Assembly (NCBI GenBank): GCA_050950505.1
Contig: JBMNHS010000001.1
Coordinates: forward strand, 1,024,001 to 1,088,000
Direction of reading: 5' to 3'
From: Candidatus Methanomethylophilaceae archaeon
GTDB taxonomy: Archaea; Thermoplasmatota; Thermoplasmata; Methanomassiliicoccales; Methanomethylophilaceae
DNA length: 64,000 nt
Positions 1 to 64,000 of the stretch are shown here, one piece after another. Position numbers and translations under genes: made by a program. Position 1 is the stretch's first letter. Each line of letters opens with the position of its first letter. The notes beneath the pieces were generated by a model. It saw only the letters and a list, made by a program, of their open reading frames with translations. It ran no database searches and had not been told where the DNA came from.

Positions 1-1222
1 AAGGGAGTATGTTGACTATATCTGCAAGGACGCACTCGACAGAGCGATATCCATCGGACTTCCCGACCTTCAGATGGAAACCGAATGGATTTCGCAGATG
101 AGCGAAGCAAGAATATCGATACCTGTCGTCGAAGGACAGAGGGAAATCGCAGAGAAATACCACGAAGAATACGGTATAAACACCGCTGTCAGACACACCA
201 TCCCCGACAAGCGCGACACCGATCACGGAATGCGCGTCGGTCAGGATAAAGTCAACGGCGGACCCGAAATGCTCTTCGAATCCGCGGAAATCGCCTGTGA
301 GAACGGTGCACACGTGTTCTCGGTCGAATCCATGGGAGGAAAGGAACTGGCGGACTATGCCATCACCAACGGTGACATTATCGCTTTCCTTTTCGGAGTG
401 GGCTATCTCGGATCCATCGATATGACTAACATCTGGCAGGAATTCGTCAAGATTTGTAAGAAGAACAACGTTATCCCCGGAGGAGACACAAACTGTTCCG
501 GAGCCAACACCTCCATGTTCATGGCGGGCGGTTACTTGGACAACGATGTTCAGAGGACATTCTCTGCGATAACCAGGGCCATCGCTTCCGCGAGAACCGT
601 GGTTGCGTGGGAATGCGGTGCCGTCGGACCCGACAAGGACTGCGGTTACGAAGGACCCATATGCAAAGCGATTGGGGGCAACCCAACATCTCAGGAAGGA
701 AAACAGTGTCACTGCGCACACTGCGACATCCAGAGCAACCTGATGGCCTCCACCTGCGACCTTTGGTCCAACGAGTCCGTGGAATACCACCCCGAATTCG
801 GAGGTTCCTCGGTACAGTGCTGGCTTGCAACCCTCGGAAACGAAGTTATGCTGATGAACACCTCTATCCAGTTCAAGCAGGACAAAGTCCTTAGGGACCT
901 GTACATGAACGCGGACAGAATCAGAGGGCCTGAGGCATACATTCTCGCTTACGACCACGCATTCGAAATCGGTAAAGCAATCACTGAAAACGGTGACAAT
1001 CTTTATCTCCGTGCGAAGGCCGCCGGTGAGACCGCAGCCAACATAATCCTCAGAGGATACAAGTCCAAGGAACTGCCCCTCACGAGGAAGCAGCTCACTG
1101 TTCTGGAAGACTGCATCAAGCAGTTTGAAGCGCTTCCGGACAACGAGGACGCTTTCGTTGAGATGTGCCTTGAGAAATACAAGGACGTCCCGATGTTCCA
1201 TAAGAACAACTACGGACTCTGA
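1..1222 (+). CDS. mtaB: Methanol:corrinoid methyltransferase MtaB, copy 1 (5' end outside the window)
   Basis: Frame open from base 2 (REYVDYICKDALDRAISIGLPDLQ...). Motifs ESMGGKE, GGDTNCSGANT, GPDKDCGYE, DLWSNESVEYH. Near-identical to 3822-5219. Confidence 0.95.
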   Translation, partial: REYVDYICKDALDRAISIGLPDLQMETEWISQMSEARISIPVVEGQREIAEKYHEEYGINTAVRHTIPDKRDTDHGMRVGQDKVNGGPEMLFESAEIACENGAHVFSVESMGGKELADYAITNGDIIAFLFGVGYLGSIDMTNIWQEFVKICKKNNVIPGGDTNCSGANTSMFMAGGYLDNDVQRTFSAITRAIASARTVVAWECGAVGPDKDCGYEGPICKAIGGNPTSQEGKQCHCAHCDIQSNLMASTCDLWSNESVEYHPEFGGSSVQCWLATLGNEVMLMNTSIQFKQDKVLRDLYMNADRIRGPEAYILAYDHAFEIGKAITENGDNLYLRAKAAGETAANIILRGYKSKELPLTRKQLTVLEDCIKQFEALPDNEDAFVEMCLEKYKDVPMFHKNNYGL

Positions 1223-1240
1223 ACGAAGGGAAAAACACTT

Positions 1241-1269
1241 TGTCCCCGAAAGGGGACATTTATTTTTTT
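1241..1269 (+). terminator. Hairpin plus T-tract after mtaB copy 1
   Basis: TGTCCCC-GAAA-GGGGACA followed by T-rich run, between convergent genes. Confidence 0.65.
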
Positions 1270-1287
1270 AAAAAGTTTCAAACATAA

Positions 1288-1845
1288 TCAGTGATGACGG
1301 TGATTGCCGTCGCAACCGCAGCCTCGGTCATCGTCGTGACTGTGACCGCCGCAACCGCAGCCTCGGTCATCGTCGTGACTGTGACCGCCGCAACCGCAGC
1401 CTCGGTCATCGTCGTGACTGTGACCATGATTGTGGTCGTGACTGTGACCGCCTTCTCTGAATTCGATATCCAAAAAAGTATCTTCCAGAGCATGGAACAT
1501 CATATGATCCAGCTCATGTTTGTCCACATCGAGCACTGCGCACAGAATACTGAATTCGACCTTTTCTGAGGGTTCCAAGACTCCGTGAACTTCAACACCG
1601 TTTTCAAGATCGGTTATGTTCAACGTGATTCCGGTTCCATCCTCCAAATGTATTCCGCATTTGATATGACCGAGGAAAACTCCAGCCTCCTCCTTGACCC
1701 ACTTTGCGATTTCGGTCATGGCACCGACGATTCTCGCCTGAGCGTCCGCATTGAAATTGGTGATGTACCCCATGGTTCCGACGGCGACGCCGCCGGCGTA
1801 ATCCATGGAGTTTTCGTCAAATTTAGCACTGTTGTTTTTTTTCAT
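1288..1845 (-). CDS. Putative metal-binding partner of the CobW-type GTPase, with His/Cys/Asp-rich tail
   Basis: GHIKC motif; C-terminal HSHDDDRGCGC repeats; overlaps the GTPase stop (ATGA coupling). Confidence 0.75.
   Translation of the reverse strand: MKKNNSAKFDENSMDYAGGVAVGTMGYITNFNADAQARIVGAMTEIAKWVKEEAGVFLGHIKCGIHLEDGTGITLNITDLENGVEVHGVLEPSEKVEFSILCAVLDVDKHELDHMMFHALEDTFLDIEFREGGHSHDHNHGHSHDDDRGCGCGGHSHDDDRGCGCGGHSHDDDRGCGCDGNHRHH
1311..1451 (-). repeat. 39-bp tandem repeat (about 3 copies plus a partial) encoding GGHSHDDDRGCGC
   Basis: cgcaaccgcagcctcggtcatcgtcgtgactgtgacc starts at 1311, 1350 and 1389. Confidence 0.95.
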
Positions 1846-2429
1846 TTCATCAACTCGTGGACTTTGTCCATATTTGTTCCTTCTGTCACGGATATGGAGT
1901 AGATAGGTTTATCAGGATATTCGGAGGCCAACCAATCGGTTACTTCCGCAAGTCTTTCAGGAGTTGACAAATCGGATTTATTGATCAGAATGAAATTGCA
2001 TTCATGCATTTGTCTTTTGAAGAAATCCGTTTTTTTGAGAATAAGATCGTCAAATCTTTGGATATCCACTACGCCTATGATGATGGTTTCTTTCTCGTCA
2101 ATCATTGCAATGCGTACAAGATCTTTGACCCTGTGCGGCAATGCCAAACCTGTGGGTTCAATCAAAATAATATCCGGTTTGATATCTTCGGCGATGTTCC
2201 TGAGTCCGTTCTGAAGGGAGCTTGCCAACGTGCAGCATATGCATCCGTTCGGCATTTCAATAGCATCATATCCTTCCCGCTTCATCGTGATTCCGTCAAC
2301 GCCTACTTTTCCTGATTCGTTGACGAGTAAGGCAACCTTCTGGCCTCTGTCGATGTACATGGAAGTTAGGTCTAACATCAGACTGGTTTTTCCGCTGCCG
2401 AGGAATCCGCCCAGAATATATACGTACAT
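1842..2429 (-). CDS. CobW/COG0523-family G3E GTPase (metallochaperone), GTPase domain only
   Basis: GGFLGSGKT Walker A, VNESG, GCICC metal motif, EPTG, NKSD. Confidence 0.9.
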   Translation of the reverse strand: MYVYILGGFLGSGKTSLMLDLTSMYIDRGQKVALLVNESGKVGVDGITMKREGYDAIEMPNGCICCTLASSLQNGLRNIAEDIKPDIILIEPTGLALPHRVKDLVRIAMIDEKETIIIGVVDIQRFDDLILKKTDFFKRQMHECNFILINKSDLSTPERLAEVTDWLASEYPDKPIYSISVTEGTNMDKVHELMK

Positions 2430-3034
2430 AGGAGGGGTACCATACAAATTGTATTTATGTATTCACTAACGCCGTATACTTACTTTGAACGGTGTGAAAA
2501 CACATCGTTTCATCGGAACAATCCGTGACTCCGCAAGGATGAAACAACTTCATTGTTTTGTTTCCGAATCAACAGGAGATCCGATATATTTTGTCTGTGT
2601 GTGTCGAATTTTCTTTTTCAACCGATGTGAAACCTTTCGATCCATAGTTATCAAAATGTCATTCTTTATATGTAAAAATCCAATAATTTCCTTTTAAACA
2701 GAGGATTTGCCATCGGAATTTAAAATTTACAATAGATATTTTTATATGCCCATTCTATCCAAATTTGATAAAACAATATTTTCAGAAGACTTTAGCAACG
2801 GTATTCAAACATAAATAATTCAGATCCTGCTCCTGTTCCGTCATTAAATAAATTTTGCTGGGTATGGGGCGCGACAAACATTTTTCAAGTTATTAATAAG
2901 TTGCTTTCGGGGTTTATTCGAGATATGGCAAAAAAACATCATTATTTGCATGGATATAACATCCATCTCACTTAACTATTATTATAAACATACTTTACCC
3001 GCGTTGGGGCTGAGGCCCCCAGGAGGAAAAAAAT

Positions 3035-3820
3035 ATGCTAAGCAATAAAGGCGTAGATTATGGCATGATCCTCAAAAGGTACGATATCGACCTTCAGGTC
3101 GAAATCACACCTGAGGAAAGAGCCAAAAGCATGCTACCCGAAGACCCGGTTTTCAGAAAGGTTGCCGAAGAAGTCTTGTACATGAGGTTGAAGACTGTTG
3201 TCCCGACCGTCGTTGAGGCTTTGAAAGAACGAGACCCCCTCGATGTCATCAACGAAGGGTTGGTTGCCGGTATGGAAATCGTTTCAAAACTTTACGCAGA
3301 GCACGTCTATTATCTGCCCGAAATTATGATGGCCGCCAAAGCCATGGAAATCGGAACCGCCCTTGCCGAGAAGAACCTCGAAGGCGGAAAGATGAAGATG
3401 AAGGCCGATGTGATCATGCACACCGCCGAAGGTGACGTGCACGACATCGGAAAGAACATCGCGGTCATCATGACCCGCGCCGCAGGTTACGAGATTATCG
3501 ATATGGGTAAAGATGTCCCTGTTGACGACGTTGTCGCCAAAGCCGAGGAAGTCAAACCCCTGTTCGTTTCCGGAACCGCACTGATGACAACCACAATGTC
3601 TGCATTCCCGAGAATCGCCGCCAAGTTCGTTGAGAAGGGACTCGAGATACCCCTCATGGGCTGCGGTGGAGCTGTGAACAGAGACTATTCCAACTCCTAC
3701 GATCTCGGAATCTATTCTGACAAAGCATCCCAGACTCCGCTCATTGCGGAAAAGTTGCTCTCCGGATATGACTGGAAGAAAGTCAGGGAAGAATGGGACA
3801 ACATCGTGAGAGGTGAGTGA
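3035..3820 (+). CDS. mtaC: Methanol corrinoid protein MtaC
   Basis: B12-binding EGDVHDIGKNI and SGTALMTTT; strong SD AGGAGG; directly upstream of mtaB. Confidence 0.95.
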   Translation: MLSNKGVDYGMILKRYDIDLQVEITPEERAKSMLPEDPVFRKVAEEVLYMRLKTVVPTVVEALKERDPLDVINEGLVAGMEIVSKLYAEHVYYLPEIMMAAKAMEIGTALAEKNLEGGKMKMKADVIMHTAEGDVHDIGKNIAVIMTRAAGYEIIDMGKDVPVDDVVAKAEEVKPLFVSGTALMTTTMSAFPRIAAKFVEKGLEIPLMGCGGAVNRDYSNSYDLGIYSDKASQTPLIAEKLLSGYDWKKVREEWDNIVRGE

Positions 3821-3821
3821 A

Positions 3822-5219
3822 ATGTCTATAAAAAGATACACAAAAATGGCTTATGACAACCCCGACGATTTGATATTCGGACGCGCTAAGCACCCCATAT
3901 CCTACGGATACGGAATAAAATTGGGTGCGGGCAAAGTCATAACCGAAATCAACTATGCGCCCCGTCCCGGTACGGAAAAGGATGCAAAGACTCTGACAAG
4001 GGAATATGTTGATTACATCAGCAAAGACGCACTTGACAGGGCAATATCCATCGGACTTCCCGACCTTCAGTTGGAAACCGAATGGGTTTCGCAGATGAGC
4101 GAAGCGAAAATCTCAGCACCCGTTGTCGAAGGACAGAGGGAAATCACTGAGAGATACCACGAAGAATACGGTATCAACACAGCAGTCAGACACACCATCC
4201 CCGACAAGCGTGACACCGACAACGGTATGCGCGTCGGTCAGGACAAAGTCAACGGCGGACCCGAAATGCTTTTCGAATCCGCTGAAATTGCCTGTGAAAA
4301 CGGTGCAGATGTGTTCTCCGTCGAATCCATCGGCGGAAAAGAAATGGCAGACTTTGCTATCACCAACGGTGACATCGTAGCTTTCCTTTTCGGAGTCGGT
4401 TATCTCGGATCTCTCGACATGACCTACATCTGGCCTGAATTCGTCGACATATGCAAGAAGAACAACGTTATCCCCGGAGGAGACACAAACTGCTCCGGAG
4501 CCAACACCTCCATGTTCATGGCGGGCGGCTACTTGGACAACGATGTTCAGAGGACCTTCTCCGCAATCACCAGGGCAATCTCGGCCGCAAGAACCGTTGT
4601 TGCTTGGGAATGCGGTGCCGTCGGACCCGACAAGGACTGCGGTTACGAAGGACCCATCTGTAAAGCCATTGCGGGTAAGCCCACATCTCAGGAAGGAAAA
4701 CAGTGTCACTGCGCACACTGCGACATCCAGAGCAACCTGATGGCCTCCACCTGCGACCTTTGGTCCAACGAGTCCGTGGAATACCACCCCGAATTCGGAG
4801 GTTCCTCGGTACAGTGCTGGCTTGCAACCCTCGGAAACGAAGTTATGCTGATGAACACCTCCATTCAGTTCAACCAGGACAAAGTCCTCAGAGATCTGTA
4901 TATGCAGGCTGACAGGGTCAGAGGCCCCGAAGCATACATCCTCGCTTACGACCACGCATTCGAAATCGGTAAAGCAATCACCGAAAACGGTGACGACCTC
5001 TACCTCCGTGCGAAGGCCGCCGGTGAGACCGCAGCCAACATAATCCTCAGAGGATACAAGTCCAAGGAACTGCTCCTTACCAGGAAGCAGCTCACTGTTT
5101 TGGAAGACAGCATCAAGCAGTTTGAAGCGCTTCCGGACAACGAGGACGCTTTCGTTGAGATGTGCCTTGAGAAATACAAGGACGTCCCGATGTTCCACAA
5201 GAACAACTACGGATTCTGA
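3822..5219 (+). CDS. mtaB: Methanol:corrinoid methyltransferase MtaB, copy 2
   Basis: KRYTKMAYDNPDDLIFG N-terminus and the same motifs as copy 1. Confidence 0.95.
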   Translation: MSIKRYTKMAYDNPDDLIFGRAKHPISYGYGIKLGAGKVITEINYAPRPGTEKDAKTLTREYVDYISKDALDRAISIGLPDLQLETEWVSQMSEAKISAPVVEGQREITERYHEEYGINTAVRHTIPDKRDTDNGMRVGQDKVNGGPEMLFESAEIACENGADVFSVESIGGKEMADFAITNGDIVAFLFGVGYLGSLDMTYIWPEFVDICKKNNVIPGGDTNCSGANTSMFMAGGYLDNDVQRTFSAITRAISAARTVVAWECGAVGPDKDCGYEGPICKAIAGKPTSQEGKQCHCAHCDIQSNLMASTCDLWSNESVEYHPEFGGSSVQCWLATLGNEVMLMNTSIQFNQDKVLRDLYMQADRVRGPEAYILAYDHAFEIGKAITENGDDLYLRAKAAGETAANIILRGYKSKELLLTRKQLTVLEDSIKQFEALPDNEDAFVEMCLEKYKDVPMFHKNNYGF

Positions 5220-5241
5220 GCGAAACACAATAAAACATTTA

Positions 5242-5257
5242 GCCCCCGCAAGGGGGC
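5242..5257 (+). terminator. Hairpin after mtaB copy 2
   Basis: GCCCCC-GCAA-GGGGGC. Confidence 0.6.
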
Positions 5258-5360
5258 ACCTCTTAATTTTCAATTCCGGTCCGTGAGAGAAAATTATCTG
5301 ACGGAACGATTATCATTTCCATCTCACGGAGACTTCCGATTGAACGGGGTTTTTAAAATT

Positions 5361-5468
5361 CAAAGGATGGGAAAACAGCCGTAAGGCCGAGAAGGTGTGA
5401 AAACGCATCCGTCCCTCACCCGTCCGTGAGGCCCTTGACCGAATACCCGGCCGAAACCGTACACAACT
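5361..5468 (-). ncRNA. Candidate structured small RNA (strand uncertain)
   Basis: GC-rich island in an AT-rich spacer; minus-strand TTTAAATA box at 5500-5493; nested stems ACGGTT/GGCTGT, GGCCGGG/CTCGGCC, CCTCAC/GTGAGG. Confidence 0.35.
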
Positions 5469-5674
5469 TCTGACACATAATCATACTACATATATTTAAA
5501 ACTAATATTTATACAATATATAGATTTTTTATTTCAGTATATAGTTATGAACCCGCGGTCAAGATCGGAACGGATTCATTCCATTAAATCCGAACAAGTC
5601 GCACCGTACCGATATATATTAACAATATCGCTTTTGTGTCAGGTACCCGAAGTGTACCGACAGGGAGCCGATTT

Positions 5675-5803
5675 ATGATTTCAAACACAAAATTTTATGG
5701 AATATTTTTAAAAATGAAGGAAAATGAAATACTTCTGAAAGAACGGGAAGTCAAGGCATTGGAAACCATAGCGGAGTCACTGAAAGAGATTGCAAAGAAA
5801 TAA
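5675..5803 (+). CDS. Possible small peptide (42 aa; 29 aa from ATG 5714)
   Basis: GGGAG upstream; MISNTKFYGIFLKMKENEILLKEREVKALETIAESLKEIAKK, amphipathic helix-like. Confidence 0.3.
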   Translation: MISNTKFYGIFLKMKENEILLKEREVKALETIAESLKEIAKK

Positions 5804-5931
5804 TCTGACACAGTTAATCCAATAACAAATCTATCTCGGGCAATCCTTGCGGATGATGAAATAAACATCGCTGATGATTTTCAATCAAGATATTTTTGTA
5901 TTCCAGGAAAGCCGTCGGAAGGGAAAGGTAA

Positions 5932-6008
5932 TGGTGGACAAGGCGAGATTTGAACTCGCGGCTTCTTCGTTGCGAACGAAGCGATCTGCCGGGCTGATCT
6001 ACTTGCCC
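5932..6008 (-). tRNA. tRNA-Ala (anticodon CGC), CCA encoded
   Basis: GGGCAAGTAGATCAGCCCGGCAGATCG CTTCG-TTCGCAA-CGAAG AAGCC GCGAG-TTCAAAT-CTCGC CTTGTCCACCA; G3:U70 Ala identity pair. Confidence 0.95.
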
Positions 6009-6196
6009 ATTAGAATCTGTGATTCTGACGTAGGATATAAACCATTTGCATGATTTGGGGAATGAGCCTTTTTCAACATTCTTGAGGGTATGCATTCATC
6101 GCATAAGAATAACAAGAATGTAATATTGGGGTAACACGATTTGAAACTCAGTAATAACATTCAAGTACTTGCCGCGTAATTTCTTTTCCTGATTCC

Positions 6197-6988
6197 ATGG
6201 CGTTCTACAATGTGACGTATAATGAGAAGCACGACTTCGCCACCGTACACAATTACGGATGCACGTTCAAATGTCCCATATGCAGTTACAAATTACGTAG
6301 CGGCCCGGAAGGAAGACCGGGATTGGCATATCCCCGTCCGGAATCCTTCCTCACTCCCGAAGAGGTTGAAAACGCTCTCATTTCCGTCATGCCTTCCAAA
6401 GTAAATTTCATGGGCGGAGAACCCACGGTATCCAAAGATTTGCCGCGGATTCTCAAATTTGTCAAAGACACTCTAGGTGCAACCACATCATTGGGACACA
6501 CCAACGGGTGCAATCTTTCATTGGAAAACATCGATTCCGCCAATGTAGGGTTGAAGGCATGGTATGAAGACGTTCATTTGCATCTGACGGGACTTCCCAA
6601 GGAAAAAATTTACGGGGAAGTAGAATCCGCCGTTGAAAGGGGAATGGATGTTTCTGCGAACATCATTTACATCCCTGACTATGTGGACACCGATCAGATA
6701 GAACTCACCGCCGAATTTCTGAGTTCGATAGGTGTGACCAAATTTCATATCATGGGGTACATACCCGTTCCGGGACAGGATTACAGAAGACCGACCATCA
6801 ACGAAATGGAACATGCCCGCAACATGGCAAGAAAATATATCCCGGACACGGGATATTCTCACATGACTCCCGAAGAAGTTCTGTCTTTGGACAGGGAGGA
6901 CGATCGGTTTGACGTGCGCATCATCGCGGGAACCGACGCCATAAGAGGCATCTCCAAGAAAAACGTTGAAACAGTATCAATCCGTTGA
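6197..6988 (+). CDS. Radical SAM protein (activase-like)
   Basis: GCTFKCPICSY (CxxxCxxC), FMGGEPT, HTNG. Confidence 0.9.
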   Translation: MAFYNVTYNEKHDFATVHNYGCTFKCPICSYKLRSGPEGRPGLAYPRPESFLTPEEVENALISVMPSKVNFMGGEPTVSKDLPRILKFVKDTLGATTSLGHTNGCNLSLENIDSANVGLKAWYEDVHLHLTGLPKEKIYGEVESAVERGMDVSANIIYIPDYVDTDQIELTAEFLSSIGVTKFHIMGYIPVPGQDYRRPTINEMEHARNMARKYIPDTGYSHMTPEEVLSLDREDDRFDVRIIAGTDAIRGISKKNVETVSIR

Positions 6989-7026
6989 CATAAATACTAT
7001 TAATCTTGTAATCCTTCTTTGCATTC

Positions 7027-7434
7027 ATGGCTATAAAAGGCATGAGCAAAGAAGTACAGGAAGCGATGGAAAAACAAAAAATATTCCCTTTTGCCACCGC
7101 ATCCAAAGACGGGGTTCCCAATGTGGTTCCCATAGGATTCCTTTTTGAAGGAAGGGACGGAAACATTTGGGTAATAGACAATTACATGGACAAATCACTG
7201 AAGAATGTCCGCGAGAACCCGAAGGCATCGTTTTACATCTGGGAGCAGGGTTTCAAACAGAGCTACCAGGTAAAATGCTCCGTAATCGTGGAAGATTCAG
7301 GGGACGATTATCAGTTCGCCGTAGATTTCGCCCACGAAAAGAAGGAAACATATCCCGCCAAGACTCTTATGAAACTTGTCGTCGATGACGTATACTACGT
7401 TACCCCCGGCGAGAACGCGGGAAAGAAACTCTGA
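7027..7434 (+). CDS. Pyridoxamine 5'-phosphate oxidase-like FMN-binding protein
   Basis: FATASKDGVPNVVPI, KSLKNVRENPKA, SYQVK. Confidence 0.85.
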   Translation: MAIKGMSKEVQEAMEKQKIFPFATASKDGVPNVVPIGFLFEGRDGNIWVIDNYMDKSLKNVRENPKASFYIWEQGFKQSYQVKCSVIVEDSGDDYQFAVDFAHEKKETYPAKTLMKLVVDDVYYVTPGENAGKKL

Positions 7435-7641
7435 TCAGTCTTTGTCAGACCCGTCATCGGATTCAAGATCCGAATCCCTGACGGTATAGGTGTATCCCCA
7501 CCCCATAAGGGTTCCGAAGGGTATTATGAAGATATACTTCAGCGAAGGGTCCAGATAGTAGAATATCGTGAATACGACAATTCCCACTATGGTTCCGAAT
7601 ATCGCTGATTGTTTCAGTCTGAATTTCCTGTCCGACATCAT
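7435..7641 (-). CDS. Small two-TM membrane protein
   Basis: Two hydrophobic segments; coupled to the purB stop. Confidence 0.6.
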   Translation of the reverse strand: MMSDRKFRLKQSAIFGTIVGIVVFTIFYYLDPSLKYIFIIPFGTLMGWGYTYTVRDSDLESDDGSDKD

Positions 7642-9005
7642 CACACCTTTCTGTTCAGGGCCTTCTCCGCGGCCGCTACCATGCGGTCGGTGATTTCCCC
7701 GGAACCTCCGGTATAACCGGCGGGATCCATGACTTCCATTATTTCTTCGGAAGTCAAAACCCCTTTCAGTTCCTTTGTTTCAAGCAGAACATCCCTCAAT
7801 TGACGGTTTTCATCAATCGCCGTCATCGATGCTTTGCGCAATACTTCATGAGCATCCTGTCTTCCCATTCCTTTCTCGGTAAGTTTCATCATGACGGGTT
7901 CGGCCATAATCAAACCCTTGGAAAGCTCGATGTTTCTGAGCATGTTGTCGGCGTGAACAACCATGCCGTCGAAAATGTAATTCGTTTTCTTCAGCATTTC
8001 GTCCAAAAGTGCGAAGACATGCGGCAGCGTGAAACGCTCGGAAGAGGAATTGGAAAGATCTCTTTCATGCCACAGTACCTGACATTCGAAGGTCGGAGTC
8101 ACAAATCCCCTGAGGATTCTGGCAAGTCCGCATACATTTTCCGAGTTTATCGGATTGCGCTTATGCGCCATGGTCGAACTTCCGACCTGTTTCTTTTCAT
8201 CGAACGCCTCGGAAACTTCGGAGAGTTCAGATCTCTGAAGGTTCCTCACTTCCGTGCAGTAACGTTCCAAAGACGTAGCGATGTTTGCCATGAGACAAAT
8301 CAGTTCGGTATACCTGTCCCTTCCCACCACCTGCGTTGCGGCGGGTTCGTATTCCAAACCGAGATTATTCATGACGGTTTCCTGAATTTTAAAGAAATTC
8401 TTTCCCAAAGCGGCCCCGGTTCCCACGGCACCGGCCATTTTGCCCGCGCAGGCTCTGGGCCTCACTTCCTTGAGGCGCTCCCTGTGTCTGAGCATTTCAG
8501 CGACGTATCCTGAAATTTTGAATCCGAATGTAATCGGAATGGCGAACTGAGCGTGGGTTCTTCCGACTTCGAGAGTGTCCCTTTCACGTTTGGCCAATCC
8601 GGCCAAAGTGTATATCAGAGTGTCCACGCCGTCATCTATGATGTCCAACGCGTCTTTTATCTGAAGGGCGGTGGCGGTATCGACGATGTCGTTGGACGTA
8701 GCGCCCAAATGAATGTATTTGCCCGCATCCCCCGAACATTGTTCCGTCATTGCCTTGACCATGGCCATGAGATCGTGTCTGGTTTCAGCCTCGATTTCCT
8801 TTACTCTTTCGGGCTTGACAAATTCCAAAGTGGATATTCTGCAGATCTCTTCGGCATCTTCCGCAGGTATGGTTCCCAGGGAAGCGTGGGCTTTTGCAAG
8901 AGCGGCTTCAACATCCATCTGATACTGGAGACGGCTATCGGCGTAGAATATGGACTTCATATCCTCATGACCGTATCTGTAATCCAGGGGACATAGTTCT
9001 TTCAT
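7641..9005 (-). CDS. purB: Adenylosuccinate lyase
   Basis: CPLDYRY, IHLGATSNDI, GSSTMAHKRNPINSE signature. Confidence 0.97.
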   Translation of the reverse strand: MKELCPLDYRYGHEDMKSIFYADSRLQYQMDVEAALAKAHASLGTIPAEDAEEICRISTLEFVKPERVKEIEAETRHDLMAMVKAMTEQCSGDAGKYIHLGATSNDIVDTATALQIKDALDIIDDGVDTLIYTLAGLAKRERDTLEVGRTHAQFAIPITFGFKISGYVAEMLRHRERLKEVRPRACAGKMAGAVGTGAALGKNFFKIQETVMNNLGLEYEPAATQVVGRDRYTELICLMANIATSLERYCTEVRNLQRSELSEVSEAFDEKKQVGSSTMAHKRNPINSENVCGLARILRGFVTPTFECQVLWHERDLSNSSSERFTLPHVFALLDEMLKKTNYIFDGMVVHADNMLRNIELSKGLIMAEPVMMKLTEKGMGRQDAHEVLRKASMTAIDENRQLRDVLLETKELKGVLTSEEIMEVMDPAGYTGGSGEITDRMVAAAEKALNRKV

Positions 9006-9196
9006 AGTGAATCATGTCTGTGAGTGTATCAGATTATTTATAAGTGATTAGGATAGCAGGTCTCAGTCAAATGAACAGAATCCCAAGTGCGCATTCGTAC
9101 GTTTATAAGAGAAAATCTTATAAGGGAATTGTTTCATTGACCGATATTAAGTGGATTATGCTTTTCTCATAATCAGTCGAACACGAGTGTGGATTT

Positions 9197-10363
9197 ATGA
9201 AAGAGGTTGATTTCAAAGCTCAGCAGAATTCTGAAGAAGTTCAGCAAGAAGAAACCGTATCTGTCGAGAACGAAGTTATTGTGGAAACCGTTGAAACCAA
9301 GGTTGAAGAAACCGCGGAAGAAACCGTTGAAAATATCGTTGAGGACGCAGTAGAAAAACCCGCGGAAGAAACCGCGGAAGAAACCGTCGTAACCGAAGTT
9401 GAAGAAACTGAGGAAGCGGATGAGGGTACGGAAGATTCAGCAGATGCCGGAGAAACGGAATTTGATGAAAAAGAGTCTGAAAAGAGACTCGAGGCCCTTG
9501 AAGAGAAACGCAGCATTGCGGATCTCGATGCGGATAAGCACAGAAAACAGAGGGACGAATACCATGACCTTGCCAGAGAATGGAAGGCTAAGAGGGATTC
9601 GTTGAACGCGCAGGTGAGGGACTTAGTGGCCCATGCCACCGAGAGCAGGGAAAAACGTGACGAGTACAACAATCTCGTCAGGGAATCCAAAGCCCTCCGT
9701 GACGAATGGAACGAGAAAGTATCCGATTTCAAGGTTAAGATGGCTGAACTCAGACCGGAAAGAGCCGACAAAGAGAAACCCAGACAATCGCTCGAAGACA
9801 TGAGAAGACACCTGAGAAGGTTGGAAATTCAGCAACAGACCGCTACGTTGACCAAAGACGCAGAGGAAGCCATCGTCAGACAGATATCCGAAATGGCAAA
9901 GGCAATTGATGAACGTGCATCCGAAGAGGAATCAAGCCTTGAACAGAACACCGAATTCAAGAAGATCCACACAGAGTTCAAGGAAGCAAAGGCAAAAGCC
10001 GAAACTCACCATGCTGAGATGACGGAGTACGCAGACAAAGCGCAGTCCGAACATGAAAACATGATTTCGTTCTACGACCAAGCCGACAGAATCCGCAAAG
10101 AAGCGGACGCGGCTCAGAGCAAACATGTCGAGTACAGGAATCTCGGTGACAAAGAACACAAGAAACACATCGAAATCGTTGGAGCTCTTCAGGAAACGGA
10201 TAAAGAAGCGGCATCTCTCAGAAACCGCAAAACCAGTGTCCGCAGAAGGAAAGCCGAAGCCGAGAACAAGAAAGAAGCCAAGGAAATCTTCGAACGCTTC
10301 AAGAACGGCGAAAAGCTCAGCACCGACGATCTTATGGCGCTTCAGCGTTCCGGATACCTTTAA
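9197..10363 (+). CDS. Archaeal coiled-coil protein (COG1340-like) with acidic N-terminal extension
   Basis: Long heptad-rich region with RDELN-type repeats; C-terminal AKEIFERFKNGEKLSTDDLMALQ. Confidence 0.8.
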   Translation: MKEVDFKAQQNSEEVQQEETVSVENEVIVETVETKVEETAEETVENIVEDAVEKPAEETAEETVVTEVEETEEADEGTEDSADAGETEFDEKESEKRLEALEEKRSIADLDADKHRKQRDEYHDLAREWKAKRDSLNAQVRDLVAHATESREKRDEYNNLVRESKALRDEWNEKVSDFKVKMAELRPERADKEKPRQSLEDMRRHLRRLEIQQQTATLTKDAEEAIVRQISEMAKAIDERASEEESSLEQNTEFKKIHTEFKEAKAKAETHHAEMTEYADKAQSEHENMISFYDQADRIRKEADAAQSKHVEYRNLGDKEHKKHIEIVGALQETDKEAASLRNRKTSVRRRKAEAENKKEAKEIFERFKNGEKLSTDDLMALQRSGYL

Positions 10364-10371
10364 ACATTTTC

Positions 10372-10390
10372 GCCTGCGGTTTCCGCAGGC
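10372..10390 (+). terminator. Hairpin after the coiled-coil gene
   Basis: GCCTGCGG-TTT-CCGCAGGC. Confidence 0.6.
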
Positions 10391-10451
10391 AAAATATAAT
10401 TTTTTACCATTTTTCAGAACATTTATATAGATACCATCTGATGAAGTATCA

Positions 10452-10520
10452 CGGGGATTAGGTCAGTTTTGTAGAGTGCATCCCATCCCTTCTGACCGGC
10501 TGGCCTCTTCCCGCACTTTT
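10452..10520 (+). ncRNA. Candidate hairpin small RNA with a 29-nt CU-rich loop
   Basis: TTTATATA at 10422-10429; stems CGGGGA/TTCCCG and AGGTCAGTT/GGCTGGCCT with four G-U pairs on +; ends in TTTT. Confidence 0.55.
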
Positions 10521-10595
10521 ATCCTTCACAATCGTGATCGGTTTTTGTAAAAACTAAAATCTATAATATACGTAGCCTATCTAGGTGTTGTTTCT

Positions 10596-11945
10596 ATGGT
10601 AATGGAAGGTTTGGGAAGCTCGTTGAGGAATGTCCTCAAGAAAATTACCGGCGCCTCGTCGGTGGATGAAGAACTTATCAGAGAAGTGTCCAAGGATCTT
10701 CAGCGCGCATTGTTGCAGGCGGACGTAAACGTACAACTGGTGCTTCAGTTGACTTCCGATGTCCAGGAGAGGGCCCTCAACGAAAAACCTCCCGCGGGCA
10801 AAAGCGCCAAAGATCACGTTATAGGCATAATATACGAAGAAATGGTGGCCCTTCTCGACAACGGCGAAGGACTCAAACACAAACCTCAGACCATAATGAT
10901 GGTCGGTCTCTACGGCCAGGGCAAAACCACCACCACCGGCAAACTCGCCAACTATTTCATCAAAAAAGGATTCACCGTCGGACTCATAGGTGCCGACGTT
11001 TACCGCCCGGCGGCTTTGGACCAGTTGAAACAATTGGGTGAAAAAGTCAACGCCGACGTTTACGGCGAACCCGGCGAAAAGAACGCGGCCAAAATCGTGG
11101 AAAACGGAATGAAAGCCTTCAAGGACAAAAAAATCGTCATTGTGGACACATCCGGACGTCATGCCCTTGAAGACGATCTCATCACCGAACTCAAAGATAT
11201 CGCAAAAGTATCCAAACCCGACGAAAGAATCCTTGTTCTCGATTCACAGGTCGGGCAGCAGGCCGGACCGCAGGCCGAAGCCTTCCACAACGCCGTAGGC
11301 GTTACCGGCGTCATACTGACGAAAATGGACGGCACCGCAAAGGGAGGAGGCGCATTGTCCGCAGTCTCCAAAACCAACGCCAGAATCGTATTCCTGGGTA
11401 CCGGGGAGCACATAAGGGACTTGGAGCCCTTTGACGCCAACCGTTTCATATCAAGACTGCTGGGGATGGGCGATCTGTCCTATCTCGCACAGATTGTTCA
11501 GGATGAAATAGGCCATGACAAAGCCATAGAGCAGGCCAGCAGAAATATGCTGTCGGGCAAGTTCACGCTGGTGGACATGTATCAACAGATGGTCGCCGTT
11601 ACCAAGATGGGGCCCCTCAGCAAAGTAATGTCCATGTTGCCCGGAATGAGCAACATGCAGGACAAAATCGATTATGAGGAATCCCAGAAGAGACTTGCGC
11701 AGTTCAGAGTGATTATGGATTCCATGACTCTGGAAGAAAAAGAAAATCCCTCAATCATCAAAGGAAGCAGAATCGAAAGGACCGCCGCCGGCGCGGGCGT
11801 CGAGCCGAAAGACGTAAGACTGCTTCTCAAACAGTATAACCAAAGCAAGAAGATGATGGGCACATTTTCCAAAGACCGCAAGATGCGCAAACAGCTTATG
11901 AAGCAACTCGGCGGCATGGACCTCGATATGGATGCGGAGCAGTGA
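10596..11945 (+). CDS. srp54: Signal recognition particle protein SRP54
   Basis: GLYGQGKTTT, DTSGRH, TKMDGTAKGGGALS, Met-rich M domain. Confidence 0.97.
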   Translation: MVMEGLGSSLRNVLKKITGASSVDEELIREVSKDLQRALLQADVNVQLVLQLTSDVQERALNEKPPAGKSAKDHVIGIIYEEMVALLDNGEGLKHKPQTIMMVGLYGQGKTTTTGKLANYFIKKGFTVGLIGADVYRPAALDQLKQLGEKVNADVYGEPGEKNAAKIVENGMKAFKDKKIVIVDTSGRHALEDDLITELKDIAKVSKPDERILVLDSQVGQQAGPQAEAFHNAVGVTGVILTKMDGTAKGGGALSAVSKTNARIVFLGTGEHIRDLEPFDANRFISRLLGMGDLSYLAQIVQDEIGHDKAIEQASRNMLSGKFTLVDMYQQMVAVTKMGPLSKVMSMLPGMSNMQDKIDYEESQKRLAQFRVIMDSMTLEEKENPSIIKGSRIERTAAGAGVEPKDVRLLLKQYNQSKKMMGTFSKDRKMRKQLMKQLGGMDLDMDAEQ

Positions 11946-11947
11946 GT

Positions 11948-12538
11948 ATGCGATATTTCGTTATAACGGGGCATCGCGCATCCACCACTCCCGATTTCAA
12001 ACTGGACGATATCTGCGGAGGCGCCGGACGTTTGGACGTTCTGGTCAGATGCGTTACGTCCGCATTCTTCCTGAGTCATGAAATACGCAAAGACACAGAA
12101 GTTTTCATTGTTCTTCAGGGAGGAGACGACGCCCCGAAAACTGTACGTTTCTCAGGAGAAACCATAAGATATCTCAATCCTGACGAAAGAAGCACCGCAT
12201 CGTTGATACGCAATGCGCTTCTCAAAGACATTCCCGAAGGGGAAGAGATCCGTTCCTCCCCCGGCGTCTATATTTCAAGAATGTCTTTTGCCGACGTTTT
12301 GAACCATCTGAACGGCAAAGGAGAGTTCGTTTATCTGAAAGAAGACGGGACCGACGTGCGCGATTTCGATTTTCCGGAGAATCCGGTTTTCGTATTGGGA
12401 GACGACAGGGATCTGACCGAAGAGGAAGAAGGGATTATGCTTTCATATTCCCCTTCAAAAATATGTCTGGGTCCCCGCAGCATGCATGCCAACCAATGCA
12501 TAGTGGTTGTTCAGAACGAAATGGATCGTTCGGAGTGA
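11948..12538 (+). CDS. trmY: tRNA (pseudouridine54-N1)-methyltransferase
   Basis: GAGRLDVLVRC, LNPDERS, FVLGD, SPOUT fold. Confidence 0.92.
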   Translation: MRYFVITGHRASTTPDFKLDDICGGAGRLDVLVRCVTSAFFLSHEIRKDTEVFIVLQGGDDAPKTVRFSGETIRYLNPDERSTASLIRNALLKDIPEGEEIRSSPGVYISRMSFADVLNHLNGKGEFVYLKEDGTDVRDFDFPENPVFVLGDDRDLTEEEEGIMLSYSPSKICLGPRSMHANQCIVVVQNEMDRSE

Positions 12539-12569
12539 ACCTTTATTATCTTTATTTTAATCCTGTACT

Positions 12570-12767
12570 ATGGCCGACACAGAGAAAATACCGCAACACA
12601 GGCATTGCATCAATTGCGGCAGGGCGTTCACCGGAGTGGGAAACTACTGCACCGATGAATGCAGAGACAGTTCCGGCAAAGACGCCAAGAAAAAACTCAA
12701 AAAATATACCCTTGTTCTGGTAGTTCTCGTCGTATTCACCGTGGCAGTGATGGTTTGGGGGAGCTGA
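12570..12767 (+). CDS. DUF2116-like Zn-ribbon membrane protein
   Basis: HRHCINCG...YCTDEC plus C-terminal TM. Confidence 0.85.
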   Translation: MADTEKIPQHRHCINCGRAFTGVGNYCTDECRDSSGKDAKKKLKKYTLVLVVLVVFTVAVMVWGS

Positions 12768-12769
12768 CT

Positions 12770-13726
12770 GTGAAAGTGGCCGTCGCCGGCACCTTTGATG
12801 TGTTGCACGACGGACACCGTGCACTTATAAGGCGGGCTTTTGAAATCGGCAGTCACATCTCCGTGGGAATAACCTCGGACAGGATGGCTTCCGAGAATCG
12901 GGACTCCTTTGTACCTTTAAACATAAGGATCTCCGCCCTGGAAGAATTTCTTTCAGAACTGAAAGGGGACTGGGAAGTATTCGTCATCGACGACATGTAC
13001 GGCCCGAAGGAAAAAATGGATTCCGTTGAAGTACTTGTTGTTTCCGAGGAGACGCTTCCCAACGGGAAAAAGCTGAACGGGGAAAGGAAATCCCGCGGGA
13101 TATCTCCTTTGGAGTTTTCGGTGGTTCCTCTTGTGATGGCCTCCGACGGTTCCAAAATAAGTTCCAGAGGGATTCTTGAAGGCAGATACGGCAAAGACGG
13201 AAGAACCAACGTTCCCGACATATCCGTCGGTTCACTGAATCCCGTGAAAGTGGAAGCCGTCAGAACCGTCATGGAGAAAATTTACGGATCTGTCAGAATA
13301 ACTTCCGTGGACGTGGATTCCGAAGTTCCGGAACAGCCCTTTGGGGACGATGTTCGGAAAGGAGCAATCAACCGTGCAAAAAACGCACTTGGGAAACATG
13401 ATATGGCCGTCGGCATCGAAGCCGGTGTTTTCGAAACCGAAGACGGTCTTTTCGATATCCAATACTGTGCGGTTTATGACAACGAAGATGTTCTGACAAT
13501 AGGCATGGGACCGGGATTCAGGTATCCCGACGGCATAGCAACGGCGGTTCTCGAAGGAAAAACCGTCAGTGAAGCAATAACCGATCTCTACGGAAAAAGA
13601 AACATCGGAACCGGAGGCGGTGCAATCGGAATGCTGACCGACGGATTGCTGAACCGCAAAGAACTTACCGAACAATCCGTAATCGCCGCAATGGTACCCC
13701 GTATTTCCGATATTCTGGGATATTGA
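12770..13726 (+). CDS. coaD: Bifunctional phosphopantetheine adenylyltransferase / inosine-xanthosine triphosphatase (YjjX-like)
   Basis: AGTFDVLHDGH, VVSEET, ISS; then GSLNPVKVEAV, GAINRA, GIEAG, GAIGMLT; GTG start at 12770. Confidence 0.9.
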   Translation: MKVAVAGTFDVLHDGHRALIRRAFEIGSHISVGITSDRMASENRDSFVPLNIRISALEEFLSELKGDWEVFVIDDMYGPKEKMDSVEVLVVSEETLPNGKKLNGERKSRGISPLEFSVVPLVMASDGSKISSRGILEGRYGKDGRTNVPDISVGSLNPVKVEAVRTVMEKIYGSVRITSVDVDSEVPEQPFGDDVRKGAINRAKNALGKHDMAVGIEAGVFETEDGLFDIQYCAVYDNEDVLTIGMGPGFRYPDGIATAVLEGKTVSEAITDLYGKRNIGTGGGAIGMLTDGLLNRKELTEQSVIAAMVPRISDILGY

Positions 13727-13760
13727 TTACATTAATAGCCCATACCGTTGATACGGGTTT

Positions 13761-14330
13761 ATGGAATACGTAATATCAGTCGCGGATGACCCTTCATCCG
13801 CCATAGGGGCGGCACAATCGCTAATGGGGGAAAAGGATTCAATGATTTCATTGGCTATCGGACCCGAAAGACTGAATCCTCTTCTTGAAGAATGCAAGTC
13901 AGGCGGGGCATCGAAAACTTTTCGGATTATGGACCGGGATTTCATGGGTTCCGATTCCTGGGTGCTGTCCAGAATCTACGCGGCCTTCATTGACGAATAC
14001 TGCAGTGATGCCGGATTGATAATATTCAGTCGATACAGTTCCGCCGTACCGATGCTGTCCCATCTTCTGCAGGTACAGCAATTTTGTTATGTTCGGGAGA
14101 TAGGCCGTGACGATGTTGGGATTTACGTCATTCAGGATTATGACGGCGTTGAGAGAAAATGCAGAGTGCCGGCAGGCTCCGTGGTCTCTTTGGCCGAGAA
14201 CGTTTCAATTCCCTATTCAAAAAAAGATTCAGATGCCGAAATTGAAGTGATCGGGCGCAAAGAACTGAAACTGGCCGAATTTTCCGTTGGCATCAAAGGC
14301 TCCAGAATCATCACTTTGGGGGAATGCTGA
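13761..14330 (+). CDS. Electron transfer flavoprotein beta-like protein (degenerate)
   Basis: DRDFMGSDSWVLS (cf. D..F.GSD..AT), VGIKGS near C-terminus. Confidence 0.65.
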   Translation: MEYVISVADDPSSAIGAAQSLMGEKDSMISLAIGPERLNPLLEECKSGGASKTFRIMDRDFMGSDSWVLSRIYAAFIDEYCSDAGLIIFSRYSSAVPMLSHLLQVQQFCYVREIGRDDVGIYVIQDYDGVERKCRVPAGSVVSLAENVSIPYSKKDSDAEIEVIGRKELKLAEFSVGIKGSRIITLGEC

Positions 14331-15022
14331 TGAGCGGTTGCAGCACCTGTTCATTAAACGGTTCCTGTTCTTCCAGCGGAGACGGGGGTTCCTGCGAAGG
14401 TGAAAGAAAACTGCCTCCGGGAATGCTTGAAAGATATGACACGAACCAATCCACCGCCGACGGCGCGTTGGTGTTCATAGAAACTTACGAAGAAGACGGC
14501 AGGCCGAAGATCCATCCAGGTTCCGCGCAATTGATAGCAAAGGCCGTTGAGTTGGGAGAAGACAGAGTGTTCGGAGTGATATTCGGAGGATCCGAAATCA
14601 AAGAACTTTACGACGAATCTTTTTCTTACGGTATTGGTTCGCTGTATCACGTAAGGGACGAAAAGCTAAAGGTGTTCCATCCCGAGGCTTACGCGGAAGC
14701 AATAACCACCGTATGTGAAAGAACCATTCCCTCCTCCGTGTACATGGCCTCTACCTCCAAAGGAGCGGAGATTGCGCCGAGAGTGGCCGCCTCCATGGGT
14801 ACGGGAGTGGTCACAAACTGTTGCGGTCTTGAACTCGAAGGACGAAGATTGATAATGTACAAGGAAACCGGAGGCAAGAGCATGCGGTATGGTTGTCTCA
14901 CGTTCCCTCAGGTGGCAACGGTAAAGCCCGGTGTGTTTCCCACACCTGAAAAAATCGAAGGCAGAAAGGGCACTGCCGTCTACTGGCACTACCGCAACGA
15001 CAATTACAAGGAAATCCTCTGA
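14330..15022 (+). CDS. ETF alpha N-terminal-domain protein with Cys-rich leader; no FAD-binding domain
   Basis: GAEIAPRVAASMGTGVVTNC, PQVATVKPGVF; 232 aa only. Confidence 0.75.
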   Translation: MSGCSTCSLNGSCSSSGDGGSCEGERKLPPGMLERYDTNQSTADGALVFIETYEEDGRPKIHPGSAQLIAKAVELGEDRVFGVIFGGSEIKELYDESFSYGIGSLYHVRDEKLKVFHPEAYAEAITTVCERTIPSSVYMASTSKGAEIAPRVAASMGTGVVTNCCGLELEGRRLIMYKETGGKSMRYGCLTFPQVATVKPGVFPTPEKIEGRKGTAVYWHYRNDNYKEIL

Positions 15023-15490
15023 TCAGGAGTTTATGAGGGATATCGCGCGGTCAAGTACCTTCTGTGCATGACCCGCGACCTTCACATTTTTCCAAACGGC
15101 TTCTGTTTTTCCGTCCTTGCCGACGATGAAAGTGGAACGGAACACGCCTTCGTATTCCCTGCCGTACATACTTTTCAGCCCCCAGGCTCCCACGGCTTCC
15201 GTCAGGACATGATCGGGATCGCTGAGAAGTTTTACTTTGAGATTGTGTTTGTCGATGAATTTCCTGTGGGATGCGGGAGAATCTCTGCTGACTCCTATTA
15301 CGGGTATGTTCCGCATCATGAAACTTGATATGAGTTCGGTGAACTCCAAAGCTTCCTTTGTGCATCCAGACGTGCTGTCTTTGGGATAGAAGTAAATCAC
15401 ATAACGGACGCCTTCCAGGTTTTTGCTGTCAAACACTTCATCGTTCTCATCCGAGAGAACAAAATCCGGGAACTTATCTCCGACTTCCAT
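15023..15490 (-). CDS. bcp: Peroxiredoxin BCP
   Basis: YFYPKDSTSGCTKEA, GVSRD, RSTFIV. Confidence 0.93.
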   Translation of the reverse strand: MEVGDKFPDFVLSDENDEVFDSKNLEGVRYVIYFYPKDSTSGCTKEALEFTELISSFMMRNIPVIGVSRDSPASHRKFIDKHNLKVKLLSDPDHVLTEAVGAWGLKSMYGREYEGVFRSTFIVGKDGKTEAVWKNVKVAGHAQKVLDRAISLINS

Positions 15491-15499
15491 AATTACACC

Positions 15500-17158
15500 T
15501 CAAAACAAACTAGAACTTTTTGAAATATATCCGTCAAGGTTCAACTCGAACACCATGATGGGATGATTGATTCCGAATCCGGTAATGACTTCCGGGGACA
15601 CTTCCCCGAATATTCCGATGACTTCCCCGTCGACGATGACGGAAGCCCCCCTTCCGGGGATGAAGGTGCCGTAATCACAGGTTCCGACGGAATATTCGCA
15701 TCCGATTTCCCTCAACACGGATTCGGCCAGAGATTTGGATTCGGTGAACGACGTTCTCGAAGCGGCGGCAACGGCGCAAAGATGAAGAGAATTTTTCAGA
15801 TCCCTAACGACATATCCGACTTCGAATATTTTTTGTGGCAAATCCCTGTGTCTGTTGTGTCTCAGAATCCTCATCAGACTCGGGAACAGGTTTACGCGCA
15901 AACACGTATGGTCTTCCGTGATGGGATTTTTGACGGTCACGGCAACGGCTTCGGGAATTCCGGATTTTGTGAATTCGTCCTTTTCGTTGCTCAACGTAAG
16001 AGTGGTGACTTCGGTGTATCCGAGACCGGTCATTATGTTTCTCACACCGTCGGAAAACACGGTTTCGTCCAGACGGGAAGCGACGGTGCCGTCCAATCCG
16101 TAGGGGCCTCCGAAATTTTCGAATCCGTATCCTATGGCCACATCTTCAAAAATATCCACGTCATGCATGATGTCGGTTCTTGTTGAGGGGATTATTGCAA
16201 TCATGCAATCCTCTTTTCCGACTTTGGCGCCGAGACCCATTTTTTTCAGAGCCGCGCACATTCCGTCGGTGTCCAAATCGGTGCCGAGGAATTCATTGCA
16301 TTTCTTTACGGATACCGTCCTTTCGGAAGGAGTCAAATCGGGGGACGCATACTTTTCTCCGCAATCGTCCATTTTGACGGAACCGATGCGGCCTCCCCTT
16401 TCGGCCAAAGCGGTGCAGACAATGTCCAACGCCCCTTTGACGGCTTTTCTGTCCGTTCCCGTAACGTCAACAAACACGTTTTTGGTATCTGTGGTCACGG
16501 TGGTCAGCGAGCCGTTGATGATCGGCGGGAAGGAAAGCACTTCTCCGTCATGGTCGCGTATAATGGGATATTTTTCCGTGTTTTTCAGCAAGGAAGCATA
16601 CTCTTTGCCTTTTTCATGTTTTTCAAGAATCCCGTCAAGATCCATCTCCTCCGTATGACCCAGGGGAACAAATTTTATCTCTTTCGGATTTTCAAGCGAA
16701 TATGTGAAAGGAGGTTTGATTTTGTCCAAATCGTGAATGCCTATGGCAAGTTTGCTTCTTTTGCGGCCGATGGTAAGGTGGAGTTTTTCCTGCATGTCCA
16801 TCATGGATTTCAGCAGTTCATCGTCAATTTGAAGTCCGGACACCGTGCCGCAGAGGAAATAAGGTCTCACGGGTTTGACGCTTTCATCGACAATGACGTC
16901 GATATCCGTTTCTTCCACATCATAAGTATGTATTCCGGGGGATATGCCGAAGAAAGCTCTCAGAGACCTTGCTATCCCTTCCGCACTGTACAAATCGGGA
17001 CGGTCAGGGAAGAACTCAACGGACATTTCATCTGTACTGTCTTCGGAGTCACCCATATCCGCGCCCATGAGCGGTATTCTTTCATCGAGTTCCGAACGGG
17101 GTATTTCCTCACCTATCAACGAACACAAATCGCTGTAGCTGAAGTTTATTACCGGCAT
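15500..17158 (-). CDS. pheT: Phenylalanyl-tRNA synthetase beta subunit
   Basis: PDRPDLYSAEGIAR, QEKLH, LSFPPIIN, RTDIMHDVDIFEDVAIGYG. Confidence 0.96.
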   Translation of the reverse strand: MPVINFSYSDLCSLIGEEIPRSELDERIPLMGADMGDSEDSTDEMSVEFFPDRPDLYSAEGIARSLRAFFGISPGIHTYDVEETDIDVIVDESVKPVRPYFLCGTVSGLQIDDELLKSMMDMQEKLHLTIGRKRSKLAIGIHDLDKIKPPFTYSLENPKEIKFVPLGHTEEMDLDGILEKHEKGKEYASLLKNTEKYPIIRDHDGEVLSFPPIINGSLTTVTTDTKNVFVDVTGTDRKAVKGALDIVCTALAERGGRIGSVKMDDCGEKYASPDLTPSERTVSVKKCNEFLGTDLDTDGMCAALKKMGLGAKVGKEDCMIAIIPSTRTDIMHDVDIFEDVAIGYGFENFGGPYGLDGTVASRLDETVFSDGVRNIMTGLGYTEVTTLTLSNEKDEFTKSGIPEAVAVTVKNPITEDHTCLRVNLFPSLMRILRHNRHRDLPQKIFEVGYVVRDLKNSLHLCAVAAASRTSFTESKSLAESVLREIGCEYSVGTCDYGTFIPGRGASVIVDGEVIGIFGEVSPEVITGFGINHPIMVFELNLDGYISKSSSLF

Positions 17159-17202
17159 GATTCACACCAACGGTAAATTCCTATAAAAGGGCTTGTCGTA
17201 CC

Positions 17203-18357
17203 TCAGCGCCCCAATGCCGAATGGGCGGAACCCAGATGACCCGCCGCCTGAGCGGCCAAAGTGGACAGTTCCCCCGCAAGGACGGTGGCTGCGACAATTT
17301 CCGCAAGCTTCTTCGCTTTTCCGGCCCCGTGGCAATCCAGCATTTTCAAGGCCTCTGCCTGACAAGGCAATGACGTGCCTCCGCCCACGGTTCCGATTTC
17401 CACGGCGGGCATTCTTACGGATATGTACAAATCGCCGTCAACATTTTCGCAGGAAACATATGTCATGCTGGCACCTACAACTTGGGCGGGATCCTGACCT
17501 GTTGCGATATAAAGCGCGGCGGCCATGTTTGCCGCATGCGCGTTTGCCCCCAAAGTTCCGGACAATGCGCTTCCCATGAGATTTTTGCGGTAATTGATTT
17601 CGATAACGGAATCAACCGTGGCATGAAGTCTTTTTTCAACGATTTCTTCGGGAATCAATGCTTCCGCGACAACGGTCTTACCTCTTCCTTTGATTACATT
17701 GATGGCCGCCGGTTTCTTGTCGCTGCACATGTTTCCTGAAACAGAGACCATCCGGGCGCCGGTATGCTTCTCAATCTCCTTGCATGCGGCTTCCGTGGCG
17801 ATGGTGGCCATGTTCATTCCCATGGCGTCACCGGTGGAAAACGCGAATCTCAGGTACAGATTCCTTCCGCTGGGATATGGTTCGATTTCCAGAAGTTTTC
17901 CGTGAGAAGTGGTTTCTCCAACTGCCTTTTCGAGTACATTCATATTGTTTCCGATCCACTCAATCACTTCCGCCGAATGGGCGATATCCCTTACTTTGAA
18001 AACGGGTGCCCTGGTCATGGCATCCCTGAAAACCCTGGCTCTTATCCCCCCTCCGGACTCGGCAACGGACATTCCCCTCGATATGGATGCAATCAATGCC
18101 CCCTCCGTTGTGGCCAACGGCACAAGGAATCTGCCTTTGGCATATTCTCCGTCTATGGTGACGGGACCGGCATACCCCAACGGAATCTGTGTCGCTCCGA
18201 TCATATTCTCAATATTTTTCGATACGGCTTCCGAATCAAAGCAAAATTTCGATACGGCTTCCAATGATGTGCCGGTAAACTCTTCCGCAGCCGTTCTGCG
18301 GGCGTCTACGTCACTGTGGGAATATCCTCTCAACTTCAGTCCTGAAGGGTCGGCCAT
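17203..18357 (-). CDS. hmgA: HMG-CoA reductase (NADPH, class I)
   Basis: ENMIG, PLATTEGAL, TGDAMGMNM, SGNMCSDKK, GTVGGGT. Confidence 0.96.
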   Translation of the reverse strand: MADPSGLKLRGYSHSDVDARRTAAEEFTGTSLEAVSKFCFDSEAVSKNIENMIGATQIPLGYAGPVTIDGEYAKGRFLVPLATTEGALIASISRGMSVAESGGGIRARVFRDAMTRAPVFKVRDIAHSAEVIEWIGNNMNVLEKAVGETTSHGKLLEIEPYPSGRNLYLRFAFSTGDAMGMNMATIATEAACKEIEKHTGARMVSVSGNMCSDKKPAAINVIKGRGKTVVAEALIPEEIVEKRLHATVDSVIEINYRKNLMGSALSGTLGANAHAANMAAALYIATGQDPAQVVGASMTYVSCENVDGDLYISVRMPAVEIGTVGGGTSLPCQAEALKMLDCHGAGKAKKLAEIVAATVLAGELSTLAAQAAGHLGSAHSALGR

Positions 18358-18431
18358 AATAATGTCTAGCTGTTACGGATAAATAAGGATATTTGCGTAA
18401 TTATTTGATACTGGTAGTGAATACAGGGTCA

Positions 18432-19559
18432 ATGAAGGGATCGGATCTGTCAAACAATGATGAAAATCGATACTACAGGAAGCTCGATCACTTCATAGTA
18501 AAATATTTTCCGTTGGTGATTCTGTTTTGTCTGATTCTTGTTGCAGGGTACATTGTAAGAAGCTCTGCCAGCGAGATTCATGAGTATGTCTACAACATCT
18601 GTCTGGGATTCGCTTCGGGATTCGTTCTTTTCGGAATCATATGTTTGTTGTTTATGGACAAACCCATCGTGAAATACCGTTATTTCGTGCCTCCGATGCT
18701 GGTGGTCCCGATTCTGCTCTCCGTGGCACTGTTTGAATTCGGCGGGTCCGAATTCACTCCGAACATATTCATCAGTCAGTTCTATCTGTTCATGTTCGGG
18801 GGGGACGTTACCCTGAAAACGGTAATAATGGGTTGTTATGTCATCGAATTGACGATACTGTCCGTGACCGCGGCGGTATCCACGGTGATTTCCGCATATT
18901 TCAGAAAATATTTTTCAAAGATACTGATCGGTCCGATCAAAAACAATCCCAACCCAACCGTCAATAAAGTTTCCCTCTGGCTGTTCAATATACCTGATGT
19001 TTTGGATATCCACGACGTTGTGCTGGAACCGGAACCCGACGACGGAAAATTCAACAGAAGGGTTTTTTGGGAAATCATGTCCCGTATAATGCTGTCCGGC
19101 ATCGTAATCTGTTCTTTCATATTCCTGAGCCCTTATTTTATCAGTGAAATGCCGATAGAAATCATGTTGATGACATCGGTGCTTCTTTCACTGTTCATTT
19201 CGGCACTGGTTGTGCCCTGGCATATTATCAGGTGCATCGGAGTGAAAGCAAAATCCGATGCACCCAGAGATGTTTATCTCTGGAAAGGGATGAGTAAAAG
19301 ACTTACCACCAGTGCGATGGTCGTAATGTTCTTTTTGTTGTTGTTCACGATGCTGGCATATCTTCAGATGGATCTGGCCAAAGTTTTCATCATATACGCA
19401 AGCTACGGAATCTTCATAACATTGATTTCGGCATTCTATTCTTTCTTCTATGTTAACAACTTTTACTACCGTTTCAAAAGCGGAATGGAAAAAAGTTTTG
19501 AATCCGAAAAAGAAAAGATGTACGAAACGATAAAAAAAAGGTCTGAACGACCTTTGTGA
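18432..19559 (+). CDS. Multi-pass membrane protein, unknown function
   Basis: About 8 hydrophobic segments. Confidence 0.75.
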   Translation: MKGSDLSNNDENRYYRKLDHFIVKYFPLVILFCLILVAGYIVRSSASEIHEYVYNICLGFASGFVLFGIICLLFMDKPIVKYRYFVPPMLVVPILLSVALFEFGGSEFTPNIFISQFYLFMFGGDVTLKTVIMGCYVIELTILSVTAAVSTVISAYFRKYFSKILIGPIKNNPNPTVNKVSLWLFNIPDVLDIHDVVLEPEPDDGKFNRRVFWEIMSRIMLSGIVICSFIFLSPYFISEMPIEIMLMTSVLLSLFISALVVPWHIIRCIGVKAKSDAPRDVYLWKGMSKRLTTSAMVVMFFLLLFTMLAYLQMDLAKVFIIYASYGIFITLISAFYSFFYVNNFYYRFKSGMEKSFESEKEKMYETIKKRSERPL

Positions 19560-19564
19560 AAATA

Positions 19565-19789
19565 TCAGATATACTCCTGAATCTTTCCGTCTTTTCCGTG
19601 AACGGAAATCTTGGCATCCGCGTTTTTGGATTTCAGTTCCTTCGCTTTCTTCAAAGCCTCCGCTTTTGTGTTGTAGTATCCTATCGCTCTCTCCGCACCG
19701 TCGGCTTTGATCCGCCACTTGTTGCGTTCTTTGTCGGGAGTCACTCTGTATATCTTGGTGTTTGATTTCTTATTGTCATCTTTGGACAT
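19565..19789 (-). CDS. DUF2188-like small protein
   Basis: W.IKADGAERA...TKAEA...VHGKDGKIQE. Confidence 0.8.
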   Translation of the reverse strand: MSKDDNKKSNTKIYRVTPDKERNKWRIKADGAERAIGYYNTKAEALKKAKELKSKNADAKISVHGKDGKIQEYI

Positions 19790-19815
19790 GTCATTAAAAA
19801 CTGATTTCCAGATAT

Positions 19816-20259
19816 TTAATCCTTGGACAGTCCGAGGACATTTCTTATGGATTTGCCGAGATTTTCCGGGTTATCGAAAACCCTTCCCTTCAACGCTCCG
19901 GTAATCATGAAATTATCCCTGCCGTACTCTGAAGTGCGGACATCGGTTTTTATTCCGAAGCACTCAATTCCGGAGGCATAGGCGATTCCGAGTTCCACGC
20001 AGGCCCCCTCGTCCGGAACCCTTCCGTCCATTACCATGACCAGCACATCACAGGAAAGCAAGGCGACGAGATCCATGTTGAAAATTTCCCTGTATGCTTC
20101 GTCAGGTCGGGATTTTATAAGTTCCTCTATATCGGATTCCAAATCCTGAGGAAGAATGACGGTGAACCCTTCTTCTGTGAGTTTCTCTGCCAATTTTCTG
20201 TTGTAATCCAATTCGGCTTCGCAGAACAGCGGAGCCGCCAGGTAAATCTTCACGGACAT
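19816..20259 (-). CDS. Nucleoside 2-deoxyribosyltransferase family protein
   Basis: KIYLAAPLF, PDEGACVELGIAYA, NFMI. Confidence 0.88.
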   Translation of the reverse strand: MSVKIYLAAPLFCEAELDYNRKLAEKLTEEGFTVILPQDLESDIEELIKSRPDEAYREIFNMDLVALLSCDVLVMVMDGRVPDEGACVELGIAYASGIECFGIKTDVRTSEYGRDNFMITGALKGRVFDNPENLGKSIRNVLGLSKD

Positions 20260-20326
20260 ATCCTCGAACTCCAGGTATGATACAACGTTCCTAAGGATTA
20301 TAACACAGTCGCACATATCCGGAATC

Positions 20327-20956
20327 ATGAGGAACTCCGCATTCGAAATCATGGAAAGAGCCAAACGTCAGAACAACAGCGGCAATTCCGAAGGCGCCGC
20401 CAAAACCTTGGAGGATTATCTTGCCACCGATCCGGGAAATCACAAGGCGCGAATCCTTCTTTCCAACATTTACATATACAATCTCGAAGAGTTCGAATTC
20501 GGTATTTTTCAGCTTGACGCAGTTTTGGAAAGGGACCCGGAAAACATCGAATGCATGAAAGCCAAAGCCACCGCCCTGAGCGCATACAAAAAATACAACA
20601 AGGAAACCGACGAGCTTTATCAACACATACTTCAAGCCGACCCCTCCGCCGAAGTCTACAACGCTTACGGAAAATTTCTGAGAATGCAATTGTTGGATTT
20701 CAGAAAATCCGCCGAACATTTCCTCAAAGCCATCGAACTCGAACCCAATGACGTGGATTACAGAATCAACTACGTTTCTGTTCTTCTGAACGATCTTAAG
20801 GAATATGCCAGGGCAAAAAAAGAACTGGAAATACTGCTGAAACTGGATCCTGAAAACTACACCGTCAGAAAGAATCTGACCCAGCTTATGAAACAACATT
20901 TCGACAAAGACGGAAATCTGAAAAAAGGATATTTCCACCGTCCCAAAAAGATTTGA
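20327..20956 (+). CDS. Tetratricopeptide repeat protein
   Basis: Repeated helix-pair motifs ending DP.N / EPND. Confidence 0.8.
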   Translation: MRNSAFEIMERAKRQNNSGNSEGAAKTLEDYLATDPGNHKARILLSNIYIYNLEEFEFGIFQLDAVLERDPENIECMKAKATALSAYKKYNKETDELYQHILQADPSAEVYNAYGKFLRMQLLDFRKSAEHFLKAIELEPNDVDYRINYVSVLLNDLKEYARAKKELEILLKLDPENYTVRKNLTQLMKQHFDKDGNLKKGYFHRPKKI

Positions 20957-21031
20957 TTCGGATTACCCTTAATATATTCGATTGGGAAAGTACATTATAT
21001 AAGATTACTTTTTAGCAGACCGGGTGAAAAC

Positions 21032-21571
21032 ATGGAACTTAAAGGATCCAAGACCGAAGCCAACCTCAATACCGCTTTTGCGGGAGAGAGCATGGCCAGA
21101 AACAAGTACTCCTATTATGCCTCTCAGGCAAACAAGGACGGATACGTGCAGATTTCGAACATATTCCTTGAAACCGCAGACAATGAAAAAGAGCATGCAA
21201 AACTCTGGTTCAAGGCACTCTGCGGAGGATCTATTCCCGATACCGTGACCAACCTTAAGGATGCGGCCGCCGGTGAGAAATACGAATACGACGAGATGTA
21301 CCCCGAGTTCGCCAGAGTCGCACGCGAAGAAGGTTTCGACGACATTGCGACCCTCTTTGAGAATGTGGGGGAAGTCGAGAAGCATCACGAAGCCAGATAC
21401 CTGGCTTTCCTCAAGAACCTCGAAGAGGGCGTCGTCTTCAAGAGAGGCGAAGCAGTCATGTGGAAGTGCAACAACTGCGGTCACATACACGTGGGCAAGG
21501 AAGCTCCCGAAGAGTGCCCCGCATGTCATCACGCACAGAAGTACTTCGAAATCAGAGCGACCAACTGGTAA
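21032..21571 (+). CDS. rbr: Rubrerythrin
   Basis: AFAGESMARNKY, EKEHA, EKHHE, WKCNNCG...CPACHH. Confidence 0.95.
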   Translation: MELKGSKTEANLNTAFAGESMARNKYSYYASQANKDGYVQISNIFLETADNEKEHAKLWFKALCGGSIPDTVTNLKDAAAGEKYEYDEMYPEFARVAREEGFDDIATLFENVGEVEKHHEARYLAFLKNLEEGVVFKRGEAVMWKCNNCGHIHVGKEAPEECPACHHAQKYFEIRATNW

Positions 21572-21783
21572 GTCCGATAACGATTCAAACCCTTTACCCC
21601 TTCGGGGATTTTTTCAGAACGCATAAACAATACATCAATCTCGGAAGGCATCGAATCCTTCGGCACCGCAATTGACAATAACCTGTTCCGGTCCTGCTAT
21701 GTTGCGTAAACAGCCGGAGCTGTTCGGTATAGTTTTCAGATATACGCATCCGGGAATAAAGTACGGAGGGCGGTTGTTTCCGC

Positions 21784-23688
21784 TTATCTCAACCTTATTG
21801 TTTCCAGATTCAGAGGCGCTTTGGTCTCAATGCCGTATTTTTTGTAAAGCGATGAAGCCAGATCCGAGCACTTGCGGTCTTCGCCGTGTCCGATGATGAT
21901 CCTGTCGGGACGGGGTTCCATGGTCGAGATGTATTTCATCATCTGTTTTCTGTCCGAGTGACCGGAGAAACCGTCCAGAGTTTCCCTCTGCATTCTGATT
22001 TTCAGGTTGATGGAGTTTCCGCGGTGGTTAAGGGTGATTTCGTTGCGTCCCCTCTGTATGGTTCTTCCGATGCTTCCCTCACTTTGATAGCCCACAAAGA
22101 GCAGCCAGTTCCTTTCGTCATCCGCCCACTCTCTGAAGTATTCCATGACCGGACCCCCGGACATCATACCGCTGGTGGCCAAAACGATACATGGATCGGG
22201 GGAGTGGCATATTTCCTCCCTCATGCTCTGGGTTTCCACCCTCTTGAATATGGGTGAAAGGAAAGGATTTTCGTCCTGCTGGAATATTTTGGTTCTGAGC
22301 TGGGTGTTGAGGAATTCGGGATATGCGGTATGAATCGCGGTGGCCTCCCATATCATTCCGTCCAGATACACGTCAAGTTTGGGAATCTTGCCGGTTCTCA
22401 TGAGTTCTTCGATGACCAACATCACTTCCTGGGATCTTCCGACGGCAAAAACAGGAATCAAAACCTTTCCGCCGCTCTCGGTTGCCTGTTTCAGCACTTT
22501 GCCCATTTCTTCGCTGGCATCGCTTCTGGAAGGCTGAACGTCGTTCCTCCCTCCGTATGTGGATTCTATCACCAGGGACTCGAGCCGGGGGAATTTGTTG
22601 TGGGCCGGGTTGAACAGCCAGGTCTTTTCAAATTTGGAGTCTCCGCTGAACGCAATGTTATGGAGACCGTCCCCGATGTGGAAATGGGCGATGGATGAAC
22701 CCAGAATATGTCCCGCATTGTACATCGTGAGACGTATGTCGGGGGAGATATCCGTGGTTTCGTTGTATCTCATGGTGATGGTGTGCATGATTTCCTTGCG
22801 GACGTCCTTGGCTTCATAGAGATTTTTCTTGCCTTCGCCGAAACCGAGTTTGATGTTGTCCAATTGGAGCAGAGCCATCAGATCTCTTGTGGGAGCGGTG
22901 CAGTAAACCGGTCCTTCGTAACCGTATTTGAACAAAGCCGGAAGAGTTCCGCTGTGGTCCAAGTGGGCGTGAGTGATGACGACCGCATCGATTTCACTGA
23001 GCGGCTGTATCTCGGGAATTGCGAAATAAGGCGTATCGTCGCTGCCGGGATCCAATCCGCAGTCGATCAAGATTTTGCTTTCTTTCGTCATAAGCAACGA
23101 AGCCGAACGGCCGACCTGCCTGAATCCTCCAAGCGCGGTCATTCTGACCCATTGTTCCCCGCCCAATGTGGGGCGGGCAAGTCTTTTGGCGACCCTCTGA
23201 AGCATAGACTGACGTTCAGATTTGTAATTTCTCAGGTATCCTCGGACATCCGCCACGGTTTTGGAAGGAATCGGAGGCGTCCGCATGACTTTGACGTTCC
23301 ATCCGGTTTCTTGCTTGAGATTGAGAATCAATGCACCCTCGCTGCCCTTCACGACATCGGGTTTTATGGCTTCAACAATAGCCTCTCCGGTATCGTCATT
23401 GAAAAATATATCGAAGATTCCGGCCTCTTCGGGGATAAGTTCCCTTAGTTTGGATTCGACAACATCGGGATCTCCCAGTGTGGACGGATCCGGCCTTATG
23501 TCGACTCTTTTGTGGAGTCCCTGGGCAAGATCTCTCGCGGTTTTGTTGTCTCCGGATACCTTATCGTATTCCTTTGTGTAAATAACAACCATCGGGCCTT
23601 CGAAGTCTATCGAAGATATCTCCAGCGTATCGGGAGCAAGTCTCTTCACCTCTTCCCTGAGGTTATCAAATAATCTGTCTGCGTTCAT
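21784..23688 (-). CDS. fttA: aCPSF1/FttA beta-CASP ribonuclease (transcription termination factor)
   Basis: N-terminal KH domains, THAHLDHSG, AGHILGS, ESTYG, GFSGHSD; downstream of psmB. Confidence 0.95.
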   Translation of the reverse strand: MNADRLFDNLREEVKRLAPDTLEISSIDFEGPMVVIYTKEYDKVSGDNKTARDLAQGLHKRVDIRPDPSTLGDPDVVESKLRELIPEEAGIFDIFFNDDTGEAIVEAIKPDVVKGSEGALILNLKQETGWNVKVMRTPPIPSKTVADVRGYLRNYKSERQSMLQRVAKRLARPTLGGEQWVRMTALGGFRQVGRSASLLMTKESKILIDCGLDPGSDDTPYFAIPEIQPLSEIDAVVITHAHLDHSGTLPALFKYGYEGPVYCTAPTRDLMALLQLDNIKLGFGEGKKNLYEAKDVRKEIMHTITMRYNETTDISPDIRLTMYNAGHILGSSIAHFHIGDGLHNIAFSGDSKFEKTWLFNPAHNKFPRLESLVIESTYGGRNDVQPSRSDASEEMGKVLKQATESGGKVLIPVFAVGRSQEVMLVIEELMRTGKIPKLDVYLDGMIWEATAIHTAYPEFLNTQLRTKIFQQDENPFLSPIFKRVETQSMREEICHSPDPCIVLATSGMMSGGPVMEYFREWADDERNWLLFVGYQSEGSIGRTIQRGRNEITLNHRGNSINLKIRMQRETLDGFSGHSDRKQMMKYISTMEPRPDRIIIGHGEDRKCSDLASSLYKKYGIETKAPLNLETIRLR

Positions 23689-23757
23689 TCGAATCCTACC
23701 AAGGCGACATTAGAAATTAAGTCGTCAAATGTTAAAAATAACGGTTTGAAAAAAGTT

Positions 23758-24393
23758 TCAGTTGGGATACAGAAATCCGAGTTTCTCGCAACGTTTCTTT
23801 ATTTCGTCCTGCGGAATCTCCTGATACCCGTCTTCCCCTATGAAAGCCATCATGAAGCCGTCACCGCTGTAAGCGTCTCTTCTCCTGGATGAGTTGAGTG
23901 CGGTGATCGCCACATCGATTCCCTCTTCTTTGGTCATGTCTTCTTTGAAATAGGATTCCAAAGATCCCAATGCGAAGACGGATCCCGAACCAACTGACAT
24001 ATAGTTGTCTTCAAGACATCCTCCGGCTCCGTCGATGGTGTAAACGTGTCCGCCGGTGGAGTCGTATCCGCCGACGATGAGGCCGAGGTAAAAGCCCTGT
24101 CTTATGGCGTTGGAAACCAGCGTTGCAGCGGCTTTGACGGTTATGGGCATACCCTTTTTCATTCTGTAAAGAGCTATTTCACCCGTCATGTATCTGACCA
24201 TCAACTGAGCATCGCCGACAACGCCTGCGATGGTCATTCCGATGCTGTCGGACAAGGGGTAGACCTTTCTCACGTCTTTGTTGGCAATCAAGTTGCCTGC
24301 GGTCGCTCTCTGATCAGTGGCCAGTATAACGCCTTCTTTCAATTTCAGACCGATTGTGGTGGTGCCGGTTTTAAGATGTTGTTCATCTGACAT
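23758..24393 (-). CDS. psmB: Proteasome beta subunit
   Basis: Propeptide then KTG/TTTIG, DQRATAG, GSGS. Confidence 0.96.
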   Translation of the reverse strand: MSDEQHLKTGTTTIGLKLKEGVILATDQRATAGNLIANKDVRKVYPLSDSIGMTIAGVVGDAQLMVRYMTGEIALYRMKKGMPITVKAAATLVSNAIRQGFYLGLIVGGYDSTGGHVYTIDGAGGCLEDNYMSVGSGSVFALGSLESYFKEDMTKEEGIDVAITALNSSRRRDAYSGDGFMMAFIGEDGYQEIPQDEIKKRCEKLGFLYPN

Positions 24394-24667
24394 TTATTTA
24401 CCTCATATGTTGAACAATAAGAACAAGTCACGTTGGACTCAGCACTCCATCGACTCGACCGTTATATAATTATTGATTAAAAGCCGAGACCCGCGGAAGC
24501 TGTTTCCGGTTCTGTTACGGCATTGTGCTTAGGGGTATAAGTCTATATCGAAATCTTATTTTCGGTTCCGTTCAAGTTCTGCAAAAAATAAATTTAGTTC
24601 CGCGTCATCCCATGACCGTGCTTCGGCGAGGGACGCATCTTCCGAACCGAAGCGGAGCATCGCTGAA

Positions 24668-26211
24668 ATGAACGGAACCGAAAAAAGAAACGGAATTTCC
24701 GGAATCGACGTTTCCCGTTACGGGAAAGAGATTTCCGAATTTGAAAAAAAGATCATTGATTACGACAAAGGAAAACTTGAACTGAAAGAATACAAACCGA
24801 TATCGGGGAATTTCGGCGTCATTCCCCAACGGGACGGCAAACACGCCGTGAGATTGCGGATGGCCGGCGGAGCAGTGAATGCCGAAAAATTGAGATTCAT
24901 TCTGAACAAGGCGAAAGAACACAATGCGGGTTTCATTCACCTTACCACCTGCCAGACGGTACAGATGCACGGTCTGTCCGGCGAACAGGCCGTTGATGTG
25001 ATACGTTCGGCGACGGATGTCGGTATTTTCACAAAGGGCGGCGGCGGAAACAATCCCCGGAACGTTGCCGCATCCCCTCTTTCCGGGAAGGATCCCGCCG
25101 AAGTCTTCGATGTTCTGCCGTTCGCACAAGCCACGGAGAAATACATTCTCGGGACAATCGACGAATGGAATTTTCCGAGCAAGTTCAAGATATCGTTTTC
25201 CAACGGTGCGGATTATGAAGTCAACGCCGTCGCGAAGGACTTGGGTTTTGTCGCCGCCGGGGATTCATTTGACGTATACCTCGGAGGCGGCATGGGCAAC
25301 AAAGGTTCCAGAACCGGAGTCAGGGTCGTGGAAGGATTGGATCCGAACAAAACGCTGTATGCCGTGGAAGCCGCCTTTTTCCTGTTCACACGGCACGGTC
25401 CGGGGGAGAGCCGGGCCGAATCCAGATTCAGGTTCCTCAGAGACCGTTTGGGCGAGGAAAAATTCGTCTCGGAATTCATGGACGACTTCAGAATATCCGA
25501 AGAAAGAGGCGGTTTGGATCTCAACATCGGATTGTCATTCGGCAACGGCAAAATCAACGGATGCACCAAAAGCATGACGGTTCAGAAAAACGGGAAATAT
25601 TCCGTGAAAATCGTACCTCACGGAGGAGACCCCTCCCTCGAAGAATTGGAAGTTTTTCTCGGACTGTTGGAGAGCAATCCGGAATACGGAATGCGGTTGG
25701 GCTCCGACCAATCGATTTACCTCACGGATCTTGACGGAAACATCGCTGACGGAGATTGCTTCCGAGGTATCCCGTGAAATCGAAATTCGGCAGTTCTCTG
25801 GCCTGTGTCGGATATCCTCTGTGTCAGACAGGAAGACGGAACTCCCGGGGGGTTTTGAAAACTCTGACGGACATGGAAGAGTCCGCGGGACTTCCCGACG
25901 GCGCTTTGCCGAAAATCGCCATATCCGGATGCGGTTCATCCTGTACCTGCCATCAGTTGTTCCCGATAGGGCTGAGGGGTTCATCGATAAAAACCGAGGA
26001 CGGAACCGTTTCCGCATTTGAAGTGCATATCGGAGGGAGTTCGGTCGCCGGCGAAGAAAAGACGGGAAAGGTAATCGGAGACGTGCCCGAAGCGTCGTTG
26101 CCGGAACTTTTCAGGACAATCGGCAAGGAAGCCTCCAAAAAAGGATTCGATGAATGGATTCTGACGAACGGGGAACGTTTGGAAGAACTCGTAAAAGCTT
26201 TTTATGTATGA
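24668..26211 (+). pseudogene. Nitrite/sulfite reductase (siroheme, 4Fe-4S) split by a 1-nt frameshift near 25750
   Basis: ORF1: VRLRMAGG, IHLTTCQTVQ, RNVAASP, PSKFKISFS. ORF2 (-1 frame): ACVGYPLC, KIAISGCGSSC. Confidence 0.75.
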
Positions 26212-26303
26212 TACGGATAGCGAAAGAGTTTGGAACGTAGATTGATTCTAATGCTAGAATTGATTACATAGGGTCCATTGTCAGAGAACACAGAAGGTGA
26301 ATC

Positions 26304-28538
26304 ATGGAAGTAGAAGATTGGTTGGGCCGGGATAATCAGATCGGAATTGATATTTGGCAGAAGAAATATTGTCACAGAGGCGAGTCCTTTGACAGTTGGC
26401 TTGACCGCGTATCCGCGGGAAACGCGGACGTCCGGAGACTGACCGCGGAAAAGAAATTCCTTTTCGGCGGCCGCATTCTGGCCAACCGGGGACTTCACAA
26501 ATCCGGAATCAAAGTCACCTATTCCAATTGTTACGTAATCACTCCGCCGGAAGATTCCATCGAATCGATATTCGAAGCCGCCGGGAAACTTGCGAGAACC
26601 TTCAGTTACGGAGGCGGTGCCGGAATCGATTTGTCGAAACTGGCTCCCAGAGGGGCAAAAATAAACAACACGGCGTCGGAAACATCCGGTTCGGTCTCGT
26701 TCACAGATCTTTACTCAATGGTCACCGGACTCATCGGCCAGCACGGACGCCGCGGTGCTTTGATGCTCACGATTTCATGCGAACATCCGGACATGGAAGA
26801 GTTCATGAAAGTCAAGACGGACCTTGACCGGGTCACCAAAGCCAACATGTCCATCCGCATGACCGACGAATTCATGACCGCGGTAAAAGAAAAGAAAAAC
26901 TTCGTTCAGAGATTCACAAGACCCGAAACCAATGAAACCGTGAAGAAAAATCTGAACGCCTACGAATTCTTCCGGGAGATGTGCAAAGCAAACTGGGATT
27001 TCGGGGAGCCGGGGTGTCTTTTCTGGGATTTCATTTCCGACTGGAACCTTCTCAGCGAATTCCCGGATTACGAATATGCCGGAACCAATCCCTGCGGCGA
27101 AGAACCCCTTCCCGCCGGAGGAAGCTGTCTTCTCGGAAGCATAAACCTTGCAGCCTTCGTCAACAGAGAAGGCATGTTCATGGAAGACGAGTTCAAAGAA
27201 GCCGTGAGAATCAGCGTCCGGGGACTCAACGAAGTTCTTGACGAAGGACTGCCGCTGCACCCTCTTGAAGAACAGAGGGAATCGGTAAACGATTGGAGGC
27301 AGATAGGGTTGGGAATCATGGGTTTGGCGGATATGCTGATCAAACTCAGACTCAGATACGGTTCTCCCGAATCCATAGATTTCTGCGACAGATTGGCATT
27401 CATGATGGCCGATACGGCAATAAACGAGTCGGCCGTGATAGCTTCGGAAATAGGAACATTTCCCAAATGCGTCACCGAACATCTTCTGAACTCCGGATAT
27501 TTCAAGGAAAACACCACCCAGGAGACCAAAGACCTGGTTGCAAAACACGGCTTGAGAAACTCTCAGATTCTTACCATCGCCCCTACTGGAACCCTTTCCA
27601 CCATGTTGGGGATTTCGGGCGGAATAGAGCCTATATTCGCGAACTACTACGAGCGCAGAACAGTGTCTCTTTCCGACAGGGATGAGTATTACAAGGTTTA
27701 CACTCCGATAATCAAAGAATTCATGGAAGACCACGGATATCAGGACGATTCCGATCTTCCCGATTATTTCACCAACGCCCAGGTGTTGGATTACAGGGAA
27801 CGCATCAACATGCAGTCCGCCTGGCAGAAACGCATCGACGCGTCCATAAGTTCAACCGTGAACCTTCACAGCGATTTCCCGTTGGAAAACGTGGAAGACA
27901 TTTACATGTACGCCTGGGAAAAGAAATGCAAAGGCATAACCGTGTTCAGGGACGGTTGCATGCGTGACAGCATCCTCACCCCCCAGGAATCAGAAAAGAA
28001 AGAAACTTCCGAACTCTCCGCCGAAGAAAAGAAGAAGAGAGGTTTGGTCGTCGAAGTCGCCGATGACGTCATAGGCAGAAAGAGAAAACTGATGACCGGA
28101 TGCGGCAGTCTGCACTGCACCGCGTTCTTCGATCCGAATACCGGGGATTTGGTGGAAGTATATCTCAACAAAGGTTCGACGGGAGGATGCAACAACTTCA
28201 TGATCGGTCTGTCAAGGATGATTTCTTTGGCTGCCAGAAGCGGCTGCGATGTGTTCTCGATAGTGGACCAGCTAAAGAGCTGCGGATCCTGTCCTTCGTA
28301 CACGGTACGCACGTTCACGAAGCGCGACACAAGCAAAGGTTCCTGCTGTCCGGCCGCGGTCGGATATGCACTCGTTGACATGTGGAAGGAACTGCAGATT
28401 GAAATTAAGGGCGTGGAGAAAATGCCTTCTGAACCCGAAAGGAAGGTCATCAACCCCTGTCCCATGTGCGGTTCCGAATTGGAATTCCAGGGAGGCTGCA
28501 ACGTCTGCAGGGTCTGTGGTTGGACCAAGTGTGATTAA
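26304..28538 (+). CDS. nrdJ: Class II (adenosylcobalamin-dependent) ribonucleotide reductase with C-terminal TSCPD and Zn-ribbon domains
   Basis: SNCYV, RRGALM, TNPCGEEPL, CLLGSINL, IAPTGT, ISSTVN, KGITVFRDG, CPMCG...CRVCG. Confidence 0.93.
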   Translation: MEVEDWLGRDNQIGIDIWQKKYCHRGESFDSWLDRVSAGNADVRRLTAEKKFLFGGRILANRGLHKSGIKVTYSNCYVITPPEDSIESIFEAAGKLARTFSYGGGAGIDLSKLAPRGAKINNTASETSGSVSFTDLYSMVTGLIGQHGRRGALMLTISCEHPDMEEFMKVKTDLDRVTKANMSIRMTDEFMTAVKEKKNFVQRFTRPETNETVKKNLNAYEFFREMCKANWDFGEPGCLFWDFISDWNLLSEFPDYEYAGTNPCGEEPLPAGGSCLLGSINLAAFVNREGMFMEDEFKEAVRISVRGLNEVLDEGLPLHPLEEQRESVNDWRQIGLGIMGLADMLIKLRLRYGSPESIDFCDRLAFMMADTAINESAVIASEIGTFPKCVTEHLLNSGYFKENTTQETKDLVAKHGLRNSQILTIAPTGTLSTMLGISGGIEPIFANYYERRTVSLSDRDEYYKVYTPIIKEFMEDHGYQDDSDLPDYFTNAQVLDYRERINMQSAWQKRIDASISSTVNLHSDFPLENVEDIYMYAWEKKCKGITVFRDGCMRDSILTPQESEKKETSELSAEEKKKRGLVVEVADDVIGRKRKLMTGCGSLHCTAFFDPNTGDLVEVYLNKGSTGGCNNFMIGLSRMISLAARSGCDVFSIVDQLKSCGSCPSYTVRTFTKRDTSKGSCCPAAVGYALVDMWKELQIEIKGVEKMPSEPERKVINPCPMCGSELEFQGGCNVCRVCGWTKCD

Positions 28539-28677
28539 TAGCACAAACTGCATAGTTTCAAACGAGGGGGCAGCGATAAGACCTGTTCTACGCGCACGAC
28601 ATACTACCGTGCAGCTCAAATAAAAAATTCAGACAGGCCCGCGTTGAGCCTTTCGTTCACCCCCTCACACCCTTTCT

Positions 28678-30063
28678 TCACAGCACGAGTCCCATGCTCA
28701 GAAAAAATACCGTCATGGATATCGGGAGCATCATGGAGAATCTGTACGTCATGTCGCTCACATCGTTTTTCCCTGTGAGCGCCACGGTGAAAATTGCCAT
28801 CAGCGCACAAAGCTCTATGAGATAGATTCCGATTATGTACGACACGCCCGACATGTCGGCCGCTTCCGATATTGCCGTCAGCGGTTTCAGCATGGCCATG
28901 CACAATCCCAGAACCAAAGGGGCGAAGACGGCGGCCGTCGCCGTCATCATGTCCAACATGCTTTTCAGCTTGTTGATTATGTTTTTCATCACGGTTTCCC
29001 GGTCCTGAATCTGTCTTCCCATGGAAATTGCCAGCCGCCCCGCGTCTCTGAGATTCTTCAATGAAGAACGGTATATCTCGGCATAGGTTTCGGCCACGGC
29101 GGGGGATACCGGGGTCAACGCGGCGTACACCGCGGCCTCCACGTCTCCTCTGCAAAGAACCATTTCTTTTCTGAACGTTTCGGATATTCCCGACGTCTCT
29201 TTTTTGGATTCCAATGCGTCTATTGCCGAGTTTTCGAAATTGTTGCCCGAAATCAGCCGGTTGCCCAATTCGAACACCGATTCGTAAAGCATGGTTTCCG
29301 TTTCTTTTCTTTTTGATTCGTTTTTGATCGAGGGACGCAGTCTAACAAAAGCGATGATGCCCACAGGTACCGTTGCCAAGATCAGAACCTGGAGCAAATC
29401 TTTGAAAACGAACCATCCCGCGATTCCCAGCAACGGTGACAGTGCGTACACGGCCAAACCCGAAAAATCCCGGTCCCCGTTCCCCGAACCGAAAGGATTC
29501 TGTTTGCTGATTCCCGCGGATATCGTCAACACCACCGCAGGCACTGCCACGAGTATCGTGAAAATCATCGGGAAAGGAGTCATGGTGCCGTCCATGTCTT
29601 TTCCAAGTTGCAGCAACGGCAGCACGGACATCATTATCATCGGCGTCATGACCCCCAATCCGAAAATCAACATGCACGGATTTGACAGTGATGAGCTGAA
29701 CCTTTCCCCGGCATCTTTCAGACCGTCCAGAGAAATATCCGTGGCCTCCTTCAGAATTCTTGTTTTCTCGGAACCCGAAGGCAACTCCGAAGCCGCCATA
29801 AGGAGATGCATCGAACGTCGGAATCCGGACAGTTCTTTCGGCAGGGATGACAGCATTTCCTCAAGCCCGGACCTTATGTCGGGAACCGTTCTCGTGTCCG
29901 CGTTGTGAACAATGTCAGAGAACAGTTTTCTTATGGTCGCGGGACCGTTTTCAGCCACGCCTCGGACGGCGGAGTCCAAAGATCCCCCGGATTCCACAAC
30001 CACCGACATCATCCCCATAGCTCTGGGCCCTTCTTTCAGTATCGGACGGAAATCCTTTGCCAT
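28678..30063 (-). CDS. TadB/TadC (PilC/ArlJ-like) membrane platform protein
   Basis: Two cytoplasmic helical domains, each followed by TM bundles; directly downstream of a secretion ATPase. Confidence 0.75.
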   Translation of the reverse strand: MAKDFRPILKEGPRAMGMMSVVVESGGSLDSAVRGVAENGPATIRKLFSDIVHNADTRTVPDIRSGLEEMLSSLPKELSGFRRSMHLLMAASELPSGSEKTRILKEATDISLDGLKDAGERFSSSLSNPCMLIFGLGVMTPMIMMSVLPLLQLGKDMDGTMTPFPMIFTILVAVPAVVLTISAGISKQNPFGSGNGDRDFSGLAVYALSPLLGIAGWFVFKDLLQVLILATVPVGIIAFVRLRPSIKNESKRKETETMLYESVFELGNRLISGNNFENSAIDALESKKETSGISETFRKEMVLCRGDVEAAVYAALTPVSPAVAETYAEIYRSSLKNLRDAGRLAISMGRQIQDRETVMKNIINKLKSMLDMMTATAAVFAPLVLGLCMAMLKPLTAISEAADMSGVSYIIGIYLIELCALMAIFTVALTGKNDVSDMTYRFSMMLPISMTVFFLSMGLVL

Positions 30064-31812
30064 TCAAACACCGTTTGTCCGGTCTATTTTCAATCTGAAC
30101 GAACCGATAAGTTCTTCCGGGGTTTTGTCCGAATTTCTGGAGACGTGGTCGTTCGCAATGCAGATCCATTCGGGTTCCAGGAACATTTCGTTTTCTTTTC
30201 CTTTTTCCGCCAGCATTCTTCTTATTTCGGATCTGACCGTTATGTCTTCACGTATTTTCTCATCGTCCATCCCGCAGGACATCCTTATTCTGTTCATCAC
30301 CGGTGTTCCGAACAGGGAATCAATTTCGGAAACGTCGATGAATTCCCCGGTTTGGCCTCCGGTGGCCACCATTTCCCTCAAAACTCTTTTTTGACCTCCC
30401 GACCTTCTTTCCCTGACCGTTCCCAACGTAACAAGCACGTCCGTCGCCATGAACGCCTCGGGTTCGACCCCCATGTCGTAAACAACACGGTCAAAAACGG
30501 ATTTGGCCGAGTCTCCGTGAATGGTTCCCATTATGGAACTCCCCGCCCTTCCGGTTCTCATGCTTTGATACAGGGTCCGCACTTCATCTCCGCGGACTTC
30601 TCCCAGTATTATGGCGGATTCCCCCATCCGGAGGGAAACTCTGAGGGCATCGTCCGCCCGGCTTGCGTCACTCCCGTCCAATCTGTCGTTTATCAGCAAA
30701 GTCTGAACTTTGAATCCGATCCGTCTCATTTTCTCTCCCGGAAGTTCCATGGTGTCTTCTATGGTCAGTATCCTCTGTGAAGTCGGAAATTCAAACAGCA
30801 ATGCGGACAGCAAAGAACTCTTTCCCGCCCCTCTCGCACCGCAAACCAGGAAGGTGCACCGGTTATCCACAAGGAAAGACAGCATTCCGGCGGTTTCCGG
30901 ACTCAAAGTACCGTTCGCAACCAGTCTTGACAGCGTCCACAGTCTGTCCGAATGTTTTCTGATTGAAACCGAATCCCCGTTGGGACTCATGGGATATCCC
31001 ACCACCGTCGCTCTTGCGCCGTAACCTTTCATGTCGGATTCCAGAACCGGATTGGATTCGCAGAAGGGAAGCCCGCTGTTTCTTTTCAGAACGTTTATGA
31101 GATTCATCACTTCCTTTCTGTCAACCATGAGATTCGTTCTGCATTTCCGATTTGAATTCATTCCGGAAATTCCGCTCATCGTCACGTGTATGCGGTTTCT
31201 GTCGCAGGGCGCGTCAATGTAAATGTCTTCCAGTTTGGGATCGGAAAGCAACAACTCGAATATTCCCAATCCCACCGTGTACCTGTGAACGGTTTCGCAC
31301 AGAGCGTCCATTATGACATCAAGATCCAAGGTGTTGTTCCCGTAAATGGATTCGACGGTTTCGGAGGAACTCATGAACAGTCCCCTCGCTTCGTTCAGAA
31401 CGCTCTGTCTGTCCATTCTTCCGCCGTGTTTTCTGTAAGATTCCCGGATGTTGTCTATGACGTCCTCAATCAATGCGTTCACCGATTCCGGAGAAACATA
31501 TTCGTAAGGGGTGAGATTGTATTCCGTCTCCCCGTCCGGGGAAGTTCCTATCAGAACCTTTGCCCCGGGCAAACCGTATTCGGCAATGACGTCCAATTCG
31601 TCAGCGGAACCAATGAGCCAGCAATCGGCAAAAATCGGTTTCATCCTGGCGTTGGAACTTATCAGCCTTCCGAAATCTTCCAGCAGTCCGGAGGCATTGT
31701 TCCGTATTCTTTCCGGCGGATTCGGTCTGAAAAACATATTGTCGCGAAAATCGTTTTTTCCTTTTCCGAACCCTTCGTTGCCGAACATGTCGTTTTTGTG
31801 AAATCTGAACAT
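30064..31812 (-). CDS. Type II/IV secretion ATPase (TadA/PilB/ArlI family)
   Basis: LLSDPKLEDIYID, SIRK, GARGAGKSS, ILTIEDTMEL, LRMG..IILGEVRG, GTIHG. Confidence 0.93.
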   Translation of the reverse strand: MFRFHKNDMFGNEGFGKGKNDFRDNMFFRPNPPERIRNNASGLLEDFGRLISSNARMKPIFADCWLIGSADELDVIAEYGLPGAKVLIGTSPDGETEYNLTPYEYVSPESVNALIEDVIDNIRESYRKHGGRMDRQSVLNEARGLFMSSSETVESIYGNNTLDLDVIMDALCETVHRYTVGLGIFELLLSDPKLEDIYIDAPCDRNRIHVTMSGISGMNSNRKCRTNLMVDRKEVMNLINVLKRNSGLPFCESNPVLESDMKGYGARATVVGYPMSPNGDSVSIRKHSDRLWTLSRLVANGTLSPETAGMLSFLVDNRCTFLVCGARGAGKSSLLSALLFEFPTSQRILTIEDTMELPGEKMRRIGFKVQTLLINDRLDGSDASRADDALRVSLRMGESAIILGEVRGDEVRTLYQSMRTGRAGSSIMGTIHGDSAKSVFDRVVYDMGVEPEAFMATDVLVTLGTVRERRSGGQKRVLREMVATGGQTGEFIDVSEIDSLFGTPVMNRIRMSCGMDDEKIREDITVRSEIRRMLAEKGKENEMFLEPEWICIANDHVSRNSDKTPEELIGSFRLKIDRTNGV

Positions 31813-31816
31813 CGGC

Positions 31817-32317
31817 TCACCCCTTGGCGAAGGAAGAAATTTTCTCTGAAAGTTCGGACATGGAAAGTTCGGCCTGATCCAAAGATCTGTAAGTTCTCTG
31901 AACGCATATTCCGCAGAGTTCGTCCGTTGGCCGGAAAGACATAAGACGCCCCCTTGCCCCTCCGAAATCGGGAACCGGGAAGGACTCCCGGGCTATGCCC
32001 AGGATTTTTTCAGGAGAGTAATTGCAGGATCTGCATTTTCTTTTTCCGCCTGTTTTTATCGATGAAGACAAACCGTCCACGAAAGAAAGTTCGCACAGCA
32101 TTTCCGCCGCCGGGCCGGATATTTCGATGTCGCTGCCGGTTCTGAGTCTTATTCTTGATGCGCATCCGTGAGTTCTTATTTCGGCAACGATGCATCTGAT
32201 GCATTCCGCCGACGCGGGATCGGGGACTCTCCCGCAGTCTCTGCAGTTGATGCCCAATACGTCACGGTCCATGACGGACCCTTTTTCTTTCTTTTTGCCG
32301 CGGCCCTTGGATTCCAT
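31817..32317 (-). CDS. Cys-rich (4x CxxC) protein upstream of the secretion ATPase
   Basis: CRDC, CIRC, CRSC, CGIC; ends 5 nt before the ATPase start. Confidence 0.7.
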   Translation of the reverse strand: MESKGRGKKKEKGSVMDRDVLGINCRDCGRVPDPASAECIRCIVAEIRTHGCASRIRLRTGSDIEISGPAAEMLCELSFVDGLSSSIKTGGKRKCRSCNYSPEKILGIARESFPVPDFGGARGRLMSFRPTDELCGICVQRTYRSLDQAELSMSELSEKISSFAKG

Positions 32318-32418
32318 ACCTTTTAAAATGAAACAGGAACGGTATTAAGCAGGGAAGTTACAGTTAGTCTTAATTCCCGTGCGCATAGGTTATAAACAAG
32401 GGACATAGTGAACCGGTT

Positions 32419-34323
32419 ATGGAAATTTTGGCGCCCGCAGGTTCCCCGGAAGGTTTGGTCGCCGCCATACAGGGCGGATGCAATGCTGTGTATTTGGGAG
32501 GCGAAGCCTACGGAGCGAGAGCCTTCTCGGCCAACTTCACCGATTCCCAGATTGAGGGGGCCGTCAAATACGCTCACGAACGGGATGTCAAAGTTTACGT
32601 CACGGTCAATACGCTGATAAAAGACTCTGAAATGGATGACGCCGTATCCTTTGTTCGGTTTTTGTCCGACGTAGGGGCCGATGCCGTTCTGATTCAGGAC
32701 CTGGGGCTGCTTGAGAGAATACGTGACATAAACATTCCAAAACACGCTTCCACCCAGTTGGGAATCCATTCCCGCGAAGGTTTGGAATGGTGTCATGAGA
32801 ACGGAATAGAAAGAGCGATTCTCGCAAGGGAACTGACCTTTGAGGAAATATCGGGAATGGTGAAGAATTCCCCGGTCGAGACCGAAGTTTTCGTTCAGGG
32901 GGCCATGTGTTACAGCATGTCCGGCGGATGTCTGTTCTCCAGCGTCATAGGGGGACGGAGCGGCAACCGGGGACAGTGTGCGCAGCCCTGCAGGAAAAAA
33001 TACAAAATGGACGGCAGAAGCGGGTTTCTTCTGAGTTGCACCGATATTTATGCTTTGGATTACATTCCCAAACTGAAGGAAATCGGAGTCGCCGCGGCCA
33101 AAATAGAAGGGAGGATGAGAAGTCCCGCCTACGCATATCTGGCATCCAAAGCGTATTCCATGAAAGAAAGGGGGGAATCCGACGAAGACATCGCCCCCAC
33201 GGCGAAATTGCTTCATACGATTTTCAACCGCGGAATCTCCGATGGTTATTTCGGAGGCGTGAAGTCCCCGGTCCAATCCCTGTTCCCGGACAACCGGGGT
33301 TACCGTCTGGGAACCGTCACGATAAAAAACAGATCTTTCGTTGATTCGGAAATCAACGGAAAACTGAACGTGAGGGACGGTTTATCGTTGTTCAGAGGGG
33401 ATGAAAAAGTCGGAGGATTCAGAGTCAGCGACACCGCCAAAGTCACCGTTCCTTTCAGTGTTCCCAACGGAAAATACGATGTGTACCGAACCTACGATCC
33501 GAGAATAGACGCCATAAAGAACAGTCTCGAATCCGTCCCGGCACTGACCGGAAACACCAAACGTAAAAAATCAAAAAAATTCCAAAGAGAAAGAATCGTC
33601 AGAAACATCTCCGCTCCCGACCTTTCATTTTACTTAAGTTCGGTAAGAAATCTGGAAGCTGTTTCGGAGTATGCCGACAGAGTATATTTTGAAACGGGCG
33701 ACGGTCTGAAGGAAGCCGAGGAAATATGCGAAATGTCCGACATAGAATTTGTGACGATACTTCCCAGATTCGATCCCGCGGACACGGTGATTTCCTCGCC
33801 GGTCATGGTGAACACCGTCGGTCAGATGCATGCCAACAGAAACGCCGCCAGAGTTTACGGGAATCAGAATATGAATCTGTTCAATTCTTTTTATCCGGAT
33901 GTCATGTACCAGACGACTCTGTCGCCGGAACTCAACAAGGACGAAATCAGACAGGTTACGGAATACTACCCCGGCCGGCTGGAACTGATGGTGTTCGGAC
34001 GTCAGGAACTCATGGTTACCAGAGATCCGAAAATAGCCAAGGGAATGTTGGAAGATCACAAAGGATTCAAGTTTCCGGTGTACGGGGACGATGACGGCAC
34101 ATCCAGAATATTGAATTCCGCCGACTTGATTCTTTTTGATTATCTGGACGGACTTCAGTCCATGGGATTCGATTCTTTCGGAATAGATTTGAGAAAACGC
34201 CCCGAATCTTTGGCAAGAATAGTCGCCGAAGCTTTTGGGAACCGTGACGGTTCCAAGAAGAAGAGAATCGTCGAAATGTGCGGTTCCGTGACCACGGGAC
34301 ATTACAACCGCGGCGTGATTTAA
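32419..34323 (+). CDS. U32 peptidase-family protein (RNA hydroxylase-like)
   Basis: EILAPAGS, HASTQ, ILAREL, EVFVQGAMCYSMSGGC, NRGQCAQPCR, KIEGRM. Confidence 0.92.
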   Translation: MEILAPAGSPEGLVAAIQGGCNAVYLGGEAYGARAFSANFTDSQIEGAVKYAHERDVKVYVTVNTLIKDSEMDDAVSFVRFLSDVGADAVLIQDLGLLERIRDINIPKHASTQLGIHSREGLEWCHENGIERAILARELTFEEISGMVKNSPVETEVFVQGAMCYSMSGGCLFSSVIGGRSGNRGQCAQPCRKKYKMDGRSGFLLSCTDIYALDYIPKLKEIGVAAAKIEGRMRSPAYAYLASKAYSMKERGESDEDIAPTAKLLHTIFNRGISDGYFGGVKSPVQSLFPDNRGYRLGTVTIKNRSFVDSEINGKLNVRDGLSLFRGDEKVGGFRVSDTAKVTVPFSVPNGKYDVYRTYDPRIDAIKNSLESVPALTGNTKRKKSKKFQRERIVRNISAPDLSFYLSSVRNLEAVSEYADRVYFETGDGLKEAEEICEMSDIEFVTILPRFDPADTVISSPVMVNTVGQMHANRNAARVYGNQNMNLFNSFYPDVMYQTTLSPELNKDEIRQVTEYYPGRLELMVFGRQELMVTRDPKIAKGMLEDHKGFKFPVYGDDDGTSRILNSADLILFDYLDGLQSMGFDSFGIDLRKRPESLARIVAEAFGNRDGSKKKRIVEMCGSVTTGHYNRGVI

Positions 34324-34375
34324 ACTAACTGTAGTTTGTCCGGTATATTTTCTTATGGCGGAATGACAGCATGTC

Positions 34376-34795
34376 ATGCGCAACCGCAGAGGTGATATCG
34401 GATTCATGGAGGCCATGGTCGCCGCCATGGCGGTGACCGTCGTACTTGCCGCGTTCACGGGTGTCGTTGTGTCAAAGGTATTTGTAAGCGATCTGCGCCC
34501 CGGCTATCCCGACATACGTGAGATGGCGGATTCACTGTACGTATCGGATGGCGAAATCCAAGGAAATCTTGATGAAGAACTTGAGATTATTCTGATGAGG
34601 GCGGGGCTCAACGGGATATCCGTGTCCTTCGTTCCCGTGCCCGACAAGGACGGAAATCCCGTCGTCGGCGGGGAGTTGTATTTCTCAGCGGGAAACGAAC
34701 GGGGTCATGTTTCGACGGAACGGATTCTGTGTTCCGTCAGCAAAGATGGTGGAAACGTACTCGTAAGGGGTGAATTGAGGGTATGGAGCCGATGA
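34376..34795 (+). CDS. Type IV pilin-like protein
   Basis: MRNRRG followed by hydrophobic helix (class III signal peptide-like). Confidence 0.6.
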   Translation: MRNRRGDIGFMEAMVAAMAVTVVLAAFTGVVVSKVFVSDLRPGYPDIREMADSLYVSDGEIQGNLDEELEIILMRAGLNGISVSFVPVPDKDGNPVVGGELYFSAGNERGHVSTERILCSVSKDGGNVLVRGELRVWSR

Positions 34796-35214
34796 ACCGC
34801 AAAGGGCTCACCGCCATGGCGGATGCGATGATATTCATCACACTGATTACGCTGGCATTCACCGTCATTTATTCCCTTGGCATGGAAAAAGACGGCCCCG
34901 AAGTTCAGGATGCATCGGAAATTCTGGACCTCCTGTTGGATTCGGAAACCGTCGCGGACATCGGCGACGGACCGGTTAAAATGAAAATATACCAGGGATT
35001 GGTTTATTCATTGTATGTCGAATGCGGAACCGATCGGGAAGTGACGAACATCCTGGATTCCCATTTCATGAGGGACGGCTCATACAGACTCACTGTGGAA
35101 CAGGGCGGCAAAACCGTGGTATTGGGCCACGGAGGGGGAATTCCGTCATCAGCCTGTACCAGGGTGTTGACGGCGCCTCATTTCACCGCCGCCTACACTT
35201 TGGAAATTTTCTGA
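34792..35214 (+). CDS. Type IV pilin-like protein
   Basis: MNRKG/LTAMADAMIFITLI class III signal peptide-like; ATGA overlap with the previous gene. Confidence 0.65.
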   Translation: MNRKGLTAMADAMIFITLITLAFTVIYSLGMEKDGPEVQDASEILDLLLDSETVADIGDGPVKMKIYQGLVYSLYVECGTDREVTNILDSHFMRDGSYRLTVEQGGKTVVLGHGGGIPSSACTRVLTAPHFTAAYTLEIF

Positions 35215-35216
35215 AA

Positions 35217-36452
35217 TCAGGCACCGTACTTTTCGTTTCTGTTGGCGAGATCCATACAGATCGGAACGATGTCGAAACCCCGTATCCTTCCCATGGAACC
35301 CGCAGCACATCCGGACTCGCTGTATTTCACGGCATCATCGACGACAATGTCGTCGGAGTACATGGTTATCGGGACGGGATCGGCGCTGTGATCCATCACC
35401 GTACAGGGAGTACTGTGGTCCGCAGTGAAAACCAGAACAAGGTTTTCCGGCATGTTTTCCCTTATGTAACCCGCCATCTCATCCAGTCTTTTGACCACTT
35501 CGCACTTCAGTTCGGCGTTTCCGTCATGACCGCAGACATCCGGAGCTTTGCAGTTCATCAGTATGAAATCGTATTCTTTCAAAGCTTCCAGGGCTGTTTT
35601 GGCTTTCAGTACGAAATCCGAATCCGCCCCTCCGGTGCATTCTTTCGGCAAATCAAGAACATCCAAACCGCAGACTCCGCAGATTCCCTTGATCATTCCG
35701 ACACCTGCCACACAGGCAGATTTGATGTTGTGAACGTCAGGGAACGGATCGATTTCCGGGAAGGAACCCGCGCCCCTGGGCAACAGTATGTTTCCGGGGA
35801 GGAGTCCTTCGGCTTCCCTTCTTTTGTTGACGGGGTGATCTTTGAGGATATCGTAGGACATTTTCACGAACTTATTTACGATGTCAGCGGTGAACTTGGC
35901 TTCGGGGGTGGTTCCGACGGATTCAAGCACTTTGCCGAGACATCCGGGATCGGTGCCGGTCACTTCCGGAGACAGTCCCGGGCCTCTGAGAAGCAATGCG
36001 GCCCGGTGTTCCGTTCCTTTCCCCACAATCACTTCCACGCCGTCGATTACGATGCCCTGCAGGGCTTCTATGAGTTCGGTGGTGTCCGGTTCCTTGATTC
36101 TTCCGGCGCGTCTGTCGGATATGAAGAAATCATCGTCGGAAGCGGCGAAGTTGCATCTGAACGCAACATCCCCTCTCCGGCCTATCACTCCGATTCCTGC
36201 GGCTTCGAAGGGACCTCTTCCGGTGTAAACTTCCCTCGGATCGTAACCGAGGATGGACAGGTGAGCCGTGTCGCTTCCGGGTTTTGTTCCCGGAGTTATC
36301 ACGTCACATATTCCCGACATTCCGTTTTTGACAAACCAGTCAAAATTCGGGGTGTCGACTGCCTGCAACGGAGTTTTGCCTCCGATTTCTTTGTTGCTGC
36401 GGTCACCGAGACCGTCCATAATCACCATCAGGATTTTCTTTTGCACTGTCAT
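35217..36452 (-). CDS. apgM: 2,3-bisphosphoglycerate-independent phosphoglycerate mutase (archaeal type)
   Basis: DGLGD, PGSDTAHLSILGYDP, GRGPFEA, PDVCGHDG, TADHSTP. Confidence 0.95.
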   Translation of the reverse strand: MTVQKKILMVIMDGLGDRSNKEIGGKTPLQAVDTPNFDWFVKNGMSGICDVITPGTKPGSDTAHLSILGYDPREVYTGRGPFEAAGIGVIGRRGDVAFRCNFAASDDDFFISDRRAGRIKEPDTTELIEALQGIVIDGVEVIVGKGTEHRAALLLRGPGLSPEVTGTDPGCLGKVLESVGTTPEAKFTADIVNKFVKMSYDILKDHPVNKRREAEGLLPGNILLPRGAGSFPEIDPFPDVHNIKSACVAGVGMIKGICGVCGLDVLDLPKECTGGADSDFVLKAKTALEALKEYDFILMNCKAPDVCGHDGNAELKCEVVKRLDEMAGYIRENMPENLVLVFTADHSTPCTVMDHSADPVPITMYSDDIVVDDAVKYSESGCAAGSMGRIRGFDIVPICMDLANRNEKYGA

Positions 36453-36454
36453 CT

Positions 36455-37030
36455 TTATTCCAGCTTTTTAAGCAGCCAGGCCATGTTTTCACCAAGTGTT
36501 TTCATGGTACGGATGCCTTCTTCGTCTTCATCGAAATCCCCGGGAGCTCTGGAAAGGCTCATGTTCCAATAGGTGGAACCGGGAACAATCATTTCTTTGA
36601 TAAGGAAAAATTGATTGATGCTGTTGAAGACTCCGACGGAACCTGCCCTTCTCGCGACGGCGACGGCGGCGCCCACTTTTCTTTTCAGGGGATTGCCGTC
36701 TTTGGTTCCGCAGGAGTATCCCACACGGTCGATCAGAATCTTCGCTTCCGGGGTCAAGTCCGCAAAATAAGTGGGCGAACCGATGATGATTCCGTCGGAC
36801 GATGTCATTTTGGCGGAAAATTCGTTCAGCGGGTCGTCGTTCATTATGCACTTCCCGTCAAGATTTTCTTTACATTTCCCGCAGGCGCGGCAGGGGCGCA
36901 TGTCGACGCCTCCGACCTGTACGAATTCGGTTTCTATTCCGTGTTCTTCGAGAACGGCCAATACGGTTTTGATCATTCTTGCCGTGTTTCCGTTTTTCCG
37001 CGGGCTGCAGTTGAATCCTGTGACTTTCAT
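36455..37030 (-). CDS. Iron-sulfur flavoprotein (flavodoxin family)
   Basis: SPRKNGNT, CRACGKC...C, GSPTYF. Confidence 0.9.
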   Translation of the reverse strand: MKVTGFNCSPRKNGNTARMIKTVLAVLEEHGIETEFVQVGGVDMRPCRACGKCKENLDGKCIMNDDPLNEFSAKMTSSDGIIIGSPTYFADLTPEAKILIDRVGYSCGTKDGNPLKRKVGAAVAVARRAGSVGVFNSINQFFLIKEMIVPGSTYWNMSLSRAPGDFDEDEEGIRTMKTLGENMAWLLKKLE

Positions 37031-37125
37031 GTTATCTAGATTTCCTCGACCCGTGATAACCATCCGATTTTAATAAACCATCTTCCCCGGTCAGATATTA
37101 GTATGTGGATTTCCATCGGGCAGAC

Positions 37126-37896
37126 ATGCCTTTCGTAAGCATCCGGAACGGAGAATTGTCCTATTCCATCGAAGGTTCCGGCGAACCGTTGATTCTTTTG
37201 ACGGGATTCGGGTCCGACAAGGATTTCTGGAATTCCCTGGTGCCCGTTCTTTCATCGGATTTCACCGTTATCGCCGTCGACAACAGAGGCTCCGGCGATA
37301 CCGTCTGTGACGGAACATTCTCAATAGACGACATGGCCGATGATGTGATCTGTCTCCTTGATTCGCTGTCCTTCGGCAAAGCACACATTCTCGGATGGTC
37401 AATGGGGTCCCAGATCGCCCAATCCGTGGCAATCAGATATACTGAAAGGGTCCGCACTCTGACGTTGGTGTCTTCGTATTTCAGAAGACCGGAACGTTCC
37501 GCGTTCATGCTTGACGGCATGATGGAAGCCGTGGAAAACGGGATGCCTCTGAAATACCTCGGTGTTCCGCTTATTGCGATGGGGTTCCCCGAATCGCATT
37601 TCGCTTCGAAGAAACGGGAGATTCCCGAATCGCTGAATGCGGACATTGACGGAATGAGAAACCAGATGAACGCCGTCAATGCGTACACAACAAAAGGCAA
37701 AATTGAATTGATGGACACGCCGGTGCTGTCGATACACGGCATCAAAGATTACATGGTGCCGGCGGATATGGGCGATGAACTTGCCGATTCAATCAAGAAT
37801 TGTGTAAAAGTGAGATTCGAAGACGAGGGCCACAACATCCTTCCTCTGAGATACGCCGACCGACTGAAAGAATTTCTGACGGATCATCCGATCTGA
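37126..37896 (+). CDS. Alpha/beta hydrolase
   Basis: DNRGSG, GWSMG nucleophile elbow, D...GH. Confidence 0.9.
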   Translation: MPFVSIRNGELSYSIEGSGEPLILLTGFGSDKDFWNSLVPVLSSDFTVIAVDNRGSGDTVCDGTFSIDDMADDVICLLDSLSFGKAHILGWSMGSQIAQSVAIRYTERVRTLTLVSSYFRRPERSAFMLDGMMEAVENGMPLKYLGVPLIAMGFPESHFASKKREIPESLNADIDGMRNQMNAVNAYTTKGKIELMDTPVLSIHGIKDYMVPADMGDELADSIKNCVKVRFEDEGHNILPLRYADRLKEFLTDHPI

Positions 37897-38408
37897 GATT
37901 TTCTCTTTTCTCTGGCTTCGTCCACTCTTTCCGAAATGCAGCCTTTGATTTTCAGGGTGCAGGGCCAGGAATCGTCCATATAATCAATCATTTCGAGAAT
38001 ATCCGCTTCTTCATTCACAATGGCCAGATACACTTTGCTCATGAACGTTGACACGAGATAGGGAAAATCTTTGCAAATCTGAGGTCTCGAGTCCCATATC
38101 GAACATTTTTCTTTCTTCAGGAAGGCGCAGGGATTGGTTTTCAAAAGCATTATTCTGCCGTCCCCGGCGACTCCCACGTAAGATGACATGAACTCTCCCA
38201 AAGGGACGCCGGAGGCGGAAGACACACGGTCAACTTCTTCCGGCAATAACGTAATAAGTTCCTGATGGCAGCATCTGCCGCATTCTTCACAGGGAAATTC
38301 GTTGTGAAGTTCTTCACACAATCCGTACGCAATGTCCAGGTCTTTTTCCATTTCGGGGGAGATTTCCCCCAGTCCCTGCAATATGTAACGTTCCCTGTAG
38401 ACCGCCAT
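37884..38408 (-). CDS. YkgJ-family cysteine cluster protein
   Basis: CEECGRCC, PCAFL...CSIWDSRPQICKDFP. Confidence 0.88.
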   Translation of the reverse strand: MAVYRERYILQGLGEISPEMEKDLDIAYGLCEELHNEFPCEECGRCCHQELITLLPEEVDRVSSASGVPLGEFMSSYVGVAGDGRIMLLKTNPCAFLKKEKCSIWDSRPQICKDFPYLVSTFMSKVYLAIVNEEADILEMIDYMDDSWPCTLKIKGCISERVDEAREKRKSQIG

Positions 38409-38417
38409 CGGAAGACC

Positions 38418-38762
38418 TCAGAATCTGCTGAATCCCAGAATGAACGCCACCATCGAGAGGAGAAGGCCTATGGCGGAAATGGCTATGTACATGTTTCTTG
38501 ACGGGGCATCGTATACCCGGCTTGTGTTGAACGAATAGCCCCCCAACAGCAATCCGACACCGCCGAGGGCGATGCTGGCTATGGGCTGGAACATCACAAG
38601 AGCCGCCGCCAAAATACCCAATACGAACGTCACGGGAGCGAAAATCTTGGCCTTTTCGCCCTTTTCCTTTTCGGGCACGTAAGGGATGTCCATTCTCCAG
38701 TCACAGTTCTCGCAGAACAGTATGCCGTCATCGTTTTTGGTTCCGCATTTGGGACAAATCAT
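38418..38762 (-). CDS. Zinc-ribbon membrane protein
   Basis: CPKCG...FCENC plus 3 TM segments. Confidence 0.8.
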   Translation of the reverse strand: MICPKCGTKNDDGILFCENCDWRMDIPYVPEKEKGEKAKIFAPVTFVLGILAAALVMFQPIASIALGGVGLLLGGYSFNTSRVYDAPSRNMYIAISAIGLLLSMVAFILGFSRF

Positions 38763-38845
38763 ATCGGTGACCAGTTTATTTCCCGATATAACTTTATCGG
38801 AAGAGGAAGACCGTTGGATTACCCCTGCAGACACCGAACCGGATC

Positions 38846-39430
38846 TCAGAGAGGTTTTGACAAAATACATTCAGAACGGCTTCTCAACGAACCGAACTTT
38901 GTTTTTTCCTCGACAAGACGGGATTCCGAGACGGTGAACTCTGAAAACAATGCTGTGATTTCTTCGGGCATCCGGTGTACATACCGTATCCCGTCCCTCA
39001 CCGGTTTGTCTGACCTCATATCTTCCGGCGAGAAAGATCTGACGAACAGTTTACCGCCGGGTTTCAGAACTCTGAAACATTCCGACGAAAATCTTCTGAC
39101 CCCGCCGTCATCGAAGTTTTCGGTTATGTGCACCGCATAGACGCCGTCAAAGACACTGTCGGAAAAAGGCAGGTCCAAACAGTCTCCGGTGACAAAAACG
39201 GCTTTGTCTCCGTAAATTTCAGAACAGGACTTAATGGCACAGGAAGAGAAATCAATGCCGGTCACGTCAAAATCCAATCCTATCAGACAGGAACAGGTCT
39301 TTCCGTTTCCGCAACCGGTGTCAAGAACTTTGCTGTTTTTCGGAAGACCCAGATTCGGAACTTCTTTGAATCCCCTCCATGCTCTGGGTTGTTTTCTGTA
39401 AAAATCATCCCAGATTTCCTGTCCGTCCAT
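38846..39430 (-). CDS. Class I SAM-dependent methyltransferase
   Basis: VLDTGCGNGK, GIDFS, RVLKPGG. Confidence 0.9.
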   Translation of the reverse strand: MDGQEIWDDFYRKQPRAWRGFKEVPNLGLPKNSKVLDTGCGNGKTCSCLIGLDFDVTGIDFSSCAIKSCSEIYGDKAVFVTGDCLDLPFSDSVFDGVYAVHITENFDDGGVRRFSSECFRVLKPGGKLFVRSFSPEDMRSDKPVRDGIRYVHRMPEEITALFSEFTVSESRLVEEKTKFGSLRSRSECILSKPL

Positions 39431-39488
39431 GATTTCGGAAAGCTCGCGTAATATAAATAGAGTGATTGATTAGACGGGATGAGACAAT

Positions 39489-40787
39489 ATGTATTGGAAT
39501 CCTGAAACAGAATGCATGCCCGTCGAGGAACTGAAGAAGCTGCAGTTCACCGAAATCAAAAAACTGGTGACCCATCTTTACGGTTCCAACGGGTTTTACA
39601 GGCAGAAAATGGATTCGTCCGGAGTCACTCCCGACGATTTGCACACACTTGAAGACGTGTCTAAACTTCCTTTCATGCACAAACAGGAATTCAGAGACAA
39701 CTATCCCACCAAAATGTTCAATGTTCCCAACACGGAAGTGGTCCGGTATCACGTTTCTTCCGGAACCACCGGAAAACCCACTCTTGTGGGATATACCCGC
39801 AACGATCTGGAATATTGGACGGATGCTTTGGCAAGATCTCTGACGTCTATAGACGTCGGTGACAAAGACACATTGCAGGTTTCTTACGGATACGGGCTGT
39901 TCACCGGCGGATTGGGTCTGCATTACGGTGCCGAAAAAGTCGGAGCCACGGTTCTTCCCGCAAGCACCGGAAGCACCGAACGGCAGCTCGAACTGATGCA
40001 GGATCTGGAAGTCACGGTCATAGCCTGCACCCCGTCGTATTTCATACACCTCATGGAAACCGCCGAAAGTCTCGGAATAGATTTCAGAAAAGACACGAAG
40101 CTCAGCAAAGCCGTTCTCGGAGCGGAACCTTGGACCGAAACAATGAGGAACCGGATTGAGAAAATGACCGGAGTCAAAGCCTACGACATATACGGCACCA
40201 GTGAATTGGCGGGACCGATGTACACCGAATGCGAAGAGCAGGACGGCATCCACATAGACGGGGACATAACCTATGCGGAAATAATCGACCCGGAAACCGG
40301 CGAGGTATTGGGCCCCGGGGAACGGGGGGAGCTTGTTGTCACAATGCTGAAGAAGAACACATTCCCCCTGGTAAGGTACAGAACCAGCGACATCACGTCG
40401 ATATACGAAGAACCCTGCCCCTGCGGACGGACTTCTCCCCGCATAGCCAGAATCACCGGGCGTTCCGACGATATGCTGATTATACGCGGTATAAACGTGT
40501 TCCCGTCCCAGGTGGAATTTGCATTGATGAAAGTTCCCGAAGTCGGGAATCAGTACATGATTGTGGTTACCAAAGAGGGGGCCATGGATCGCATGACCGT
40601 TCAGGTTGAAATCAAACCCGAAACCTTCAGCGATAAAATGGAAGATATGTTGGCGGTCAGAAAACATATAGAAAACGAACTTAAAAAATATCTCAACATC
40701 AGTGTACATGTGGAACTCAAAGCCCCCGGAGAACTTCCGAGGTTTGAAGGAAAGGCATCCCGCGTCGTGGATAAGAGGTCAGAATAA
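39489..40787 (+). CDS. paaK: Phenylacetate-CoA ligase family protein, copy 1
   Basis: SSGTTGKP, YGYGLFTGG, YGTSE, GRSDDMLIIRGINVFP. Confidence 0.92.
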   Translation: MYWNPETECMPVEELKKLQFTEIKKLVTHLYGSNGFYRQKMDSSGVTPDDLHTLEDVSKLPFMHKQEFRDNYPTKMFNVPNTEVVRYHVSSGTTGKPTLVGYTRNDLEYWTDALARSLTSIDVGDKDTLQVSYGYGLFTGGLGLHYGAEKVGATVLPASTGSTERQLELMQDLEVTVIACTPSYFIHLMETAESLGIDFRKDTKLSKAVLGAEPWTETMRNRIEKMTGVKAYDIYGTSELAGPMYTECEEQDGIHIDGDITYAEIIDPETGEVLGPGERGELVVTMLKKNTFPLVRYRTSDITSIYEEPCPCGRTSPRIARITGRSDDMLIIRGINVFPSQVEFALMKVPEVGNQYMIVVTKEGAMDRMTVQVEIKPETFSDKMEDMLAVRKHIENELKKYLNISVHVELKAPGELPRFEGKASRVVDKRSE

Positions 40788-41218
40788 TGTCAGAAGATAA
40801 CTTGATAATTCAGCTTTCGATTTTTGTGAACAATGAGCCCGGACGGTTGGCATCGATTGCCAAGACGCTCAAGGAGTGTGAAGTAAACATGAGGGCATTC
40901 AATCTCGCCGAGTCATCGGAGTTCGGAATTCTCCGCGCGATAGTGGACGATCCCGAAGAATCCTTCGGCAAGTTGAAGAGCAGAGGACTCATAGTGAAGA
41001 AAACCCACGTCATCGGAATTGTCATCGATGACACCCCCGGTTCTCTCTTCGACGCCGCCGATGTCTGCGGCCGCGAAAGCATCAACATCGAGTACGGTTA
41101 CGCTTATGCGGGAAAGAACATTTCCGCCTTTTTCATACGTGTGGACGACACGGTAAGAGCCGTCGAGGCCCTGAAGAAAGCCGATATCCGTCTGATCAAA
41201 GGTTCGGAGATCAGATGA
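40787..41218 (+). CDS. Tandem ACT-domain protein
   Basis: QLSIFVNNEPGRL, FGILR, DTPGSL, INIEYGY. Confidence 0.9.
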   Translation: MSEDNLIIQLSIFVNNEPGRLASIAKTLKECEVNMRAFNLAESSEFGILRAIVDDPEESFGKLKSRGLIVKKTHVIGIVIDDTPGSLFDAADVCGRESINIEYGYAYAGKNISAFFIRVDDTVRAVEALKKADIRLIKGSEIR

Positions 41219-42150
41219 GCAACCTCAACGTAGCGATGCTCGGAGCCAAAGTGGCTTCCGAAATAGGCAAGAAGGGAACCGTCACCGACGTGACTTTCTA
41301 TGAATTGAAGAAAGGCGACGATTCGGTGACCATGATCGAACCCGCCAAGTATCCCGAAAGGCTGTCATCGCTGTTTTTTGCCGTGGAGATGGCGGAGTTC
41401 GCCGTACTTGTCATCGATGAAATCGATGCGACTCTGGGAGAAACCATTGTCATGACCGACACCGTCGGAATCGAAAAAGGTTGGATTATCCTCAGAAATT
41501 ACATTCAACCGGAGCAGATTGCGCCTCTGATAGCGGACAGCGTTCTCGAGAATTACGAGTTCAGGGAGTACGATCCGATAAAAATCAGGGAAGAGCTTCT
41601 GGAGCTGTCTTCCGAACACAAAAGAGAACCCGGCGAAGGTTCCAAAGGAAGCTGTCCCGTTGACAGTCACTTCAACGTCCACGGCGTGGGCACCGTGGTA
41701 TTGGCATCCGTGGCTGACGGACACATACGCAAACACGACAAGATGAAAGTCTTCCCGCTCGGAAGGGAAGTGGTTCTGAGGTCGATACAGAAACACGATC
41801 TCGATTCGGAAACCGCCGTCAAAGGAGACCATACGGGACTGGCTCTCCGGGGAATAGAATCGGACGAGCTTGACAGAGGTTATGTGCTGACCACGGACAA
41901 AGACATCAAAATGACCCGGAGCTTTACCGGTAAAGTAAAAACCGTAAAGTTCTGGAAAGAACCGTTGAAGGACGGAATGGTAATGCATCTGGGTCACTGG
42001 ATGCAGATGATACCTTTCCGCATGTCTCTGTCCGGGGACGAAGTCACCTTCGACCTGAATTCGGATTTGATTTACAAACCCGGCGACAAAGCCGTTCTCA
42101 TGTACCTCGAAGGCGGGAAACTGAGAGTCGTCGGCAGTGTCACGCTGTGA
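41215..42150 (+). CDS. SelB-like / EF-Tu domain 2 protein with degenerate G domain
   Basis: GKKGTVTDVT, YPERLSSL, VDSHFNVHGVGTVVL, LRSIQKHD, LDRGYV. Confidence 0.8.
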   Translation: MSNLNVAMLGAKVASEIGKKGTVTDVTFYELKKGDDSVTMIEPAKYPERLSSLFFAVEMAEFAVLVIDEIDATLGETIVMTDTVGIEKGWIILRNYIQPEQIAPLIADSVLENYEFREYDPIKIREELLELSSEHKREPGEGSKGSCPVDSHFNVHGVGTVVLASVADGHIRKHDKMKVFPLGREVVLRSIQKHDLDSETAVKGDHTGLALRGIESDELDRGYVLTTDKDIKMTRSFTGKVKTVKFWKEPLKDGMVMHLGHWMQMIPFRMSLSGDEVTFDLNSDLIYKPGDKAVLMYLEGGKLRVVGSVTL

Positions 42151-42227
42151 GGTTTTACCTAAAGGTATAAGTACGGCACAATATTCATGAAGGGTATCGT
42201 GCCAAGTAGTAGCACGGAGGCTTGCAA

Positions 42228-43529
42228 ATGGCATATTGGAACGAAGAACTGGAAACTAAGCCGAAAGAGGAACTTCAGAAAATGCAGTTGGAACTGCTGA
42301 GGGAGAACCTCCGGACGATGTATGACTCTTCCGAGCTCGTCCGCAAACGGATGGACTCCGTCGGTCTTCTGCCGGAAGACATAGACAGTTTCGAAACCTT
42401 CAGAAAAATGCCGTTCATGCACAAATCCGACCTGAGGGACAACTACCCCGACGGTCTGTTCGTGAAACCCTATCATGAACTCGTCAGAGTTCACGTCTCA
42501 TCCGGAACCACCGGGACCCCCACCGTTGTGGGGTACACCCAGAACGATTTGGACAATTGGGCCGAATCTCTGAACCGGGGAATGGTTTCTTTCGGAATGA
42601 ACAAAGACGACATGTTGCAGAATTTCCATGGATACGGGCTGTTCACCGGCGGATTGGGCGTTCATTACGCCGCCGAAAGGATGGGTGTCACGGTTTTGCC
42701 CATAGGCACCGGAAACACCGAAAGACAAATCAAAATGATGCAGGACCTTCCGATAACGGTGTTTGCGGGAACCCCGTCATACATGTTCCACATCGCCGAT
42801 GTGTGCGACCGCAAAGGCATCGACATCCGCAAGGACACCAAAGTCAGAAAAGCCATTGCCGGCGGCGAACCCTGGTCGGAAAGCATGAGGACCAAACTTC
42901 AGGAACGGACCGGCATCAGAGTCCACAACTGTTACGGCGCAAGCGAATTCTACGGTCCGATGTTTCTGGAATGCGAAAAACAATCGGGACTTCACATCTG
43001 GGCCGATTTGGCTTACATAGAGATACTTGACAAGGACGGCAATCCCTGTGCCGACGGCGAAAGGGGCGAAATCGTCATTACCATGCTAAAAAAAGAAGCG
43101 TTCCCGTTAATCCGTTACAAAATAGGGGACATATCCGCTCTCACCTGGGAGAAATGCGAGTGCGGACGCACTCACCCCCGGCTTATGAGAATATCCGGAC
43201 GCACCGACGACATGCTGATCGTCCGCGGAGTCAACGTGTTTCCTTCGCAGATTGAAGGCGTTCTCGGCGGATTCGATTTCCTGGCACCGTTTTACAACAT
43301 CGTCCTGACCAACGAGAATTTCATGGACGTCATGGTCGTCGAAGTCGAAATCTCCGAAGACTCCCTCACGGAAGACACCGTCAAACTGGACAAGATGACC
43401 AGAACCGTGGAGGCAAGCCTGAAGAACGAACTCAACGTCAAGGCGGAAGTGCGCATGGTGTTGCCCGGAACCTTAAAAAGATTCGAGGGCAAATCAAGCC
43501 ATGTCGAAGATTTGCGCAGATACGATTGA
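42228..43529 (+). CDS. paaK: Phenylacetate-CoA ligase family protein, copy 2
   Basis: SSGTTGTP, GYGLFTGG, YGASE, GRTDDMLIVRGVNVFP. Confidence 0.92.
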   Translation: MAYWNEELETKPKEELQKMQLELLRENLRTMYDSSELVRKRMDSVGLLPEDIDSFETFRKMPFMHKSDLRDNYPDGLFVKPYHELVRVHVSSGTTGTPTVVGYTQNDLDNWAESLNRGMVSFGMNKDDMLQNFHGYGLFTGGLGVHYAAERMGVTVLPIGTGNTERQIKMMQDLPITVFAGTPSYMFHIADVCDRKGIDIRKDTKVRKAIAGGEPWSESMRTKLQERTGIRVHNCYGASEFYGPMFLECEKQSGLHIWADLAYIEILDKDGNPCADGERGEIVITMLKKEAFPLIRYKIGDISALTWEKCECGRTHPRLMRISGRTDDMLIVRGVNVFPSQIEGVLGGFDFLAPFYNIVLTNENFMDVMVVEVEISEDSLTEDTVKLDKMTRTVEASLKNELNVKAEVRMVLPGTLKRFEGKSSHVEDLRRYD

Positions 43530-43531
43530 AA

Positions 43532-44068
43532 TCATCCGGTGATTTGCTTGATGAAATCCTTCAGTTTTTCCTTGTACAGAGGGCGGTTTATTTCTTCCTT
43601 GTCGGCGAAGGGAACGGCGAAAGTGTTCAGGTAAGTCATGTGGAAGTATTCGCACATGTCCATCATCGCCGTGACCGCATAGGACGCAACGAACTCGTCG
43701 TCTCCCATGGTGGTCACCAACGCGACCTTCTTTCCGCTCAGTGAATCATACATGCAGTGAAGGCGCTCAAGGAACGCTTTTGTGCAGGCCGTGAACTGCC
43801 ACATGTAAATCGGACTTGCGAGAATAATGAGGTCGGTATCTCTGACGATGGGGTAGATGTCGTCCATGTCGTCATCCACCGCGCATTGGCCTTCGTTGCC
43901 TTCCTTTTCACAGACACCGCAGTTGTTGCAACCGAGAATATCTTTGTCGAACAGTCTTACGACGTCAATGTCGTATCCCGCTTCTTCGAGTCCCGGCACC
44001 AGATTTTTGATTACTTCGGATGTGTATCCGTCCACTCTGGGAGTTCCGCTGAATATTGTGATCTTCAT
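43532..44068 (-). CDS. Iron-sulfur flavoprotein (flavodoxin family)
   Basis: GTPRVDGYT, CNNCGVC...C, ASPIY. Confidence 0.88.
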   Translation of the reverse strand: MKITIFSGTPRVDGYTSEVIKNLVPGLEEAGYDIDVVRLFDKDILGCNNCGVCEKEGNEGQCAVDDDMDDIYPIVRDTDLIILASPIYMWQFTACTKAFLERLHCMYDSLSGKKVALVTTMGDDEFVASYAVTAMMDMCEYFHMTYLNTFAVPFADKEEINRPLYKEKLKDFIKQITG

Positions 44069-44117
44069 TTGATCTCCGATACAGTCTATGAGTCAACCCG
44101 ATTTTAACCGTTTTGCA

Positions 44118-44780
44118 TCAGTTGGCGCAGAGTACCTGCCCCTTTCTGGAGATGATGTATGTGGTGAGAGGAACGTCCTTTCCGCTTTTTTCAATGGCTT
44201 TGTTGACGGCGTTGTACATTCCCGAACAGCAGGGAACATCCATTCTTACCAACGTGATGGTTTTGATATCGTTGTTCTTGAGGATTTCCGATAATTTTTC
44301 ACTGTAATCGACGGGATCCAGTTTTGGACATCCTATCAACGTTATCTTTCCCTTGATGAACCTGTCGTGGAAGTTCTTTATGGAATATGCAGTGCAGTCG
44401 GCGGCAATCAGCAGATCGCTTCCGTCGAACCAGGGCGCTTTGACGGGAACCAGATTTATCTGAACCGGCCATTGGGAAAGCTCGCTGTCTTTGGGACCGT
44501 CATCGTCAAAAGGAATCATGGTCGGAACGGTGTTGCAGTCACAGGCGACGTTCTGTTCCAAAAAGGGATTCACAAAAGCCGGGGCTTCCCGGTATTCCAG
44601 TTTGATGGCATCCCGGGGGCAGGCGGGCAGACAATCCCCAAGTCCGTCGCAGTGATTTTCTTTTACGAGTTTGGCTTTTCCGTCGACAAGGGCCAATGCT
44701 CCTTCGGAACAAGCGTCAATACAAAGTCCGCAGCCGTCGCATTTTTCCTCATCGATTTTAATCATCTGCCTCTTCTTCAT
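44118..44780 (-). CDS. 2[4Fe-4S] ferredoxin-domain protein
   Basis: CDGCGLCIDAC, CDGLGDCLPACP, QWPVQI, AADC, GCPKLD, VPCC. Confidence 0.88.
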   Translation of the reverse strand: MKKRQMIKIDEEKCDGCGLCIDACSEGALALVDGKAKLVKENHCDGLGDCLPACPRDAIKLEYREAPAFVNPFLEQNVACDCNTVPTMIPFDDDGPKDSELSQWPVQINLVPVKAPWFDGSDLLIAADCTAYSIKNFHDRFIKGKITLIGCPKLDPVDYSEKLSEILKNNDIKTITLVRMDVPCCSGMYNAVNKAIEKSGKDVPLTTYIISRKGQVLCAN

Positions 44781-44841
44781 GAAATCGGAATATCCTTGGA
44801 CAGTATAGATATATTGAGTATGCGGAAGGAAACCGTGAAAG

Positions 44842-44928
44842 TGGTGCGGGGGATGGGATTTGAACCCACGAACCACTAAGGACAGGATCCTAAGTCCTGC
44901 GCCGTTGGCCGGGCTTGGCAACCCCCGC
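44842..44928 (-). tRNA. tRNA-Leu (anticodon TAG), CCA encoded
   Basis: GCGGGGGTTGCCAAGCCCGGCCAACGGCG CAGGA-CTTAGGA-TCCTG, long variable arm, GTGGG-TTCAAAT-CCCAT CCCCCGCACCA. Confidence 0.95.
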
Positions 44929-45021
44929 TTGCTTTCATCGTATATCCGCCGTATTCTTATTATTTGTCTTTACCACCTTTTTTATAAAGAATTTCTATAC
45001 CTTGTCTCATAGAGGCTGAAT

Positions 45022-46839
45022 ATGACAGACATCTTGGCTAAAGACGGAAAACACCTGCTTCTGGGGAACGAAGCCATCACCAGAGGTTTGTTCGAAGCAG
45101 GGGTAAGATACTCGTCCACATACCCCGGGACTCCTTCTTCGGAAGTCGGAAACATACTTGAGACGGAAGCCGAAAAAGGAGGAATGTATTTTGAATTCTC
45201 AACAAACGAAAAAACCGCATTGGAAGTCGCCGCCGCGGCGGCGGCTTCAGGTTTGAGATCTTTCACTTTCATGAAACATGTGGGTCTCAACGTTGCCGCC
45301 GATCCCATGATGACTCTGGCCTATTCCGGCGTTGAGGGCGGTATGCTCATAATGACCGCCGACGACCCGTCCTGTCACAGTTCACAGAACGAACAGGACA
45401 ACCGTATGTATGCCATGTTGTCTCTTTTACCAATGGTGGAGCCTTCGACCCCCGCCGAAGCCAAAGACATGATCGCCGAGGCTTACAAAATATCTGAAGC
45501 CGTCAATCTCCCTGTCATATACCGTACCACCACCCGCGTAAATCACGCAAGGGGGCCGGTGGAATTCGGACCGATGGCCGACACACCCGTGAAAGGGCAT
45601 TTCGTCAAAGACGACCCCAAATACGTCAATATCCCCGCGTTCTCAAAACCTAACCGCACAAGGCTGTTGGAGAAGCAGAAGAAAGCCATGGAACTTTCCG
45701 AGAATTCGCCTTTGAATTTCACGGAAGGCGAGGGTGAAGTGGGAATCATCACATCGGGAGTTTCATACACCTATGTCAAAGAGTTTGTCGGTGACGCAGC
45801 CATACTCAAACTGGGATTCACCGCGCCTTTGCCGGAAAAGAAAATCGCAGACTTCGTCAGAGGAAAAAAAGCCGTCATAATCGTCGAAGAACTGGAACCC
45901 TACCTTGAGGACAACGTTCTCAGAATTTCAGCCCAGGAATCTCTCAGCGTTCCCATATACGGAAAACGCAGCGGACATTTCCCACGGGAGTGGGAATATT
46001 CGCCGGACACGCTTACCGCGGTTTCCGACATCGTCAAAGTTCAAAAATTCGAAAAACCTCTTTCAAAACCCGACATCCTTCTGCCCGGAAGACCTCCGAC
46101 GCTGTGTGCCGGATGTCCCCACCGCGGCACCTTCGCGGCCGTGACAAGGGAAATGAAAGGCAAAGAGGCAGTTTACTGTTCGGACATAGGTTGTTACACC
46201 CTTGGAATTCAGGCACCCTTCCATGCGGCGGATTTCATAATCTGCATGGGCGGAGGGGCGGGAGCGGCGGGAGGGTTCGCCGAAGCCACGGACCAGATTC
46301 CGATTGCGTTCATCGGGGATTCGACATTCTTCCACTCCGGCGTTCAGCCTTTGGTTTCCGCTTTGTTCAACAATCATAAAATCAAAATGATCATAATGGA
46401 CAACCGCAGCACTGCGATGACCGGACATCAGCCCAATCCCGGTACGGGGAGGAATTTCGGCGGAATCACCACCGAACCTCTGGATATAGAATCTCTTGTA
46501 AAGGGAATCGGCGTGAAACATGTCAGTACCGTCGACCCTTACGATGTCAAGGCCATGCGCAAAGCCGTGCGCGAAGCCATCGATTTCGACGGTGTCGCGG
46601 TCGTTGTCGCAAAACAGGCATGTCCCCTCGAACTGAAGAAGCAGAAAATACTCAAAGTAAAGAGATGCGAAGTCGATCATGAAAAATGCATCAGATGTTA
46701 CACATGTCTGAAGACCATAGCGTGTCCTGCACTGATCAAAGACAAGGACGGATCCATTCTGGTTGACGATGTTCAATGCATAGGCTGCGGCATGTGTGCC
46801 AATGTTTGTCCAAAAGACGCATTGGAGGTGAAGGAATGA
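45022..46839 (+). CDS. iorA: Indolepyruvate:ferredoxin oxidoreductase alpha subunit
   Basis: LGNEAI, YPGTPSSE, MKHVGLNVA, RPPTLCAGCPH, GDSTFFHSG, C-terminal ferredoxin. Confidence 0.96.
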   Translation: MTDILAKDGKHLLLGNEAITRGLFEAGVRYSSTYPGTPSSEVGNILETEAEKGGMYFEFSTNEKTALEVAAAAAASGLRSFTFMKHVGLNVAADPMMTLAYSGVEGGMLIMTADDPSCHSSQNEQDNRMYAMLSLLPMVEPSTPAEAKDMIAEAYKISEAVNLPVIYRTTTRVNHARGPVEFGPMADTPVKGHFVKDDPKYVNIPAFSKPNRTRLLEKQKKAMELSENSPLNFTEGEGEVGIITSGVSYTYVKEFVGDAAILKLGFTAPLPEKKIADFVRGKKAVIIVEELEPYLEDNVLRISAQESLSVPIYGKRSGHFPREWEYSPDTLTAVSDIVKVQKFEKPLSKPDILLPGRPPTLCAGCPHRGTFAAVTREMKGKEAVYCSDIGCYTLGIQAPFHAADFIICMGGGAGAAGGFAEATDQIPIAFIGDSTFFHSGVQPLVSALFNNHKIKMIIMDNRSTAMTGHQPNPGTGRNFGGITTEPLDIESLVKGIGVKHVSTVDPYDVKAMRKAVREAIDFDGVAVVVAKQACPLELKKQKILKVKRCEVDHEKCIRCYTCLKTIACPALIKDKDGSILVDDVQCIGCGMCANVCPKDALEVKE

Positions 46840-47435
46840 AGTATACCGTTCAGATAGTCGGTGTCGGGGGACAGGGAGTTCTCCTGGCTTCCATGGTCAT
46901 CGGAAACGCCGCCATGAAAGCCGGACACGATGTGGCCATGAGTGAAGTTCACGGCATGGCCCAGAGGGGGGGAAGCGTATTGTCCACGGTGAGATTCGGC
47001 GACGGCATAACCAGTCCTTTGGAAGCCGTCGGAGGTGCCAATCTCTTAATCGGATTCGAACCTGCCGAAACTGCCAGAAACCTTTCCCTTTGCAATAAAG
47101 ACACAGCGGTTCTCATGAATCTGGATCCGATTCTTCCCTCATCGGTCGCGGCAGGATTCGATACATATCCCGAAGTGGACGACATTGTGAAAGCCGTGAA
47201 AGCTTCGGTTCCCAGATTGATGACCATAGGCGCTACGGATCTTGCAACCGAAGCCGGACGCGCCGTCGTCGCAAATGCGGTGATGATAGGTGCCGTTGCC
47301 GCCGCCGAAGGATTCCCGCTCGACAAGGACTTGCTGTTGGAAACCCTGTTGGAAACTGTTCCTGAAAAATTCGTGGACCTGAACCGGAAAGCTTTCGAGC
47401 TGGGATATGAGTATTACGTATCCAACAGAGTCTGA
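46836..47435 (+). CDS. iorB: Indolepyruvate:ferredoxin oxidoreductase beta subunit
   Basis: GVGGQG, SEVHGMAQRGGSV, NRKAF. Confidence 0.95.
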   Translation: MKYTVQIVGVGGQGVLLASMVIGNAAMKAGHDVAMSEVHGMAQRGGSVLSTVRFGDGITSPLEAVGGANLLIGFEPAETARNLSLCNKDTAVLMNLDPILPSSVAAGFDTYPEVDDIVKAVKASVPRLMTIGATDLATEAGRAVVANAVMIGAVAAAEGFPLDKDLLLETLLETVPEKFVDLNRKAFELGYEYYVSNRV

Positions 47436-47448
47436 ACAAAAACCATTG

Positions 47449-47479
47449 GGCCCGGGAAACCGGGCCATGTTTTATTTTT
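47449..47479 (+). terminator. Hairpin plus T-tract after iorB
   Basis: GGCCCGG-GAAA-CCGGGCC then TGTTTTATTTTT. Confidence 0.7.
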
Positions 47480-47501
47480 CGAACCGTATCGAATAAAAAT
47501 T

Positions 47502-47546
47502 AAAAGTTGCAATGATACCGGCGGCACTTCGCACCGGCATCACTGC
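47502..47546 (-). terminator. Long hairpin ending the RHH gene 3' region
   Basis: Minus strand GCAGTGATGCCGG...CCGGTATCATTGC (G-U pairs valid on minus) then AACTTTT. Confidence 0.6.
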
Positions 47547-47630
47547 GCGTGCATCCCATAAACAAGAGGTTTGGAGGCGCGGGCCGGTATACGAGTCCCA
47601 TCCTTTGACCGGCCCGCACATATCGGTTCT

Positions 47631-47996
47631 TCATTTCAATTTCGAAGCCATCTGTGCCAAATCGAAAGCATTCTCGACGGTCTTTTTCATACCGGATTCG
47701 GGAATGATTTTTTCCAACACAGTGTTTCTCACGAATTCCTCCTCCGTAAGGCAAATCCCTTCATCCTTAAGAGTGGAAAGCATGATCATCTGCAACTCCG
47801 AAAAGCGGACGAAGATTCCGCTTTCATCCTCACGTGCGTCTTTGGCACCGGGTGCATCTCCGGAAACGAACGCTCGGATTGCGGCACGGATGAGATTGGA
47901 TCGATTTCCGATATCCGGGTTCTCTTCTACGAAGTCTTCCATAATCTGGACTTCTTCGGGTCCCATCCTGAGAGTTACCTTGATATCATCCGTCAT
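47631..47996 (-). CDS. Ribbon-helix-helix (CopG/CdrS-like) DNA-binding protein
   Basis: KVTLRM beta-strand, ..NRSNLIRAAIR helix; second RHH-like unit IFVRF...EEFVR; SD GGTGA. Confidence 0.8.
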   Translation of the reverse strand: MTDDIKVTLRMGPEEVQIMEDFVEENPDIGNRSNLIRAAIRAFVSGDAPGAKDAREDESGIFVRFSELQMIMLSTLKDEGICLTEEEFVRNTVLEKIIPESGMKKTVENAFDLAQMASKLK

Positions 47997-48054
47997 TCAC
48001 TCACCGTGCCACAGAGCTTGTAGAGTCCCATCCCTTCAGGCTCTGGATATACCA

Positions 48055-48104
48055 TGTAAGACGGAGTATTTAAAAGTGTCGGGCATTGTCCTACTTTGTC
48101 CGAC
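48055..48104 (-). promoter_or_regulatory. TATA box of the RHH gene flanked by GTMNKAC-like repeats
   Basis: Minus TTTAAATA at 48074-48067; GTAAGAC at 48056-48062; TGTC at 48077, 48087, 48097. Confidence 0.55.
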
Positions 48105-48219
48105 GGATTTGTATAAGAAATATCATACGGCTGCGCTTTTCATACGTACGCACATGATAGAGGTATAGAATAGTATATAATCGGTGTGGACTTCTTCACG
48201 AAATCATCGGGTAATGTAA

Positions 48220-51090
48220 ATGGAACTTGACCACACTAGCATAGAAGAGAAGTGGCAGGAAGAATGGTCGGAGACGGGAATCAGCATAGCTTCCCGTGAC
48301 GACAGGCCCAAATTTATGATAATTTTCGCCTATCCCGGAGTTACGGGATATCTTCATGTCGGACACCTTCGCGGTTATACGTATACCGACGCAATCGCTC
48401 GATACAAGAGAATGTTGGGATACAACGTCATGTTCCCCGTGGGCACTCATGCCACGGGAAACGGTGCAATCAGTCTCGCGAATCGCATCAAGAGGGAAGA
48501 TCCGGACATAATCGAATACATGAAAAGTAACGGTTGCACCGATGAAATTCTCAAAACTCTGACCGAACCCATGGCCGTCGTGAATTATTTCAATGATATT
48601 TACGTCAATGATTATTGGAAGAGATTCGGATTCCTGGCCGATTGGAGGAGATTCACCTGCACACTCAATCCCGATTACGGCAAGTTCATCGAGTGGCAGT
48701 TCAGAAAACTCATGGATGCCGGTCTTCTGATTCAGAAACCTTATTTCGCTCCCTTCTGTCCGAACTGCGGCCCGGTGGCAATCGATGCTTCCGAAACCGA
48801 TATTTCCAAGGGAGGCAGCGCCGAAGTTCAAGAATACGTTTTGATGAAATTCGAATTCGGAGAGATGAAACTGATTGCCGCCACCCTCAGACCCGAAACG
48901 GTGTACGGTCAGGTCTGTTTCTGGGTCAATCCCGATACCGATTATGTGAAAATAGAATACGGTGAAGAAGTCTGGATTGTTTCAAAACCTGCCGCCGACA
49001 AGCTGAGAATGCAGTATGACGGCATCGAAGATTTCGGAACCGTCAGAGGAAGGGATCTTGTGGGTTGGACCTGCAAAGCCCCCATGGTGGGAAGAATCAT
49101 CCCCATATTGCCCGCAACATTTGTGGATCCGGAAGTGGGAACCGGTATGGTAACCTCGGTACCCTCGGATTCTCCTGACGATTACATCAATCTGAAATAC
49201 ATCAAAGATCACCCCGAAGAATACAAAAAATACGGAATCGAAGAAGAGTTGATAGCTTCGATAGAACCGATTTCCATAATAGATATCGAAGGATACAGCG
49301 AATTCTCTGCCAAAGACGTGATTGAGGAAATGGGAATCACAGGTCCCGACGATCCAAAACTGGAAGAAGCCAAGAAGAAAATCTACAGAGACGGTTTCCA
49401 CTCCGGTGTGATGAACGCATCCAGCGGATCTTATGCAGGAATGCGGGTCGAAGAAGCCAAAGAAAAGATGAGGGACGCCATGTTGGAATCCGGTGAAGCG
49501 GTGCTTCTCCACGATCTGTCCGAAGAGGTCGTCTGCAGATGCGGCGAGAACGTCCGCGTGAAAAGAATCGACGATCAATGGTTCATAGATTACAGCGGCG
49601 AGGAACTCACGAAGAAAACCTCCGATCACTGCAGGGAAATGAGCATTTATCCCCCGGAATACCAAACCAACATTCACGGAACCCTCGACTGGTTCCGGGA
49701 ACGTGCCTGCGTCAGACAGGGCAACTGGTTGGGGACAAGGTTTCCCTTCGATGATAAATGGATCATCGAAGCCATATCGGATTCCACTCTGTATCCGATA
49801 TATTACGTAATATCTCTTTACGCCAACACCGGCAACATAAAACCGGAAGGAATGAACGAATCTTTCTTCGATTACGTCATACTCGGAAAAGGCGATGAAA
49901 ACGAAGTCGCCGAGGAATCGGGCATCACTCCCGCAGTTCTCAACAACATCCGCGAGGATGTGAAATACTGGTATCCGCTGGATGTGAATCTGGGCGGAAA
50001 AGAGCACATGACCGTGCACTTCCCAGCTTTCCTGTTCAATCATATGGCGATACTTCCCGAGAAGATGCAGCCGAAGGGAATCGTTGTCAATTGGTACATC
50101 ACCGGCAAACAGTCGAAGATATCCAAGTCAAAGGGAGGCGCCCAACCCATACCCGGAGCCGTGAAAACCTACGGGGTGGATGCCATGCGTCTGTATTATT
50201 CCCATGTGGCTTCCATGTTCATAGACGTGGAATGGAACGAGGAGATTCTGTTTTCGTACAAACAGAGGGTGGACAGAATCTTTGCTTTCGCCAATGATCT
50301 CATAGAAACCTCCGGCCCCAAGAAAGGCATCGATAAATGGCTGCGCTCCAGATTCCAGACCCATGTGTCCAATATACGGGACATCATGAAACGTTATGAT
50401 CTCAGACAGATGGCCACTTCCGTTTATTACGAAATGTACAATGACCTTAGGTGGTATCTCAGACGGGGCGGTGCCGACAACGAAACTCTGATGGACGTGT
50501 TGAAGATATGGGTTCAGAGCATGATGCCCATAACCCCCCACATGGCCGAAGAGCTTTGGAGTCTGGCGGGCTTCGAAGGAATGGTGTCCGAATCCCTTTA
50601 TCCCGAGCCAAGGGAAAGATACCCCATGGCGGAATACGGCGAGGATCTCATACGTTCCACGATATCCGACGTGTCTCAAATCAGAAAGGTCGCCGAAATC
50701 GAACCGTCAAAAATCTGCATATACACATCGCCTTCCTGGAAGAAGGATGTATACCGCATCGCCGCGGATATTCTTGATTCCGGCGAAGAACTGACGATTC
50801 CCATACTTACCAAGGAAGTCATGTCCGATCCGGAAATCAGGGCCAACGGCAAAGCCGCTTCCGAACTTTCGAAGAAAGTCGCCGTGGAACTTATCCGGGA
50901 GGATCCGTCAAGGATACGCAGGTATGCGGATACGGACGAATTCGGAATCATCAAAGAAGCCGCGGAATTCCTCGGGGAAGAATTGGGTTCCGCCGTATTG
51001 GTGTATGATGCCGACGACAAGGGAAAATACGACCCCAAGAACAGATCTTCCGTGGCGGTTCCCGGAAGGCCCGCGATATATCTTGAATGA
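48220..51090 (+). CDS. leuS: Leucyl-tRNA synthetase (archaeal type)
   Basis: GYLHVGH, ATLRPET, GTGMVTSVPSDSPDD, KISKSKG, PGRPAIYLE. Confidence 0.96.
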   Translation: MELDHTSIEEKWQEEWSETGISIASRDDRPKFMIIFAYPGVTGYLHVGHLRGYTYTDAIARYKRMLGYNVMFPVGTHATGNGAISLANRIKREDPDIIEYMKSNGCTDEILKTLTEPMAVVNYFNDIYVNDYWKRFGFLADWRRFTCTLNPDYGKFIEWQFRKLMDAGLLIQKPYFAPFCPNCGPVAIDASETDISKGGSAEVQEYVLMKFEFGEMKLIAATLRPETVYGQVCFWVNPDTDYVKIEYGEEVWIVSKPAADKLRMQYDGIEDFGTVRGRDLVGWTCKAPMVGRIIPILPATFVDPEVGTGMVTSVPSDSPDDYINLKYIKDHPEEYKKYGIEEELIASIEPISIIDIEGYSEFSAKDVIEEMGITGPDDPKLEEAKKKIYRDGFHSGVMNASSGSYAGMRVEEAKEKMRDAMLESGEAVLLHDLSEEVVCRCGENVRVKRIDDQWFIDYSGEELTKKTSDHCREMSIYPPEYQTNIHGTLDWFRERACVRQGNWLGTRFPFDDKWIIEAISDSTLYPIYYVISLYANTGNIKPEGMNESFFDYVILGKGDENEVAEESGITPAVLNNIREDVKYWYPLDVNLGGKEHMTVHFPAFLFNHMAILPEKMQPKGIVVNWYITGKQSKISKSKGGAQPIPGAVKTYGVDAMRLYYSHVASMFIDVEWNEEILFSYKQRVDRIFAFANDLIETSGPKKGIDKWLRSRFQTHVSNIRDIMKRYDLRQMATSVYYEMYNDLRWYLRRGGADNETLMDVLKIWVQSMMPITPHMAEELWSLAGFEGMVSESLYPEPRERYPMAEYGEDLIRSTISDVSQIRKVAEIEPSKICIYTSPSWKKDVYRIAADILDSGEELTIPILTKEVMSDPEIRANGKAASELSKKVAVELIREDPSRIRRYADTDEFGIIKEAAEFLGEELGSAVLVYDADDKGKYDPKNRSSVAVPGRPAIYLE

Positions 51091-51633
51091 TCATTCCCAT
51101 CTGTTGAAAATATCATTGGGAACGTTTGCGGCGTCCAGAGCCTTGCCCACGACGAAGTCCACCATATCGTCCGTGGTCTTGGGTTTTCCGTAAAATCCGG
51201 GGTTCGCGTCAAGTATGACCGCACCCGCACGGGCGAGTTTCAACTCGTTCTCCAGCATAATTTGGCTTTTCGGAGTTTCCCGAATGACCAAAACCAACTT
51301 TCTGCCTTCTTTGAGACAGACGCTTGCCGCTCTGGATATCAACGTATCCGCAATCCCGTTGGCGATTTTTCCGACGGAAGATTCGCTGCAGGGAGCTACG
51401 AACATGCAGTCGTACCGGTAACTGCCGGAAGAGATGGATGCAAACAAATCGTCGTCTTCGTAAACTTTATCCGCCATGGCGTAAACTTCCTCGACGGAGA
51501 ATCCCGTTTCAATCGGAATTATCTCTTTGGCGGTCTTGGAGACAACCAGAATTTTCTTTCCCGGAAGATTCTGCAACAGACGCACTCCGTAAACACTTCC
51601 GGATGCGCCGGTAATCGCTACGGCAAATTTCAT
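51091..51633 (-). CDS. ubiX: Flavin prenyltransferase UbiX
   Basis: ITGASG, ISSGS, APCS, RETP, PGFY. Confidence 0.93.
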   Translation of the reverse strand: MKFAVAITGASGSVYGVRLLQNLPGKKILVVSKTAKEIIPIETGFSVEEVYAMADKVYEDDDLFASISSGSYRYDCMFVAPCSESSVGKIANGIADTLISRAASVCLKEGRKLVLVIRETPKSQIMLENELKLARAGAVILDANPGFYGKPKTTDDMVDFVVGKALDAANVPNDIFNRWE

Positions 51634-51671
51634 GTGACCTCTATTGAGGATTCAATAATAATAACTGACGG

Positions 51672-52673
51672 TCAGTCCATTGCGGCGTTGATGGCCAGTT
51701 CGGACAGGTCCATGGCATATTCCACGATACGTCTAAGACTTCCCGCAATCGCGCCGGCGGCCATACTGGCGTTCTGATCCAGACTCGCGGACTGTCTTGA
51801 CAATGCTTCGGTTCTCTCGACAAGTTCTTCGCTTGAGTTTATGCAGACGTTGGCTTCAATCATATTACGGTTCAGAAGGTGGGTGATTGAAGAAGAAACC
51901 CTTTCGTTGGCTTCTCTGCCGATGGCGATGATTTCCTTGAGCGTCTCCTCGGTATTGGGTTCCCTGCTCAGGATATCGAGATTCTTTGCAATCTGCAGCG
52001 TGTGATCGCCGATACGTTCCAACGCGCGGCTCGCTATGCTGCTGCGGGTAATGTCTGAAAGGTCGGCACCGATTTTTCGGGCCAGAGAATATTCTTTTTG
52101 AAAAATGTTTACCTGACGGGAAATCAACCAATCGATACGGTCTATCTCCCGGTCTCTTTCGTGGAGACCTTCGAAAATGTTTTTCTTTCCGGCTTCGGCC
52201 CCGTCAAGAACGTCGGATAACATATTTTTGATAAGCACTCTCATTCTTTCAAGGGATTTGGACGGTCTCATTTCGCTTTGGTCGACCAAATCTTTTATGA
52301 GAATTCTGTTTTCGCTTTCATCCATAATCTCCAAACCGATGGCGGTCTGAGTGAATGCGGATGCGACCCCTGCCGCCAAACTGGAAATTTCTCCCGAGGA
52401 TCTGAGTTCTATCGCGTTATGTCCCGCTATGTATGAACCGACCAAAAGCCTGTACAGGAAGGATCTGTCGTGGATTTCATCGACATTGATTGTTTTCACA
52501 GTGCGTTCAGAAGATTTGCCGGTACCCTGAGGGTATATTATGATGCTGCCGTCGGGTTGTGGCTGTAAGCTGACGGAGTCGTTCTTTTTCAATCCTATGG
52601 AGTCGGCCCATTCTTTCGGAAGGGTCACCATATATGACGATCCTCCGGTGATTTGTATCCTTCTTACATCCAC
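51672..52673 (-). CDS. phoU: Phosphate uptake regulator (AbrB-like DNA-binding domain plus PhoU domains)
   Basis: RRIQITGGSSYMVTLPKEW, DREIDR, LERIGDH; divergent from pst operon. Confidence 0.9.
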   Translation of the reverse strand: MDVRRIQITGGSSYMVTLPKEWADSIGLKKNDSVSLQPQPDGSIIIYPQGTGKSSERTVKTINVDEIHDRSFLYRLLVGSYIAGHNAIELRSSGEISSLAAGVASAFTQTAIGLEIMDESENRILIKDLVDQSEMRPSKSLERMRVLIKNMLSDVLDGAEAGKKNIFEGLHERDREIDRIDWLISRQVNIFQKEYSLARKIGADLSDITRSSIASRALERIGDHTLQIAKNLDILSREPNTEETLKEIIAIGREANERVSSSITHLLNRNMIEANVCINSSEELVERTEALSRQSASLDQNASMAAGAIAGSLRRIVEYAMDLSELAINAAMD

Positions 52674-52986
52674 ATTTCTCGGATTATTTAAGAGGATTTA
52701 AGCTTATCTATATTGATATGTATATTTTCATTGAAAATATATAGATTTTAGATATTACTTTGATTGTACAAACTGTTTTTTACTGCTGGTGATTACCTGT
52801 TACAGTAGTTGATGTGCATTTGACGAAGACGAAAACATTCAAAATGCTTAAAAAAACCCTTTTTGATATATTATCTATATTGACTATATAGAATATAAAA
52901 GAGATATATTGCTACGGAGTAGGATATAGAGTAATTCGATGAGGTATATATGCACTCCAAGAATACTCATATCTAAGGTGTAAATC

Positions 52987-53853
52987 TTGGAAAGCAAAAC
53001 TATGGTCTGGGTTGTCTTCGCTTTGGTCATGAGCGTTGGCGCAGGATCTACGGTATGGGGAGAAAACCTCTCGGATGTCGAGAACGTCATTATTTCTGTT
53101 GACGGGGTGGAACCCACCGTTGAAAACATATCTAGCGGATCCTATGCATTGGACAGGGATCTCATTCTTGTAAACAAGGGAGAACTTTCTGCCCCCGCAT
53201 CTGATTTCCTTAACTGGATTCTCAGCGAAGACGGTCAGTCCGTCGTTGCCGACAGCGGTTTCGTACCGATAGAAGCCGAAGAAAGGGTGATATCTGCAAC
53301 TTCCGGCACCGTTAACGTCGCGGGCTCCACCACTGTGCTGCCTTTGATGGTAAAATTGGTGGAAGTGTATGAGAAATCCACCAATATAACCGTAAATGTG
53401 ATGGGCGGTGGTTCCGGTAAAGGAATCAACGACGTAAAATGTGATAACGCGGATCTAGGTATGCTTTCCAGAGATCTTAACTCCGATGACCCTTCTTTGA
53501 ACGTTACTAAAATTGCCGGCGACGGTGTTGTTATTCTTGTTGACAAATCTTCCGGCATAACGAATCTTTCAATTGAACAGATTGCCAGAATTTTCAACGG
53601 CGAAATCACCAACTGGGCCGATGTCGGCGGCAACGATCTGAGAATATCCCCCATAGTCAGGGAAACCATATCGGGCACCCGCAGCACGCTGGACAACGCG
53701 ATATCCGAAGAACTCGGCATATCCCTCAAAAATGTAATCATGAACCTCAACTGCTACCCATCCACAAACTCCACCGGTGCGATGCTTTCCAACATCGGTT
53801 CCAGCATAGGGGCGATAGGTTACATCAACATGTATGCGGCCAACAACCTCTGA
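52987..53853 (+). CDS. pstS: Phosphate-binding protein PstS, apparently circularly permuted
   Basis: AGSTTVLP, GGGSGKG, SRD, GDG, R...SGTR, AIGY; the usual C-terminal segment (DGVEPT...GSY.L.R.L...LSEDGQ...GFVP) comes first. Confidence 0.85.
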   Translation: MESKTMVWVVFALVMSVGAGSTVWGENLSDVENVIISVDGVEPTVENISSGSYALDRDLILVNKGELSAPASDFLNWILSEDGQSVVADSGFVPIEAEERVISATSGTVNVAGSTTVLPLMVKLVEVYEKSTNITVNVMGGGSGKGINDVKCDNADLGMLSRDLNSDDPSLNVTKIAGDGVVILVDKSSGITNLSIEQIARIFNGEITNWADVGGNDLRISPIVRETISGTRSTLDNAISEELGISLKNVIMNLNCYPSTNSTGAMLSNIGSSIGAIGYINMYAANNL

Positions 53854-53874
53854 TTCATTTCACTGAGTTCCAAT

Positions 53875-53900
53875 CCGTTCCGACGGTTGAATCGGAACGG
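53875..53900 (+). other. Intercistronic hairpin between pstS and pstCA
   Basis: CCGTTCCGA/TCGGAACGG 9-bp stem. Confidence 0.55.
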
Positions 53901-53946
53901 TCGCAAATAATTTTTCAATTTCAAACCGTAGGACAGAGGGTACGCT

Positions 53947-56028
53947 ATGGAGTCTGATGAGAGTTTATGCAGATTTGACGATGAGGAATCCCGAAGTCCC
54001 TGTCGTAAAAATCAGGATATAAACAAAAAGAAAAGATTTCGCAGAATCAATCCTGACCTGATGCCGCGATTGGTCCTGACGGCTCTGGCGGTAATTGCAG
54101 CGCTCATAATATTTTTCATAATATTTTACATCATCAAAGAAAGCATCCCGGCCTTCAGGGAAATAGGCGTATGGAACATACTTTTCGGTGATGACTGGTA
54201 TTTCAATTCAAACTATCCTGCGGATCCCGACCCGGGAATGTTCGGTGCCAAACCCCTGATAGCGGGAACCATACTGGTCACCGTCGGTTCGATACTCATT
54301 GCCGTTCCCGCCGGAGTCGGTGCCGCGATATATATCTCGGAAATTGCCGGGGAAAAGATGAGAAATGTTCTGAAACCCGTGATTGAAATTTTTGCCGGAA
54401 TTCCCAGTGTCGTCTACGGATTTTTCGGAATGATCGTTCTCGGGCCTATGTTTGTGAGATTTTTTCCGGAACAGTTCCAATACCCCACGTCCTGGTTCCT
54501 GGGCTCTTTGATTTTGGGAATCATGGCTTTGCCCACGGTCATATCGGTAACCGAAGACGCATTGCGCGCGGTCCCCCGTTCATACCGTCATGCTTCCGTC
54601 GCCATGGGTGCGACGGATTGGGAAACAATCAGAAAAGTCGTCCTTCCTTCCGCATCTTCAGGAATAATCGCCGCATCCATACTGGGCATAGGAAGAGCAA
54701 TGGGTGAGACAATGGCCGTCGTCATGGTAACCGGATCCTCTGCGACGATCCCCGAACCGATTTACAACATATTTTCCAACATCACCACGCTTACCGCGGC
54801 TATAGTCAACCATATGCCTGAAGCGGATCCGGGCGGGATTCAGTATTCTGCGCTGTTCGCTTTGGCATTGATACTGCTGGCTTCGATACTTATAGTGAAT
54901 CTTATCGCCAATGCCGTGGGAAAAGGCGCAAGAAGAAAGATGGGAATCGGAAAACCCTCCGGAAAATTCAAAGGATTGTCAGGATTCAAAGAAAGGGTTC
55001 TCGACACTAAAATCGTGAACGCCGTCAAAACAAGAAAGGACCGAATCACTTCTTTGTTCTGGTTCGCAATGATATTCACCTTTGTCACATTGATGTCCAC
55101 ACTGTTTGTTTCGGACGTTCTGTCGGTTATATTGGGAACCGTCGCGACCATGTCTTTCATCGTTACATATTTGCTGCTGGAACACATGAATTCCGCAGAC
55201 CGGCAATATCTTGCTTACGGCGGCCTGAAATTTCTGATGGTCATGATCTTTGTGATACTGGGAGTAATCATAGGGGACATAATCATCAAAGGGCTGCCTG
55301 CGTTGTCCTTTGAATTTATATTTTCGGCACCTGCCGACAACGGGGAATCCGGAGGCATATGGCCTGCGATAGTGGGTACCGTCCAACTTGTGGGATTGTC
55401 CTCTCTGATAGCTTTCCCGGTCGGAATAGGTGCGGGAATTTATTTGGCGCTGTATTCGAAAGAAGGCCGATTCACGGATGTGGTCAGACAGGCGGTGGAT
55501 GCTTTGAACGGCACGCCGTCCATAGTTTTCGGATTGTTCGGAATGTCCGTTTTCGTATTAATGTTCGGATGGGGGCCGTCACTCATAGCCGGAGCTTTCA
55601 CTTTGGCGCTGATGGTACTGCCTGTGATAATAAAAACCACGGAAGAATCGGTAAGAGCCGTCCCGACGAATCTCATGCTTGCTTCAATGGCAATGGGTTC
55701 CAGCAAATGGCAGGCCATTTACAAAGTGGTTCTTCCCGCCGCGTTGAGCGGAATCATTACGGGACTGGTTCTCAGTCTGGGCCGTACCGCGGGTGAAACC
55801 GCTCCGATTATGTTCACGGCCACGGTAGCATTCAGTTCCGCGACCTCGTTTTCATTGTTTGAACCTGTGATGTCTTTATCCTATCACCTGTATTATCTGG
55901 CGATGGAAGTGCCGCAGGCGATGACCAACACATACGGAACCGCCTTGGTTTTAATGGGAATGGTTCTGTCCATGTTCCTGTTGGCATCACTGGTGAGATA
56001 TCATTTTTCAAAACACAACAGATGGTGA
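53947..56028 (+). CDS. pstCA: Fused phosphate ABC permease PstC-PstA
   Basis: Two permease units: AGIPSVVYG...GRAMGETMAV and NGTPSIVFG...GRTAGETAP. Confidence 0.92.
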   Translation: MESDESLCRFDDEESRSPCRKNQDINKKKRFRRINPDLMPRLVLTALAVIAALIIFFIIFYIIKESIPAFREIGVWNILFGDDWYFNSNYPADPDPGMFGAKPLIAGTILVTVGSILIAVPAGVGAAIYISEIAGEKMRNVLKPVIEIFAGIPSVVYGFFGMIVLGPMFVRFFPEQFQYPTSWFLGSLILGIMALPTVISVTEDALRAVPRSYRHASVAMGATDWETIRKVVLPSASSGIIAASILGIGRAMGETMAVVMVTGSSATIPEPIYNIFSNITTLTAAIVNHMPEADPGGIQYSALFALALILLASILIVNLIANAVGKGARRKMGIGKPSGKFKGLSGFKERVLDTKIVNAVKTRKDRITSLFWFAMIFTFVTLMSTLFVSDVLSVILGTVATMSFIVTYLLLEHMNSADRQYLAYGGLKFLMVMIFVILGVIIGDIIIKGLPALSFEFIFSAPADNGESGGIWPAIVGTVQLVGLSSLIAFPVGIGAGIYLALYSKEGRFTDVVRQAVDALNGTPSIVFGLFGMSVFVLMFGWGPSLIAGAFTLALMVLPVIIKTTEESVRAVPTNLMLASMAMGSSKWQAIYKVVLPAALSGIITGLVLSLGRTAGETAPIMFTATVAFSSATSFSLFEPVMSLSYHLYYLAMEVPQAMTNTYGTALVLMGMVLSMFLLASLVRYHFSKHNRW

Positions 56029-56035
56029 TTATAAA

Positions 56036-56800
56036 ATGGGAAACAAAGATTTGGCGATCAACGTGAAAAATCTGAGCCTTTGGTACGGGGAAAAACAGGC
56101 TCTGTTCAACATCAACATGCCGATTGCCAAGAATAAAATAACTGCGTTGATCGGACCCTCCGGATGCGGAAAGTCCACTCTTTTGAAAACAATGAACCGG
56201 ATGAACGATTTGATCGATGGAACGAGGGTCGAGGGCGCCGTCGAATATCACGGCAAAAACATCTACGATCCGGACGTGGATATTTTGGAAGTCCGATCCA
56301 ACATAGGCATGATATTCCAAAGTCCGAATCCGTTTCCCATGACCATACGGGACAACATCACCTACGGCCCCAAGATACACGGAATAAAGAACCGGACGGA
56401 ATTGGACCATATCGTTGAAGATTCATTGAAAAAGGCCGCGCTGTGGAATGATGTCAAAGAGAGATTGGATTCCTACGCAATGGACATGTCCGGCGGACAG
56501 CAGCAGAGACTCTGCATCGCACGCGCTCTGTCCATCAACCCCGACGTTCTGCTCATGGACGAACCCACATCCGCTCTGGATCCCATCGCCACCAAAAAGA
56601 TAGAAGAACTGGCGGTGGAGCTGGCTGAAGATTATACCGTTGTCATGGTCACTCACAATATGCAACAGGCCATGCGCATCGCCGATTACACCGGATTCAT
56701 GTACATGGGGAAACTGGAAGAATTCGGAGAGACCGATCGGATATTCAATGAGCCCAAGAACAATCTCACAAAGGAATATGTGACCGGTGCCTTCAGCTGA
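56036..56800 (+). CDS. pstB: Phosphate ABC transporter ATPase
   Basis: GPSGCGKST, FQSPNPFP, SGGQQQRLCIARAL, DEPTSALDP. Confidence 0.96.
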   Translation: MGNKDLAINVKNLSLWYGEKQALFNINMPIAKNKITALIGPSGCGKSTLLKTMNRMNDLIDGTRVEGAVEYHGKNIYDPDVDILEVRSNIGMIFQSPNPFPMTIRDNITYGPKIHGIKNRTELDHIVEDSLKKAALWNDVKERLDSYAMDMSGGQQQRLCIARALSINPDVLLMDEPTSALDPIATKKIEELAVELAEDYTVVMVTHNMQQAMRIADYTGFMYMGKLEEFGETDRIFNEPKNNLTKEYVTGAFS

Positions 56801-56832
56801 ATATCTTTGAAGGCAACCGATCGCATTGATTT

Positions 56833-57390
56833 TCAATCGGTGAACACGGCACTCGTCGTATACAGAAGATATGTCACGCCCAATCCGATTACGGTGAATA
56901 TGATACCGTCTATGGACATAGTGAACAACAACACGAGAGATCCGGCGGCACACAGTATCACGGCAACCCTGTGATATCTCTTCATTATGCTTAACACAAG
57001 ACTTCCCAGAATAACAAGGACGGAAATCAGGAAAAGGGTGCCGATGAGCTCCATGGAGCCTACCAAAGCCAGCAAATCGTTGTAATAGTTCTCTCCGAGA
57101 ATCTCTATGTAGGTCGGGTCGTCAGAGGGCAGGGATTCAACGAACTGTTCGAAATACATTCCTGTGATTGCAATGATTATTCCGATAATCATATATCCCG
57201 CCATCAGGAAGTAAATCATTTTGAGCCTGCTTCCGGCCTTTGCAACGGCATATCCTTCCTGATATCTTTCAAAGGTGACGGGGACGTAATCCGAACCCCC
57301 CACCGGAGAGCCGCATTCCTGACAAAAAGTAGAATCCGGGGGCAAAAGAGCTCCGCAACTGGTACAGAACGCTTTGTTGTCTTCAGTCAT
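56833..57390 (-). CDS. Zinc-ribbon membrane protein
   Basis: FCTSCG...FCQECG plus about 4 TM segments. Confidence 0.8.
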   Translation of the reverse strand: MTEDNKAFCTSCGALLPPDSTFCQECGSPVGGSDYVPVTFERYQEGYAVAKAGSRLKMIYFLMAGYMIIGIIIAITGMYFEQFVESLPSDDPTYIEILGENYYNDLLALVGSMELIGTLFLISVLVILGSLVLSIMKRYHRVAVILCAAGSLVLLFTMSIDGIIFTVIGLGVTYLLYTTSAVFTD

Positions 57391-57654
57391 GAACGTAAGA
57401 GGGAGCAATATGATTAATAATTTCCCGAAAGAAGTCCATACAAACAGTTAATATACATCCATGCGATGGTCGGTATCACGGAGTTCATCTGTTCATACGG
57501 GTGCCGTGGCGGATATTACGTCCGCAGTCCGTACGGGGGCCGTCGGTCGAACGTGCGGAATTGAGGTGTTTGCTATTTTTGTAGCAATGCTTTTATATAA
57601 TATTACACTACCAGTGCTATTATCTGAGCGATCGGATACTATAGAGGTACAAGC

Positions 57655-58083
57655 ATGGTAACTGTCTATGACGTCCCTGCCGAAAAACTCATACTGAAAG
57701 CGGCTGAAAAGCTCAAGGGGAATGACAAAATATCCCCTCCCGAGTGGGCCGAGTATGTTAGAACCGGCAGGCATACTGAGAAAGCTCCCGTACAGGAAGA
57801 TTGGTGGTTCACAAGATCCGCATCCATCCTAAGGAAGCTATACATCAAAGGGCCTATGGGAACCTCCCGTCTTGCCGCCGAATACGGCGGATACGCCGAC
57901 AGGGGTTCAAAACCTAACAGGGCCGTGAAAGGAAGCCGCAACATTGTGAGAAAATGCATGATTCAGCTCGAGGCCGCAGGCCTGCTGATATCCGTTGAGA
58001 AAAAGGGGAGGACGATTTCCCCCGCCGGACAATCCCTTCTCGATAATGCGGCAAAAGAGGTCTACGACGAACTGAACGCATGA
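57655..58083 (+). CDS. rps19e: 30S ribosomal protein S19e
   Basis: TVYDVP, PEWA..VRTG, WWFTRSASILRKLY. Confidence 0.97.
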   Translation: MVTVYDVPAEKLILKAAEKLKGNDKISPPEWAEYVRTGRHTEKAPVQEDWWFTRSASILRKLYIKGPMGTSRLAAEYGGYADRGSKPNRAVKGSRNIVRKCMIQLEAAGLLISVEKKGRTISPAGQSLLDNAAKEVYDELNA

Positions 58084-58098
58084 GGAGATGAGCATAAT

Positions 58099-58449
58099 AT
58101 GGATGATCCTGAACTTGAGGCATTGAGACAGAGGAGAATGGCTGAGCTGCAACAGCAGCAGGCCAGCGCACAGCAGCAGCAATTCGCCCAACAGCAGGCG
58201 GAAGAGCAGATGGAACGTGCCGAAGCCCAGAGACAGGCAATTCTCAGACAGATACTCGCCCCGGAAGCCCGCGACAGACTTGCCAATGTAAAACTTGCGG
58301 ATCCCGCTCACGCAGAATCCATCGAGATGCAGTTGATACAGCTCGCACAGTCCGGAAGGTTGCAGAAGGTCATCACAGACGATATGCTCAGAGAACTTCT
58401 CATGAAAGTAGCACCTAAAAGAAGAGAAATCAATATCGAGAGGAGATAA
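58099..58449 (+). CDS. PDCD5-like DNA-binding protein
   Basis: [34 protein letters not shown]; conserved position after rps19e. Confidence 0.92.
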
Positions 58450-58451
58450 GA

Positions 58452-58607
58452 ATGTCAAGCACCAAACCGCCCGCAATGAAAGGCAGGCTCAACAAAAAGG
58501 TCAAACAGAACCGCCGTGTTCCGGCTTGGGTTATGATTAAGACCAACAGGCAATTCCTCCGCCACCCCAAGAGAAGGTCGTGGCGCATGGGTAAACTTAA
58601 GGAGTGA
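58452..58607 (+). CDS. rpl39e: 50S ribosomal protein L39e (below the ORF-track length cutoff)
   Basis: [51 protein letters not shown]. Confidence 0.95.
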
Positions 58608-58612
58608 TTCCG

Positions 58613-58876
58613 ATGGCTGACGATTTTGAGAGAACCATGGTAATTCCCCTCAGGGCAACGAAGAATGCACCTCGCACAAAGAGGGCAAACCGTGCCATAA
58701 AAGAAATCAGGGAATACATCATGAGGCACATGAAAGTTGAGGAAAAAAATGTCTGGATGGACAAAACCCTCAACGAAAAAATCTGGGAAAACGGCATTCG
58801 CAACCCACCGTCAAAGGTTACCGTGAAGGCAATCAAGTTTGACGACGGACTTGTTGAAGTAACCCTAGCTGAGTGA
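58613..58876 (+). CDS. rpl31e: 50S ribosomal protein L31e
   Basis: IPLR...PRTKRANRAI, LNEKIWENGIRNPP. Confidence 0.95.
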   Translation: MADDFERTMVIPLRATKNAPRTKRANRAIKEIREYIMRHMKVEEKNVWMDKTLNEKIWENGIRNPPSKVTVKAIKFDDGLVEVTLAE

Positions 58877-58884
58877 TAACCTTG

Positions 58885-59547
58885 ATGAGACTCTCCCGTT
58901 ACGGAGGAAATTGCAACATAGGCGTTTATGCCGCCGCCGGTGAGAGTCTGGCCATCATCGCCGGGGATGCCGAACCCAGTTTCGTAAGAGACTTGGAAAC
59001 GGTCCTCGGCGTGGAAACCGTTTTGACCACCGTCGCAGGCTCCTTTGTTGTGGGTTCATTGACGGCAATGAACTCGAACGGCATAGCGTTGTCCGGAATG
59101 GCCGAAGAAGACGAGATGAAACGCATCGGTGAATTCTTTGACAATGTTTACACCGTGCCCGGGCGCTACAATGCGGCAGGAAACAACATTCTCGTCAATG
59201 ACCGCGGAGCTTTGGTCAATCCCCTTTATTCGGACAATGCGGTGAAAACTTTCGAAGACATCTTCGGAGTTGAGTGCATCCGTGCGTCCGTCGCGGGATG
59301 CGATACCGTGGGATCCGTTTGTGTGGTCACCAACAAAGGATGTGTCTGTCACATCGACTCCACCGAAGAGGACCTGGAGATGCTGGAAGACATATTCAAG
59401 GTAAGACCCGTCAAAACCACCGTCAACCACGGAGTGGATTTCCTGTCTTCGGGGATAATAGCCAATTCCAAAGGCGCGCTGGTAGGCGACCAGACAATGC
59501 CTTTGGAAATGGGAAGGATAGAAGAAGGTCTCGACCTCTACGATTAA
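58885..59547 (+). CDS. eif6: Translation initiation factor 6 (aIF6)
   Basis: NIGVY, VVGSL..MNSNG, AGNNILVND, GTVN-like TTVNHG, ANSKGALVG. Confidence 0.93.
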   Translation: MRLSRYGGNCNIGVYAAAGESLAIIAGDAEPSFVRDLETVLGVETVLTTVAGSFVVGSLTAMNSNGIALSGMAEEDEMKRIGEFFDNVYTVPGRYNAAGNNILVNDRGALVNPLYSDNAVKTFEDIFGVECIRASVAGCDTVGSVCVVTNKGCVCHIDSTEEDLEMLEDIFKVRPVKTTVNHGVDFLSSGIIANSKGALVGDQTMPLEMGRIEEGLDLYD

Positions 59548-60188
59548 CGGTCGAACACCCAACACTCGCTGTGTTCCGGCAGTTCTTCCGGAGACAGATC
59601 TATCTCGTTTCCCACATAGTCCACATTTTCGGCGGGAACCATCTGCAGGAAATCATCCAGAGGAAGTACGGCTATGCATAATCCGAAAACCCGATAGTGC
59701 ATGGGCACTATCACTTTCGGATCCACCAGATTTATGAATTCCCTCACTTCGGGGAGTTCCATTGTGTAATTTGCGCCCACCGGCACAAAGAGAATGTCTA
59801 TGTTGCGGATTTTATCAATCACTTTTTTATCGGGTATCGCACCCAGATCGCCGCAGTGACAGACGCTTATGCCGTCCATTTCAAAACGGTACATTGTGTT
59901 GACGCCGCGTTTCGCGCCCTGTTCCTCGTCGTGATAAGAAGGCAATCCTTCGATTTCAAAAGGACCGGATTTGAATTTACCCGTTCTCCCGACATATTCT
60001 TTGAAATCTCCGCAAATTACTCTGGATGCACTGTGATCGTAATGGTCGTGCGTCATAAGCACCACCGAAGCACCGGCGGGAGCCGGCGCCTTGATACCTA
60101 GGGATTTGCCGTCGTGGGGATCCAGAACTATGGTGCCGTCGTCGCATCCGAATTCAAAACAAGAATGACCATGCCATCTGATAAGCAT
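59544..60188 (-). CDS. MBL-fold metallo-hydrolase
   Basis: WHGHSCF, THDHYDH, HCGDLG, PVG, IVPMHY; ATG at 60188. Confidence 0.9.
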   Translation of the reverse strand: MLIRWHGHSCFEFGCDDGTIVLDPHDGKSLGIKAPAPAGASVVLMTHDHYDHSASRVICGDFKEYVGRTGKFKSGPFEIEGLPSYHDEEQGAKRGVNTMYRFEMDGISVCHCGDLGAIPDKKVIDKIRNIDILFVPVGANYTMELPEVREFINLVDPKVIVPMHYRVFGLCIAVLPLDDFLQMVPAENVDYVGNEIDLSPEELPEHSECWVFDR

Positions 60189-60272
60189 GACTGAACAATG
60201 TAGCATCCTTCGTATAATAATTTTCCATGACCTTATAGGAAAGTGTTTATCAATCATACACGATTCCACATT

Positions 60273-61406
60273 GTGAAAAAAACCCTGGTCCTTGTCGTCG
60301 ACAGGGATGACGATTTCGGCACCAAAGGCAATGTTGAAACCCCTGTCATCGGAGTTGAAGACTGTTCCGTGGCAGCCGCCGCTCTGGGAATCGCCGATCC
60401 GGAAGATTCCGATATAAATTCCGTTTATGCTGCCATCAATATTTACAAAGAGATGCTGAACGACGGTTATAACGTGGAAGTCGCAATTCTGTGCGGGGAC
60501 CGTAAAGTGGGTTATCGTTCCGATTCCGCAATCATAGAGGAATTGGAAGAAGTCATGAATGAAGTCAATCCGGACAGAATAATTCTTGTCGGAGACGGTG
60601 CGGAAGACGAATACGTTTATCCGATTATTTCTTCCCGCATTCCCATAGATTCCGTTAAGAAAGTCGTCGTCAAACAATCCCCCGGTCTGGAAGGGAACGT
60701 ATACATCATAACGAAGATGCTGGAAGATCCCGTGAAGAGGAAAAGATTCCTCACTCCCATTGGATGGATTCTGGTCCTGATGACGTCGGTCTTGATCGTG
60801 CCCACACTGTATTCCCAGGGGGTCAGCGCATCCACAATATCAAGAATATCCGGATCTCTGATGGCAATGATTATGGGATTGGCTTTGCTGATTTACGGAT
60901 ACAGTGCCATTACCAAAGTCACAAAGTGGCTGTCCAAATGGCTTTCCGGATTGAGATCGGGAAGTGTTCTGATTACATTCGCATTGATATCCATCTCTCT
61001 GATTTTTTCCGGGATTGTTTTGGGGGCCCTGACGGTTCAGAATTCGTATTCGCCGACCCCCTATCAAATGACATTGAGATTCGGAGCCGCGGCGATTTGG
61101 CCCATAATTTTCGGATTTCTGTTCTTCGCGCTGGGAAGTTTCATCAATGAATATCTTTCCAAAGGTTCAGTCAGACTCAGTTTCATAATCGGTTCAATAA
61201 ACATTCTGGCCGTAGGCATGGTAATCATGGGGGCATTCGATCTGATGATGACTTATGTAGACATCGGCCCGTCCAGCATAGCCTTGACCGTGGCAGAAAT
61301 TGTTTCGGGCATAGGACTTGCTCTGATTGCGACCCTGATCAGGAAATTTTTCAAATCGCGTACGCCCCCCTCCGATAAGGAGGCAGTCGAAGTTGAACTT
61401 CAGTGA
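60273..61406 (+). CDS. DUF373-family membrane protein
   Basis: LVLVVDRDDDFG, DPEDSDIN, DGAEDE, VVVKQS plus about 6 TM. Confidence 0.88.
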   Translation: MKKTLVLVVDRDDDFGTKGNVETPVIGVEDCSVAAAALGIADPEDSDINSVYAAINIYKEMLNDGYNVEVAILCGDRKVGYRSDSAIIEELEEVMNEVNPDRIILVGDGAEDEYVYPIISSRIPIDSVKKVVVKQSPGLEGNVYIITKMLEDPVKRKRFLTPIGWILVLMTSVLIVPTLYSQGVSASTISRISGSLMAMIMGLALLIYGYSAITKVTKWLSKWLSGLRSGSVLITFALISISLIFSGIVLGALTVQNSYSPTPYQMTLRFGAAAIWPIIFGFLFFALGSFINEYLSKGSVRLSFIIGSINILAVGMVIMGAFDLMMTYVDIGPSSIALTVAEIVSGIGLALIATLIRKFFKSRTPPSDKEAVEVELQ

Positions 61407-62058
61407 ATGGGAACCGATTTATTCCGAAATCATTTCAGACTTGAATCTGAGCCGTACGGATGACGAAAACTCCGCAAGAATGCTGAAAGCCCTTACTTTG
61501 AATTCCAATCTTGTTTCAGGGGATGCCGTCCGTGACGTGATGATGCCCGTGGCAACCGTGTTCGGAGACGCGTATTCCCTGGAAGATGACGTTAAATCCC
61601 TGCCCCCCGAAGGCACTTTGATTTCAGCAGGGTCCGCAACCGAAAGACTGGTCGAAATGAATATTTTGCCGGACCTTGTCGTGACGGACCTTGACGGAAA
61701 CATCGAAAGTCAGATCGAAGCTTCAAAATCCGGTTCAATCACTGTTGTGTTGGCCCACGGGGACAATACCGATCTGATTGCCGAACACATCAAGTCTTTC
61801 AAAGGCCCTCTTTTGCTTACAACCCAAAGCAATCCGACGGGAATCGTTGAAAATTACGGCGGATTCACCGACGGGGATCGCGCGGTATGCATTGCCAGAC
61901 ATTTTGGGGCAAAAAGGATACTGCTGGAAGGTTTTGATTTCGAAAAACCTCATTTGCGCGCAGGTAACGATGAAGAAACCTCCCTGAAAAAATTAAAATG
62001 GGCCAAAGAGATAATATTCGGAACAAATCCTTCCGATGTGGAAATAATCCGTCCATGA
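61393..62058 (+). CDS. mptE: 6-hydroxymethyl-7,8-dihydropterin pyrophosphokinase MptE
   Basis: WEPIYSEI, VVTDLDG, AHGDN, GGFTDGDRA, KKLKWA. Confidence 0.88.
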   Translation: MNFSEWEPIYSEIISDLNLSRTDDENSARMLKALTLNSNLVSGDAVRDVMMPVATVFGDAYSLEDDVKSLPPEGTLISAGSATERLVEMNILPDLVVTDLDGNIESQIEASKSGSITVVLAHGDNTDLIAEHIKSFKGPLLLTTQSNPTGIVENYGGFTDGDRAVCIARHFGAKRILLEGFDFEKPHLRAGNDEETSLKKLKWAKEIIFGTNPSDVEIIRP

Positions 62059-62187
62059 TTTTATCGATAATGGCTTTTTATCAAAAAATCAGCTTAAATA
62101 CCGAATAAAGATTAATATGCCCGCGTTGTTGTACGTCCGAGGGATAGGATTATTTGGGTTGTTCTCGTTATACTTGCACTGATATAC

Positions 62188-63681
62188 GTGCCCGTCCTTA
62201 TGTGGGTCTGGCAATCGCCCAAAGCTAAGGAGTGGGGTCTTGAACTCAGAGGCCCCATCGTGGTCTACAGGACCCAACGCGGAAAGGGTGTGATGGACCG
62301 TATCGGCTCTCACCGTAAATTCTGTAGAATTCTGGCTACATTTTCAAATTTCGTGGCTATAATTCTGATGGCGGTCATGATACTGATCATGGCGGTGGCA
62401 ATAAAGGGAATACCTTTAAGAATCAAAGGCGGAACCGGTACGGCACTGTTTACCGGTTTCAGCTTGAATTATACCGAATTTCTCATATTCGGAGTATTGG
62501 CCTTGATTGTCGCGATGATTATTCACGAATTCGCTCACGGCATTCAATCCAGAGCAAACGACGTCCGCGTGGAAGCTTCCGGCCTTATGTATGCCGTGGT
62601 TCCTTTGGGCGCTTTCGTTGAAATGAATGAGGAAGATTCCAATAATGCGACTTTAAAGGAAAAGATGAGCATCTATTCCGCGGGAATATCGATAAATTTC
62701 ATTGTTGCTGCAATATCCTTCGTATTGTTGGCAATGCTCATGCTGGCACCGCTCAGCAACACCGACGGCGTAAATGACGACAGCGTCGGCCTTTACTCCG
62801 TGTCGGACGGCTCCCCCGCGTATCTTGCCGGGTTGTCTCCGGGATCCGTGATTATTTCGATTGACGGCGAGGAAGTGTATATTGAAAGCGGTATCACGAA
62901 TCAGATTTTCCAAAACGGCAATGTTTTGGGCGGAAAAAAATACACAGTGGAGTATCTGACACCGGAAGGATCCGTCACCGAGAGTATATGGTTGGGCGTC
63001 TATGTGGAATCGGTTGTCAAGGAAAATCCCGCTGAACTGTACGGGCTGCCGAAGAATTCATTGTTGATAGAGATAGACGGAGTTCCAATAACGGGGCCGG
63101 ATTCTTTTTCGGATTTCCTTGCAAGCACTTCGCCCAATCAAGAAGTCGAAGTGAGATACGTTGACGTTGCGTCAGAATCCGAAGGAACAGTCGATATCAA
63201 ATTGGGCAGCAACGGAGACATCGGATTCATGGGGGTGCGGACCTCCTACAGCGGAATGATTCTCACGACGCCCGGATTTATTCTCGGAAAGGCGTCCAAT
63301 CCCATTTACGGTGAAACCGCAGCTTACGGCATGCTGCATTCCGCATTGCAATACCCCTTCCTGTCCATGGAAGGATTCTCACCTGTTCCGGACGTGTTCC
63401 ACTGGTGGTTTGACGCTCCGGGAGGCAACGTATTCTGGATGTTCGGCGCGATGATATATTGGATGTTTTGGGTCAACCTTCTGTTGGGAATAACCAACGC
63501 CCTGCCGCTGATACCATTTGACGGTGGATATCTGTTCAGAGGCTGGGTCACGCAGTTGCTTGAAAAGATGAGATACAAAACCGAAGAAATCCGGGAAAAG
63601 GTCGCAAAGAATATATCCAGCGCGGTTTCCGGATTTATGGCATTCTTATTAATACTGATTGTATTTGCAGTAGTGTTTTAA
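62188..63681 (+). CDS. Site-2 protease (M50) with PDZ domains; true start may be about 16 codons upstream
   Basis: HEFAHG, GAFVE, two PDZ-like repeats, NALPLIPFDGG. Confidence 0.92.
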   Translation: MPVLMWVWQSPKAKEWGLELRGPIVVYRTQRGKGVMDRIGSHRKFCRILATFSNFVAIILMAVMILIMAVAIKGIPLRIKGGTGTALFTGFSLNYTEFLIFGVLALIVAMIIHEFAHGIQSRANDVRVEASGLMYAVVPLGAFVEMNEEDSNNATLKEKMSIYSAGISINFIVAAISFVLLAMLMLAPLSNTDGVNDDSVGLYSVSDGSPAYLAGLSPGSVIISIDGEEVYIESGITNQIFQNGNVLGGKKYTVEYLTPEGSVTESIWLGVYVESVVKENPAELYGLPKNSLLIEIDGVPITGPDSFSDFLASTSPNQEVEVRYVDVASESEGTVDIKLGSNGDIGFMGVRTSYSGMILTTPGFILGKASNPIYGETAAYGMLHSALQYPFLSMEGFSPVPDVFHWWFDAPGGNVFWMFGAMIYWMFWVNLLLGITNALPLIPFDGGYLFRGWVTQLLEKMRYKTEEIREKVAKNISSAVSGFMAFLLILIVFAVVF

Positions 63682-63703
63682 AAATAAAGGGAGGTGGAGG
63701 AAA

Positions 63704-64000
63704 ACGTACGAAATATTCAAAATGGAAAAAGGCAGTGTGACGAAAACCGATGAGATCCAAGACAATGTATGGATTAACATGGTTCGACCCACTGCTGAAG
63801 AAATAAACGAAATCAGCCTCAGACTCGATATCGAAAAAAGCGTTATAACGGCATCCTTGGACGATGAAGAGGAATCCAGAATAGAGATGGAAGTCGATTA
63901 TTCATTGATTCTTGTTGACGCGCCCGCCGTGGAAATCAGAAACCAGCGGGAGGAGTATACTACGTACCCTTTGTCCATAATCATGACTCCCAACATAATC
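63704..64000 (+). CDS. corA: CorA-family Mg2+ transporter (runs off the window; ACG 63704 or ATG 63722 start)
   Basis: WINMVRPTAEEI, LDDEEESRIE, LILVDAP, YTTYPLSII. Confidence 0.85.

Follow-up and report, generated by a model that had tools for sequence, protein, structure and literature searches.

Two loci of the window (the whole stretch of DNA that was analysed, 64,000 nucleotides in length) concern us here, and their features are collected in table 1. At the first, a hairpin element on the + strand, H1, stands between a TATA box, about 25 nt 5' of its start, and a short T-run, and is followed by the gene for SRP54. We take H1 to be the body of a small-RNA (sRNA) gene. At the second, a tandem RHH gene lies on the minus strand, flanked by sites complementary to the loop of H1.

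Table 1. Features of the sRNA locus and of the RHH locus; positions are those of the window.
Feature	Position	Strand	Basis
TATA box of the sRNA gene, TTTATATA	10422-10429	+	read from sequence
sRNA gene body (H1)	10452-10513	+	hairpin fold and covariance models
sRNA stem P1, CGGGGA with TTCCCG	10452-10457 with 10508-10513	+	fold
sRNA stem P2, AGGTCAGTT with GGCTGGCCT	10460-10468 with 10498-10506	+	fold
sRNA loop, 29 nt	10469-10497	+	between P2 arms
Invariant loop core GUAGAGUGCAUCCCAUCCCUUCUGAC, proposed pairing face	10471-10496	+	conservation
T-run TTTT 3' of the sRNA stem, presumed archaeal terminator	10517-10520	+	read from sequence
Second A/T box TCTATAATATA, about 26-36 nt 5' of the SRP54 start codon	10560-10570	+	read from sequence
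SRP54 gene, conserved 3' neighbour, outside the RNA	10596-11945	+	Pfam SRP54, SRP_SPB, SRP54_N
Site (c), AUGGGAUGCAC	47549-47559	-	exact 11-nt complement (GTGCATCCCAT, 11/11)
H3, hairpin just 3' of the RHH stop codon; loop AAAGGAUGGGACUCGUAU	47579-47617	-	fold
Site (b), within H3	47596-47613		
CdrS-like tandem RHH gene, 121 aa, proposed target transcript	47631-47996	-	ORF
H2, 5'-leader hairpin of the RHH mRNA = site (a); loop GAAGGGAUGGGACUCUACAA	48011-48047	-	fold
Pieces of site (a), TTGTAGAGT and CCCATCCCTTC	48018-48026 and 48027-48037		
RHH-gene TATA box, TTTTAAATA as read on the minus strand	48067-48075	-	read from sequence

The P2 stem includes four G-U pairs that are valid only on the + strand. 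The internal loop separating P1 from P2 has 2-5 nt on one side and a single nucleotide on the other, and the 3' tail of the RNA reads CAC, UAA or UAC. A CUGA tetranucleotide is found at 10492-10495, on the loop's 3' side. On the + strand the expected hairpin forms at -22.8 kcal/mol (z = -1.34), an energy that 17 of 200 shuffles equal; the minus strand of the same locus is without the hairpin (z = +0.53). The second A/T box, between the hairpin and SRP54, is kept across the genus, and comparable boxes are found in other genera. We infer that it is the promoter of SRP54 itself.

Conservation of the proposed small RNA

How widely is this element distributed? Genomes were searched for it with two covariance models, R1 and R2, which gave exactly one match per genome; the sRNA is single-copy. 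It is present in 90 of 101 genomes of the family, including 63 of the 64 of high quality, in 115/121 genomes of the order Methanomassiliicoccales (all seven families and 31 of 31 genera being covered), in 108/141 of the class, and, at E <= 0.001, in 37 of 141 genomes sampled across the phylum, other classes included.

Among six species of the genus, 66 of the 68 sRNA columns are invariant; the 801-nt stretch around them (gene ends plus spacer) is only 71-72% identical, and other parts of the spacer diverge. The TATA box is the same in the five other species of the genus, while the spacer adjoining it diverges. The loop is the most constant part over longer distances. Its 26-nt core is identical in 20 of 20 family sequences; a 22-nt part of it, GAGTGCATCCCATCCCTTCTGA (10474-10495), is identical in 30 of 30 sequences from the order, where the invariant stretch reads GAGUGCAUCCCAUCCCUUCUGA; and a 16-nt part, GAGTGCATCCCATCCC, is present in all 14 of the more distant homologues from the phylum.

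The stems behave otherwise. Covariant versions such as AGGTCAG/CTGGCCT, AGGCTAG/CTAGCCT and GGGCTAG/CTAGCCC are found, and over 30 sequences 95.9% of the cells are paired, with 7 of the 15 pairs changed on both sides. None of 500 shuffles reached that number of two-sided changes, and slid controls were only 22-54% paired. It should be borne in mind that the alignment had been fitted to the model. The criterion of a conserved secondary structure backed by covariation is met.

A second criterion, that of an independent unit with its own promoter and terminator, is also met, if only in silico. A script located a TATA-like A/T box starting 26-30 nt 5' of the model start in 25 of 30 homologues from across the order, and in the remaining five such a box was seen at the same place by eye. 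A run of at least four T follows within 20 nt of the 3' stem in 24 of the 30. We conclude that 10452-10513 is a discrete, deeply conserved structured-RNA gene. Its structure and conservation are shown in silico; its transcription is inferred. Public RNA data bear little on the latter point. Four runs were available, as contigs only, and metatranscriptome contigs cannot reveal transcript ends or strand. The three runs listed as RNA (X1-X3) leave 10202-10670 uncovered. In the fourth, X4, listed as probably DNA, a 304-nt contig from a relative spans 10465-10513 with three differences and is uninformative on transcription.

An earlier note on this stretch, made from the sequence alone, had described the TATA box, both stems with their four G-U pairs, the 29-nt loop, the TTTT, the RHH open reading frame and sites (a), (b) and (c). 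All of these held at the positions it gave. Its proposal of an unannotated sRNA on the + strand is supported by the conservation, the covariation and the TATA box and T-run, although expression has not been shown. A covariance search in Methanomassiliicoccales, as it had suggested, yielded the 115 genomes given above; co-changing flanks in four lineages are described below.

Comparison with known RNA classes

Could the element be a member of a family already described? At the gathering score Rfam finds only two tRNAs in the whole window, both elsewhere, and no DicF (RF00039); at E <= 10 over 10380-10600 it returns chance-level matches only, again without DicF. A tRNA or tRNA-like gene (RF00005) was rejected: ARAGORN places none at the sRNA, and the window's two tRNAs lie elsewhere. 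By eye the 5' part resembles a tRNA D-arm, a lead that was dropped. Nor is it the SRP RNA (RF01857), the full-length copy of which sits at G000:C1:1093142-1093447, or a mimic of that RNA's SRP54-binding helix, since H1 shares at most 7-mers with the SRP RNA and shows no complementarity to it.

As an rRNA guide the sRNA was rejected on its best duplexes, which reach -22.9 kcal/mol with 16S and -21.7 kcal/mol with 23S rRNA; the 3' end of the 16S rRNA is ordinary. It was rejected as a C/D box sRNA for want of a conserved box C (RUGAUGA), the boxes being judged by eye, and of a relevant Rfam match. A UGAUGA at 10439-10444 precedes the predicted start of the sRNA and is not kept in the genus, and no K-turn was found when the sRNA was inspected by eye. 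It was rejected as an H/ACA sRNA, also by eye, because the 3' tail lacks an ACA box and the internal loop is small.

The RHH gene and its complementary sites

The protein encoded by the RHH gene resembles CdrS only weakly. Against the NCBIfam CdrS profile (NF058555) its residues 6-56 score 23.1 bits (E = 5.5e-5), below the cut-off of 100; a Pfam search of the protein gave no match to an RHH family, and it is twice as long as haloarchaeal CdrS (profile length 61). A homologue is present in every genome looked at, 61/61 in the family and 20/20 in other families. In relatives an ftsZ-type gene lies directly 3' of the RHH gene. This genome has none at that place: in its assembly no ftsZ-like gene separates the RHH gene from iorB. 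From the usual archaeal TATA spacing we infer that the RHH transcript starts at about the foot of H2. Other conserved repeats, 5' of the RHH TATA box, look like the operator of this promoter. A candidate ORF within the RHH leader, upstream of the gene (MGLYKLCGTVSE, noticed by eye), was rejected because other genera do not keep it.

The H2 loop is complementary to the sRNA loop over 21 bp with a 4-nt bulge, giving a duplex of -33.5 kcal/mol. H3 is itself a stable hairpin on the minus strand (-26.4 kcal/mol, z = -2.87); site (b) within it forms a duplex with the sRNA loop of -19 to -25 kcal/mol (-25.0, or -19.2 in a genome-wide scan), and the homologue of H3 in the genus carries AGGGAUGGGA. The corresponding value for site (c) is -22.1 kcal/mol (-21.0 in the scan).

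Are these matches more than might be expected by chance? The evidence from this genome alone is modest. The motif TCCCATCC occurs six times in the window against 4.1 expected, a number reached by 21 of 100 shuffles; GAGTCCCATCCYTT, with up to two mismatches, has four matches against 1.24 expected, reached by 4 of 100. GAGTCCCATCC occurs just twice in the whole genome, both times adjoining the RHH gene. The combination of motif and hairpin is confined to H1, H2 and H3. A genome-wide RNAduplex scan ranks site (a)/H2 eighth among 9453 sites and leaves sites (b) and (c) unremarkable, rank 2236 being reached already at -20; the scan is too noisy for target ranking. Elsewhere the genome holds 18 exact complements of 11 nt or more where, by our own estimate, about 10 are expected. 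One exact 11-nt complement sits in the presumed 5' leader of a membrane-protein gene. It is the comparative data that put the observation far beyond chance.

Complementarity across relatives

At 30 RHH loci of the family, the sense strand holds 93 exact complements of at least 9 nt and the antisense strand 4; at control loci there were 10 such complements in 171,998 strand-bases. The sense-strand sites occupy fixed places, namely the leader, a position just past the RHH stop codon, and the ribosome-binding site of the ftsZ-like gene. The leader complement (at least 9 nt, 36-46 nt before the start codon) is present in 19 of the 30 loci, and GG(G)ATGCAC(T) stands 59-98 nt 3' of the RHH stop codon in 17 of the 30 and, in the spacers inspected, directly 5' of the ftsZ-like start codon.

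Beyond the family, in the order and class, a perfect complement of 11-20 nt, (U)CAGAAGGGAUGGGAUGCAC, is found in the RHH-ftsZ spacer. Sixteen of 20 spacers from other families have an exact complement of that length, three of the 20 the full 20-mer TCAGAAGGGATGGGATGCAC. Across the class an 18-mer with up to two mismatches was found in 102 of 141 genomes, against 4 matches of the reversed control. Sixteen extra sites were inspected by eye; an RHH-type ORF stands before 15 of them, and an ORF bearing the FtsZ GGxGxN signature comes after 11. The target sites themselves give no match to the RNA models.

If the loop and the spacer site are partners, how do they behave when one of them changes? Three families have no RNA and are mostly without the site as well (RNA 0/14 and site 1/14 in f16, 0/10 and 1/10 in f24, 0/2 and 0/2 in f25). 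In four lineages in which the flanks of the loop are altered, the site fits its own RNA better than it fits the canonical RNA (18 vs 14, 16 vs 14, 17 vs 16 and 17 vs 15 nt). The criterion of conserved complementarity to the mRNA of another locus is met, with one failure. In the class family f21, where the 3' half of the loop is altered, the predicted 20-nt partner is absent at up to three mismatches from 5 of 5 genomes, and only the 9-nt GGAUGGGAU was found, before one ftsZ paralogue.

We conclude that the spacer separating the RHH gene from the downstream ftsZ gene was the ancestral target, and that this family has gained two more, the leader hairpin and a stretch on the ribosome-binding site of the ftsZ-like gene. 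In the assembly of the present genome the ftsZ-like gene has been deleted, and we therefore read sites (b) and (c) as degenerate remnants of the former spacer, (b) being a decayed version of the ancestral site and (c) what is left of the ribosome-binding region of the deleted gene. Site (a)/H2 is the remaining strong partner; its complementarity is shown, its pairing in cells inferred.

Is the contact one between loops? In the family, 20 of 24 leaders hold the motif inside a hairpin with a closing stem of at least 8 bp, compared with 146 of 960 sequences in which the flanks were shuffled. This threshold was picked after the folds had been seen, however, and an earlier, stricter one gave 7/24. 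When 17 of the 24 leaders were aligned with MAFFT, RNAalifold gave no shared structure, because the stems do not align. In other lineages the spacer sites lie mostly between hairpins and not in loops, so the kissing-loop picture is not general.

The earlier note's second claim, that the loop pairs with the RHH transcript, is thus supported by the conserved sense-strand complements and by the co-changing flanks of the four lineages. Its set of targets needs correction, the ancestral one being the RHH-ftsZ spacer and sites (b) and (c) only weak relics here; its loop-loop geometry holds for the hairpins of this family but not in general. Its alternative, that all copies are GGAUGGGA loops bound by a protein and H1 a decoy or repeat, is unsupported, as the motif is not repeated genome-wide and H1 carries its complement and not the motif itself. 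The genome-wide count it had suggested came to 53 copies of TCCCATCC in 1.33 Mb, besides the two of GAGTCCCATCC; the motif is therefore no frequent repeat, and no repeat family.

Alternative explanations

The co-variation of two loci is equally to be expected of two sites for one DNA-binding protein. On that reading the 'complementarity' is merely the same double-stranded site of about 20 bp in opposite orientation, recognized for example by the CdrS-like RHH protein, and the hairpin is incidental. The neighbouring gene does code for an RHH-type DNA binder, identical stretches of 18-20 bp at two loci that change in concert would fit an operator equally well, and the motif contains the direct repeat GGGAT-GGGAT. 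Against this, the stems flanking the loop covary, and their U-G pairs would be A-C mismatches on the other strand; a TATA box at fixed distance and a T-run frame a transcription unit; the newly evolved sites of the family run antisense to the loop, in the proportion of 93 sense to 4 antisense; these sites match differing sub-stretches of the loop, one of them with a 4-nt bulge, which suits pairing and not a fixed operator; and the RHH promoter already has its other operator-like repeats. We regard a shared DNA site as very unlikely. No more credible is the view that the hairpin acts in cis within the leader of the SRP54 mRNA, for instance as an attenuator or a protein-binding site, with no separate RNA. 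Its attraction is that SRP54 follows directly, on the same strand, at 28 of 30 loci in the family and 16 of 20 in other families. But the T-run after the hairpin (24/30) and the second A/T box before the SRP54 start codon separate the two, and at 4 of the 20 loci of other families the element is intact without SRP54 within 300 nt. There is, besides, neither likeness nor complementarity to the genome's SRP RNA, and the 20-nt complement in the cdrS-ftsZ spacer would be left unexplained.

A housekeeping ribonucleoprotein RNA, the loop of which is held constant mainly by a protein or another RNA and for which the spacer site is secondary or a sponge, deserves more attention, although we still think it unlikely. 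Invariance of 16-26 nt throughout a phylum is unusual for a riboregulator, the RNA is kept unchanged in a genome without ftsZ, and f21 has no extended partner. No known family is matched, however, whether in Rfam or among tRNAs; the SRP RNA lies elsewhere, and the best rRNA duplex is only -22.9 kcal/mol. The joint loss of RNA and site in three or four families and the matching flank changes indicate that the spacer is a real partner. Finally, the matches in the window might be chance or copies of a dispersed repeat, and indeed TCCCATCC taken alone occurs at the chance rate and exact 11-mers are near expectation. Yet the element is single-copy, the motif is not repeated, and conservation together with perfect complements of 18-20 nt in many lineages all but rules this out.

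Proposed mechanism

We consider it likely that the sRNA is a new, deeply conserved, trans-acting antisense RNA of the cdrS-ftsZ module. The structure of the gene, its conservation, the complementarity and the co-variation are shown, in silico; transcription, pairing in the cell and the direction of the effect are inferred. According to this antisense reading, an RNA of about 65-70 nt would be transcribed from its own TATA box and end at the T-run. Its two-stem hairpin would display a pyrimidine-rich loop of about 29 nt with the invariant core, and the loop would pair in trans, by Watson-Crick pairing, with G-rich sense-strand sites of core GGGAUGGGAUGCAC in the cdrS-like/ftsZ transcript. The ancestral pairing site would be one of up to 20 nt in the RHH-ftsZ spacer; the leader hairpin and a site over the ftsZ-like ribosome-binding region would have been added in this family. 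Pairing would most probably lower or re-time the translation of the cell-division operon, or alter its stability or processing. In the present genome, after loss of the ftsZ-like gene, what may remain is a loop-loop (kissing) contact with the 5'-terminal hairpin of the RHH leader, extending to 21 bp.

What else might hold the loop constant? Its invariance over 16-26 nt exceeds what one mRNA site would normally impose, and the sRNA is unchanged in this genome although ftsZ has been lost; other RNA or protein partners are therefore likely. A bolder reading is possible, in which the sRNA and its site form an ancient post-transcriptional switch of FtsZ-based division across Thermoplasmatota. The sRNA would then be a chromosomal, probably essential riboregulator that gates cdrS-ftsZ output and is kept invariant by the several partners it serves at once: the spacer and the leader, together with the ftsZ ribosome-binding site and perhaps also a protein. 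Under the bolder reading, its additional control of the CdrS-like regulator would explain why the RNA persists in a genome without any tubulin gene.

The cdrS-ftsZ2 locus has been described as conserved across archaea and as the core of a transcriptional cell-division network (PMC7439475). Post-transcriptional control of this operon has been suspected in haloarchaea, the agent being unidentified (PMC8303175). For such control the present work puts forward a specific RNA as candidate, with an exactly complementary site of up to 20 nt, so the question becomes directly testable in cultured Methanomassiliicoccales. Targets are known for very few archaeal small RNAs, and to our knowledge no archaeal small RNA conserved across a phylum has been described. 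It is probable that the sRNA regulates cell division in archaea and is a regulator not described before, its regulatory outcome being inferred. For genome annotation it represents a new RNA family, present in about 90% of the genomes searched in the family and the order and without a match in Rfam. No paper on such an RNA was found in the literature searched.

Comparison with known systems

In size, possession of its own promoter, depth of conservation and the CUGA of its loop, the sRNA is reminiscent of the archaeal C/D box and H/ACA guides. It differs from them in having no box C in its conserved part, no ACA box and no rRNA complement. The plasmid-borne antisense pairs CopA/CopT and RNAI/RNAII act through kissing loops. 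The partners in this family likewise show their complements in hairpin loops, H1 with H2 or H3, but they are encoded at unlinked loci and not on opposite strands of one locus, and in most other lineages the site lies between hairpins.

Trans-encoded base-pairing sRNAs are known among archaea, for example in Methanosarcina mazei and Haloferax volcanii, and the Firmicutes sRNAs RsaE and RoxS have C-rich loops. Like all of these, our sRNA has its own promoter and terminator and a hairpin with an unpaired C/U-rich stretch, and is predicted to pair with G-rich, Shine-Dalgarno-like mRNA. It is set apart by far deeper conservation, a longer invariant core, mismatch-free complementarity of up to 20 nt, and a target that is the cdrS-ftsZ module.

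The nearest functional parallel concerns ftsZ itself. The DicF RNA of Escherichia coli is an antisense regulator of ftsZ, and antisense control of ftsZ in E. coli is cited in PMC8303175. Both DicF and the sRNA are short and trans-encoded, and both pair, the sRNA by prediction, with the ftsZ transcript close to where translation begins; the site concerned in this family is GGGAUGCAC, on the ribosome-binding region of the ftsZ-like gene. The parallel is one of function alone, since no relation in sequence or structure (no Rfam match) exists between the two. DicF is prophage-borne and narrow in range, whereas the sRNA is chromosomal, single-copy and phylum-wide; its main site lies in the spacer 5' of ftsZ, and its second target is the regulator gene itself.

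The proposed small-RNA element in the window

An earlier note had described a candidate small RNA with a promoter box, a closed hairpin (H1) and a terminal T-run, its loop antisense to three sites around a distant RHH gene. All of the described elements are present at the positions given, so that observation held, and the three plus-strand look-alikes of the loop were likewise confirmed around the minus-strand RHH reading frame. The plus strand folds as had been described (−22.8 kcal/mol, z = −1.34), with four G–U pairs within the two stems; the hairpin was not formed on folding the reverse strand. Sites (a), in the RHH leader, and (b), after the RHH stop codon, are themselves hairpins (H2 and H3); the loops are alike and the stems unlike.

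Coordinates of the small-RNA gene, the RHH locus and the ftsZ-type gene of relatives (window positions unless a locus is named).
Feature	Position	Strand	Basis or remark
Coiled-coil DUF7121 protein gene	9197–10363	+	directly upstream of RNA gene
TATA box of small-RNA gene	10422–10429	+	sequence reading
Outer stem of H1	10452–10457 with 10508–10513	+	sequence reading
Inner stem of H1	10460–10468 with 10498–10506	+	sequence reading
H1 loop, 29 nt	10469–10497	+	sequence reading
TTTT run 3′ of H1	10517–10520	+	sequence reading
Site (c)	47549–47559	−	
RHH reading frame	47631–47996	−	
R-M-G codons of RHH gene with GGAUGGG	47958–47969	−	further 8-nt complement to loop
Conserved repeats GTCGGACA, GTAGGACA, GTAAGACA	48076–48107	−	upstream of RHH TATA box
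ftsZ-type gene of family	L002:1952–2656, equivalents in L004–L030		TIGR00065 match, N-terminal GTPase part only

Taken alone, the genome holding the window (G000) gives modest statistics. The loop 8-mer occurs there at the chance rate, the loop 14-mer with up to two mismatches has four matches against 1.24 expected, and motif and hairpin are combined at three places only, H1, H2 and H3. In an energy scan of this genome H2 ranked 8 of 9453; H3 and site (c) were ordinary.

Conservation of the probable RNA gene

How far does the element extend beyond G000? Across five further species of the genus, 66 of 68 columns of a 68-nt element are identical, while its 801-nt surroundings (gene ends and spacer) are just 71–72% identical, the remaining spacer diverging. 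A covariance model finds a single copy per genome in 90 of 101 Methanomethylophilaceae (63 of the 64 high-quality ones), 115 of 121 Methanomassiliicoccales (all 7 families, 31/31 genera) and 108 of 141 Thermoplasmata. Weaker matches occur in other classes of Thermoplasmatota (37 of 141 phylum-sampled genomes), and all 14 phylum homologues fetched share the architecture. Some genomes hold two copies: G410 has a second, weaker match (locus L307, G410:C2:44986–47999), and 2 or 3 matches were found in 14/14 genomes searched of one family of the class (f10).

An exact 20-mer was scanned over 185,579 species genomes and found in at least 120 stretches. Of 80 record titles, 78 named Thermoplasmata, Methanomassiliicoccales or archaeal bins with only a loose label, and a Bacteroides bin and a 'Methanomicrobia' bin made up the remainder. 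The record titled Bacteroides salyersiae (L166) is a bacterial-bin contig with the archaeal 20-mer; probably it is of archaeal origin and was binned in error with a gut Bacteroides assembly.

The loop core, GUAGAGUGCAUCCCAUCCCUUCUGAC, is unchanged in 20/20 family sequences; 22 of its bases are unchanged in 30/30 order sequences and 16 in phylum homologues. The stems carry compensatory substitutions and retain U–G pairs that only the plus strand allows. In a 30-sequence alignment that had been fitted to the model, pairing holds in 95.9% of cells and both sides vary at 7 of the 15 pairs, a level of covariation matched by 0/500 shuffles (slid controls, 22–54% paired). By script, 25 of 30 homologues have a TATA-like box that begins 26–30 nt upstream of where the model starts, and by eye the other five have one too; 24 of 30 have a 3′ T-run, and a second A/T box lies upstream of SRP54. 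The order DUF7121, RNA, SRP54 is retained at most loci. Since the DUF7121 gene adjoins the RNA gene in 26/30 family loci and 20/20 loci of other families, the trio is an old gene neighbourhood. We conclude that the element is very likely the gene for a structured RNA; this rests on in silico evidence, without evidence of a transcript.

Known RNA families were considered and rejected. Rfam gave nothing at gathering score, nor at E ≤ 10; ARAGORN found no tRNA at the element; the genome's own SRP RNA lies elsewhere and is unrelated; the rRNAs offer no good complement for a guide; and no box C, ACA box or K-turn was seen by eye. No account of an RNA of this type turned up in our literature search. 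Outside the window, the 3′ part of a tRNA-like sequence (G000:C1:806637–806700, ending GCACCA) has a same-sense match of 12 bases to the loop (AUCCCAUCCCUU), which we treat as coincidence because, by our own estimate, about two such are expected by chance.

Loop complements at the RHH gene

The RHH protein is probably CdrS-like (NCBIfam CdrS, E = 5.5e-5, below cut-off). Homologues occur in 61/61 family genomes and 20/20 genomes of other families. Directly downstream, relatives carry a short ftsZ-type gene of about 235 aa (range about 230–260), matching FtsZ model positions 18–207 of 353 (160.8 bits, under the cut-off of 295); the other families of the order have 5–8 full-length ftsZ paralogues.

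At 30 family RHH loci, exact loop complements of at least 9 nt number 93 on the sense strand and 4 on the antisense, with 10 per 171,998 strand-bases in control loci. They lie 36–46 nt upstream of the start codon (19/30 loci), inside a hairpin by a folding test whose threshold was chosen after the data were seen; 0–15 nt past the stop codon (23/30); and, as GG(G)AUGCAC, 59–98 nt past it (17/30), which, read from the spacer sequences, is just upstream of the ftsZ-like start codon. Other families of the order lack the leader site, but 16 of 20 of their spacers hold an exact 11–20 nt complement, three of them the full TCAGAAGGGAUGGGAUGCAC. Class-wide, an 18-mer with up to two mismatches is found in 102/141 genomes, in many with one occurrence in the RNA gene and one to three outside it; with the sequence reversed as a control there were 4 matches. 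Of 16 extra sites fetched, 15 follow an RHH-type frame and 11 precede one with the FtsZ GGxGxN signature, although at these distant loci both identities are by-eye calls. Families without the RNA mostly lack the site as well. Counts over related genomes are not independent samples.

Within the RHH coding region GGAUGGG is kept at nucleotide level at 28/30 family loci, all of which use NGG for the Arg and GGR for the Gly; L026 and L028 have no R-M-G there. Either pairing with the loop or mere codon usage might account for this. The promoter repeats, two or three in number, are conserved in L002–L030 and L091–L110 (TATGACA in other order families); judged from sequence alone, they resemble a DNA operator of this promoter, through which the RHH protein might regulate its own gene. 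Outside the window, GGAUGGGAUGC (G000:C1:238019–238070) is exactly complementary to the loop over 11 nt. It lies beside a small hairpin in what is presumed to be the 5′ leader of a gene for a 167-aa membrane protein, and could be an additional target or chance.

Do loop and site change together? Outside the class the loop flanks vary between lineages, and in four genomes an extra site fits the genome's own loop better than the canonical one (G424, 18 against 14 nt; G414, 16 against 14; G327, 17 against 16; G321, 17 against 15). In two of the four, A–U is switched to U–A at a single position. The RHH–FtsZ site of G410 fits the second RNA-like copy better than the first. The test failed in family f21, where the predicted partner of an altered loop was not found.

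The proposed target locus in G000

No tubulin-family gene was found in G000 by PF00091 search (99.63% complete, 2 contigs), and tblastn with relatives' ftsZ-type proteins gave nothing below E = 0.28; 23/24 high-quality relatives have one. Genus alignment shows the ftsZ-like gene between RHH and the convergent iorB cleanly deleted (window 47436–47631). G000 has a SepF gene (G000:C1:767227–767445); no Snf7/ESCRT-III gene was found in it. The nearest relative, G087, retains an ftsZ-like copy with a weaker score (65.9 bits). H3 is the counterpart of the genus spacer hairpin, and site (c) is likely a remnant of the ftsZ-like ribosome-binding region. H2 is intact, its duplex with the loop being 21 bp with a 4-nt bulge (−33.5 kcal/mol); from the RHH TATA box, transcription is inferred to start at the H2 foot.

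Proposed mechanism and its rivals

H1 is likely a trans-acting antisense RNA, its transcription, pairing and outcome all being inferred without transcript evidence. Its C/U-rich loop would pair with G-rich, Shine–Dalgarno-like stretches of the cdrS–ftsZ transcript. In this family, pairing over the ftsZ-like ribosome-binding region may block initiation; alternatively, the spacer site might determine how the bicistronic RNA is processed or how stable it is. At the leader hairpin a kissing contact is predicted to open the 5′-terminal stem. Because the invariant core is long and the RNA is retained in G000 without ftsZ, further partners are suggested.

The most serious formal alternative is a DNA operator shared by both loci. 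Two copies of one DNA site would also change together, so the co-variation of loop and site supports a shared constraint and not specifically RNA pairing. Yet the stems are strand-specific, a promoter and terminator frame the element, newly evolved sites are uniformly antisense, and sites use differing parts of the loop; we consider an operator very unlikely. Equally improbable is that H1 is a cis leader of the SRP54 mRNA: it does lie upstream of that gene, but such a leader leaves the terminator, the second promoter box and the distant complement unexplained. That the matches are chance or dispersed repeats is all but excluded.

The antisense RNA remains our preferred reading, and it probably represents a new family of base-pairing small RNAs, again without transcript evidence. 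It falls in none of the known RNA families tested, while its proposed working mode is similar to that of DicF and other base-pairing small RNAs. Its unusual features are conservation across the phylum and a proposed target, cdrS–ftsZ, that is a conserved archaeal cell-division module (PMC7439475, PMC8303175).

Follow-up and report, generated by a model that had tools for sequence, protein, structure and literature searches.

The cdrS-like locus

The window, that is, the whole 64,000-nt stretch of archaeal DNA analyzed here, carries on its minus strand an open reading frame (ORF; positions 47631–47996, stop codon included) for a 121-aa double ribbon-helix-helix (RHH) protein resembling the cell-division regulator CdrS. 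The original prediction had remarked on this resemblance at the N-terminus, and the NCBIfam CdrS model (NF058555, an equivalog for Halobacteria) indeed matches residues 6–56 (E = 5.5e-5, 23.1 bits), though below its cut-off of 100; of the 2 matches to this model in the genome, the window protein is the better one. A second RHH-like unit had been proposed as well, and the second half of the protein does match RHH profiles. Pfam gives no match at E ≤ 0.01 for the window protein itself, while 39 orthologues yield RHH_8 in 26 cases and RHH_1 in 13. When compared with the PDB, a profile of the orthologues finds an RHH antidote of the ParD type at residues 58–111 (E = 6e-5) and a NikR chain (E = 0.012), and Foldseek against the PDB returns no match at E ≤ 0.001, the weak top matches being RHH proteins. 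The AlphaFold model of the window protein has a pTM of 0.38, too low for the relative placement of its two domains to be trusted. Orthologues are present in 59 of 61 related genomes.

Synteny of cdrS and ftsZ2 has been described as widespread in archaea (PMC7439475). Directly 3′ of the cdrS-like gene, 28 of 30 related loci carry an ORF with the Tubulin/FtsZ GTPase domain (gap of 7–272 nt), which supports orthology to cdrS by ancestry; this FtsZ-like partner is truncated to 230–260 aa and consists of the GTPase domain alone. In the window, by comparison, the neighbor of the cdrS-like gene is a convergent iorB-like ORF, with no ftsZ2-type gene directly downstream, as had been pointed out, and a PF00091 profile search of the entire genome gives no match, i.e., a tubulin/FtsZ gene is absent. 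The lack of ftsZ is peculiar to this genome. The organism combines the presence of SepF with the absence of FtsZ.

Transcription of the gene is predicted to start near 48044, as placed from a TATA box (TTTTAAATA, 48067–48075, minus strand) that occupies the same position in orthologous loci. Around this box, at 48055–48104 (minus strand), lie four GNNNGACA-type repeats, of which GTCGGACA, GTAGGACA, and GCCCGACA follow a 10-bp spacing and GTCTTACA lies past the TATA box. These likely represent a DNA operator of the cdrS-like gene; relatives have similar repeats on both sides of the TATA box, and such repeats also occur in the promoters of other motif-bearing genes (see below). The Shine–Dalgarno (SD) sequence GGTGA, at 48001–48005 (minus strand), ends 4 nt upstream of the ATG at 47996, and the 3′ end of the 16S rRNA reads GGAUCACCUCCU.

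The gene is framed by two hairpins, both of which were found on the minus strand where they had been predicted. The 5′ leader hairpin (48012–48045; CAGAGCCTG-AAGGGATGGGACTCTA-CAAGCTCTG), which, in agreement with the original prediction, is directly followed by the SD sequence, exposes the loop GAAGGGAUGGGACUCUACAA with the motif at 48033–48023, whereas the 3′ trailer hairpin (47579–47617; GCGGGCCGGT-CAAAGGATGGGACTCGTAT-ACCGGCCCGC) displays the motif at 47603–47593. In the whole 1,326,829-base genome, the exact 11-mer GGATGGGACTC occurs in these 2 places only (reversed control, 0), both copies being the hairpin loops on either side of the cdrS-like gene. Partial copies are present within the coding sequence (CDS) and further downstream. 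One of them, with a single mismatch (GGATGGGACCC; GGAUGGGACCC), is in frame at 47958–47968 (minus strand), spanning the codons R-M-G-P, and its AGGATGGGA is retained by most orthologues of the family, even though AGG accounts for no more than 17% of the Arg codons here. Another copy, further downstream, ATGGGATGCAC (AUGGGAUGCAC; 47549–47559, minus strand), is a relic, its counterpart in relatives being located 3–5 nt upstream of the ftsZ-like start. As the original prediction had it, a terminator-like stem follows, namely a hairpin at 47546–47509 succeeded by T-runs (feature 47490–47546, minus strand; −26.4 kcal/mol, z −3.0).

The trailer hairpin folds with −26.4 kcal/mol (z −3.4), none of 200 shuffles being as good; the leader hairpin fold is not significant by itself (−14.3 kcal/mol, z −1.6; equaled or surpassed by 11 of 200 shuffles). 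Inside the window, the motif count is unremarkable, with 4 occurrences at ≤1 mismatch versus 1.5 expected, a number reached by 5 of 100 shuffles; the more-than-chance case for the motif rests on the whole genome and the relatives. Rfam covariance models yield nothing meaningful across 46800–48800 at E ≤ 10, all matches being far under the gathering scores. By eye, readings of the hairpins as K-turn, C/D-box, or H/ACA elements were rejected, the needed GA pairs, boxes, and ACA being absent, as were small ORFs beginning at the motif's own ATGs, the frame and length of which are not kept among relatives. Nor can the motif be a plain SD sequence, having no complementarity to the 16S rRNA 3′ end. 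A second motif-bearing module of this genome (C1:71,500), considered as the mark of a lost second tubulin gene, found no support; the second tubulin gene of relatives follows another RHH gene, which carries no motif.

Contigs assembled from RNA libraries of two studies, examined over the cdrS region only, cover 47590–48039, including both loop motifs; one spans 47590–47989 and one ends at 48039. Their depth over the cdrS-like region exceeds that over the neighboring genes, and the flanking spacers are uncovered, although uncovered parts prove nothing. We rate these contigs, in which strand, ends, and small RNAs are not visible and to which run X4 contributes no cover, as weak evidence.

Conservation of the hairpins

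The leader loop motif is kept in 22 of 30 orthologous loci (≤3 substitutions) while the stems differ; this leader position is characteristic of the present family, whereas in other families the motif resides in the cdrS-to-ftsZ spacer. Across 20 distinct orthologues, with stem sequences varying from one to another, the leader flanks pair better than shuffled flanks (mean z −3.0; 15 of the 20 below −2). The trailer hairpin, with covarying stems and conservation within the genus, outperforms shuffled flanks in all 12 distinct same-genus sequences and in 14 of 27 overall. Motif loops carried on covarying stems are an RNA-level feature. Selection on a single-stranded RNA motif, as originally proposed, is what this comparison of orthologue flanks points to: the loop is constant, the stems change, and the sense strand is always the one concerned.

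A small RNA gene with a complementary loop

At 10451–10520 on the plus strand, 37 kb from the cdrS-like gene and sandwiched between a DUF7121 gene and ffh, lies an unannotated small RNA (sRNA) gene of ~70 nt, comprising a hairpin (10454–10512) and a T-run (10517–10520). The loop region of this sRNA, GAGUGCAUCCCAUCCCUUCU, is the reverse complement of the motif, with UGCAUCCCAUCCC as the apical loop (10477–10489, plus strand). A TATA box (TTTATATA, 10422–10429, plus strand) is situated ~25 nt upstream of the hairpin. Model R1 scores 93 bits at 10451–10520, its sole match in this genome, and finds a match in 99 of the 151 genomes sampled from the class. Of 35 sRNA loci, 29 have a TATA-like box starting 54–58 nt before GCATCCC, and about 19 have a T-run (≥4 T) 25–27 nt past the core.

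In an alignment of 33 loci that was fitted to model R1 itself, 93.2% of the cells are paired and 9 of 18 pairs have changed on both sides; no shuffle out of 500 reaches as high a value, and slid controls attain 35–56%. The R1-fitted alignment replaced a plain MAFFT alignment, in which shifts in register kept RNAalifold from recovering the outer helices. The secondary structure of the sRNA is thus conserved and backed by covariation. Approximately 113 of 574 helix cells are G-U, which would turn into A-C mismatches if the other strand were transcribed, so that the transcribed strand is fixed; comparing the fold energies of the two strands reveals only a slight bias (21 of 35 loci; Wilcoxon p = 0.04). 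The 20-nt loop region (20-mer GAGTGCATCCCATCCCTTCT) is invariant in all 32 sequences compared. Rfam covariance models give nothing meaningful at 10200–10700 at E ≤ 10, with matches far under gathering scores, and a simple scan of the locus with a bacterial-type consensus found no sites.

Taken together, the promoter, the covarying G-U-rich helix, and the T-run argue that the ffh-side locus is an RNA gene, and, judging from its promoter and terminator signals, this gene is an independent transcription unit. At loci followed by ffh, a possible alternative is that the hairpin forms part of a long ffh leader.

Motif sites across relatives

The sequence AAGGGATGGGAYNC is found in 149 of 151 genomes of the order, with 0–1 matches per genome for the reversed control. 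The 12-mer GGGATGGGATGC has 325 matches in 151 genomes of the class (reversed control, ~12), far above one sRNA gene per genome, although the relatives are not independent and such cross-genome counts overstate the support. Motif copies other than the sRNA itself lie in transcribed regions in the sense orientation. In 5 of 5 loci, the motif precedes the start of a conserved 67–85-aa ORF by 4–5 nt, and in one family (f10), 11 of the 24 non-sRNA sites end 1–4 nt before a start codon, the genes concerned including cdrS-like RHH genes, full-length FtsZ, and a DUF835 protein, among others. The same family has a second sRNA copy with the loop ...CCCG..., and its targets carry C/UGGGAUGGGAUGC, as opposed to AGGG in the order studied here. 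For the ftsZ site of genome G292, 19 contiguous Watson–Crick pairs can be formed with that genome's own sRNA paralogue versus 13 with the primary copy. Complementarity between the sRNA loop and putative target sites at or near translation starts is conserved.

Within the present genome, the leader hairpin loop offers the sRNA loop 12 + 9 bp of complementarity with a 4-nt bulge, and the downstream copy at 47549–47559 is complementary to it over 11 nt. In the region 47545–48045 (minus strand), the perfect target is matched in the sense orientation 6 times over 8 nt or more, against a maximum of 4 and a mean of 0.13 across 26,520 sampled 501-nt windows of this genome; the cdrS transcript is therefore an outlier for target matches. 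A genome-wide RNAduplex ranking does not single out the leader, which comes at about rank 16 with −33.9 kcal/mol, whereas the best sites for 20 shuffled loops average −38.1 kcal/mol. Nor does this genome show an excess of sites that could pair with the loop over 9 or more uninterrupted nucleotides (178 versus ~202 expected).

Discussion

We propose that the ~70-nt RNA is probably a trans-acting antisense sRNA, the C-rich loop of which would base-pair with the mRNAs of a cell-division regulon at their leaders and ribosome-binding regions. The GGGAUGGGA-type sequences on the cdrS-like mRNA, namely in the leader loop, in the trailer loop, in the CDS, and downstream, would be its target sites, the apical region 5′-UUGUAGAGUGCAUCCCAUCCCUUCUGAC-3′ being their reverse complement. 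First contact may be established between loops, through the target AUGGGA and the sRNA UCCCAU, and the pairing with the leader could grow to ~21 bp. Since, in relatives, the motif and the ribosome-binding region overlap in cdrS, in ftsZ paralogues, and in a small number of other genes, the likeliest ancestral action would be control of translation initiation or mRNA stability across the cell-division regulon, probably resulting in repression through occlusion of the ribosome-binding site. For the cdrS-like gene studied here, the leader motif lies ~15 nt upstream of the SD sequence, which makes plain occlusion of the ribosome-binding site a less than obvious mechanism. With the ftsZ-like genes gone from this genome, the main remaining target would be the cdrS-like mRNA. 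The sequences compared here show the motif, the hairpins, the promoter, structure, and conservation of the sRNA gene, and the conserved complementarity; that the two RNAs pair in vivo, and in which direction expression would change, is what we infer from them, and expression of the sRNA is a prediction.

Several other readings of the motif have to be weighed against sRNA pairing. Repeated short sites are typical for RHH regulators, and with up to six copies and partial copies clustered on the cdrS-like gene, the motif might be a double-stranded DNA operator, e.g., for RHH autoregulation, the ffh-side locus being one more binding site and the strand being irrelevant. Once that locus is counted, the motif does occur in both orientations with respect to local transcription, and the promoter repeats common to motif-bearing genes suggest a shared regulon. 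We nevertheless regard an operator as unlikely: the copies are transcribed, always in the mRNA sense, and often sit 1–4 nt from start codons rather than at promoters; the hairpin loops on covarying stems in this family are a feature of RNA; a better candidate for an operator is the GNNNGACA repeat, a different sequence that recurs at 10-bp spacing around the TATA box; and the ffh-side locus has the promoter, the covarying G-U-rich helix, and the T-run of an RNA gene. A protein ligand of the RNA, as suggested in the original prediction, would fit the several GGA-rich copies in loops and beside start codons, the motif then being a protein-binding element (GGA-type, CsrA-like, or other) and the sRNA being unrelated or indirectly involved. 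The evidence, however, favors an RNA partner, namely a conserved small RNA with an exactly complementary loop: a protein-binding element leaves unexplained both the presence of the exact reverse complement (14–28 nt) on a separate, class-wide conserved RNA and the joint change of the paralogous sRNA copy and its lineage's targets. No candidate protein has been identified, and we find this reading very unlikely.

The proximity of the motif to start codons also raises the question of an unusual ribosome-binding signal, in which case the sRNA would be a structural or housekeeping RNA with a loop that is merely anti-SD-like. GGAUGGGAU and the SD sequence GGAGGUGAU are alike at 7 of 9 positions, the motif replaces the SD sequence 1–5 nt before start codons in relatives, and, with GGAUCACCUCCU at the 16S rRNA 3′ end, the sRNA loop AUCCCAUCC resembles AUCACCUCC. 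Yet the cdrS-like gene has the canonical GGTGA and carries the motif elsewhere, namely 5′ of this SD sequence, within the CDS, and in the trailer; the motif is confined to a small set of genes rather than general; and perfect complementarity to the sRNA extends up to 19–28 nt, well past any SD resemblance. We consider a ribosome-binding signal highly improbable, the least probable of these readings.

The gene order in relatives, with an RHH gene directly before an FtsZ-family gene, parallels the cdrS-ftsZ2 arrangement described for Halobacteria (Darnell et al. 2020, PMC7439475; Liao et al. 2021, PMC8406309); the former (PMC7439475) uses neither "UTR" nor "motif" in its main text. Unlike the small single-domain CdrS, for which the model has 61 positions, the protein studied here has 121 aa and two RHH units, and the partner found in relatives comprises 230–260 aa with the GTPase domain only, this genome having no partner at all.

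Certain sRNAs offer parallels to antisense pairing by the C-rich loop. RoxS/RsaE-type sRNAs of Firmicutes use a UCCC-type seed. These Firmicutes sRNAs (PMC5419742) resemble the present sRNA in directing a C-rich unpaired hairpin-loop motif (here UCCCAUCCC) against G-rich ribosome-binding regions, but there is no homology, they belong to another domain of life, and the seed here is much longer and invariant. DicF pairs with the ribosome-binding region of ftsZ. Like this small RNA of Escherichia coli (PMC5069750), the sRNA described here would be trans-acting, with control of cell division as the proposed role. DicF is bacterial, prophage-encoded, and Hfq-dependent and shares neither sequence nor structure with the present sRNA, which has a chromosomal gene, shows class-wide conservation in archaea, and is predicted to target the regulator gene cdrS too. 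Among archaea, sRNA162 of Methanosarcina mazei has been reported as a trans-acting sRNA with a target mRNA encoding a transcription factor (PMC3510493). Its sequence is unrelated, and it has been demonstrated experimentally in one species, whereas the sRNA described here is predicted only and has a 20-nt loop invariant throughout the class and several loop-displayed target sites per mRNA.

To our knowledge, the timing of archaeal cell division is largely unknown, with CdrS among the very few regulators identified, and we are aware only of studies of its transcriptional role. In a full-text literature search, we found no described post-transcriptional sRNA regulator of archaeal cell division. 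Our broader proposal, which we hold to be about evenly poised between right and wrong, is that the ~70-nt sRNA, conserved in much of the class and with an invariant C-rich loop, would be a cell-division riboregulator pairing with GGGAUGGGAUGC sites, exposed in loops or next to start codons, on the mRNAs of cdrS, FtsZ paralogues, and a few other genes, adding a post-transcriptional layer to the CdrS-FtsZ network, with the link between the sRNA and cdrS outliving the loss of every FtsZ-family gene in the present lineage. If this is true, a deeply conserved sRNA for cdrS, ftsZ, and related mRNAs would constitute a post-transcriptional regulator of archaeal cell division and would rank among the most widely conserved regulatory sRNAs of archaea, with a clear seed and a testable set of targets. 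It would also provide a handle on the role of CdrS in an organism that has SepF but lacks FtsZ.

Shared hairpin loops around a cdrS-like gene

The cdrS-like gene, a 121-aa ORF at 47631-47996 on the minus strand, is preceded by a TATA box (TTTTAAATA, 48075-48067), a 5' leader hairpin (48045-48012; CAGAGCCTG / CAAGCTCTG), and an SD, GGTGA, between this hairpin and the ORF (48005-48001). The leader loop holds the 11-mer GGATGGGACTC at 48033-48023, hereafter the motif, and the same 11-mer recurs at 47603-47593 in the loop of a 3' trailer hairpin with a perfect 10-bp stem (47617-47579). Downstream of the trailer hairpin, on the same strand, follow ATGGGATGCAC (47559-47549) and a second strong hairpin (47546-47509) that leads into T-runs, and a one-mismatch copy of the motif, GGATGGGACCC (47968-47958), is found inside the coding sequence. 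Across the whole 1.33 Mb genome, the exact 11-mer occurs only in the leader and trailer loops, and its reversed control gives 0 sites. The original observation that one loop sequence is displayed on both sides of the gene is thus correct, and both hairpins lie at the stated coordinates. The trailer hairpin is more stable than shuffled sequences (z -3.4, 0/200 as good) and the leader hairpin alone is not clearly so (z -1.6, 11/200); the significance of the shared loop comes from the genome-wide count and the comparison with relatives, not from leader fold energy.

Alignment of the orthologues' flanks bore the shared loop out. The leader loop GAAGGGATGGGACTCTAC(AA) is kept at no more than 3 substitutions in 22 of the 30 orthologous loci, most of the others having, as judged by eye, indel variants of it. 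The leader stems vary by locus (AGAGC/GCTCT, GGCGA/TCGCT, TTGCAAG/CTTGCAA, CAAGTG/CACTTG, and others), and the flanks pair better than shuffled flanks (mean z -3.0 over 20 distinct sequences, 15/20 below -2). The same test on the trailer hairpin is passed by 12/12 distinct sequences of the genus and by 14/27 overall; it fails in more distant family members, where the motif lies, by eye, beside a nested hairpin. Other families of this order have no motif in their leaders and instead show a near-invariant cAGAAGGGATGGGATGCAC in the cdrS-to-ftsZ spacer. For the conserved L-R-M-G stretch at the in-frame copy (47958-47968, minus strand), nearly every orthologue in the family encodes Arg by AGG, a codon that accounts for just 17% of Arg codons in the window's genome; this hints at nucleotide-level constraint.

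Transcript evidence comes from RNA libraries of two studies, in the form of assembled contigs. Contigs from two metatranscriptome runs cover 47696-48039 and 47590-47989, each ending in adapter sequence, with a depth of 21-29 over the cdrS-like gene versus 12 for an iorB-like gene and 5-7 for leuS; the flanking spacers are covered by none of the contigs. The contigs are weakly compatible with a transcript that carries both loop motifs and starts near the predicted 48044, since DNA carry-over is possible and contigs do not show true ends. One contig end, 48039, falls five bases short of the predicted 5' end; the other, 47590, is located within the trailer loop, three bases past the motif. They may reflect genuine RNA ends or a site of processing, a distinction beyond what contigs can show.

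A CdrS-like protein with two probable RHH units

A Pfam search with the window protein returned nothing usable. The resemblance of its N-terminus to the cell-division regulator CdrS was recovered by the NCBIfam CdrS model over residues 6-56 (E 5.5e-5), the better of two matches in the genome, but at 23 bits it falls under the cut-off of 100. Related genomes nearly all have the gene (59 of 61, and 48/48 of the high-quality ones). Among 39 aligned orthologues, Pfam detects RHH_8 in 26 and RHH_1 in 13, and in a profile built from their alignment the first half matches NikR (E 0.012) and residues 58-111 match a ParD-type RHH antidote (E 6e-5), evidence that both halves are RHH units, including the second RHH-like unit suspected at the outset. 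The AlphaFold model (pLDDT 83, pTM 0.38) contains two helix-turn-helix-like pairs and a C-terminal helix; a Foldseek search with it gave no significant match, the weak top matches being RHH proteins.

Of the 30 related loci fetched first, 28 have an ORF of 206-264 aa located 7-272 nt behind the cdrS-like gene, and the one example tested has a Tubulin/FtsZ GTPase domain (PF00091, E 9e-31; TIGR00065, 161 bits, below cut-off). This is the cdrS-ftsZ2 arrangement, which is widespread in archaea according to Darnell et al. (PMC7439475). The window gene, as originally noted, adjoins no ftsZ, and the absence extends to the whole genome (G000, 99.6% complete), in which neither PF00091 nor a tblastn match to the neighbour's protein was found. 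Tubulin/FtsZ-family genes, one or two and truncated, occur in 13/16 genomes of the genus, of which G000 is the sole high-quality genome without one. G000 encodes SepF (contig C1:767227-767445); a Snf7 search found none, the Snf7 control itself being weak. In three relatives (G002, G012, and G021; loci L158, L159, and L160), a second tubulin-family gene also has an RHH-like gene directly upstream, with stop and start near each other and the motif absent, giving these relatives two RHH-tubulin gene pairs. The window protein belongs, as a diverged and duplicated member, to a family and a synteny that are both known.

A predicted small RNA gene beside ffh

Genome-wide, GGATGGGA is not enriched (53 sites versus 38.5 expected). 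One site (window position 10488) falls between ffh and a gene for a DUF7121 protein, both of which are encoded on the opposite strand, in a hairpin whose loop, AAGGGATGGGATGCACTCTACAAAA, equals the cdrS leader loop plus four extra bases. Of 151 genomes from the order, 149 contain AAGGGATGGGAYNC (reversed control, 0-1 per genome), with at least one copy per genome sampled at the same DUF7121-ffh syntenic position. On the ffh strand, a TATA-like box begins 54-58 nt upstream of GCATCCC in 29/35 loci and a run of at least four T follows 25-27 nt past the core in 19/35, about half of the loci being without a clear T-run; in the window these elements are TTTATATA (10422-10429, plus strand) and TTTT (10517-10520, plus strand). 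The 20-mer GAGTGCATCCCATCCCTTCT is identical in 32/32 sequences.

When 33 loci were aligned to a covariance model built on 12 sequences, 93.2% of cells were paired and 9/18 pairs changed on both sides, values reached by 0/500 shuffles (slid partners pair at 35-56%) and to be read in light of the alignment having been fitted to the model. About one fifth of the paired cells are G-U, which the other strand would turn into A-C mismatches, indicating an RNA read from the ffh strand; a simple comparison of fold energy between the two strands is only weakly one-sided (21/35 loci, p 0.04). Judged from sequence, the locus looks like an RNA gene on this strand, a predicted sRNA of ~70 nt (10451-10520). 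Neither it nor the cdrS-like region matches Rfam. The model gives one copy in the window's genome and, in a class-wide sample of 151 genomes, matches 99, with no match in several families, namely f16 (0/15), f24 (0/12), and f19 (0/3). Loci of other orders share the layout of DUF7121 gene, TATA box, hairpin, T-run, and often ffh. The DUF7121 coiled-coil protein gene (window 9197-10363, plus strand; PF23435, E 4e-32) is the constant upstream neighbour class-wide, even where no ffh lies downstream.

Complementarity to cdrS and other mRNAs

The 13-nt apical loop of the sRNA, UGCAUCCCAUCCC, with its surroundings is the exact reverse complement of the motif in the cdrS-like mRNA. The leader matches over 12 bp (GAAGGGAUGGGA) and 9 bp (CUCUACAAG), with four sRNA bases bulged; the site at 47559 is complementary over 11 nt, and the trailer loop and the coding-sequence copy each match the sRNA target exactly over 8 nt or more. 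The sense strand of 47545-48045 matches the 28-nt perfect target at six places, each over at least 8 nt, and none of 26,520 sampled 501-nt genome windows exceeds four (mean 0.13). By duplex energy, the leader ranks only ~16 and shuffled loops do as well, and the window's genome has no excess of sites complementary over 9 nt or more (178 versus ~202 expected).

The motif also turned up in the cdrS-to-ftsZ spacer of other families and near the starts of FtsZ and other genes. Across the class, the 12-mer GGGATGGGATGC has 325 matches in 151 genomes versus ~12 for its reversed control, and five genomes belonging to two other families each have 7-14 copies of the motif with no more than 1 mismatch (control 0-1), relatives in these counts not being independent. 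Six of the 30 sites fetched from those five genomes are sRNA genes or paralogues, and 11 of the remaining 24 end 1-4 nt upstream of a start codon. Genes with the motif at this distance include the cdrS-like RHH gene itself and those for full-length FtsZ, a DUF835 protein, a Na/H exchanger, and two small proteins; the motif also lies upstream of an RDD-SAP protein gene and of another tubulin-family gene, 17 and 58 nt from their respective starts. In the window's order, it precedes the start of a conserved 67-85-aa ORF by 4-5 nt in 5/5 loci; this ORF matches no Pfam family and was not found in the window's genome. The ORF (L063, L066, L068, L070, L072, and L147; motif 1-5 nt before the start overall) reads ...W(M/V)(K/R/Q)(T/N/K)HT(I/L)xDL... 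and has GACA repeats in its promoter. Outside the window, C1:71480-71600 (plus strand) holds a module like the cdrS trailer, a 10-bp hairpin whose loop contains GGAUGGAUAAUGGGAUGC and then GGGGAUGCAC, after a Sel1-like gene and with no ORF behind; the module could represent a further sRNA target or a relic.

In family f10 there is a second sRNA copy with loop ...AUCCCAUCCCG.... This paralogous hairpin copy, at L124, L125, and L126 (loop ...CCCAUCCCG...), stands downstream of a different gene, with an A-run and GGGGGGAGG ahead of it. The AGGG form is absent from mRNA sites of these f10 genomes, which have CGGG or UGGG instead; synteny-found sites in the window's order carry A-GGG. Targets of the paralogue suit it better than the primary copy: the ftsZ site of genome G292 makes 19 contiguous Watson-Crick pairs with that genome's own paralogue versus 13 with the primary copy, and the cdrS sites 15 versus 14. 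Three sister genomes' ftsZ orthologues keep just GGGAUGC(AC), 1-3 nt before ATG, so the minimal shared target is short.

Discussion

The motif could in principle act as DNA, as a protein-binding site on RNA, or as an odd SD. A role as DNA operator is less likely: the sites occupy sense positions of transcribed regions and the loops of covarying hairpins, and a different repeat is the obvious operator. Ahead of the TATA box stand three copies of GNNNGACA with a spacing of exactly 10 bp (48104-48077, minus strand), and a fourth of this type lies between the TATA box and the transcription start (48062-48055, minus strand); similar repeats, e.g., tatgacaaaatatgaca and gtctgacaaaagtcggaca, recur in relatives' cdrS promoters and in those of other motif-bearing genes, and are probably the DNA operator of the regulon. 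A purely protein-binding RNA element or an odd SD would each leave the conserved complementary RNA unexplained.

For the sRNA and its complementarity to cdrS and ftsZ mRNAs there is no Rfam family, and full-text searches brought up no description of them. Base-pairing sRNAs are themselves a well-known kind of system: DicF reportedly acts on ftsZ in Escherichia coli, and DicF, sRNA162 of Methanosarcina, and the C-rich-loop sRNAs of Firmicutes are comparable. The most economical reading is a trans-acting antisense sRNA whose C-rich loop would make first contact with G-rich sites presented in loops or at the ribosome-binding region. Where the motif abuts a start codon, repression through occlusion of the start region is the natural guess; in the window gene, the SD is separate from the motif, so that an effect on mRNA stability or an opening of the 5' hairpin is equally possible. 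After contact, the sRNA would control translation or mRNA stability of a small cell-division regulon.
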